Source: Nitrososphaerota archaeon (lineage in GTDB: Archaea > Thermoproteota > Nitrososphaeria > Nitrososphaerales > Nitrosopumilaceae). From it: a stretch of DNA of 32,000 nucleotides. Both the position numbers and the translations under genes were made by a program. Below are positions 1 through 32,000 of this stretch, in pieces. Each line of letters begins with the position of its first letter. Within the stretch, counting starts at the first letter, position 1. The DNA lies in contig JACRJT010000052.1 of assembly GCA_016215465.1 (NCBI GenBank), positions 22,113-54,112 on the forward strand, read 5' to 3'. Below the pieces are notes generated by a model. It had not been told where the DNA came from and made no database searches. It saw only the letters and a list, made by a program, of their open reading frames with translations.

Positions 1-1
1 A

Positions 2-718
2 TACAAGAAAAAGGCTCTAGACACTGGAATAATCAAAATAAACGAAGGCGAGACAATTTTGGATCACATAGACTATCTTTGCATGCACTTGCCGTACTCC
101 AACATGGGCAAAAAGGCACTATCGTACCTGCTCAGAAGAGAGTGGAGAGGCCTGCCAAGATGGAAGAGAACGGTAGAGCAGACAGGAATGGAAGAACCAG
201 TTCCAAAAGACCCGCGCGGTACAATAGAATCAATTTTGGCAGACGAGGAATACATGGCAAAAGACCACGAATTCACCAAGCTTTTCACAAAGACAAAAGA
301 ATACAGACAATTCTACGAAGACAAGCTTGCAAGTTCCCTTATCGCGTCCACGATGATTGGAAACTTGTATACTGCATCTTTGTATCTCGGATTTAGAAGC
401 TGCCTAGAGTTTGAATTCCAAAAGGGAATCGACCTGGCTGGAAAACGCATTGGATTTGGATCATATGGTAGCGGAAGTAGTGCAATGGTGTTTAGCGGAA
501 TAGTACAGCCAGATTACAAAGAAATTGTAAGTGATATGAATCTCGAGGTAGAGATAGGTGAGCGCAAAAAGCTTTCACTTGAGGAATATGAGGAAATTCA
601 TGAAAACAAACGCTCGCCAGATCAGAGTCTTTTGGATGCCAAAAAGGAATTCGTCCTAGTCAGCATTGAGAACACTCCCGAAAGCAAGGGCGAGCGCAAG
701 TACGCATTCTGTGATTAA
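2..718 (+). CDS. Hydroxymethylglutaryl-CoA synthase, C-terminal part (5' end lies upstream of the window)
   Basis: The frame is open from nt 2 into track ORF 59..718. Motifs IGNLYTASLYLGF and GFGSYGSGSSA and the overall layout match thiolase-fold archaeal/eukaryotic-type HMG-CoA synthase of the mevalonate pathway. Confidence 0.85.
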   Translation, partial: YKKKALDTGIIKINEGETILDHIDYLCMHLPYSNMGKKALSYLLRREWRGLPRWKRTVEQTGMEEPVPKDPRGTIESILADEEYMAKDHEFTKLFTKTKEYRQFYEDKLASSLIASTMIGNLYTASLYLGFRSCLEFEFQKGIDLAGKRIGFGSYGSGSSAMVFSGIVQPDYKEIVSDMNLEVEIGERKKLSLEEYEEIHENKRSPDQSLLDAKKEFVLVSIENTPESKGERKYAFCD

Positions 719-719
719 G

Positions 720-1277
720 TTATTTTCTGGCGTAAATTCCGCCGGCAGCATAAGATATTGCAATTAAAATCCTAGAGAGTAAAACTGCAATGTCTTGCAA
801 CATAATTAGTCGTGTATCTATGAAAACTGCGACTGGTATAGAAGCCATCGCAATGCACCCAACAATCATTTGTTCTCTGTTGTCCTGATTGCTAAATTTC
901 TTCATTATAAGATAAGTTGAGAGATTTCCAAGTCCAATTCCAAGAAGTATCAGATATTGCAATAGTGATGGGAATGCCGCAATTGCAACAAATGGTCCTG
1001 CCCAGCAGATTCCATTTATGGTACTGACATGCAGGGGCCATTTTACGCTGTTTTTCATTCTTTGGCGGATCAACGGAAGTATCTTGGTAAATTTTCTAAA
1101 ACCAGCGCCAACTATTACTCCAAAGCTTCCAACCCAAGATATTCCGTAATAATAGGATGGAAGTTTGTTTTGAAAAACAATTTCGCTTAAAACTGCACCA
1201 GATACTACTGCAATTGAAACACAGATGAATAGAAAACCAAACGCTTGTCGTATTTCAATCGATGATGATTCCAACAA
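720..1277 (-). CDS. Hypothetical integral membrane protein (about 5-6 hydrophobic segments)
   Basis: Track ORF of 185 aa that is strongly hydrophobic throughout. It fills the gap between neighbouring genes exactly. No family was recognised. Confidence 0.6.
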   Translation of the reverse strand: MLESSSIEIRQAFGFLFICVSIAVVSGAVLSEIVFQNKLPSYYYGISWVGSFGVIVGAGFRKFTKILPLIRQRMKNSVKWPLHVSTINGICWAGPFVAIAAFPSLLQYLILLGIGLGNLSTYLIMKKFSNQDNREQMIVGCIAMASIPVAVFIDTRLIMLQDIAVLLSRILIAISYAAGGIYARK

Positions 1278-1365
1278 ATTTGTTGGAGGACATTCTAGTT
1301 ATAAGCTATGGATAGAACTAAAATACTAACAAAATATCACGTGTAATTAAAATCCAATAATTCGA

Positions 1366-1830
1366 TTATTTTATGATGCCACTTGCAAGCGTTTTAAAAT
1401 CAGACTCGTGCCAAGTGGTCTTGTATTCCTTGTTTTTTGTAGGTATGATGTTAATTGCAATGTGAGAAAAAATGTTCTTTTTATCTGCAGAGCCATGAGT
1501 GTGAAGTGTTCCCTTTTTGATGTATACCACATCACCAAGATTGAGGCTAACTTTTTGGGTTCTCTTAATACCAAAACCATTCTTTTTGTGTTCTTTTTTT
1601 GAAAATGTTTCCAAGGCTCCGTTTCCTTTTGTGACAATTAGTATTTGATTTCCATTATGAGCGTGTAGCTTGGTTTTTGCGCCATTCTCAAAATAAACAT
1701 GATAGATGTGCTGTTCTTTTGAGTTTATGACATCGGAGATCTCAATCATGTGAACTTTGCCAGTAAACCAATTTGGATTTATTTTTCGTATTTTCGATTT
1801 AGAAAAAAGATTTGCTTTTTTTACACTCAT
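1366..1830 (-). CDS. Cupin-domain protein
   Basis: Track ORF of 154 aa. It carries a two-motif cupin signature: KLHAHNGNQILIVTKGNG, then GDVVYIKKGTLHTHG. Confidence 0.7.
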   Translation of the reverse strand: MSVKKANLFSKSKIRKINPNWFTGKVHMIEISDVINSKEQHIYHVYFENGAKTKLHAHNGNQILIVTKGNGALETFSKKEHKKNGFGIKRTQKVSLNLGDVVYIKKGTLHTHGSADKKNIFSHIAINIIPTKNKEYKTTWHESDFKTLASGIIK

Positions 1831-1931
1831 TTACTTCACTGTAAAGTTGAACATTATGCGCTAGATTTGAGCATTTTGGAACAACATCCAAATTGTAAAA
1901 AACAAAAAACCACCCTTGGAAATAAGATAAG

Positions 1932-2147
1932 CTAAGATATTTTTTGAACACGGCCTATTTTACCGCCCTCTAATTCAACTTTGATTCCATGAGGGTGGAA
2001 ATTACTAGAAGTAAGAATTCTCTTGACTATTCCTTCAGTCAGAGCACCTGTACGCTGATCTTGTTTTTGTACTATCAGCACGTTTGTTCCTATTCTTATT
2101 TCACCCCTTGAAGGCACGTTATTCAATGATTGTACACCGAGCATCAA
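1932..2147 (-). CDS. YwbE-family small protein (DUF2196-like)
   Basis: Track ORF of 71 aa. The pattern V.IV.K.DQRTG.LTEG.V..ILT.S..HPHGIKV.L..G.IGRV is the hallmark of the YwbE family. Confidence 0.8.
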   Translation of the reverse strand: MMLGVQSLNNVPSRGEIRIGTNVLIVQKQDQRTGALTEGIVKRILTSSNFHPHGIKVELEGGKIGRVQKIS

Positions 2148-2166
2148 ATTTTAAAACTATGCCCAG

Positions 2167-2379
2167 TTGGAAACAGGCATGACGTATGAGGTAGATGGAA
2201 ACGAAAAGGCTAGATTCACCCCAGAATCAGGATTTAATTTAGTCGGAATAGACCCATTTGGAACTCGTGGAAGCCAATTATACCTGATTGAGCACTTTGA
2301 GCGCTATCAAGATGCGCTGAGTGCAAAAAAATCAAGAAAAAATCAGGATGAATATTTGATATTATACCCAGAAGCATAA
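2167..2379 (+). CDS. Hypothetical small protein
   Basis: Track ORF of 70 aa starting at TTG. An in-frame ATG at 2179 (MTYEVDG...) is the more likely start. No family was recognised. Confidence 0.4.
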   Translation: METGMTYEVDGNEKARFTPESGFNLVGIDPFGTRGSQLYLIEHFERYQDALSAKKSRKNQDEYLILYPEA

Positions 2380-2445
2380 CGAATTCTTCATTTTAGATTT
2401 GAATTAGTTCAAATTTGTCGTCGGGACCTAAAATTCAAACAGAAA

Positions 2446-3411
2446 TTATTGATTGGACATCGTAATTTGCGGCGGAGTTGTTTTATTTGATGCACTTTGT
2501 TCAGGTATGACGGTATTGGATTTTGGAATTTGTATGGTAAAGGTGGTGCCCTTTCCAACGCTGCTTGTAACATTGATTATGCCTTTGTGTTGTTCAACTA
2601 TTGCCTTACAACTTGCCAATCCCAGACCAGTTCCTATTTGTTTTGTTGTAAATAATGGCTCAAATATTCGTGGCATTACGTCTTTGGGGATACCACTGCC
2701 GCCATCAATCACTTGCAATGTTGCATATTTGCCATCATCGGAAAGTCTGATATCAACTTCGCCGGAATTATTCATTGCCTGAATTGCGTTCATTATAAGA
2801 TTTGTAATCATTACTTCAAATTTTATAAAATCACATGGCACATACACAAAATTATTTGGAAGATTAATTTTTACATCATCGGGTTTTACTATTTTATCTA
2901 TTGCAGAGATAATAATTTCATTTAAAAGATTATTTGCAATAGTAAGTTTACTAGGTCTGACAAAGTCAAGCACTTCATCTATTTGATGAGATATTCTATT
3001 TATTGCTCGGTGCAATCTGCCATAACAAATAATCTTTTCTTCAATTCGGAGCTTTTGCTTACTTTCCATTATTTCGACAACATTTTTAATTACTGATAAT
3101 GGGTTTCGTAAATCGTGTGCAAGCCTTGCCGCCAGTTCGCCTATAACTTGAAGTTTTTCTGACTCATCCCTATTCCCAGGAGTGACTTGTTGTATCTGAA
3201 GGATAGAACTACATGTAATCCCAGATCTATCATGAAAATCTCTTATGGATTGCTCGTTTGGAGCATCCAAAATGCAATATAGTTTTTGTTGTGCATGATT
3301 GAAAAATACCTCTTTGGTGGAAATATGAGATTCATATTCCTTGTTTATGAGATTTTTGAATAGGGTTAGCGAATCAGCATCAATAAAGTGCTCATCAAGA
3401 AAAACAGGCAC
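2446..3411 (-). CDS. Soluble sensor histidine kinase with an N-terminal DUF4242-like domain, then HisKA and HATPase_c
   Basis: H-box ELAARLAHDLRNPLSVIKN. N/G boxes NLIMNAIQAM, DGGSGIP and GTGLGLASCK. The N-terminal ~75 aa (MPVFLDEH...KLYCILDAPNEQSIRDFHDRSGI...ILQIQQV) resembles the DUF4242 / SCO4226-like fold. No transmembrane segment is present. Confidence 0.85.
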   Translation of the reverse strand: MPVFLDEHFIDADSLTLFKNLINKEYESHISTKEVFFNHAQQKLYCILDAPNEQSIRDFHDRSGITCSSILQIQQVTPGNRDESEKLQVIGELAARLAHDLRNPLSVIKNVVEIMESKQKLRIEEKIICYGRLHRAINRISHQIDEVLDFVRPSKLTIANNLLNEIIISAIDKIVKPDDVKINLPNNFVYVPCDFIKFEVMITNLIMNAIQAMNNSGEVDIRLSDDGKYATLQVIDGGSGIPKDVMPRIFEPLFTTKQIGTGLGLASCKAIVEQHKGIINVTSSVGKGTTFTIQIPKSNTVIPEQSASNKTTPPQITMSNQ

Positions 3412-3642
3412 AGGAAATTCTCTTTAATATTTTATAATTAGATTTATGTTTTCGATTTGTTCAAACAATATCTGCCATTATGTTGTAGGATGCAAATAAA
3501 GCGTTTTTTCATTTTCTTTTAAAATTATGAGATGATGCTTCAAAAATCACGTTTATGCCCGTACGCCAAAAAGGAAAGGCAAAGTTGTTTGTTCATTTTA
3601 AATATCATGATAAACATTAGGCAGAATTTCTGAAATTCTTTA

Positions 3643-4320
3643 TTGGTAAAGCACATTAATCGAGTTTCAAAGGAAGAACATTCCAGTAAGGGTTCTTCAG
3701 CAGAGGACGAATGGTCACATATCACTGGGGTTGGGTCTAAAATTGAGATTCAAGACGCGGCAGATGTAACAGATAGGTCAATTTTCTTTTCAAACAAGCC
3801 ACAAATTCTATCAAAACATGAAGAAGTATTACAAAAATCAAAAGACATTCATGACCAGATTCTCGATACCAACCAATATCAAAAATTTGTAAATGCCACA
3901 CTTACTCAGAAAATGGCTAATGTGAAAACACTACTTGAAAAAGAAAAAAAATTTGCCGATGAAATAAATTGTTTTCGCGAATCACCAAAAAACAGAGTAG
4001 AGTTAGAGAAAATAAATCCAAAACACATAACAGAAAGCGACATAAAGGCTCTGATATCAAATCTTGAAGCCAACTATAGTAAGCTAAATGAGAAACTCGA
4101 ACATGAGCAAATGGTAGTTGAAAAAACAAAAAATGAGATAATAACAACAAAAAGACAAATAATATCACTAAAAGAGGAAATGGAGTTTGTTATAAAAAAA
4201 CAGCAAAGCCCAGAAGTCACAGATCCCACATTGTTGATAAAACAAGAATTAAAACGATTAGGGATCAATGACGAACATTCTGAAAGAATATGTAAGTTAA
4301 TAAAAACACAAGAAAATTAA
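3643..4320 (+). CDS. Hypothetical coiled-coil protein (start uncertain)
   Basis: Track ORF of 225 aa with a TTG start and no early ATG. The K/E-rich sequence has long heptad-like stretches (LEKEKKFADEIN..., LNEKLEHEQMVVEKTKNEIITTKRQIISLKEEMEF). Confidence 0.5.
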   Translation: MVKHINRVSKEEHSSKGSSAEDEWSHITGVGSKIEIQDAADVTDRSIFFSNKPQILSKHEEVLQKSKDIHDQILDTNQYQKFVNATLTQKMANVKTLLEKEKKFADEINCFRESPKNRVELEKINPKHITESDIKALISNLEANYSKLNEKLEHEQMVVEKTKNEIITTKRQIISLKEEMEFVIKKQQSPEVTDPTLLIKQELKRLGINDEHSERICKLIKTQEN

Positions 4321-4349
4321 TTGTTATTTAAGAAAATCCATAGAGAAAA

Positions 4350-5519
4350 TTAAGAGTTATTTTTTGCAAGCAAGTTAGGCATACGAATTGTAAATGTAGT
4401 CGGAGTATTTTTTACAGATATGCTTCCACCGTGTTGTTCAATTATGTTTTTACAACTTGACAGTCCAAGGCCTGTTCCCCTCTGTTTTGTTGTAAACAAG
4501 GGATCAAAAATCTTGTCCAAATGCTCAGCAGGTATTCCCTGACCAGAATCTGCCACTTCAATTATTACATATTCTGATGTTTCCACATAGCGAACATAGA
4601 TCTTTCCAGGATTGTCCTCAATAGATTGAATTGAATTAAGTACGATATTTCCAAAAACGACTTCCATTTTTATTGGATCGCATTTCAAAATCACATCATT
4701 ATTTGGCAGATTCATTTGGATGTTTTTTGGGACGTTCAATGGTAAAATTGATGCTTTGATGATACCAATCAGCGATGTCGGCTCTAGTTTTAAAGGAGTT
4801 TTTTTGATGTAATCAAGTACACCATCAACTTGATGACTTATTCTAAAAATAGAATCATCCATCATTTCAAATCTTTTCATGACATACTCGTCTATTGGCT
4901 TGCCTTGGAATGTTTTGAGCAGTTTAACTGTGCTTTTGATTGTCGTTAGCGGATTTTTGATATCGTGTGCAAGCCTTGCTGAGAGCTCCCCTATGGTAGA
5001 TAGTTTTTCAGAGTCGAGAATCCTTTTTGTTTTCTCTATCACTTCGACTTCGAGTTGGTTTTTTCGTTGTTCTAGTTCTTCGTCGAGTTTTGAAATTGTG
5101 AGAAGATTTGTTTGCAATGTATCGTTTAGATGCTTTGTCAGCTGTTGCTCTTCTTCTAGATGTTTGTACATTAGTTTTATTTTACTTTCTTGGAATTCCT
5201 TGACAACCCCCAATGATTGATCAAATAATTTTTTTATTTCCTTGGATTGGCCAGATGGGTTAAGCTCATCGTCTTTGCCAACGTCTTTATCTTCATTGTC
5301 AGTTTGGGTTTTTAATTCTAAATTACTGCCAGACGGCTTAGACTCTGTCTGACTATCTGGTTTAAAATCATCCTTATCTAGGTCTTCTATCGTGGGCTGA
5401 TTTTTTGCATTTGGGTCTTTTTTAAAAAAGACGGTTCGCTCTGTAAAATTCATTGGATCCAAGTCTTTGGCTTGTACCGAAGATTCAGCATCTTCTTTTC
5501 TAATAATGAACCTACGCAC
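4350..5519 (-). CDS. Soluble histidine kinase with a low-complexity N-terminus and coiled coil, then HisKA and HATPase_c
   Basis: H-box ELSARLAHDIKNPLTTIKS. N/G boxes NIVLNSIQSI, DSGQGIP and GTGLGLSSCK. It is a paralog of the 2446..3411 kinase in the catalytic half. The N-terminal ~110 aa is D/E/K/P-rich and is followed by a coiled coil. No transmembrane segment is present. Confidence 0.85.
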   Translation of the reverse strand: MRRFIIRKEDAESSVQAKDLDPMNFTERTVFFKKDPNAKNQPTIEDLDKDDFKPDSQTESKPSGSNLELKTQTDNEDKDVGKDDELNPSGQSKEIKKLFDQSLGVVKEFQESKIKLMYKHLEEEQQLTKHLNDTLQTNLLTISKLDEELEQRKNQLEVEVIEKTKRILDSEKLSTIGELSARLAHDIKNPLTTIKSTVKLLKTFQGKPIDEYVMKRFEMMDDSIFRISHQVDGVLDYIKKTPLKLEPTSLIGIIKASILPLNVPKNIQMNLPNNDVILKCDPIKMEVVFGNIVLNSIQSIEDNPGKIYVRYVETSEYVIIEVADSGQGIPAEHLDKIFDPLFTTKQRGTGLGLSSCKNIIEQHGGSISVKNTPTTFTIRMPNLLAKNNS

Positions 5520-5669
5520 ACAATTGATGCAGACCTTCTTTTAAAAAAAATGTGTTTTTTTAATCGAACAAACAGATTCTAAGAATCATAATAATTAGTA
5601 AAAAGAAAATATGTGAATTTTTTGTACAAACACATGGTTAATTGGATTTTAATCGCAATTATAGAGTAA

Positions 5670-6053
5670 ATGAACAAGAGGGACACCATAATAATAATAG
5701 AAGACGACAAAGACATGGCCGAAATATTTGAAGAATGGGCAAAATCAGCAGACATTTCTGTTTTAGGCGTAGGCTATGATGGAAAGGAGGCAGTGGAATT
5801 ATTTGAAAAACACAAGCCACAAATTGTTGTACTGGATCTAATGATGCCATATTACGATGGGTTTTATGCAATGGAAAACATACGAAAAGTCGATCCAAAC
5901 GCAAAATTCCTAATTTTGACAGCAGATATCACAGATGGAACAAGGAAGAAACTCGGACAGATGAAGGCAATTTCATTGATGTACAAGCCTTACGATTTAG
6001 ACGATGTGATAAATGAGATTAAAAAACTTGTTAGCGTACAGGCAACAGCCTAA
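5670..6053 (+). CDS. Single-domain response regulator (CheY-like receiver only)
   Basis: All receiver signature residues are present: IIIIEDD, VVLDLMMP (phospho-acceptor Asp), LILTAD and YKP. The protein is 127 aa with no output domain. Confidence 0.9.
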   Translation: MNKRDTIIIIEDDKDMAEIFEEWAKSADISVLGVGYDGKEAVELFEKHKPQIVVLDLMMPYYDGFYAMENIRKVDPNAKFLILTADITDGTRKKLGQMKAISLMYKPYDLDDVINEIKKLVSVQATA

Positions 6054-6083
6054 TTTCCAGAAATTCAATTAAAAGGCAATTTT

Positions 6084-6302
6084 TTAATTTTTACAATATT
6101 TCAGCCAAACATCGTTTGATATCTGGGCATAGTGATGAAGGCAATTCTCACAAAATGATTCCCATTCATCAATCTTTAAAACGCTAAAGAACTCTTTTGT
6201 CCATTCATAAGATGGGGATTTTCTATATTGAAACTGCTGAATTGTGTAAATGTCCTTTTGATTAAACATGTTCAAGCACCTTTTGCATTCGGCGTTTTTC
6301 AC
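6084..6302 (-). CDS. Hypothetical small Cys-pair protein (possible zinc ribbon)
   Basis: Track ORF of 72 aa with CKRC near the N-terminus and CENC near the C-terminus. No family was recognised. Confidence 0.45.
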   Translation of the reverse strand: MKNAECKRCLNMFNQKDIYTIQQFQYRKSPSYEWTKEFFSVLKIDEWESFCENCLHHYAQISNDVWLKYCKN

Positions 6303-6370
6303 TAGTTTTCAAAATCATATCGATGATTTAGCAATTTCTACTCTCATTTTAGGAAAGATATCATACTAAG

Positions 6371-7003
6371 ATGCCAGAGGTAAAACTTGTAAAATTAAGA
6401 ATACTTTACACAAATCCAAAGCAAGAAATGTCACAAATCATTGATAAAATTATGAGTGAGGCATCCCCAATCAAAGAAATGCTGTACGGGCAGATAAATG
6501 CAATTTCAGAGCAGAAAATTCAGACGGAGATTTCAAAAAACAACACCGCCGATGTGATCAGGCACATGGTGAATAACTGCTATCCAAAAATTACCAAGTT
6601 AAACGGAGATCAGCACGAAAACTTTGAAGCGTTTGCAGAATCATTAATGCATTATTTACTTACAAATGCGTTGATTCCAAGCCAGAGAAAGGTGGCACTA
6701 AAATCCATAGAAATAGACATCGTAATTCCAGACGTTCGAACACTTGTTTCATCTCCAAAAGATGCACTAGTCATATTTTTCCCAAAAACAAAGAACGTAG
6801 ATGCGATGCAGGAATTACTAAAGAGGGTAGAAACCATACAACCAATAAAAGAAAACATTTGGTTGGTACAAAAAACAAGCCTTGGTCTTCATTACAAGAC
6901 ATACGAAATTGACAATGGCTGCTCGTTTTCCAACATGATAAATGACATCAATGCGTTCTGCTCCTCAAGGACACAGTCAAAATTTAAAATCTTTAAAGTG
7001 TGA
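6371..7003 (+). CDS. Hypothetical protein
   Basis: Track ORF of 210 aa, convergent with bioD (1-nt gap). No family was recognised. Confidence 0.55.
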   Translation: MPEVKLVKLRILYTNPKQEMSQIIDKIMSEASPIKEMLYGQINAISEQKIQTEISKNNTADVIRHMVNNCYPKITKLNGDQHENFEAFAESLMHYLLTNALIPSQRKVALKSIEIDIVIPDVRTLVSSPKDALVIFFPKTKNVDAMQELLKRVETIQPIKENIWLVQKTSLGLHYKTYEIDNGCSFSNMINDINAFCSSRTQSKFKIFKV

Positions 7004-7004
7004 A

Positions 7005-7724
7005 TTAGAGCGCAGACAGCATACCGTTTTCTATCAAGATTTTAGAGATTTTATCTGCGTTACACCCATCAACATGTGGAATAGTGCATAGCACGTCAAC
7101 CCCGCTAAGATTTTTCAGATCAGATGCAAGTTCGTCTACAGCATAGCCAGTGACATCAAAATTGTTTACGATTATTCCTTTTGTTTTGATCCCGTACTTT
7201 TTGCAAGTATCGCATGTCAGAAGAGTGTGATTTATGGTTCCAATTCTTGAGCTTGTCACTATAATAGCCTCAAGATTCATGTCTTTGATCAAATCAGCAA
7301 CACAGTAATCTTTGAGAATCGGCGTCATGATTCCACCAATTCCCTCAACTAGTACGGAGTCATGAAGTGATTGCAGTTTTTCAAATCTATCCAGTACCAA
7401 ACTGACATCGATTGCAGTTTTCAGCTTGTTTGCTGCCATGTATGGTGAAGCAGGAATTGGGAAAAAATACGGGTTCACTAGGCTTTCATCGTCTTTTGTG
7501 CCAGATGCCTCGACTAGAATTTTTACGTCTTCTGATTGATAGCCAGTCTTTTGTGAAATGCCAGTGGAAAAAGGCTTCATCACACCCACATCAATTCCGG
7601 AGTTTTTCATTGCCATTGCAAGTCCTGCAGTAAAACAGGTTTTTCCAATCCCAGTATCAGTTCCCGTAATAAAATAGGATTTCAACAGAAAAAATCCAGC
7701 TAGTTGCTTGATTAACCTTTTCAC
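7005..7724 (-). CDS. bioD: Dethiobiotin synthetase
   Basis: P-loop FITGTDTGIGKT near the N-terminus, plus EGIGG and SRIGTINHTLL motifs. The track start is GTG at 7724, and an alternative TTG at 7685 would put the P-loop at the usual distance from the N-terminus. Confidence 0.9.
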   Translation of the reverse strand: MKRLIKQLAGFFLLKSYFITGTDTGIGKTCFTAGLAMAMKNSGIDVGVMKPFSTGISQKTGYQSEDVKILVEASGTKDDESLVNPYFFPIPASPYMAANKLKTAIDVSLVLDRFEKLQSLHDSVLVEGIGGIMTPILKDYCVADLIKDMNLEAIIVTSSRIGTINHTLLTCDTCKKYGIKTKGIIVNNFDVTGYAVDELASDLKNLSGVDVLCTIPHVDGCNADKISKILIENGMLSAL

Positions 7725-7750
7725 CGCTTGATTATTAAAACAAAATCAAG
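7706..7750. promoter_or_regulatory. CTTGATT repeats in the bioD / bioABF divergent control region (candidate operator)
   Basis: GCTTGATTA occurs at 7706-7714 and 7726-7734 (direct). The inverted AATCAAG at 7744-7750 forms CTTGATT-N10-AATCAAG immediately upstream of the bioA ATG (7759). Confidence 0.35.
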
Positions 7751-7758
7751 TCATACAG

Positions 7759-9081
7759 ATGATGAAGCATCATAGTTACGTTTGGCATCCGTATACCCAG
7801 ATGGCCGAATGGGATTCTTTTACAAAGATTGTAAAGGGCCAAGGAATGTGGCTAGTGGATTCAAACGGGGACAAGATTCTTGATGGAGTGGCAAGCATGT
7901 GGTGCAACGTATGGGGCCACTCTAAAAAAGAGCTAATTTACGCAATAAAAAAACAATCAGAAAAGATAGTGCATTCATCGCTGTTCAACTTGACAAACGA
8001 GCAAGCAGAATTGCTTGCAAAAAGACTGGTAGAAATATCACCACGTATGAATAAGGTGTTTTATTCAGACGATGGCTCCACCGCGATGGAGATTTCATTC
8101 AAAATGGCCCTGCAGTACTGGCAAAATGAAGGCGAGAAAAACAAATCCCAGTTCGCGACCCTTCAAAACGGATACCATGGAGACACGTTTGGGGCGATGT
8201 CTGTAGGATATGTGCCGGGGTTTTTTTCCAAATTCAAAAACCACCTGTACAAAACAATTCAGATTCCTTTTGCAAACAGCTACAGGCTGCCCAACAACAC
8301 AACACCCAGAGAATATCAAGATCAGTGTTTAGGAAAAATTGAAAAATTGTTTTCAAATAACGACAAAATTGCAGCATTTGTCATGGAAAGCGGAGCACAG
8401 GTTGCAGGAGGAGTAAACATTTACCAGGATAGATTCCAAGAAGAGATCAGTAAACTGTGCAAAAAGCACGGAGTCTTGCTCATACTAGACGAAATCGCAA
8501 CAGGTTTTGGAAGACTGGGATCACTTGTCGAATACGTATCTCAAAACAGCAAGCCAGACATTGTGTCTTATGGAAAAATGTTAACTGGGGGATACATCAC
8601 AATGGCTGCAACGCTGGTAACAAAAAATATCTATGACTCGTTTTTGGGAAAATATTCCGACATGAGGCACATTTACCACGGCCACACGTTTACCGGAAAC
8701 CCACTATCATGCGCTGTTGCAAACGAAAATTTGAATTTGTACGAGAAAACCAACCTGATTAAAAAAATACAGAAAACCTCAAAGGTCTTTGAAAAAAGAA
8801 TGCATGAAATCCTCGACTTGAATATAGTAGGCGACATACGACACAAGGGCATGCTTATGGGAATAGAACTAGTACAAGATAGGAACAAAAAGACGCCTAT
8901 TTCCTTTAAAAAATCCACAAACAAGGTGGTTTTTGAAGAAGCAAGGAAAAATGGCATCTATCTTAGAACCCTCGGAAACATAGTCATGCTTGTTCCACCG
9001 CTCGCAATTTCGGAATCCGAATTAAACTATCTAATAGATGGAACAATACGTACAATCAAAAACATTGCAAAGCAATTGTAA
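7759..9081 (+). CDS. bioA: Adenosylmethionine-8-amino-7-oxononanoate aminotransferase
   Basis: Class-III PLP aminotransferase of 440 aa. N-terminal VWHPYTQM, then GYHGDTFGAMSV, DEIATGFGRLG and a PLP lysine context (SYGKMLTGG). Confidence 0.93.
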   Translation: MMKHHSYVWHPYTQMAEWDSFTKIVKGQGMWLVDSNGDKILDGVASMWCNVWGHSKKELIYAIKKQSEKIVHSSLFNLTNEQAELLAKRLVEISPRMNKVFYSDDGSTAMEISFKMALQYWQNEGEKNKSQFATLQNGYHGDTFGAMSVGYVPGFFSKFKNHLYKTIQIPFANSYRLPNNTTPREYQDQCLGKIEKLFSNNDKIAAFVMESGAQVAGGVNIYQDRFQEEISKLCKKHGVLLILDEIATGFGRLGSLVEYVSQNSKPDIVSYGKMLTGGYITMAATLVTKNIYDSFLGKYSDMRHIYHGHTFTGNPLSCAVANENLNLYEKTNLIKKIQKTSKVFEKRMHEILDLNIVGDIRHKGMLMGIELVQDRNKKTPISFKKSTNKVVFEEARKNGIYLRTLGNIVMLVPPLAISESELNYLIDGTIRTIKNIAKQL

Positions 9082-9126
9082 ACCAGCACACAGTGCAGCC
9101 AGTTAACATTGAAATCTTAATTAACC

Positions 9127-10128
9127 GTGAAAAATCGCTATTGTTTGATGATTCCTGATCATCAATTCATTTTAGATTGTCAGCAAAAGGTCCTAAACGG
9201 CATCAGCATCTCCGATTCGGACCTAGAAGGACTAATCAGCATACCAAAATCAGAACTAAAAACACTCTCAGATGCGGCAAATAAAATAACGCGCAAATTC
9301 GGCGGAGACAAAGTGGATGTTGAGCAGCTTGCAAACATCAAGAAAAACTATTGTAGTGAGGATTGTGCGTTTTGCGGTCAATCAGCATTCTTCAATACAG
9401 GAATTGACAGCTACCATCTTCTTCCAGCAGAAGAAATAGTAGAAAAGGCAAAAAAAGCTCTAGATGAAGGGGCAGAATCATATTGCCTTGTGGCAGCTTG
9501 GCGAGAGCCGTCAGAGTCAGACTTTCAAAAGGTTTGCAACATAATTGAGCAGATCAACAACCAGGTAGGAATTAGCGTAGAATGCAGTTTGGGCTTTCTT
9601 ACGATGAGTCAGGCAAAACAGCTAAAGTCACTGGGGGTACGCAGGTATAACCACAATTTAGAAACATCGAGATCAAAATTTCCTCAGATTTGCACAACTC
9701 ACACATATCAGGATAGAATTGACACTCTCCTAATAGCACGCCAAGCAGGACTTGAACTATGCACAGGCGGAATAATAGGGATTGGTGAAACAAGGAGTCA
9801 GCGACTAGAGTTGATTTTGGACTTGGCAAAGATGAGTCCAGAAGAAGTTACGATAAATTTACTTGTTGCAATTCCTGGAACCCCACTTGAATTGCAGACG
9901 CCGCTACCGCTTGAAGAAATATTGCGCATGTTTGCAGTCACAAGATTCGCACTACCAAAAGCAATAATCAAAATTTCCGGAGGCCGAGAAGTGCATCTAA
10001 AAGACGGTGGCGAGGAACTGCTCCTAAGCGGTGCAAACGGCATCATCAGTTCTGGCTATCTGACTATGGACGGAAACGAGATGAAAAAAGACTTGGAAAT
10101 GATTAGAAAAATAAATCTTGAAGCCTAA
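9127..10128 (+). CDS. bioB: Biotin synthase (radical SAM)
   Basis: Radical-SAM motif CSEDCAFCGQS, plus YNHNLETS and GGIIGIGE motifs typical of BioB. The track start is GTG, and an ATG lies 7 codons in. Confidence 0.93.
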   Translation: MKNRYCLMIPDHQFILDCQQKVLNGISISDSDLEGLISIPKSELKTLSDAANKITRKFGGDKVDVEQLANIKKNYCSEDCAFCGQSAFFNTGIDSYHLLPAEEIVEKAKKALDEGAESYCLVAAWREPSESDFQKVCNIIEQINNQVGISVECSLGFLTMSQAKQLKSLGVRRYNHNLETSRSKFPQICTTHTYQDRIDTLLIARQAGLELCTGGIIGIGETRSQRLELILDLAKMSPEEVTINLLVAIPGTPLELQTPLPLEEILRMFAVTRFALPKAIIKISGGREVHLKDGGEELLLSGANGIISSGYLTMDGNEMKKDLEMIRKINLEA

Positions 10129-11251
10129 ACTCGAATTTGTAAACCATCTTTTAAGAGAGATAAAGAAAGAAGATCTACACAGGCAGCTACGCTATGGCCA
10201 CGTCAGTGAATCACACATAACAATGGGAACAAAAAAACTCATTAATCTTTGCTCAAACGACTATCTAGGATTACAAGTAAAGAAAAACCAAGTAAACCAA
10301 TTGCAGTCAAGCTCACGCCTAGTCTCTGGGAATGATATTTTGTTTAGAAAATTGGAAAAAAAACTTGCAGAGCATAAATCACAGAAAGCGTCACTTGTAT
10401 TCCCAACTGGATACATGGCAAATCTAGGAGTTATTTCTGCGCTGGTCGGAAAAAAAGATCTAATACTAAGCGACGAGCTAAACCACGCAAGCATTATTGA
10501 TGCGTGCAAGATAACTGGCGCAAAAGTACAAGTTTACAAACACAACAACATGGAAGATTTGGCAAAAAAAATCAACGTGCACAATAAGATACGAAAGTTC
10601 GTAATCACCGAAGGAATCTTCAGCATGGAGGGAGACTATGCTAAACTAAAACAGATGACAGAGATCACTGAAAAAAATAACGCGATTTTAATTTTAGATG
10701 ATGCGCATGGGGATTTTGCAGTAGGCGATGACGGCAGGGGCACTGCAAATCTTTTTGGAGTCGATAAAAAAATTGATGCATATGTAAGCAGCCTAAGTAA
10801 GGCGCTTGGCTCTTTTGGCGGATATGTCGCGGCACATGATTCTATCATAGATCTGTGCATAAACCGCTCAAAATCATTCATCTACACGTCTGCACTGCCT
10901 TCATTTCTTGTCAAGATGTCACTTGACAGATTTGAGCAGGACAGAAAAACGCGGCAGATGGCACTCAAAAAAAATACAGCATTACTTGCTACAGGACTAA
11001 AAGAAATCGGTTACGACATAAAATCACCCACACACATAATTCCCATCATAATTGGAAAGGAAAAAAAGACGCTTGATTTTGGAAAATACCTATTTGAATG
11101 TGGAGTATTTGCCCAACCAATACGATATCCAACGGTTCCAAAAAACAGTGCGAGAATCAGAATTTCTGTTACGGCATGGATTTCAAAAAAGCAAATAGAG
11201 TACACGCTATCAGTTTTTGAAAAAGCAGGAAAAAAGTTTAAGATTTTCTAG
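10118..11251 (+). CDS. bioF: 8-amino-7-oxononanoate synthase
   Basis: Alpha-oxoamine synthase family: SNDYLGL, NHASIIDA, DDAHG, and SLSKALGSFGG containing the PLP lysine. The TTG start overlaps the bioB 3' end by 11 nt. Confidence 0.9.
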   Translation: MKPKLEFVNHLLREIKKEDLHRQLRYGHVSESHITMGTKKLINLCSNDYLGLQVKKNQVNQLQSSSRLVSGNDILFRKLEKKLAEHKSQKASLVFPTGYMANLGVISALVGKKDLILSDELNHASIIDACKITGAKVQVYKHNNMEDLAKKINVHNKIRKFVITEGIFSMEGDYAKLKQMTEITEKNNAILILDDAHGDFAVGDDGRGTANLFGVDKKIDAYVSSLSKALGSFGGYVAAHDSIIDLCINRSKSFIYTSALPSFLVKMSLDRFEQDRKTRQMALKKNTALLATGLKEIGYDIKSPTHIIPIIIGKEKKTLDFGKYLFECGVFAQPIRYPTVPKNSARIRISVTAWISKKQIEYTLSVFEKAGKKFKIF

Positions 11252-11253
11252 CA

Positions 11254-11358
11254 TTACCTACGCATGTCCAAGCCCATAAACATTGGTGAGCCGACATAAA
11301 CCGCAATTGCAATTATGATTGCAAACGCTATTCCAATTGCGATGAACCTTTTATTCAT
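11254..11358 (-). CDS. Candidate 34-aa single-pass membrane peptide (below the ORF-track cutoff)
   Basis: My own translation of the minus strand gives ATG..TAA, MNKRFIAIGIAFAIIIAIAVYVGSPMFMGLDMRR. One hydrophobic helix. It sits in an otherwise empty 200-bp gap. Confidence 0.25.
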   Translation of the reverse strand: MNKRFIAIGIAFAIIIAIAVYVGSPMFMGLDMRR

Positions 11359-11453
11359 GGAGGTCACATGGTACGGTTAGATAAAAAGCATATCTAGCAA
11401 ATAGGACAAGATTTGGAAGAATATTTAATAAAAAAAATCGATCCTAATGTATC

Positions 11454-12182
11454 ATGTCAGAGATCACCATTGCAATAGCTGCAGTATCCGGCCTTGGCTC
11501 ATTTCTTGCACCATGCATACTGCCTGTAATACCTGCGTTTTTGGCATACATTTCTGGAACGACAATTACGGATCTTCAAAAAAACAATGGCGTGATCACA
11601 GTGGCAAATCGGCTAAATGTTTTGTTAAACACAATATTTTTTGTTCTTGGATTTTCAGTGGTGTTTTCTATTTTTGGGGTTGTACTAAACAGCATACTTT
11701 CAAGTGCAGCGTCTGGCCTAATATTGGGCTTAAACCAAGTAGGAGGGGTCATAATAATCGGGTTTGGTGTCTTTATGCTACTATCAACTAAGATCAACAA
11801 ACTTAATTTTGAAAAAAAATTTTTGCCAAGCAGAGGCAAGGCCAGCTACCCGCTTTCATTTGTCTTTGGGCTTGCGTTTGCCACATGTTGGACACCATGC
11901 ATTGGCCCAATACTTGGAAGCGTTTTGACTCTGGCTGCCACCACGCCGGGGCAGGCATTTACGTTATTACTTGCATATTCCTTAGGACTCGGAATTCCGT
12001 TTATTCTAATGGGTCTATTCTTTTCAAGATTCACAAGATTGATTCGGGCACTAAGCAAACACTTGAAGTATTACTCGGTAATCATGGGCAGCTTAATCAT
12101 AATACTTGGGGTTTTGGTGTTAACAAACCAGCTTGCCACAATTGCAAGCTTTCCACTTTTGAATAATTTGTTGTTAGGGTAA
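11454..12182 (+). CDS. ccdA: CcdA/DsbD-family thiol-disulfide electron-transfer membrane protein
   Basis: Polytopic protein of 242 aa. It has the two conserved Cys contexts of the family, LAPCILPVIPAFL and ATCWTPCIGPILG. Confidence 0.88.
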   Translation: MSEITIAIAAVSGLGSFLAPCILPVIPAFLAYISGTTITDLQKNNGVITVANRLNVLLNTIFFVLGFSVVFSIFGVVLNSILSSAASGLILGLNQVGGVIIIGFGVFMLLSTKINKLNFEKKFLPSRGKASYPLSFVFGLAFATCWTPCIGPILGSVLTLAATTPGQAFTLLLAYSLGLGIPFILMGLFFSRFTRLIRALSKHLKYYSVIMGSLIIILGVLVLTNQLATIASFPLLNNLLLG

Positions 12183-12186
12183 GAAA

Positions 12187-13272
12187 ATGAGAGCGGAAAT
12201 TAAATCAGCGATAATCATGGGAATGGTAATTGCAGGAGCGATAGGAGGGCTGAGTGCTTATTTTACCTCACTAGAGGCCCCAAGCAATGCAGACACACAA
12301 GTACTATCAATGGATAAAAGCAAGTTCAAAAAAGCACCAGAACTGCAAGGAATTGCAGGATACATCAACACAAATGCAGATGAATTCAAAAATCAGATCA
12401 AAGGAAAAGTCGTGCTTTACGACATTTGGACATACAGCTGCATAAACTGCCAGAGGACAATCCCATACATCGTATCTTGGAATGACAAATATTCAGACAA
12501 AGGACTCGTCATAATAGGAATACATTCACCAGAATTTGAATTTGAAAAAGACATCAACAATGTAAAGCAGGCAACTGAAAAGTTCGGAATCACATACCCA
12601 GTCATACTTGACAACGACAAACAGATCTGGAATGCATTTTCGAACAACTACTGGCCAAGAAAATACATTGCAGATGACGAAGGCTACATCAGATATGATC
12701 ACATAGGCGAAGGAGAATATGCAGAAACTGAAAAAATAATTCAGGACTTGCTAAATGAACGAGCGTCAAGACTTGGACTAAAAATGGATACCGTGCATCC
12801 ACTTGTTGAAATTCAAGAATCAGAAAACGGCGCCAGAACTCCAGAATTATATTTTGGGTATGACTTTGCGCACGGAAGAGACAGGTTAGGAAATTCAGAA
12901 GGATTCAGTCCAAATAATGACGTGAAATACGTTATTCCAGGCGAGCTACAAAATGATCACTTTTACTTGGATGGAGTTTGGAAAAACATTTCAGACCGCA
13001 TGAGTCTTGTGTCAGATTCAGGAATCATCAAGTTGCCATACTTTGCAAAAGAAGTAAACATCGTAGCATCTGGCGAATCAGACCTTACCATACTGCTTGA
13101 TGGAAAACCAATATCGGAAGAAAACACGGGTGAAGATGTCAAGGATGGAAAAGCCCACACATTAGAATCACGGCTCTACAATCTGGTTAAAGTAAAAGAA
13201 TCTGGAAGGCATACATTAGAAATTCAGATAAACGAGCCTGGCTTTGAAATCTATACATTTACCTTTGGATAA
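12187..13272 (+). CDS. Membrane-anchored thioredoxin-fold (redoxin) protein with a DipZ-like C-terminal domain
   Basis: N-terminal transmembrane anchor and a CxxC active site (WTYSCINCQRTIPY) in a TlpA/redoxin-like domain (IIGIHSPEFEFEK, YWPRKY). An additional C-terminal domain of ~150 aa follows. The gene lies 4 nt downstream of ccdA. Confidence 0.85.
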   Translation: MRAEIKSAIIMGMVIAGAIGGLSAYFTSLEAPSNADTQVLSMDKSKFKKAPELQGIAGYINTNADEFKNQIKGKVVLYDIWTYSCINCQRTIPYIVSWNDKYSDKGLVIIGIHSPEFEFEKDINNVKQATEKFGITYPVILDNDKQIWNAFSNNYWPRKYIADDEGYIRYDHIGEGEYAETEKIIQDLLNERASRLGLKMDTVHPLVEIQESENGARTPELYFGYDFAHGRDRLGNSEGFSPNNDVKYVIPGELQNDHFYLDGVWKNISDRMSLVSDSGIIKLPYFAKEVNIVASGESDLTILLDGKPISEENTGEDVKDGKAHTLESRLYNLVKVKESGRHTLEIQINEPGFEIYTFTFG

Positions 13273-13361
13273 ATGCTGTAACCGGATGATCTTGTAACTA
13301 GAGTGACATGGGTCGTGGTTACAAACTTGTTTAAAATCAATTTTTTTATCAATAATGGAAA

Positions 13362-14018
13362 ATGGGGTCGTTAAGTGACAGATGGAATGACGTAGGACGC
13401 GGGGATAATCTCTCACAAAAAATACTAGACAGAGTAAAGCCAGACGTACCACTCAAAAATAAGATAGACGTAGCGCAGAAAAACCTCCAGCTTCAGATAG
13501 TAAAACTAGATGGAATCGCATCAAAAATAAAGCAGAAAAATGATTATATTTTTAATAAAATAATTGTCGCTCAAAGAGCCAACAACCAACATTATGCCAA
13601 AGCATATGCTACAGAATTACTTGAGATAAGAAAAATGCACAACATGGTAAACGGTGCAAAACTTGCCTTAGAACAGATTCAGCTCAGACTAAACACAGTA
13701 TCAGAACTTGGAGACATCGTAGTAACGCTAAGCCCATGCATGTCAGTAATCAAAGGACTAGGCGCATCATTGAGCGGAATAATGCCAGAGGCAACGTCAT
13801 CAATGCAAAACCTATCCCAAGTTCTAGGAGATGTGTTGACAGGCTCCTCGATGAACGCCTCAGATACCGCAGTCACAACATACAGTTCGAGCTCAGATAC
13901 GCTTGCAATTCTTGAAGAGGCTCAGGCAGTAATCGAAGGCCAGACAAGAGCAAGCATCCCAGAGCCGCCAAGCGGAATTCCAACTGGGATTCTACAGAAA
14001 AAAGAATCATTCATTTAG
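13362..14018 (+). CDS. cdvB: ESCRT-III / Snf7-family protein (CdvB paralog)
   Basis: Protein of 218 aa with the helical-hairpin pattern typical of archaeal CdvB/Vps2-24 proteins (LQLQIVKLDGIASKIKQK..., AKAYATELLEIRKM..., LALEQIQLRLNTV.ELGD). The C-terminus is S/T/P-rich. Confidence 0.8.
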   Translation: MGSLSDRWNDVGRGDNLSQKILDRVKPDVPLKNKIDVAQKNLQLQIVKLDGIASKIKQKNDYIFNKIIVAQRANNQHYAKAYATELLEIRKMHNMVNGAKLALEQIQLRLNTVSELGDIVVTLSPCMSVIKGLGASLSGIMPEATSSMQNLSQVLGDVLTGSSMNASDTAVTTYSSSSDTLAILEEAQAVIEGQTRASIPEPPSGIPTGILQKKESFI

Positions 14019-14406
14019 ATTTTTTCTTGCTTTTTTCAATCAAGATTTTCTTTATTCTAGATATTGTCGGATAACTGTAGCCTCGGCGCCTGTAGTTTGA
14101 GATCATCATTTTCCAGTTCTTTAGCCTCCACTGTGCCTGCTCGTTTGTAACGGAATGGACTTCTTTTTGTATGATGCTTTTTCGTCCCACTTTTAGAACG
14201 CCGGCGTCCTTTGCGGACCATCTGTTTTTTGCAAACTTTAAACCAGTTAGAATTTCTTCAATCGGCATTTCCCTAAAATAGTCTTCCAGCATGCGCAACT
14301 GCACATCCGTAAACCTTTTTTGAATTGGTAATTTCACCTCTAGTCCGTCCACATAGTAGGCAGGCGTGCATTTCTTAATAGAGTCATGATGAATTAGATT
14401 TAACAA
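14011..14406 (-). CDS. Hypothetical basic protein
   Basis: Track ORF of 131 aa with a K/R-rich C-terminus. Its 3' end overlaps the cdvB 3' end by 8 nt (convergent). No family was recognised. Confidence 0.5.
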   Translation of the reverse strand: MLNLIHHDSIKKCTPAYYVDGLEVKLPIQKRFTDVQLRMLEDYFREMPIEEILTGLKFAKNRWSAKDAGVLKVGRKSIIQKEVHSVTNEQAQWRLKNWKMMISNYRRRGYSYPTISRIKKILIEKSKKKSK

Positions 14407-14497
14407 AATATTGAATTTAGGAACAGGGATTTAACAGAGGTGTTTGTTCAATTAAAACAAAATACAGGATATTACTCATACGATTTTAGAGAAACCA

Positions 14498-14956
14498 ATG
14501 GTAGAAAAGCACATAGCGAAAAGAGACACGCCTAATGAGAAAGGTATCACTAATGACGATTTAGAGGACATTATAGAAAGTGGAGGAACAAGAAAATTGT
14601 TCTTTAAAGAAGAGTTGGACACCAGAGATCGTTCTGAGAGAGTCAAGGATCAGTTCATCGAGGCAGGACAAGATACGAGAAATGCGAATCAATTTGTAAA
14701 ACTCGTCAATGCCCAATTACAGAAAAAAGTATCCCAGATCGAGAAAATCAAGGAAGCTCAACGAAAATATGAAGAAGAAATGAACATGTTTAGAGCAGAT
14801 ACGGTTGTAGAGCAGAGGGGATTTCAAGCAAGAAATAATGAAGCGGTCAATGATGTTGAGGCGGCGCTAATAACTAGAGAGCTGTCTGCAATGATTAACA
14901 AGTACGGTTTTGATAAACTAACAAAAGCACTCGATGCCATAATGGCGGCAAAATAA
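14498..14956 (+). CDS. Hypothetical acidic/helical protein
   Basis: Track ORF of 152 aa with an ATG start and charged helical composition. No family was recognised. Confidence 0.5.
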   Translation: MVEKHIAKRDTPNEKGITNDDLEDIIESGGTRKLFFKEELDTRDRSERVKDQFIEAGQDTRNANQFVKLVNAQLQKKVSQIEKIKEAQRKYEEEMNMFRADTVVEQRGFQARNNEAVNDVEAALITRELSAMINKYGFDKLTKALDAIMAAK

Positions 14957-15020
14957 GACAGTCACAAAAGCCACCCAATAGTCAATAAAACAACTTTTTG
15001 ATTTATTTCTGATATCAGAG

Positions 15021-15314
15021 TTACTTTTGTTTATTTAGTTTCAATAATGCCTGATGATCATAAGTATTGTATGGAGATGAATAAGATCTGTATTTCATAT
15101 TCCACTTGAAATAAGGATGGCCAGAACATAATTCGTCACCGCATACTTGGTTTCCAACCCATTTCGAGTATTTGTGCCTAAGCGTATTTGATACATCATC
15201 ATTAGATGCTTTCTTTGCTTCTGCAAAGTGACCTGAGCTAATTGCGCTGATCATAGTCATTGACAATAATACGCTCATCATTACAAGTGCAACTAATCGC
15301 AACATGATTTGCAT
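15021..15314 (-). CDS. Small secreted Cys-motif protein, paralog A
   Basis: Signal-peptide-like N-terminus ending AEA. Conserved block HKYSKWVGNQVCGDELCSGHP is shared with the 15435..15668 ORF. Promoter geometry suggests the real start is the in-frame ATG at 15305 (MLRLVAL...). Confidence 0.6.
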   Translation of the reverse strand: MQIMLRLVALVMMSVLLSMTMISAISSGHFAEAKKASNDDVSNTLRHKYSKWVGNQVCGDELCSGHPYFKWNMKYRSYSSPYNTYDHQALLKLNKQK

Positions 15315-15326
15315 ATATTCGTCGGA

Positions 15327-15334
15327 TTAATTAA
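15327..15334 (-). promoter_or_regulatory. TATA-like box TTAATTAA for the paralog A gene
   Basis: The box centre is 25.5 nt upstream of the in-frame ATG at 15305. The identical box and spacing occur upstream of paralog B. Confidence 0.45.
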
Positions 15335-15352
15335 AGTAATCATTTTTTGTTG

Positions 15353-15377
15353 TTTCAAAATTCGAATTTAGAAATAT
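15353..15377 (+). repeat. 25-nt quasi-palindromic element, copy a (TTTCAAAATTCGAATTTAGAAATAT)
   Basis: Exact 25-mer. The core AAATTCGAATTT is a perfect palindrome. The TTCGAA centre lies 33 bp upstream of the TTAATTAA box of the paralog A gene. Confidence 0.9.
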
Positions 15378-15434
15378 TGAATTTTGTTGCACTAGGGCAC
15401 GAAAGAGTGTAAAAAATGAGCGAGTTTTTGTTTC

Positions 15435-15668
15435 CTATTTGTTCGGAGAGCTCTTTCCTATCTTAGTCGGTACTTTATAGACAGGGGTTCCTTCGCATAG
15501 TTGGTCTCCACATACTTTGTTATTGTACCATTTACTGAACTTGTGTTTTGGTGATAGTTTTGCAGGCTTTGCTTCTGCATATTGTTCAGATGATAGAGCC
15601 ATGACCAATATTGTAGACAGGAGGATAGTTATTGCCACAAGTCCGAGTATTTTGCCAGCCATGCTCAA
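15435..15668 (-). CDS. Small secreted Cys-motif protein, paralog B
   Basis: Signal-peptide-like N-terminus ending AEA. Conserved block HKFSKWYNNKVCGDQLCEGTP. The track start is TTG at 15668, and the in-frame ATG at 15662 (MAGKILG...) is the more likely start. Confidence 0.6.
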   Translation of the reverse strand: MSMAGKILGLVAITILLSTILVMALSSEQYAEAKPAKLSPKHKFSKWYNNKVCGDQLCEGTPVYKVPTKIGKSSPNK

Positions 15669-15683
15669 TTTTTTAATTCCTAG

Positions 15684-15691
15684 TTAATTAA
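15684..15691 (-). promoter_or_regulatory. TATA-like box TTAATTAA for the paralog B gene
   Basis: The box centre is 25.5 nt upstream of the in-frame ATG at 15662, consistent with a leaderless transcript. Confidence 0.45.
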
Positions 15692-15705
15692 CTGATCTTT
15701 TCATA

Positions 15706-15730
15706 ATATTTCTAAATTCGAATTTTGAAA
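15706..15730 (-). repeat. 25-nt quasi-palindromic element, copy b (exact, reverse orientation)
   Basis: The reverse complement of 15706-15730 is identical to copy a over 25/25 nt (26/26 including one inner flanking base). Its centre lies 32 bp upstream of the TTAATTAA box of the paralog B gene. Confidence 0.9.
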
Positions 15731-15741
15731 TATACAGTTTT

Positions 15742-16209
15742 TTAGGCATGAGAATTGTTACGAGTGCTCATCAGTGCGTCTTTTATCAGCATACGATGAT
15801 GCGGAATTATCCTAGTTGGAAGTCTTGCAAAAAACCTATGATCGCTGCTTTGGTGGTCGGTTTTTAGATGACCACCCTTAATGGAAACGACAAATCCATG
15901 GGATACGTCGTGACGAAACGAATCCAGACTTTCGTAGACGCCGACAAATTTCTTAATTTTTACGTCAAGACCGAGTTCTTCTTTTGCAGAACGCTTTACA
16001 GTATCAGTCATTTTCTCAGTTTTGTGTATCATACTACCAGGCAGATGCCAATATCCCTTGTATGGGTTTCTAGTTCGTTTTGTCAGCAAAACGGATTTTC
16101 CATCAAATATTACCAAGTCAACACAGGAAAAAGCAAAATATTTTCTAAAATTATCGTATTCTTTTTTTGGGGCTATTCTTATTTTCTGATTTTTTGGCTG
16201 TTTTTTCAT
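15742..16209 (-). CDS. Nudix hydrolase
   Basis: Nudix box GSMIHKTEKMTDTVKRSAKEELGLDV (G-x5-E-x7-R-E-x2-E-E-x-G pattern) in a 155-aa ORF. Confidence 0.85.
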   Translation of the reverse strand: MKKQPKNQKIRIAPKKEYDNFRKYFAFSCVDLVIFDGKSVLLTKRTRNPYKGYWHLPGSMIHKTEKMTDTVKRSAKEELGLDVKIKKFVGVYESLDSFRHDVSHGFVVSIKGGHLKTDHQSSDHRFFARLPTRIIPHHRMLIKDALMSTRNNSHA

Positions 16210-16271
16210 GTGTTACGAATCAGGACATTCGTTAATTTGAAGTATTTCGATTTTTTACTAAATATTTTAAT

Positions 16272-16294
16272 TTGTTCGTAAAAGCTAAACCCCC
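16272..16294. repeat. Repeat word A: TTGTTCGTAA-AAGCTAAACCCCC
   Basis: It shares TTGTTCGTAA with word B (direct) and AAGCTAAACCCC with word C (direct). Its C-run is complementary to the G-run of word B. Confidence 0.7.
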
Positions 16295-16351
16295 ATACAG
16301 GCAACCCTCAATTGTGAACAAGGTGATTTTTTTAGGATCAGTCATTTTTCA

Positions 16352-16375
16352 GGGGGGTTTAACACTTGTTCGTAA
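16352..16375. repeat. Repeat word B: GGGGGGTTTAACAC-TTGTTCGTAA
   Basis: It is an inverted copy of word C (16/19 over GGGGTTTAnCnnTTGTTCG) and pairs with word A over 10/11 nt. Confidence 0.7.
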
Positions 16376-16440
16376 CCAATGCAGGCAAGTGCCAAAACAT
16401 CCCCATTACCCAGATAAAGGTGCCAAACCTATTTGCATCC

Positions 16441-16461
16441 CGAACAAAAGCTAAACCCCGG
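16441..16461. repeat. Repeat word C: CGAACAA-AAGCTAAACCCCGG
   Basis: See words A and B. The B/C pair forms an imperfect 19-bp inverted repeat around a 65-nt spacer. Confidence 0.7.
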
Positions 16462-16668
16462 TAAAAATCGATTTTTTGGTAAAAAACTAACAATAACTGT
16501 CTGATTTTTTGGTGTTTTTGACACAAACCATACCAGTAAAGATTCTCATTTTATGCGCAAATTCCAAATTCTTTTGCCCTAGTTTATGGTAAAAGGGTGG
16601 GTCTTTTTAGATAAAACTGGGCCAAACTTTTCGCAGTGGGACGAGGAAAAGTATCCAAAGTGAATTTT

Positions 16669-17208
16669 TTATTGGATTGAGGACGGTTTTCTCAAATATG
16701 CCATGGTATACGCCAAGCCGCCGCACATTACACCCAAGGCAAGAAAGCCAATGAATAACCCAATTGGCGGAATAAATGAATCCATCACTGCAAGATTTTG
16801 TTTGCCAATTTCCCCTGTTGAAAACAAGTCCATTACTCCAGAACCGCTAAGTCCTGCAAATATCATAAGCAGTGTTGTGCCAGTTCCACCCACATTCATT
16901 CCTATTAGATGAATCCAAGCTAAAATTTTGGATTTGCCAGAAAAATTTCGTTTTAGATTAATTTCCAAATGACTGTAAAATACGGCAGTTACTGCTATTG
17001 CGACAATCAGTATCAGGTAGAACATCAATCCAAGAAAGACCCATTTTGCCGGCCCCTCAAAAGACACGGATAGGAATTGAATCATGTTAACTTTGGTAAA
17101 AACAGCCTGGGCGCCAACCATGCTTAGCGCCATTATAGTTATGATGCCGCCCTGCAGTATTGCGGCAATTATGAATCGATTTCCCCAAGTACTTTTGACG
17201 TCTTCCAC
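16669..17208 (-). CDS. Hypothetical integral membrane protein (about 5 hydrophobic segments)
   Basis: Track ORF of 179 aa with hydrophobic helices throughout. No family was recognised. Confidence 0.6.
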   Translation of the reverse strand: MEDVKSTWGNRFIIAAILQGGIITIMALSMVGAQAVFTKVNMIQFLSVSFEGPAKWVFLGLMFYLILIVAIAVTAVFYSHLEINLKRNFSGKSKILAWIHLIGMNVGGTGTTLLMIFAGLSGSGVMDLFSTGEIGKQNLAVMDSFIPPIGLFIGFLALGVMCGGLAYTMAYLRKPSSIQ

Positions 17209-17270
17209 GGAGAATTCTTCACATGGTTGGTTAAAAAGTTCTGTCAGACGCAGATATCGTAAAACGTGAT

Positions 17271-17525
17271 CTATACTGCGGCGGTTTTTTCTAGGATTTT
17301 TCTAGCTTCAACTATCTCTATTTCCACAGTTTCCAGCGGATCGTCAACTTGGTTTCTTCTAATTGAGAAAAGCTTTGGTTTTTCAAAGTCCACGGTGCAG
17401 TCAGGGCACCCATACACCAAAACCCTATGCTCGTTTGGCGCTTTTGGGTTTGAAAGGCGCGGGTAATACACCAGTCTTGCCCCACAGTCAACACAGTATC
17501 TGTTGGCCCTTTTAATTCTGGCCAT
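17271..17525 (-). CDS. Hypothetical zinc-ribbon protein
   Basis: Protein of 84 aa with CVDC...CPDC Cys pairs. The ATG is preceded by GGAGG with a 6-nt spacer. It is preferred over the overlapping alternative-frame ORF 17318..17548. Confidence 0.55.
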   Translation of the reverse strand: MARIKRANRYCVDCGARLVYYPRLSNPKAPNEHRVLVYGCPDCTVDFEKPKLFSIRRNQVDDPLETVEIEIVEARKILEKTAAV

Positions 17526-17612
17526 CGTAAACCTCCTGCATTATTCATAATGTGCGATCAGATATTAGATCCAGACGGTCTAATAGAGTAAACCAAATGG
17601 TTGCATCGATCT

Positions 17613-17637
17613 ATATTTCTAAATTCGAATTTTGAAA
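17613..17637 (-). repeat. 25-nt quasi-palindromic element, copy c (exact, reverse orientation)
   Basis: The reverse complement of 17613-17637 is identical to copy a over 25/25 nt. It lies about 90 nt upstream of the zinc-ribbon gene ATG. Confidence 0.9.
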
Positions 17638-17695
17638 GATTGAAAATTAAACTCCAAATCAATGTGTCATGAATTGCAAGATGCAAAAACAAATG

Positions 17696-17720
17696 TTTCA
17701 GAACTCGAATTTAGAAAGAT
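17696..17720 (+). repeat. 25-nt element, degenerate copy d (TTTCAGAACTCGAATTTAGAAAGAT, 22/25)
   Basis: Three mismatches to copy a. It is inverted relative to copy c with a 58-bp spacer and ends 4 nt from the 3' end of tRNA-Asn. Confidence 0.75.
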
Positions 17721-17724
17721 TATG

Positions 17725-17798
17725 CGCCGCCCGTCAGACTTGAACTGACGACCCCCTGATTAACAGTCAGGCGCTCTACCACGCTGAGCTAGGGCGGC
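17725..17798 (-). tRNA. tRNA-Asn (anticodon GUU), no intron, CCA not encoded
   Basis: Hand-folded cloverleaf of 74 nt. Acceptor GCCGCCC/GGGCGGC, D stem GCUC/GAGC, anticodon stem CCUGA/UCAGG with loop CU-GUU-AA, T stem GUCAG/CUGAC with loop UUCAAGU, discriminator G. Confidence 0.9.
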
Positions 17799-17858
17799 AA
17801 CAGGTTTTGTCTTAGGCGTATGCGATTTAATCCTTACTAAGTTTGAAAATTCGAAAAA

Positions 17859-18422
17859 TTATTTTTCGATACCTTTTGCCTTGTAGAATTGGTAGATTCC
17901 ATCAAGGAAAACTCGGTGATCTTTGTTTTTGACTTTGGTGTTTGATTGGATTTCTGCTGCAGTTTGTGTTACGTGTTGCAGCACTGGTCCCGATACGACT
18001 ACCTCGTCTCCTTTTGAGGTGACTTTGGTTGTTCCGTGGATTTTTGCAGTTCTTGGTGCGCGCTCTCCTTGGAAGTTTTCAACTAAGACAAGCTTGTCTT
18101 TTGTTTTGACAGTAATTGGAAAGTGCGCATAGACTATTTTCATTTTTATTGTATAGCCCTCAATTACTCCCTCACATAAGGTTCTGATGATTGAAAGTGC
18201 GGTGTTTGCAATTGCGTGATATTTTTTCCTCGAGTTTATGGCTGTGATGGTTACCTTGTTGTCTTTGACTTCAAGGCCTACTGGGATTTTCTTGAAATTC
18301 TTGTATGTTTTACCTAGTGGTCCCTCAATGTGTAACATGTGTTTTTTGAGTGTAAGATTTACTTTTGCAGGAACATCAAATGTAGCTTGGAATATTTCTT
18401 CTTGTTTAGTAGACATATCCAA
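17859..18422 (-). CDS. rpl6: Ribosomal protein uL6
   Basis: Protein of 187 aa with a two-repeat L6 fold sequence. It is positioned directly after uS8 in the operon. Confidence 0.93.
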   Translation of the reverse strand: MDMSTKQEEIFQATFDVPAKVNLTLKKHMLHIEGPLGKTYKNFKKIPVGLEVKDNKVTITAINSRKKYHAIANTALSIIRTLCEGVIEGYTIKMKIVYAHFPITVKTKDKLVLVENFQGERAPRTAKIHGTTKVTSKGDEVVVSGPVLQHVTQTAAEIQSNTKVKNKDHRVFLDGIYQFYKAKGIEK

Positions 18423-18798
18423 TCAAGAATCCTCCAATTCCCTTGTTTGCAGCCTCGTGGTGTGACATTACGCCCTGGTTTGTAGTTACAAGCATCATTC
18501 CTTTGTTGTATGATGGAAGATATTGCTGTTCCCAGTCAACAAATTCACCTTTTTTTACCTTGAATCTAGGTGTAATTGCACCGCATTTTGTAATGTGAGC
18601 CAATAGTTGAATCTTGAATTTTCCGCCTCTTTTGTCGTCAATGTGCTCAAATTCGCCAATGTAGTTGTGCTTTTGTAGCGTCTTTAGTACTTCAATGCCA
18701 AGCTTTGATGTTGGCAAGATTATGCATTCGCTCTTTCGTCTTGCCTCATTGTTGTACAGAGTATTAAACAAATTTGCTACAATGTTAGTTGCTGGCAT
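18406..18798 (-). CDS. rps8: Ribosomal protein uS8
   Basis: Protein of 130 aa with a typical archaeal S8 sequence (NYIGEFE...GGKFKI...). It overlaps the uL6 start. Confidence 0.93.
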   Translation of the reverse strand: MPATNIVANLFNTLYNNEARRKSECIILPTSKLGIEVLKTLQKHNYIGEFEHIDDKRGGKFKIQLLAHITKCGAITPRFKVKKGEFVDWEQQYLPSYNKGMMLVTTNQGVMSHHEAANKGIGGFLIGYVY

Positions 18799-18803
18799 TT
18801 ATC

Positions 18804-18980
18804 TCACCGGTATTTGGCAAATCCCAAAGAATTTGCAACCTCCCTAAAGCATCGCCTGCAGATGTTCAAATCATATTTTTGAATAACTGCCGTGTAATCG
18901 CCACATCGTTTGCACCAGCGTGAGCCTTTGCCGAATTTGTGCTCTTTTCTGCCAGTGTACTTGTATGATCTATCTTTCAT
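18804..18980 (-). CDS. rps14: Ribosomal protein uS14 (zinc-binding type), 58 aa, missing from the ORF track
   Basis: My own translation gives MKDRSYKYTGRKEHKFGKGSRWCKRCGDYTAVIQKYDLNICRRCFREVANSLGFAKYR. It has CxxC...CxxC and the expected slot between uL5 and uS8. Its ATG shares one base with the uL5 stop (TAATG). Confidence 0.92.
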   Translation of the reverse strand: MKDRSYKYTGRKEHKFGKGSRWCKRCGDYTAVIQKYDLNICRRCFREVANSLGFAKYR

Positions 18981-19498
18981 TATACAAACGCAACTCCAAA
19001 CTCGCGTGATAAAAATTCTTTCGCTTCGTCGCTGCTGATGCGGTGGTGCTTTCCAACGCTTGCCTTGTGTCTGCTTCTAAATCTAATACCAAATCCAGGC
19101 CTGACAAGAGTTACTGCTGCCTCTAGGCCCAAGATTCCAATTTGTGGATCATACTTTATTCCAGGAATGTCAATGTGCTCTCTAATGCCAAAAGAAACAT
19201 TACCAAAATCATCAAAGGATCTTCCGTTTAGTTTCTTGCCCTTTGCATCAATCAGTCTTTGTAGTAATTTTCCTGCATCTTCGCCTCTAACAGTTACTGC
19301 AACGCCTATTGGTTCGCCTTTTCTTACTCCCCAGTCTCTCTGTGTTCCCTTGGCATCTCTTGCGCAGGATTTTTTGCCAGAGATGGAGTCAAGTGCTTTT
19401 TTTGCAGTCTCGATTGCATCGCCGGATTTACCTACGCCCATGTTTAAGACGACTTTTTCTAATCTAATTTTTTTCATTGTGCTATCTTTGTTTGCCAT
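18980..19498 (-). CDS. rpl5: Ribosomal protein uL5
   Basis: Protein of 172 aa, with operon position and sequence typical of archaeal L5. Confidence 0.93.
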   Translation of the reverse strand: MANKDSTMKKIRLEKVVLNMGVGKSGDAIETAKKALDSISGKKSCARDAKGTQRDWGVRKGEPIGVAVTVRGEDAGKLLQRLIDAKGKKLNGRSFDDFGNVSFGIREHIDIPGIKYDPQIGILGLEAAVTLVRPGFGIRFRSRHKASVGKHHRISSDEAKEFLSREFGVAFV

Positions 19499-19502
19499 AT
19501 AA

Positions 19503-20219
19503 TCACGCTACTTGAACAACTGGCTCCTTTTTGCCTACAACCATGACTAGGTCTGCAGGTATTTCGATTTCTCTTTGACCAAATGAAAGCAGTGCTCGTT
19601 TTGGAAGAACAAATGTGCCCTCTTTGATTTCTTTGACATCTGCTATTTGACCGGTGTTAATTCCTTTAGTAACAATTACTTTGGCTCCTTTTTCCAGCTT
19701 CAAGACTTCTTTAATTTTTTGTTCTGGGACTTGCATGACGCATGTGTCTCCTAATGAAACTTTTTCCTCAGAGAGTAATGAACGCCCATCGTGGAATCCA
19801 ATCTGGGTTTTTCCCTTTGAAACATTTTGCTTGCTTGTAACTTTGACTAGCTTGACAGATTTTTCAGAACTTTTGATCTTCAGCGGTGTTAGTATGTGAC
19901 CCTTTCCTGGCACCATTCGATATATGTCAGATATTCCTTCGAGCTCAACTACATCCATGAGTCCAATTCCATGGTGTAATGATTTTCGTTCAACGCCGTC
20001 GACTTTGACTTTGCCACCATATATTGCGTATTTTGCCTCTCGCAGAGTTGTCACTAGTTTTAGTGTGTCTCGCAAGAATACTGCAGTTGGAATTGAAATG
20101 TGCTTTGAGTGAGGACCAGGCCTTACAGTAACTACGAATCGTGGCTCCTTTCTTGAAATTCCCCAAAACATTGGAGACATCTGACGCTTTAGTTTTTTAC
20201 TTCCTGCTATTCGTGGCAA
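19503..20219 (-). CDS. rps4e: Ribosomal protein eS4
   Basis: Protein of 238 aa (archaeal/eukaryotic S4e: GPHSK, KVDG..R). The TTG start directly abuts the uL24 stop. Confidence 0.93.
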   Translation of the reverse strand: MPRIAGSKKLKRQMSPMFWGISRKEPRFVVTVRPGPHSKHISIPTAVFLRDTLKLVTTLREAKYAIYGGKVKVDGVERKSLHHGIGLMDVVELEGISDIYRMVPGKGHILTPLKIKSSEKSVKLVKVTSKQNVSKGKTQIGFHDGRSLLSEEKVSLGDTCVMQVPEQKIKEVLKLEKGAKVIVTKGINTGQIADVKEIKEGTFVLPKRALLSFGQREIEIPADLVMVVGKKEPVVQVA

Positions 20220-20714
20220 TTATTTTTCCTCCTTTTTCTTTTCGCTTTTGGTTGGCTTTGATTCTTTGGTTTCTTTTGGTTTTGATTCCTTTGATGGTGC
20301 CTTTGCCTCTTTTTTTGGTGCAGGTTTTGTGGTTTCTTTTGGTTTTGCTTCTTTGACTGGTTTTGTTTTCTTTCCTTCCAGTTTGTTTTGTCTCCACTTG
20401 TCTTCGGTGTTTAGTTCTGTAACCATGAGGTTTGATGGGTGAATAAAGACATCAAGGTTTCCGCCCTTGAGTTTTTCCTTTTTGACTCCTTCTACAGAGA
20501 CTCCGTTCTTTGGAGTTGATACGCTGGTGATTTTTCCTGTAACTCCTCTGAATTCTCCTCGGAGTACGCGAATTGTGTCACCTTCAATGATTCTAACGCT
20601 GCGCTTGCCGTATTTTTTTTGTAATTCTTTTGAAAGATGGCTACTAAGCTGTCTGCTTTTTACAACGGCAGTTGCCTGGTAAATCATTCGGTTACGAATT
20701 GTTGTTGGCTTCAT
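20220..20714 (-). CDS. rpl24: Ribosomal protein uL24 with a K/E/P-rich C-terminal tail
   Basis: The KOW-type core is GDTIRVLRGEFRGVTGKITSV. I place the start at the ATG at 20714 (MKPTTIRN...) rather than the track TTG at 20780, which would overlap uL14 by 62 nt. About 50 C-terminal residues are low-complexity K/E/P/T. Confidence 0.9.
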   Translation of the reverse strand: MKPTTIRNRMIYQATAVVKSRQLSSHLSKELQKKYGKRSVRIIEGDTIRVLRGEFRGVTGKITSVSTPKNGVSVEGVKKEKLKGGNLDVFIHPSNLMVTELNTEDKWRQNKLEGKKTKPVKEAKPKETTKPAPKKEAKAPSKESKPKETKESKPTKSEKKKEEK

Positions 20715-20718
20715 TTTT

Positions 20719-21156
20719 TTATACCACCATTGATGCCAGGTTTGCAACTCTTGGCCATTTTTCAGAGGCCTCTGCTGCAACTGGTCCTTTTATGTCAGTT
20801 CCTTTGATTTCCCCTTCTGGAGTAACTAGCACTGCTGCGTTGTCCTCAAATGAAACGCGAATTCCATTTAATCTTCGAATTGGATACTTTTGTCTAATTA
20901 TAACTGCGCCAAAGATTTGTTTTCTTAGTTCTGCTGGGCCCTTTTTGACTACCACATTTACAAAATCGCCAACTGAGGCTGCAGGATATTGTGAGTGTCT
21001 AGTCTTTGCTCGCTTTACCATGATGATTTCTAGGATCTTAGCACCTGTGTTGTCTGCACACGTGACTCTTGCGCCAAGTGGAAGTACTCTGGTAACATAT
21101 GGCCTGAATTCCTGTACACCCTTTGCAGATACTGCACGACTTTTTCCGCCAGACAT
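20719..21156 (-). CDS. rpl14: Ribosomal protein uL14
   Basis: Protein of 145 aa with a typical L14 sequence (CADNTGAK, VIIRQKYP.RR). Confidence 0.95.
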   Translation of the reverse strand: MSGGKSRAVSAKGVQEFRPYVTRVLPLGARVTCADNTGAKILEIIMVKRAKTRHSQYPAASVGDFVNVVVKKGPAELRKQIFGAVIIRQKYPIRRLNGIRVSFEDNAAVLVTPEGEIKGTDIKGPVAAEASEKWPRVANLASMVV

Positions 21157-21157
21157 T

Positions 21158-21469
21158 TTAAGACTTGACCTCCACTACAACAAATGAAACTGATTTTGCA
21201 ACTGGTCTGCATTCTGCTGCAACTACCATGTCGCCTTCTTTGATCTCTAATTTTGCTGGCTTGTATGCATGAATTGTGCTCTTGCTTCTTGCGTATCGTT
21301 TTGTCTTTGACATGTACAATGGAGCTTCTCTTTGAATAACCACAGTATTTTTATTCTTCGCACTGACTACTGTGCCCTCAAAGAGCTTTCCTCTAACACT
21401 TAGTGCATCGCCATTGTCCATGACAATTCCATGATACACGTGTTTTGATTCGGTTTGTCCTTTAGCCAT
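21158..21469 (-). CDS. rps17: Ribosomal protein uS17
   Basis: Protein of 103 aa with an OB-fold S17 sequence, in the expected operon position. Confidence 0.92.
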   Translation of the reverse strand: MAKGQTESKHVYHGIVMDNGDALSVRGKLFEGTVVSAKNKNTVVIQREAPLYMSKTKRYARSKSTIHAYKPAKLEIKEGDMVVAAECRPVAKSVSFVVVEVKS

Positions 21470-21737
21470 TTTTCTTCACCTTTAGTCGTTCTTCTGGTCG
21501 CTTTGAGATTTCCAAGCCATCAATTACGCAGCTTTGGGTTTCGTTAATTGTGAATTTCCATTTGGAGTGTTCTTTTGGAATCATTTTCAAACCAGTTTGT
21601 GTTTGAATTGTAAATGTTGATCTGGTTTCGTCCACTACCTTACCACTAAATCCGATAATTTGATTATTTGTAGATTCAACAATTTGTGTAGTCAAGCCAA
21701 TCAACTCATGGTTTGTAATATTTTCTAGTGTAATCAT
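21462..21737 (-). CDS. rnp1: RNase P protein component 1 (Rpp29/Pop4)
   Basis: Protein of 91 aa with the pattern LIGL...V.S.N...IG..G.VVDETR.TF.I. It occupies the canonical archaeal slot between uL29 and uS17. Confidence 0.85.
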   Translation of the reverse strand: MITLENITNHELIGLTTQIVESTNNQIIGFSGKVVDETRSTFTIQTQTGLKMIPKEHSKWKFTINETQSCVIDGLEISKRPEERLKVKKNG

Positions 21738-21937
21738 TGTGTTTTAGCCTCGTTTATTCTTGTAAGCATTCTTGCAATTTCTTTTCTATATGCTCTAATC
21801 TTTCCGCTTTCTTTTCTAAGTGTTCCTTTTGCCGCCTCGGTTCGTATTTTTGCAAGTTCTACTCTTGACTGCTCTAGTTTTCCTTTGAGGTCTTGCGTGT
21901 TTAGCTCTCGGATGGATTTCATCTTTAGTCGGGCCAT
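21734..21937 (-). CDS. rpl29: Ribosomal protein uL29
   Basis: Helical protein of 67 aa (ELR..S..EL...L..LK.EL). It sits in the expected operon position and has a 4-nt overlap with rnp1. Confidence 0.92.
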   Translation of the reverse strand: MARLKMKSIRELNTQDLKGKLEQSRVELAKIRTEAAKGTLRKESGKIRAYRKEIARMLTRINEAKTQ

Positions 21938-21938
21938 T

Positions 21939-22682
21939 TTATTTGAGTTTCTCCTCTACATCTTCCATAAGATCAAGTTTTTCAATTTTTTCTGCGATGA
22001 TTTTTACTGCTTCACTTTCAGTTCTTGCTTGGAGTAATGCTGCTGCATCCGCTTCTTCTTTTTGTCTTTGCTCAAGTGTTTTTTCTTCTTTTATTCCCTT
22101 GAGTTCAAATTCTGGGATGAATCTGTCTTTTTTGGCAATTCTGATTCTCACTCCAATGTATCCCATAGCTGTTGGGATGTGAGTGATATCCTCATCCACA
22201 ATAATCTGTGCTTGATGCCCTGCACGTGGCAGTATTCCAGCAGAATGTTTTTCAAAGCTTGAACGGTCGCCTCTTAGTTTTCCAGATAATGTGATTTGCA
22301 CACCCATTGCACCAGCATTCATGATTTGCTGCAGGGTCCACATTGTTGCTCGTCTAAATGCAGTTCCCCTCTGAATCAGGGACGCTACTCTATTGCACAT
22401 CACACTTGATGTGAGTTCGGGTTGAGAAATTTCGTTTACTGCAATTTGTGGGCTCTTTAATCCAAAGTCTTTTTCTAGTTTTTCAGTCAGGTCTCTAATT
22501 CCTGATCCTTTTCTTCCAATTACAATTCCAGGTCTTGTTACGTGCAAGACTACTCTTGTACCAGTTGGCGTCTTGGAGATTTCAACATGTGAGAATCCTG
22601 CCTCTTTGATTGCCTCTCTAAGGTAGTCCTTGAGAAGCATCATGTTGTAGTTGTCTTTTATGACGTTTTTTACTGCTGTCAA
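21939..22682 (-). CDS. rps3: Ribosomal protein uS3
   Basis: Protein of 247 aa with a KH domain ([11 protein letters not shown]) and an acidic/helical C-terminal extension. Confidence 0.95.
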
Positions 22683-22684
22683 TT

Positions 22685-23152
22685 CTAGGCTTCCTGAGCT
22701 ACTAGCTCAATATGTGTTAGGACGTTGTTTTTGGGAGTTGCTCTGCCTTGTGCACGCGGTGTGAATCTTTTTACTATGACTCCTTTGTGGGTGTTTGCAC
22801 CAACAATTTTGAGTCTATCAAGATCCATTCCCTTGTATTCGGCATTTGCTTCCAAATTATCTAATAGTTTGATGAATTCCCTTGCAGTTTTTTCTGGGTA
22901 ACGGCCAGACATTACACCTGGGTCAGATCTGTGGCCAACTTCATTTTTGAATCTTCTAAATGGAACTGCGCGTTTTGCTGCAACTACATCTTGCAAGTAA
23001 TCACGAGCTTTCTCAATTGTCAAGCCCTTTATCGCCTTGGCAACTTCGCGTGCATGTTTGTGGGAAACATCTTTTTCGCGTATTGATGCACGAACATGTT
23101 TTGTCGCATCAAAATTTTGAAAAGCGTAATCAAAGTTTCCCATGTTAATCAC
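22685..23152 (-). CDS. rpl22: Ribosomal protein uL22
   Basis: Protein of 155 aa with a typical archaeal L22 sequence, in the expected operon position. Confidence 0.93.
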
Positions 23153-23544
23153 TTTAATGGCACGTACAGACTGGATCTTGATGCTCCGACTCCAGGTGCG
23201 CCATGTACGACTCGCTTGTTTGTTCTAACATATTCTCCAATGAGGTGCCCTATCATCGGGGTGGTAATTGTAACTGGAACGAATTCCTTGCCTGAAAAGA
23301 CGCTAATTGTAACTCCGACCATGTATGGAAGCACTATCAAGTCTCTGATGTGGGTCTTGATTGGGTTTTTTAGTTTTCCAGCCTTGTCGAGTTTGATTTC
23401 TTCGATTAGTTTTCTTTTGCCATCGGTGATACCTCTGGTAAGTGATCTTCTTGATCTTGCCGGAAATATCTCAAATAGTTTTTCTAGTGACATGTTCTGT
23501 AGTTCTGCCAGTGGGATTCCCCTATAATCAAATTCTTTAACCAT
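23149..23544 (-). CDS. rps19: Ribosomal protein uS19
   Basis: Protein of 131 aa with the motifs MIGHLIGEY..T.K.V.HG.PG.GASRSS. Confidence 0.95.
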   Translation of the reverse strand: MVKEFDYRGIPLAELQNMSLEKLFEIFPARSRRSLTRGITDGKRKLIEEIKLDKAGKLKNPIKTHIRDLIVLPYMVGVTISVFSGKEFVPVTITTPMIGHLIGEYVRTNKRVVHGAPGVGASRSSLYVPLK

Positions 23545-23582
23545 GTATTGACACCTTTATGATTGAAGTTTTTCGGTCCATA

Positions 23583-23849
23583 TTATAGCATTCCTATCTT
23601 TGTCGCAAGGTCTCTTGCTTTTTCGACTGACTCAAATTTGACAAATGCTTTTTTGCCAGAAATTGTCTTTGCAGTGTTAACATCAAGGGCATTTTCTTCA
23701 TAGAGAACTTTGATTGCCTCTTTGATTGTCTTTTTGTCTGCATCGGCATCTACGATAAAGCAGATTCTGTTGTCTTTTTCAATTAGCGCAAAAGTTTTTT
23801 CAGTGATGTGTGGTCTTAGGATGATTTTTGTTGCTTGAATTGTATTCAT
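23583..23849 (-). CDS. rpl23: Ribosomal protein uL23
   Basis: Protein of 88 aa with the motifs ILRPHITEK and F.V...A.K..IK.A. Confidence 0.93.
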   Translation of the reverse strand: MNTIQATKIILRPHITEKTFALIEKDNRICFIVDADADKKTIKEAIKVLYEENALDVNTAKTISGKKAFVKFESVEKARDLATKIGML

Positions 23850-24655
23850 TGCAATACCTCCATCAGTCCAAGGTGTGATGATTTTATCTTTGCAATTTCG
23901 GCAATTGCAGATTTTGTGTATACTGTTAGTCTAATTGGCTGAGAACCTGGCGCCAAGTCAAGAATTGATAGGTCGTTTGCGTTTACTACGTCTACTCCCA
24001 AGAAGCCACCGCATGCCTTGGCAAGATTTTTTGCATCTTTGGTTACAAAGAGGATGCTTTTTCCAACCTTTGTTTTTCTTCCTCGAATAACTGCTCTGCC
24101 AGAACGCGCCTTGCGGCTTTCTAGTCTTCTAATGTCAGGAGTCAGGTGTAACGCATCGAATACTTTGAGTATGTCTTTTGCCTTTGATATGTTTTCGATA
24201 TCGTCAGACACCACTAGTGGGAATGACTCGACTTTTTCAACTACGTGTCCTCTTGATTCTACTATGTCCTTCGAGGCAGTAGCCGCAATTGCAGAGCAAA
24301 GCGCAAATCTATTTTCTTTCTTGTTTAGTTTCTTGTAGATTATTTTTTCAGATGTTGGTGGGTGTGCCTGTCTCCCACCTCTTGTTTGTGAGACGCCTGC
24401 ACCTTCACCCTGTCTTGGTCCACCACCTCGGATTCTTGCAATTCTTGCTTTGCCGTGTCCTGTTGGAGGATCGTTTGACATTGCAACTACATCCATACCT
24501 GCAGTTGGGTGTCGTCCCTGGGACTGATAATGGTGAGAATCTAAATTGACAAATGCTCTGTGAATTACGTCTTTTCTGAACGGAGTTAGAAACACTGGAG
24601 GCAGTTCAATTTCTTCCTGCTTTGTTCCAGTTAACGAGAATGTTTTGGCCTTCAT
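23846..24655 (-). CDS. rpl4: Ribosomal protein uL4
   Basis: Protein of 269 aa of the archaeal L4/L1e type (GHGKARI.R.RGGG, GGRQAHPP). Confidence 0.95.
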   Translation of the reverse strand: MKAKTFSLTGTKQEEIELPPVFLTPFRKDVIHRAFVNLDSHHYQSQGRHPTAGMDVVAMSNDPPTGHGKARIARIRGGGPRQGEGAGVSQTRGGRQAHPPTSEKIIYKKLNKKENRFALCSAIAATASKDIVESRGHVVEKVESFPLVVSDDIENISKAKDILKVFDALHLTPDIRRLESRKARSGRAVIRGRKTKVGKSILFVTKDAKNLAKACGGFLGVDVVNANDLSILDLAPGSQPIRLTVYTKSAIAEIAKIKSSHLGLMEVLQ

Positions 24656-25644
24656 ATCACAATCTCCAATATGTTTGGCTTGAGAACCTTTGTTGGAATG
24701 TCTCTCATTTGCGCTCTGAGCTTAACAAGACGTCGGTATGTTCCAGGGACGGAGCCTTTCAAAACAACATAGTCTCCATTTACGACACCATAGTGTTTGA
24801 ATCCGCCTGAAGGATTTATTTTAAATTCATTTTTGCCAGTGTTACTCATTATCATAATTCTTTTATTGTATTCAACTCTTTGATGGAAACCTCGTTGTCC
24901 GGCACGTGGTACAGTGTACATGATGCTTGCTGGAGAAATTGGACCTAATGAACCAAGTGCTCTTACGCTTTTTCTTGACTTGTGTTGCTTTTTCTTAACA
25001 CCCCATCTGGTGATTGGGCCTTCGATGCCTTTTCCTTTTGTTATTGATGCGACATCAACAGTTGTGCCAAGCTCAAAGACTTCTTCTACTTTGACTTGTT
25101 TTCCGAAAAGATTTTTCAAAAATTCAAATTGTGCTTTGGTATCTCCACCTTTTACTGCGACTTCAAACACATATGGTTTCTTTTGCTCAAGTCCCGCGGT
25201 GTTTGGGAATACTGCAACTACTGCAAATAGCTCGTTTACTTTGCTGAGCATTTTTTCTGCTTGTTCCAAGCCGCCTTCTTTTGGTTTTACTGTAAATAAT
25301 CGCGATACTTCTTTTGGCATGTCACTGCTGTACACATCAAACAATGCGTGTGCACCATCATTGTCATCATGATAACCCCGAATTCCAATTATTGAGATTG
25401 GTGGAGTCGCGACAACAGTTCCAAGGCTTACAAGTTGTTTGCCATGGTTTGGTGTTTTTTCTCTATCGTCAATACTGACAATTTGGATGCATCCCACTTT
25501 GAATCCTGCATAGCCTAACAGTTTTGGCTGTTCTGAGTTCACTTCAGGCCAGTTTCGAATTCTCGCCTCCATGCTTTTGGCACGTCCCCTAGGTGAGTAC
25601 GCAAGACTTCCACGACGTGGCTGACTGTATTTCTTATGTCCCAT
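24652..25644 (-). CDS. rpl3: Ribosomal protein uL3
   Basis: Protein of 330 aa with N-terminal MGHKKYSQPRRGSLAYSPRGRA, typical of archaeal L3. It is the first gene of the operon. Confidence 0.95.
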   Translation of the reverse strand: MGHKKYSQPRRGSLAYSPRGRAKSMEARIRNWPEVNSEQPKLLGYAGFKVGCIQIVSIDDREKTPNHGKQLVSLGTVVATPPISIIGIRGYHDDNDGAHALFDVYSSDMPKEVSRLFTVKPKEGGLEQAEKMLSKVNELFAVVAVFPNTAGLEQKKPYVFEVAVKGGDTKAQFEFLKNLFGKQVKVEEVFELGTTVDVASITKGKGIEGPITRWGVKKKQHKSRKSVRALGSLGPISPASIMYTVPRAGQRGFHQRVEYNKRIMIMSNTGKNEFKINPSGGFKHYGVVNGDYVVLKGSVPGTYRRLVKLRAQMRDIPTKVLKPNILEIVI

Positions 25645-25695
25645 GGATAATCGAAAACCTCGTTAACCCCATTATATACCTAGGGATAACGAATG

Positions 25696-25806
25696 TTACG
25701 GTTTCACTAAACTTGCAAGCGAAAGATAAAACGTGATTCCGCCAATTACAATTCCGACAATCCCGACTAGAATCACCAGTTTAAGAAAATTTTTTGATTT
25801 TGTCAT
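25696..25806 (-). CDS. Candidate 36-aa single-pass membrane peptide (below the ORF-track cutoff)
   Basis: My own translation gives MTKSKNFLKLVILVGIVGIVIGGITFYLSLASLVKP. One hydrophobic helix. It lies between the SPOUT methyltransferase gene and the uL3 promoter region. Confidence 0.25.
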   Translation of the reverse strand: MTKSKNFLKLVILVGIVGIVIGGITFYLSLASLVKP

Positions 25807-25820
25807 CTTGGCACACAAAA

Positions 25821-26639
25821 TCATTGATTTGAGTTTGCAAAGTTAAGAATGGACAGTATTCCAAGCAGTGCCTCTTCCATTCTTACGGTGTCAGTTGCCT
25901 GGTTTGGGAAAAAGTTGAGCACCTTTGCATTTGAGATGTCATTTATTCTCTGGCCAAGTATGTCGTACAGCCCTCGATCTGGGCCACCCAAAACCAAAAG
26001 CAGTGGCTTCTCAGATCCCGAATAATACTCCAAATGCTTTTGGGTCGCGTTTTTTCCCTTACGCGATGTCATGAGAATGTCTCCCTTCCACTCAGTTAGC
26101 AGCTTTAGAAGGTTTGATCGCTCCTTTACTTTGTAGCCCCAGTATTGCTTTATCTCGTTTTCAGAAATTTCCTTCACTGTGACAGTTGGGACCAGGGTTT
26201 TGATTTGGACTGTTATTCGTTTCTTTTCGTGTTCCTTCCCATAGTATATGACAGGATCAAACGTTCCAATGTCAAGGAATTTTTTCCCCTTGTGATGCAG
26301 TACTACTCCTTCACGGATATCACCTACCTTGAGATATTTCGGGTTTGCCAAAAGCGAGTGATGTGGAATCTGTAATGGATGCAGTATGCCAGCATACTTG
26401 AGTTCGTCTATTTTTGGAAAGAGTGCCTTTCGCAAATATTGCGGAGTTTCAAGATAGCGCAGAATCAACGACAGTAGGAATCGGTCTGCCTCGCTTCCGC
26501 CGCTTTCTTCGTACAGGTATATTGTATCAATTTTAAAAATTGCGCATGCTCGTGCAATTAAGGAAGCCTTACGGGACTTGTCAAGCTGTGTTGATTCATC
26601 CTTGAGTGCAGAGTCTGGAATAGCGATTGAAATTTTCAA
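25821..26639 (-). CDS. Putative SPOUT-class RNA methyltransferase (DUF171 / Methyltrn_RNA_3-like)
   Basis: Protein of 272 aa. The N-terminal ISIAIPDSAL...ASLIARACAIFKIDTIYLY is characteristic of that family, and a C-terminal LLVLGGPDRGL knot-region-like motif is present. Confidence 0.72.
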   Translation of the reverse strand: MKISIAIPDSALKDESTQLDKSRKASLIARACAIFKIDTIYLYEESGGSEADRFLLSLILRYLETPQYLRKALFPKIDELKYAGILHPLQIPHHSLLANPKYLKVGDIREGVVLHHKGKKFLDIGTFDPVIYYGKEHEKKRITVQIKTLVPTVTVKEISENEIKQYWGYKVKERSNLLKLLTEWKGDILMTSRKGKNATQKHLEYYSGSEKPLLLVLGGPDRGLYDILGQRINDISNAKVLNFFPNQATDTVRMEEALLGILSILNFANSNQ

Positions 26640-26650
26640 TATTGATAAAC

Positions 26651-27400
26651 TTATGAGGACGGGACTGGGAATTTTTGCTTTGCAATTTTTGCATAGTTTA
26701 CAATTTGTTCTTGCGTTACCTTGTCAAACTGTTTTGTAGATGACTGTACGTTTGACATCTTGATGTGATCTGTTCCTTCCTTTTGGTCACTTGCAAGGTA
26801 TATGCAGGATACGGCTAGTGCAGATGCATCTTCAAGTGACATGTCTGGCTTGTAATTTTTTTCAAGAAAATCATTTGCTTGATCAGAGTTTGCACCAATT
26901 GCTACTGCATCATATGCAATGTATGTTCCACTAGGATCAGTCAAAAACAAAGAGTTGCCATTAGAGTCAACTCCGCCAATAATTAGTGCAACACCAAACG
27001 GTCTTGCTCCTCCAAACTGGGTGTATTGCTGGCATTGGTCTGCAAGATGTTTTGCTACGGTTTCCACGTCGACGGGTTCGTCATAGATCATCCTGTTGCT
27101 TTGTGAAAAGAATCTTGCTGCATCTGCCTGACTTCTCGCATCAGGGATGTATCCCGCTGCTGCAAATCCGATGTGCTCGTCAATTTGAAATATTTTATGT
27201 GCTGATTCTGAAATTTGTAATTTTCGTGGTTTTTCTTCGACTGCGATTACGACGCCATCTTTGCTTTTGATTCCAACTGCAATTGCCCCACGCCTTACTG
27301 TTTCAATTGCATATTCTACTTGGTAAAGTCTCCCATCTGGAGAAAATATTGTAATAGCTCTGTCATAACCTTGTTGAGAAGGAAGCAATTCAGTTTTCAA
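26651..27400 (-). CDS. psmA: Proteasome subunit alpha
   Basis: GYDRAITIFSPDGRLYQVEYA and the remainder are typical of the 20S alpha subunit. Only TTG starts are available upstream of the conserved N-terminus. Confidence 0.95.
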   Translation of the reverse strand: MKTELLPSQQGYDRAITIFSPDGRLYQVEYAIETVRRGAIAVGIKSKDGVVIAVEEKPRKLQISESAHKIFQIDEHIGFAAAGYIPDARSQADAARFFSQSNRMIYDEPVDVETVAKHLADQCQQYTQFGGARPFGVALIIGGVDSNGNSLFLTDPSGTYIAYDAVAIGANSDQANDFLEKNYKPDMSLEDASALAVSCIYLASDQKEGTDHIKMSNVQSSTKQFDKVTQEQIVNYAKIAKQKFPVPSS

Positions 27401-27429
27401 TGCTTTGAAAGTTTAATTTAAGTCTAGTC

Positions 27430-27858
27430 ATGGGATGTAGCGTGCGATTTGAGATTCCATTTTACGGCCACGAAAATGTCAGAGCGTTTCACGCAAGAAC
27501 AATAGAGATCACAACTGAGCCTGATCTTACAATACAGGGAGATTGTATTATCGGAGTTTCTGCAGAATGTGGCTGCAAAGACATTCCAAAAAAACTAAAG
27601 GAAAAACTAAGAGATAAGCGATCTACAGTCACACTTTCAATTCAAGTAAACGATGAAATTTTTCAAGTTGCTGGGAATGGAAATCCAGATCTGATACTAG
27701 AACACCCACACGACATAGTGATTAGGAAAAGTAAGTTTTTGTGCCCAAGGACATTGGCAATAGATTGCGACAAGGCATCAAATGACATTCCACGCAAAAT
27801 GATAAAGATGTTGCAAAGCCCGCAAACAAAGGGTGTCTTTGTGATCGAAGTTACTTGA
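27430..27858 (+). CDS. DUF371-family protein
   Basis: Protein of 142 aa. The pattern GHENVRAFHARTIEITTEPDLTIQGDCIIGV matches my recollection of the archaeal DUF371 family. Confidence 0.65.
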   Translation: MGCSVRFEIPFYGHENVRAFHARTIEITTEPDLTIQGDCIIGVSAECGCKDIPKKLKEKLRDKRSTVTLSIQVNDEIFQVAGNGNPDLILEHPHDIVIRKSKFLCPRTLAIDCDKASNDIPRKMIKMLQSPQTKGVFVIEVT

Positions 27859-28372
27859 TCTTTTTTTGTGATGTGTAGTCTTTTGTTTCCAAAGCCTTTG
27901 CAGTTGCGCGATTGACAATTTCCATTAGAAGAAATTCTCCGTAACCTTGCTTGTCTGTCTTTTTTTGCAGCGCTGGTTTTTTTGCAATGCCTTCAAGAAT
28001 TTTTTCAATCTTTGCAGATGTGTTTTCTATGATTGAAGAATACTTGGTGTCAAAATCTTTTGAGGAATGATTCCCAAGAAACTTAGTCGACGTGCCGTAG
28101 AATTTTGCAACTGCCCCCCTCACTTCTTCAATTTTTACGATTTCAATTAGGCCTGCTTCTTTTAGAATGTCGATGTGATGTCGAACGGTAGTTATTGCCT
28201 TGTTGTGACCTGTTTTTTGCAACTCCTTTGTGATTTGTTCTGCTGTGAGTCTTTTGTGATACAGAATTTCCACAATTTTTGCCCGTGCTGGGTCTTCGAG
28301 TGCACGTGCATGTTCAACTGAAATTGTCATTATGCGACTAATTTTGATTGGTTTTTCAAGTAATGTAGACAT
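27851..28372 (-). CDS. ArsR-like winged-helix transcriptional regulator with a C-terminal extension
   Basis: The sequence LEDPARAKIVEILYHKRLTAEQITKEL....AITTVRHHIDILKEAGLIE is an ArsR/SmtB-type HTH. Total length is 173 aa. Confidence 0.75.
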   Translation of the reverse strand: MSTLLEKPIKISRIMTISVEHARALEDPARAKIVEILYHKRLTAEQITKELQKTGHNKAITTVRHHIDILKEAGLIEIVKIEEVRGAVAKFYGTSTKFLGNHSSKDFDTKYSSIIENTSAKIEKILEGIAKKPALQKKTDKQGYGEFLLMEIVNRATAKALETKDYTSQKKIK

Positions 28373-28615
28373 GATAGCGTTCTGTATTTGGGTTAGCTAA
28401 AAGATCAACGTATCACATTTTTTTGTCTAATCGCACTATTTTTTTTATATTACTAGAAATCTCGTATCAAAACCGATAAATTCCCTTTTGCTACTATTAA
28501 TCTCATACTGGTATCACAAATATGGTATCATGATGATAAATTTGGTAACCCTACAACTAATTTTTGAAATGAATGAATTTTTGAAAATCTGAAACCCCCA
28601 CTGCCAAACAGGTGC

Positions 28616-28638
28616 AAAACGCCCCAAAATGGGGTTTT
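28616..28638 (-). terminator. Candidate hairpin plus T-run downstream of purC
   Basis: On the minus strand, AAAACCCCATTTTGGGGCGTTTT (C4/G4 stem flanked by A4/T4) lies about 40-60 nt after the purC stop. Function was not tested. Confidence 0.3.
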
Positions 28639-28676
28639 GAAAAAGTTCCAACTAGGGGGAGAATTTGAAATTCGAG

Positions 28677-29501
28677 TTAAAGCGTCTTGCCAGTAAGCTT
28701 TTCGTATGAAAACACGTAGCGCTCCGACATTTTGCGAATTATGTCAGCAGGTATCGAGGGGGCTATCGGCTCCTTTCCTTGCGCTCTGAAATCCTCAAAC
28801 TGTTTTTGATAGCCGTTTGCAGTGAGCCAGTCGCGAAGAATTTGTTTGTCATATGATTCCTGAATTTTTCCAATTGTGTAAGCGTCCTTTGGCCACAACC
28901 GGTATTCATCAGGGCCAATAGAATCACCAAGCAAGATTTCATCGTTTAGCTTGCCGAACTCCAACTTCAAGTCTGCAAGAATGAATCCTGCCGAGTCTGC
29001 AATTTCTGACATCAAATTATAAATTTCAATTGATTTTGACTCAAGCCATTCAAATTCCTGTTTTGTTACAAGCCCACGCGTTACGGCAGATTCCTTTGTT
29101 ACTGGCTCATCATGCTCCGCCTTTGTCGTAGGATCAAATATTGGGCACAGTAGCTTGGCTGCAGTTTCAGTTATCGTCCCAGGAGGCAGATGTATTTCTC
29201 TACGCTTCCATCGCGAGGCAAGGCTTCCATAGAAATAGCCACGGACTACACATTCCATTGGGATCATTTTCATTTTCTTGACAATGATTTCGTTTTTTGA
29301 TACAGTTTTGATATAGTGGTTTTTTACAGGCAGCTTATTGAACCAAAATTCCGCAAACTTGCACAGAACCTCGCCCTTGAGAGGAATCGGGTCGCGGAAC
29401 TTGACGTCATACGCAGATACCCGATCGCTGAACTGAAACTGTAACTTGCCATCCTCCAAATCATAAACGTCTTTTACCTTGCCAGACCCTACAAACTTCA
29501 A
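28677..29501 (-). CDS. purC: Phosphoribosylaminoimidazole-succinocarboxamide (SAICAR) synthase
   Basis: Protein of 274 aa with GKVKDVY, FSDRVSAYD and LADLKLEFG motifs typical of PurC. Confidence 0.93.
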   Translation of the reverse strand: MKFVGSGKVKDVYDLEDGKLQFQFSDRVSAYDVKFRDPIPLKGEVLCKFAEFWFNKLPVKNHYIKTVSKNEIIVKKMKMIPMECVVRGYFYGSLASRWKRREIHLPPGTITETAAKLLCPIFDPTTKAEHDEPVTKESAVTRGLVTKQEFEWLESKSIEIYNLMSEIADSAGFILADLKLEFGKLNDEILLGDSIGPDEYRLWPKDAYTIGKIQESYDKQILRDWLTANGYQKQFEDFRAQGKEPIAPSIPADIIRKMSERYVFSYEKLTGKTL

Positions 29502-29583
29502 TTATTTTCCAAGTTTTGATAATTAATCTATCATTATAACAATTTTGAATTGATTTTTTAATCCAGTAATCAATAGAAAAAAT

Positions 29584-31125
29584 ATGAAGATCCTTCTTTT
29601 GGCATTGTTTTTGTCTTTGGGAGTTTTGCCAGCGTTTGCCCAAGTGGAATCAGATGGGCCAAAAATCAAGGATGACAGTTTGTCAGTTGAGACATACGTA
29701 AAAGGAATTCCAAACAATCCAACTACGATGACATTTGTTGGAGATGATATTTTGGTACTGCAAAGATATGACGGTCAAGTACGACTTGTAAGAGACGGAG
29801 TCTTGCAAGACAGACTTGTTTTGGACGTTTCAGTTGCAAAGGATGGAGAGCGAGGGATGCTTGGAATTACATCAATTGGATCTACGGTTTATGTGTATTT
29901 TACCGCAGCCGATGCAGATGGCGGAAAAGCAATTGAGAATCGAATTTACAAGTACGAGTGGGATGGAAATAGTCTAGTCAATCCAGTTTTGCTAAAGACG
30001 CTTCCGAGCGATAATTTTTACCATAACGGCGGAGCGATGACTAACTTTGATGGTCAGGTGTATGCGATAATGGGCGATAATGGTAACTATGGCAGATTAC
30101 AGAACAGAGCGACAGATTGGAAAAACGACACTAGTGTTATTTTGAGAATTGATCCACCAGGACAATATTATGCGATGGGAGTTAGGAATAGTTTTGGAAT
30201 TACATTTGATCCCAATACTGGAAATCTCTGGGATACCGAAAATGGAGATGATGAATATGATGAGATCAATCTAGTTCCAGAAAATTTCAACAGTGGATGG
30301 ATTGAGATAATGGGGCCTGCAAAAAATCAAGAACAGATCGACTCGTTACCAAAATATGGGAATTTTGTTTACAGTGACCCAGAATTCAGTTGGCAAAGAC
30401 CAGTTGCCCCAACTGCAATTTCTTTTGTAAAGTCGGACAAGCTAAAGGATTACTCAGACAGCGTATTTGTGGGCGATTGCAATACTGGTAATTTGTACAG
30501 ATTCAAACTCGACTCAGATAGAACGGGTTTTGTCTTCGAGTCACCTGAACTAGCAGACAAGGTTCTCAACATTGGCGAATCGGCAGATGAAATTCTATTT
30601 GGCACAGACTTTGGATGTGTGACCGATATTGAGGTAGGTCCAGATGGGCTACTATACATCGTATCACTCTCAGAGGAAAAAATCTACAGAATAATTCCGA
30701 AGGTAGTGGCTGAGCAATCCAACCAAAAGCCAGATGCCGGCGGAGGATGTCTGATTGCAACTGCAGCGTACGGAACTGAACTATCCACCCAAGTACAGAT
30801 GCTTCGAGAATTACGAGACAGTGTCTTGTTCAATACCGAATCTGGGACAACTTTCATGGCAGGGTTTAACCAATTTTACTATTCATTTAGTCCAACCGTA
30901 GCAGATTGGGAAAGACAGAGTCCAGTTTTCAAGGAATTTGTAAGAATAGCCATATCCCCAATGCTGTCCACCATGTCCATTCTGAATTACGCCAATATTG
31001 ATTCAGAGCAAGAAATGTTAGGATATGGAATCGGAGTCGTCTTACTAAATTCTGCGATGTATTTTGTCATGCCCATATTGGCCATTGTGAAGATACGACA
31101 GCATTTTAGCAAAAAAAGCAATTAA
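29584..31125 (+). CDS. Secreted glucose/sorbosone-dehydrogenase-like beta-propeller with a C-terminal Cys-motif and membrane-anchor module
   Basis: Signal peptide MKILLLALFLSLGVLPAFA. GSDH-family motifs ERGMLGI, HNGGAM, GDNG, GVRNSFGITFDP.TGNLW.TENG.DEYDEIN and GPDGLLYIV. The last ~130 aa begin GGGCLIATAAYGTELSTQVQMLRELRD and end in a hydrophobic helix plus a basic tail. Confidence 0.8.
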   Translation: MKILLLALFLSLGVLPAFAQVESDGPKIKDDSLSVETYVKGIPNNPTTMTFVGDDILVLQRYDGQVRLVRDGVLQDRLVLDVSVAKDGERGMLGITSIGSTVYVYFTAADADGGKAIENRIYKYEWDGNSLVNPVLLKTLPSDNFYHNGGAMTNFDGQVYAIMGDNGNYGRLQNRATDWKNDTSVILRIDPPGQYYAMGVRNSFGITFDPNTGNLWDTENGDDEYDEINLVPENFNSGWIEIMGPAKNQEQIDSLPKYGNFVYSDPEFSWQRPVAPTAISFVKSDKLKDYSDSVFVGDCNTGNLYRFKLDSDRTGFVFESPELADKVLNIGESADEILFGTDFGCVTDIEVGPDGLLYIVSLSEEKIYRIIPKVVAEQSNQKPDAGGGCLIATAAYGTELSTQVQMLRELRDSVLFNTESGTTFMAGFNQFYYSFSPTVADWERQSPVFKEFVRIAISPMLSTMSILNYANIDSEQEMLGYGIGVVLLNSAMYFVMPILAIVKIRQHFSKKSN

Positions 31126-31201
31126 TTCAAAATAGTCATTACCAGTCACGTTTAGCACACCAAAACAAAAATTTATCAATGAAATTTTCCCTACACATAA
31201 C

Positions 31202-31408
31202 ATGCGAGACATTAATGACATAATGCCCAAGATCCCAAACATGAAGTGGGGCGCTTTAACTAACAAGTACCCTACAAAAAATAACGTAAAGGAGCTAGAC
31301 CAGCTGCTTCCACACGACAAAAAATGGCACACCGTCTTTGATCTTGAGGACCAAGTCTATGTTGACGATGTACGAGTCTGGAAAAAAGACAAAAAAGATT
31401 GGACTTAG
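31202..31408 (+). CDS. Hypothetical small protein
   Basis: Track ORF of 68 aa with an ATG start. No family was recognised. Confidence 0.4.
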   Translation: MRDINDIMPKIPNMKWGALTNKYPTKNNVKELDQLLPHDKKWHTVFDLEDQVYVDDVRVWKKDKKDWT

Positions 31409-31797
31409 GAGCCCATCATTCCAGGAATCTTCGGTGGAATTCTGTACGGCTTTGTTACCGAAATTCCGTTATCTGCAGTAACTTTTACTTGGTGCAACGA
31501 GTTTTCAGAGGGTGGAGACAGGATTACCTTTTGTCCAGGAGCCAGAGTACCCAAATTCAACACATGCCCATCACCGTAATTTACAACCACATTAGTTAGC
31601 GGTTTTGCACCAATATTTTGAACCATCACCCGAGCAGTTACAAAAAGATTTTGTGGATCCTTGAACGGGTCTACGTCAATCTCATAGTCTTGTGATGAAA
31701 ATGTTCCCTTGGATAACGAAAAAGCAATGACGCCCCCAATTCCAGCAATTACTGCGATTCCAATTATTATGAAAAATTTGTACGATGAAACCATCAA
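31405..31797 (-). CDS. Hypothetical membrane-anchored protein with a beta-sandwich-like ectodomain
   Basis: N-terminal transmembrane helix (FFIIIGIAVIAGIGGVIAF) followed by a CARDB-like pattern (VMVQNIGAKPLTNVVVNYGDG...LAPGQ). The family call is tentative. Confidence 0.55.
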   Translation of the reverse strand: MMVSSYKFFIIIGIAVIAGIGGVIAFSLSKGTFSSQDYEIDVDPFKDPQNLFVTARVMVQNIGAKPLTNVVVNYGDGHVLNLGTLAPGQKVILSPPSENSLHQVKVTADNGISVTKPYRIPPKIPGMMGS

Positions 31798-31840
31798 ATG
31801 AATAGATGCAAACTAATTTAAAAAATAGATCAACTGGGAA

Positions 31841-32000
31841 TTATTTTCCGCCCTGTTCTGGAATGGTTGAAAGGGTACTTGTCGATATCACGTTTGGAAT
31901 TTTGCGGATTTGTTTGGTTACGATATCAGATACTATTTTGTGGGTTTGTCCCTGGACCTTGATGAAGATATCATACATTCCATATGTACCGTGCGCCTCT
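31841..32000 (-). CDS. Lrp/AsnC-family protein, C-terminal ligand-binding (RAM) domain; 5' end beyond the window
   Basis: My own translation of the minus strand to the window edge gives ...EAHGTYGMYDIFIKVQGQTHKIVSDIVTKQIRKIPNVISTSTLSTIPEQGGK*. The G.YD...KV....... pattern followed by I..V.ST.TL is typical of AsnC-type effector domains. Confidence 0.6.
   Translation of the reverse strand, partial: EAHGTYGMYDIFIKVQGQTHKIVSDIVTKQIRKIPNVISTSTLSTIPEQGGK

Follow-up and report, generated by a model that had tools for sequence, protein, structure and literature searches.

Why does a 25-nt sequence recur three times without change, close to a tRNA gene and several small genes, in the chromosome of an ammonia-oxidizing archaeon (AOA)? 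The window (the whole 32-kb stretch of DNA analysed) was first searched for exact and near-exact copies. The 25-mer was found at 15353-15377 (+), 15706-15730 (-) and 17613-17637 (-), with a 3-mismatch copy at 17696-17720 (+), and none was expected in 100 dinucleotide-preserving shuffles. The repeat reported in the preliminary description is therefore real. The half-site TTTGAAAATTCGAA reported at 17842-17855 is also present, although as a 14-nt half-site it lies at 17839-17852 and has 2 mismatches. The geometry described for the two small secreted-protein genes was confirmed, ie the centres of the TTAATTAA boxes lie 33 and 32 bp from the TTCGAA centres and 25.5 nt from in-frame ATGs. Two corrections were needed. 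Firstly, the repeated unit is a 28-bp perfect palindrome, ATRTTTCWAAAYTC|GARTTTWGAAAYAT, and conservation falls off sharply beyond 14 bp on either side of the dyad. Secondly, the supposed copy at 10125-10143 on the bioB/bioF overlap is not a site, as it has 9 of 28 mismatches and its core is explained by conserved coding sequence at that junction. The features of the locus are as follows.

14413-14426, minus strand: relic half-site (CTGTTCCTAAATTC, 2 mismatches), just upstream of the 131-aa gene; Nitrososphaera and Nitrosotalea have a full site at this position.
15021-15314, minus strand: the 97-aa small secreted-protein gene, a paralogue of the 77-aa gene, downstream of site a.
15350-15377, no strand: site a, TTGTTTCAAAATTCGAATTTAGAAATAT, between the two small secreted-protein genes, with 1 mismatch to the 28-mer consensus; an orthologous site is present in 4 other Nitrosotenuis genomes.
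15435-15668, minus strand: the 77-aa small secreted-protein gene, the only gene in the 328-bp segment bounded by sites a and b.
15706-15733, no strand: site b, ATATTTCTAAATTCGAATTTTGAAATAT, with 0 mismatches to the consensus; its centre lies 22 nt after the Nudix stop and 52 nt before the start of the 77-aa gene.
15742-17525, minus strand: the segment between sites b and c, with a Nudix gene (15742-16209), a conserved non-coding block (16255-16480), a 179-aa membrane protein (16669-17208) and an 84-aa Zn-ribbon protein (17271-17525).
17613-17640, no strand: site c, ATATTTCTAAATTCGAATTTTGAAAGAT, with its centre 102 nt upstream of the Zn-ribbon gene ATG and a conserved GATCGAT flank.
17693-17720, no strand: site d, ATGTTTCAGAACTCGAATTTAGAAAGAT, which ends 3 nt from the tRNA-Asn 3' end and forms a pair with site c at 80 bp centre to centre.
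17724-17798, minus strand: tRNA-Asn(GTT), flanked by site d and half-site e.
17839-17852, plus strand: lone half-site e (AAGTTTGAAAATTC, 2 mismatches), upstream of tRNA-Asn.

The site was then followed through other AOA. Exact matches occur in Nitrosopumilus, Nitrosarchaeum, Nitrosotenuis, Nitrosotalea, Nitrososphaera and Nitrosomirales, including genomes with 52-61% GC. Information content is confined to the 28 bp. The two half-sites vary independently: the W positions read TA 75, TT 12, AA 9 and AT 6 times, and the R/Y positions read A..T 44, G..T 17, A..C 16 and G..C 16 times. The spacer is YTCGAR, with TCGA nearly invariant, and the whole can be read as 11-6-11, like dif, or as 13-2-13; gamma-delta res site I is 28 bp.

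All 89 chromosomal sources from genomes share one set of neighbouring gene families, as do 112 of 113 chromosomal (non-element) metagenome stretches, and there are 2-6 intergenic copies in this neighbourhood, spread over 2-8 kb. Eleven complete chromosomes gave one 8-kb block each. The order runs from the ribosomal-protein operon through tRNA-Asn and the Zn-ribbon gene onward to the cdvB-type, thioredoxin-like and bio genes. A pair of sites 56-84 bp apart beside tRNA-Asn recurs across Nitrosopumilaceae. Both small secreted-protein genes and the Nudix gene are absent from one Nitrosotenuis locus (L053), which has a single site there.

The preliminary description favoured an upstream operator next to the TATA boxes of leaderless genes, for which a positional bias toward promoters would be expected. 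Across 173 sites in the 89 sources there was no such bias, with 21 sites between convergent genes, 7 between divergent genes and 107 in tandem contexts. Site-to-start distances ranged from 35 to 132 nt depending on the gene family: 102 nt for the Zn-ribbon gene (101-102 nt in 15 of 24 loci of this family), 91-132 for the cdvB-type gene, 63 for bioB, 37-85 for DUF2299 and 35-42 for the 113-aa family. Conserved copies also sit 23 nt after the stop of a PNPOx-like gene, 2-3 nt after the bioF stop and directly on the tRNA-Asn 3' end. The operator geometry fits only copies a and b, and the chromosomal copies lie in one neighbourhood per genome rather than being spread over a regulon. The earlier interpretation is thus supported only in part: it was right that the element is non-random, dyad-symmetric and of a protein-binding type, and its measurements are correct, but its preferred reading is poorly supported. 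Its alternative, inverted pairs bounding cassettes, is closer to the evidence, although the sites are not MITE terminal repeats.

Segments bounded by two sites are inverted or differ in content between relatives. The inversions, with breakpoints exactly in the sites, affect bioB-bioF in Nitrososphaera and a 3-kb segment in another lineage. When locus L078 was compared with locus L016, 885-4161 aligned in minus orientation, 4457-6692 in plus orientation and 6662-7999 in minus orientation, and the breakpoints fall at sites 4456-4483 and 6666-6693; a third locus, L068, shares the L016 arrangement. Between loci L023 and L057, an inverted 3.1-kb segment ends at the L023 site 6448-6475 and at the L057 site 4812-4839.

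A candidate recombinase was found in one family only. A 214-aa protein with Resolvase (E 9e-32) and HTH_7 domains matches Tn3 and gamma-delta resolvase over its full length (E 1e-16). It is present in 10 Nitrososphaeraceae loci, in 7 of 9 a site lies 320-640 bp upstream of its start, and it is 81-100% identical across many members of the family. No recombinase gene was found in the 32-kb window or in any Nitrosopumilaceae or Nitrosotalea locus, and searches for a widespread orthologue of the Nitrososphaeraceae resolvase outside that family returned none.

The site also occurs on small circular elements of about 4.3 kb. Of 50 IMG/VR hits, 47 are circles of 4.1-4.8 kb with exactly one site, set in a roughly 46-bp palindrome, and no recombinase or Rep gene was found in them. 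Tandem multimer contigs exist, but the junction in the heteromultimer contig L176 is not at the site, and no integrated element copies were found.

With regard to position, the ribosomal-protein operon and the bio/thioredoxin block converge on the cluster, and cumulative GC skew peaks at 15-16 kb. The locus lies at 0.444 of the Nitrosotenuis DW1 chromosome record, and the neighbourhood about 44% of the way round the chromosome from the cdc6-adjacent origin; the N. maritimus record starts at its ORB/cdc6 origin (PMC5797428). The evidence for a terminus location is indirect. The CdvB-type protein of the window has a single Cys at residue 126, as Nmar_0816 has at C123 (PMC3684127).

Taken together, these observations lead us to propose, tentatively and with somewhat less than even confidence, that each copy is a 28-bp binding site for a dimeric protein and the crossover or binding site of a site-specific recombination system of the res/dif/cer kind. 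In this view pairs of copies can recombine, and the normal role would be to resolve chromosome dimers, and multimers of the small circles that carry one copy; it may be the dimer-resolution site of AOA, which are reported to lack XerA. The analysis itself establishes the anatomy and conservation of the site, its restriction to a single locus, its intergenic placement without promoter bias, the site-bounded inversions, the neighbouring serine recombinase gene in Nitrososphaeraceae and the copy on circular elements. That a recombinase acts on the site, that the role is dimer or multimer resolution, and which as yet unidentified protein would be its partner in Nitrosopumilaceae, including the organism of this window, are matters of inference. 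Some results do not sit easily with the proposal. Among them are the lack of a recombinase gene in the window, in the Nitrosopumilaceae and Nitrosotalea loci and in the circles, the lack of integrated element copies, the junction of contig L176 away from the site, the indirect evidence for a terminus location, and the several copies with a palindromic centre, unlike dif. The four sites are stable and orthologous across five Nitrosotenuis genomes, with no homogenisation within a genome, and no inversion polymorphism was seen within one Nitrososphaeraceae species. Rare inversions could also arise by homologous recombination between 28-bp repeats. In the elements, the site sits between divergent genes and abuts a TATA-like TTTAAGAT box, which also fits an operator.

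Two other explanations are unlikely, the two about equally so. In the first, that of the preliminary description, the palindrome would be the operator of a conserved AOA regulator, for example an ArsR-type winged-helix protein such as the 173-aa protein at 27851-28372, which would control the adjacent small genes; the circles would copy the site so that this host factor controls their divergent promoters. The box geometry of copies a and b and the many sites upstream of a gene are consistent with this, and in the elements the site lies in an 83-bp divergent intergenic region with the TTTAAGAT box about 25 nt before the start codon. An HTH_20/ArsR protein is a frequent neighbour in Nitrosopumilus, and the independent variation of the half-sites fits any dimeric binder. 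Against it, besides the excess of convergent over divergent contexts, the copies at 3' ends and the inconsistent distances, the neighbouring genes are functionally unrelated, conservation of all 28 positions across a whole class is unusual for an operator, and this reading does not predict the site-bounded inversions.

In the second, the sites would organise or segregate the chromosome, like matS/MatP or parS/ParB, with an array of palindromes bound by a dimeric protein marking the terminus-proximal region for segregation or for coupling to Cdv-based cell division, and the circles carrying one copy to hitch-hike on that machinery. The single cluster of several palindromic copies conserved across a class, its place at the convergence of the flanking operons and next to a cdvB-type gene, the stability of the orthologous sites, and the copy on circles without recognisable maintenance genes are in its favour. 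However, no ParB-, MatP- or SegB-like gene was seen in the neighbourhood, known centromere-like sites tolerate positions inside genes whereas these are strictly intergenic, and the adjacent resolvase gene in Nitrososphaeraceae is left unexplained.

A replication-origin element is very unlikely. The palindromes and the conserved block at 16255-16480 would in that case recruit host initiators, and the circles would use the site as their origin. The repeats are clustered in intergenic DNA at one locus, the block has inverted G-string repeats around an A/T-rich spacer, and the circles lack any replication gene. Against this, no orc1/cdc6 gene is present in the window or in any locus, the N. maritimus origin is next to ORB repeats and cdc6 at the start of the record and was correctly predicted as such (PMC5797428, PMC4164010), the flanking operons point towards the cluster rather than away from it, and ORBs are bound by monomers and are not perfect palindromes. 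MITE-like terminal repeats or a transcribed terminator hairpin, suggested by the inverted orientation of a/b and c/d, the variable gene content between sites in Nitrosotenuis and the many sites 2-30 nt after stop codons, are largely refuted, since there are no target-site duplications and no genome-wide spread, the positions are stable within a genus and orthologous across genera, RNA hairpins are weak (-1.2 to -4 kcal/mol, z-scores from -1.1 to +1.3), about 20-35% of sites have non-complementary half-site combinations, ie no covariation, and a terminator would not be confined to one locus.

Among described systems, the Xer/dif sites (XerCD in bacteria, XerA/dif in Thermococcales and Sulfolobales, XerL/dif in Legionella) share the 28-bp length, the AT-richness, the possible 11-bp inverted arms and 6-bp centre, the intergenic position with flanking genes that vary between lineages, and high conservation across a large taxon. 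The cluster lies in the half of the chromosome opposite the origin, and a review gives 122-180 degrees from oriC for archaeal dif (PMC5357621). The arms are perfectly symmetric, as in the single-recombinase Legionella dif (PMC9765430), and S. solfataricus also has two copies at one place (PMC2958812). However, dif is normally single-copy with an asymmetric spacer, whereas here there are 2-6 copies and the YTCGAR centre is itself palindromic. Only about 9 of 28 positions match the P. abyssi dif, ATTGGATATAATCGGCCTTATATCTAAA, Thaumarchaea are reported to lack XerA, and the only recombinase seen next to the sites is a serine, not a tyrosine, recombinase.

The crossover sites of small serine recombinases (Tn3/gamma-delta res site I, hix/gix of Hin/Gin invertases, two-subsite res of Sin/beta) are likewise 26-28 bp near-palindromes bound by a dimer, with a 2-bp central overlap that can be symmetric. 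The resolvase gene within 0.3-0.6 kb in Nitrososphaeraceae and the inverted segments fit this comparison, and the pair of sites 56-84 bp apart resembles a two-subsite res. The AOA system differs in being chromosomal and conserved across a class rather than carried on a transposon or plasmid, in the absence of a nearby recombinase gene in Nitrosopumilaceae, and in having sites up to kilobases apart, with no enhancer or accessory-site architecture shown. As with the cer/psi sites of small plasmids and the IMEX elements that exploit host Xer, circles with no recombinase gene carry one copy of the host chromosomal site, but without integrated copies flanked by sites and with the site between divergent promoter-like regions, and a shared function would be by analogy only. 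As in the pdif modules of Acinetobacter plasmids, several recombination-type sites bound small gene modules whose content differs between relatives, but the arrangement here is chromosomal, largely stable and orthologous, and the modules hold conserved housekeeping-type genes such as bioBF and cdvB-type, not accessory cargo.

The 25-mer TTTCAAAATTCGAATTTAGAAATAT was found exactly at 15353-15377 (+), 15706-15730 (-) and 17613-17637 (-), with a 3-mismatch copy at 17696-17720 (+), and no matches were expected on the basis of 100 dinucleotide-preserving shuffles. The half-site at 17842-17855 was also present. For the two small secreted-protein genes the TTCGAA centre lay 33 or 32 bp from a TTAATTAA box, which was itself 25.5 nt from an in-frame ATG. 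The observation made in the preliminary description is real, and it proved considerably larger than could be seen from the sequence alone. One further copy proposed there, at the bioB/bioF overlap, has 9 of 28 mismatches and reflects a coincidence with conserved coding sequence. The window is archaeal and AT-rich, with GC between 0.34 and 0.42. On the + strand it carries bioD, bioA, bioB, bioF, a DsbD-like gene and a thioredoxin-like gene. These are followed by a CdvB1/B2-type ESCRT-III gene, two small secreted paralogues, a Nudix gene, a 460-nt gene-free stretch, a membrane protein and an 84-aa Zn-ribbon protein, and then by tRNA-Asn and the ribosomal-protein operon starting with L6, S8 and L5 on the - strand. 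Scans against Rfam found only the tRNA-Asn. The features referred to below are as follows.

15350-15377, 28-bp site a
15706-15733, 28-bp site b
17613-17640, 28-bp site
17693-17720, 28-bp site
17839-17852, lone half-site
14413-14426, lone half-site
13362-14018 (+), CdvB-type ESCRT-III gene
16255-16480, conserved non-coding block, within the gene-free stretch 16210-16668
17271-17525 (-), gene for the 84-aa Zn-ribbon protein

One genome per species was scanned with TTTCNAAATTCGAATTTNGAAA, which gave at least 120 stretches falling into two classes. Contigs of bacterial genomes with 50-69% GC (Pyrinomonadaceae, Anaerolineae, NC10 and a deltaproteobacterium; L003, L005, L007, L009, L015, L018, L020, L034, L037, L043, L069, L086, L091, L101 and others) have G/C at the two free positions and carry AT-only palindromic tracts, ATTTCGAAATTCGAATTTCGAAAT, made of TTCGAAA/TTCGAAT units, with several per genome. 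This is a different element. All other hits came from ammonia-oxidizing archaea (AOA) of every major lineage, including sponge-associated genomes with 52-61% GC, and share ATRTTTCTAAATTCGAATTTAGAAAYAT. The symmetrised information content showed that conservation stops at +/-14 bp from the dyad, ie the unit is 28 bp long, with 11-bp inverted arms (ATRTTTCWAAA and TTTWGAAAYAT) around a 6-bp centre. A search on the arms alone gave the centre as YTCGAR, with TTCGAA found 133 times, TTCGAG 17, CTCGAG 14 and CTCGAA 9. The two halves vary independently, as about 20% of sites have non-complementary W positions and about 35% have non-complementary R/Y positions. Predicted RNA hairpins were weak, and no better than those of shuffled sequence. 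This is the signature of a symmetric dimer on duplex DNA and not of a transcribed hairpin. A literature search for the core 12-mer found no AOA paper containing it, and we found no description of the motif in the searchable literature.

ORFs were called in all 89 AOA sources, clustered and mapped, and every source was found to belong to one extended syntenic neighbourhood. In Nitrosopumilus and Nitrosarchaeum the order is ...S4e-L5-S8-L6-(tRNA-Asn)-[site pair]-Zn-ribbon-[site]-DUF2299-...-[site]-PNPOx-ArsR-like..., and in Nitrosotalea and Nitrososphaera it is bioA-bioB-bioF-(DsbD-Trx)-[site]-cdvB-type/113-131-aa gene-[site]. The window contains both blocks. In Nitrosotalea and Nitrososphaera the cdvB-type gene and its convergent 113-131-aa partner are bracketed by two sites. 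There are four sites in the window, four orthologous sites are retained across five Nitrosotenuis genomes, and elsewhere there are 2-6 per locus. A second, independent scan of metagenome contigs with the full 28-mer gave 120 stretches, of which 112 hold genes of the same neighbourhood, 7 are small circular elements and 1 is something else. One metagenome contig, L205, carries a perfect site at 2094-2121 among genes that match neither the host neighbourhood nor the 4.3-kb elements described below, and may be another element type. Eleven complete AOA chromosomes each contributed a single 8-kb block.

Of 173 sites with up to 3 mismatches, 163 lie outside ORFs, although ORFs cover 81% of the DNA. 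Their contexts are 107 tandem, 21 convergent and only 7 divergent. Distances to start codons range from 35 to 132 nt, but some distances to one neighbour are strikingly fixed, ie 101-102 nt to the Zn-ribbon ATG in 15 loci, 23 nt after the PNPOx stop and 2-3 nt after the bioF stop, whereas the gene on the other side of the site varies. The pattern argues against a promoter operator with a regulon, and also against a general terminator or a dispersed mobile element. The Zn-ribbon protein of the window is 98% identical to that of Candidatus Nitrosotenuis sp. DW1, and about 70-99% identity is seen across Nitrosopumilaceae and Nitrosotalea. It has a C-terminal helix and no Pfam or NCBIfam family, and its gene sits 101-102 nt from the site pair next to tRNA-Asn. 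It is a candidate DNA-binding partner only, and the AlphaFold model was too poor to use (pLDDT 63). A protein of roughly 108 aa made almost entirely of AKRRAAPKRKAAKR-type repeats is encoded directly beside the site that follows the PNPOx-like gene in Nitrosopumilus (locus L112, 1951-2277; also L094, L106, L107 and L089), and could be a nucleoid-associated protein. In high-GC, probably sponge-associated, Nitrosopumilus chromosomes (L004, L019 and L080), IS630-type (DDE_3) transposase genes cluster around the sites.

The position of the cluster on the chromosome was considered from gene order, local skew and published origins, in the absence of a replication profile or whole-genome skew. The ribosomal-protein operon and the opposite gene block point towards the cluster in three genera, and in the window the cumulative GC skew peaks at 15-16 kb. 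In the complete Nitrosotenuis DW1 genome the locus lies at 0.444 of the record. The window's CdvB-type protein has a single cysteine, at residue 126, and Nmar_0816, which is the polymer-forming CdvB, is reported to be the only N. maritimus CdvB paralogue with a cysteine, at C123 (PMC3684127). The N. maritimus record begins at its ORB/cdc6 origin (PMC5797428), which was correctly predicted by Ori-Finder 2 (PMC4164010). As locus tags in that genome run to roughly 1,800-1,850, tag 0816 is again at about 44%. We infer that the cluster lies about 160 degrees from oriC, which would be within the range reported for archaeal dif (PMC5357621).

Evidence for recombination came firstly from Nitrososphaeraceae, in which the bioB-bioF pair is bracketed by two sites. 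Locus L078 reads bioD< bioA> resolvase< [site] bioB> bioF> [site] f9> cdvB< (the symbols give gene direction, and f9 is a gene label), and loci L102, L114 and L013+L042 read the same way. Loci L016 and L068 have the same flanks but an inverted bioBF segment. In a blastn alignment of L078 against L016 the orientation switches at 4457 and at 6662-6692, positions which fall inside the two 28-bp sites. A second inversion was found in a different lineage (L023 against L057 and L120), where a 3.1-kb segment is inverted with its ends at the L023 site 6448-6475 and the L057 site 4812-4839. These two independent inversions between species are comparative evidence, and do not prove that an enzyme acted. 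The content between sites also varies among Nitrosotenuis genomes, as locus L053 lacks the two secreted-protein genes and the Nudix gene.

The gene next to the sites in 10 Nitrososphaeraceae loci encodes a 214-aa small serine recombinase, with Resolvase (E 9e-32) and HTH_7 (E 8e-11) domains, which matches Tn3 and gamma-delta resolvase over its full length (E 1e-16). It is 81-100% identical across many members of the family, and in 7 of 9 loci a site lies 320-640 bp upstream of its start. The gene (L047 1085-1729; L078 3295-3942; L016 4995-5588) is embedded in the biotin operon between bioA and bioB, an unusual, housekeeping-like position for a resolvase or invertase. A 28-bp dimer site with a symmetric 2-bp centre is what such enzymes use. 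However, a profile built from 129 serine recombinases found none in the window, in Nitrosopumilaceae or Nitrosotalea loci, or in the circular elements, and gave hits only in Nitrososphaeraceae and unrelated mobile elements. Relatives of the resolvase outside Nitrososphaeraceae are rare, sit in mobile-element-like contexts and have no sites nearby. Concerted evolution of sites within a genome was not supported, with 3.3 mismatches within genomes against 2.6 between orthologous sites, and no inversion polymorphism was observed in 10 contigs of one Nitrososphaeraceae species. The possibility that the hybrid half-site pattern of sites a and b was an integration scar was set aside, as the pattern is not conserved in Nitrosotenuis DW1. 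Rare homologous recombination between 28-bp repeats could also produce inversions.

A scan of IMG/VR returned 50 contigs, of which 47 are 4.08-4.75 kb with terminal redundancy, which marks them as assembled circles, and have a GC of 0.37-0.43. Each has exactly one AOA-type site, embedded in a longer palindrome such as AGATCTTAAATGTTTCTAAATTCGAATTTAGAAACATTTAAGATCT, which points to thaumarchaeal hosts. Together with related metagenome contigs they form a large, apparently undescribed family of circular elements of about 4.1-4.8 kb, mostly marine (IMG/VR and metagenome contigs L122-L171, L172-L178 and L184-L193). They encode about ten small ORFs with no Pfam or PHROG match, and no Rep or recombinase gene. 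A 246-aa protein of the elements, which may be a fibre or receptor-binding protein (one relative carries a tail-collar domain), has at least 116 relatives at the 90% clustering level. These sit almost only on contigs of 4-5 kb or on tandem multimers of 8.5-11 kb, in Tara, hydrothermal-vent and other marine data, and never in long host contigs. A tblastn search with element ORFs found nothing in the 89 host sources, there was no homology between element ORFs and host genes lying between sites, and all contigs carrying element genes were monomers or tandem multimers, ie no integrated copies flanked by two sites were observed. Both homo- and hetero-multimers exist, but the heteromultimer contig L176 could not be taken as a product of recombination at the site, because the switch between variants lies elsewhere. 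One other viral hit, L146, was an unrelated podovirus-like contig with the motif inside an ORF. In the elements the site lies in an 83-bp divergent intergenic region and abuts a TTTAAGAT box about 25 nt before the start of the structural-gene block. The elements therefore borrow a host site, as a recombinase-less element carrying a mimic of that site would. That fits a cer-like resolution site, and it fits an operator read by a host protein equally well.

The architecture, AT-richness, intergenic placement and conservation all match Xer/dif, and the position inferred from indirect evidence would do so as well. However, dif is single-copy with an asymmetric centre, and the sequence is unrelated to the P. 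abyssi dif, to which only about 9 of 28 positions are identical. Thaumarchaea are reported to lack xerA, and the authors suggested that another recombinase had been recruited (PMC2958812); no Xer-type recombinase gene was present in the window. The site matches the crossover site of a small serine recombinase equally well, as it can be read as 13-2-13 with an invariant central CG and res site I is also 28 bp, and in one family it has such an enzyme next door. We therefore do not class it as a dif site or as a res site, but tentatively as a site-specific recombination site that differs from dif in its several copies and symmetric centre, and that has no recombinase gene nearby in the window. 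The 28-bp anatomy, the conservation across the class, the confinement to one locus, the inversions bounded by sites, the neighbouring resolvase gene in Nitrososphaeraceae and the copy on the circular elements were all shown by the analysis, whereas the position relative to oriC, the binding and cleavage of the site by a recombinase, and any role in dimer resolution are inferred.

A more far-reaching reading is not ruled out, although we consider it unlikely. In this view AOA, which are reported to lack XerA, may resolve chromosome dimers, or otherwise manage the terminus, through a previously undescribed multi-site system built on a perfectly symmetric 28-bp site. It would be served by a domesticated Tn3-type serine recombinase in Nitrososphaeraceae and by an unidentified protein in Nitrosopumilaceae, and a widespread family of roughly 4.3-kb circular marine elements with no replication or recombination genes would parasitise the same site. 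AOA are among the most abundant archaea on Earth, and finish and separate their single-origin chromosome by means as yet unknown. A 28-bp site that is conserved across the class, confined to one locus and prone to recombination gives a concrete handle, as it can be used to recover the partner protein, predicts the terminus-proximal region, offers a candidate resolvase in Nitrososphaera, links an unrecognised family of tiny circular elements to AOA hosts, and may be a natural docking or recombination site for genetic tools in organisms that currently have none. Even if it turns out to be regulatory or architectural, it would be among the most conserved non-coding DNA motifs in this class.

Two other explanations, each unlikely, remain about equally possible, ie a chromosome-organising or segregation site and a transcription-factor operator. 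The latter was the reading preferred in the preliminary description, whose interpretation was only partly supported. A dimeric binder is consistent with the independent variation of the half-sites, but there is no bias towards promoters at a consistent distance, and all chromosomal hits lie in one neighbourhood next to functionally mixed genes and not at dispersed, related targets. An origin element is very doubtful, as no cdc6 gene is present in any source, whereas the N. maritimus oriC is next to cdc6. The non-coding block at 16255-16480 remains unexplained in this respect. About 200 nt are conserved at the DNA level across Nitrosotenuis, Nitrosotalea, Nitrosopumilus and Nitrosarchaeum, always inside the site cluster, and hold three copies of a roughly 20-nt unit (TTGTTCGTAAAAGCTAAACCCCC; inverted GGGGGGTTTAACACTTGTTCGTAAC; CCGAACAAAAGCTAAACCCC), the first two of which flank an A/T-rich spacer with an invariant GATTTTTTCA. 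Alignment folding found only one invariant 9-bp stem and no covariation, and there is no Rfam family, so that the block is either an unknown ncRNA or a DNA-level element. Least likely are terminal inverted repeats of a MITE, the alternative raised in the preliminary description, or a terminator, since the sites occupy a single locus at orthologous positions without target-site duplications, only the content between them varying, and the RNA folds are weak with no covariation.

Elsewhere in the window, two paralogous histidine kinase genes, at 2446-3411 (-) and 4350-5519 (-), share 60-80-nt DNA repeats about 1.85 kb apart, with a single-domain response regulator at 5670-6053.
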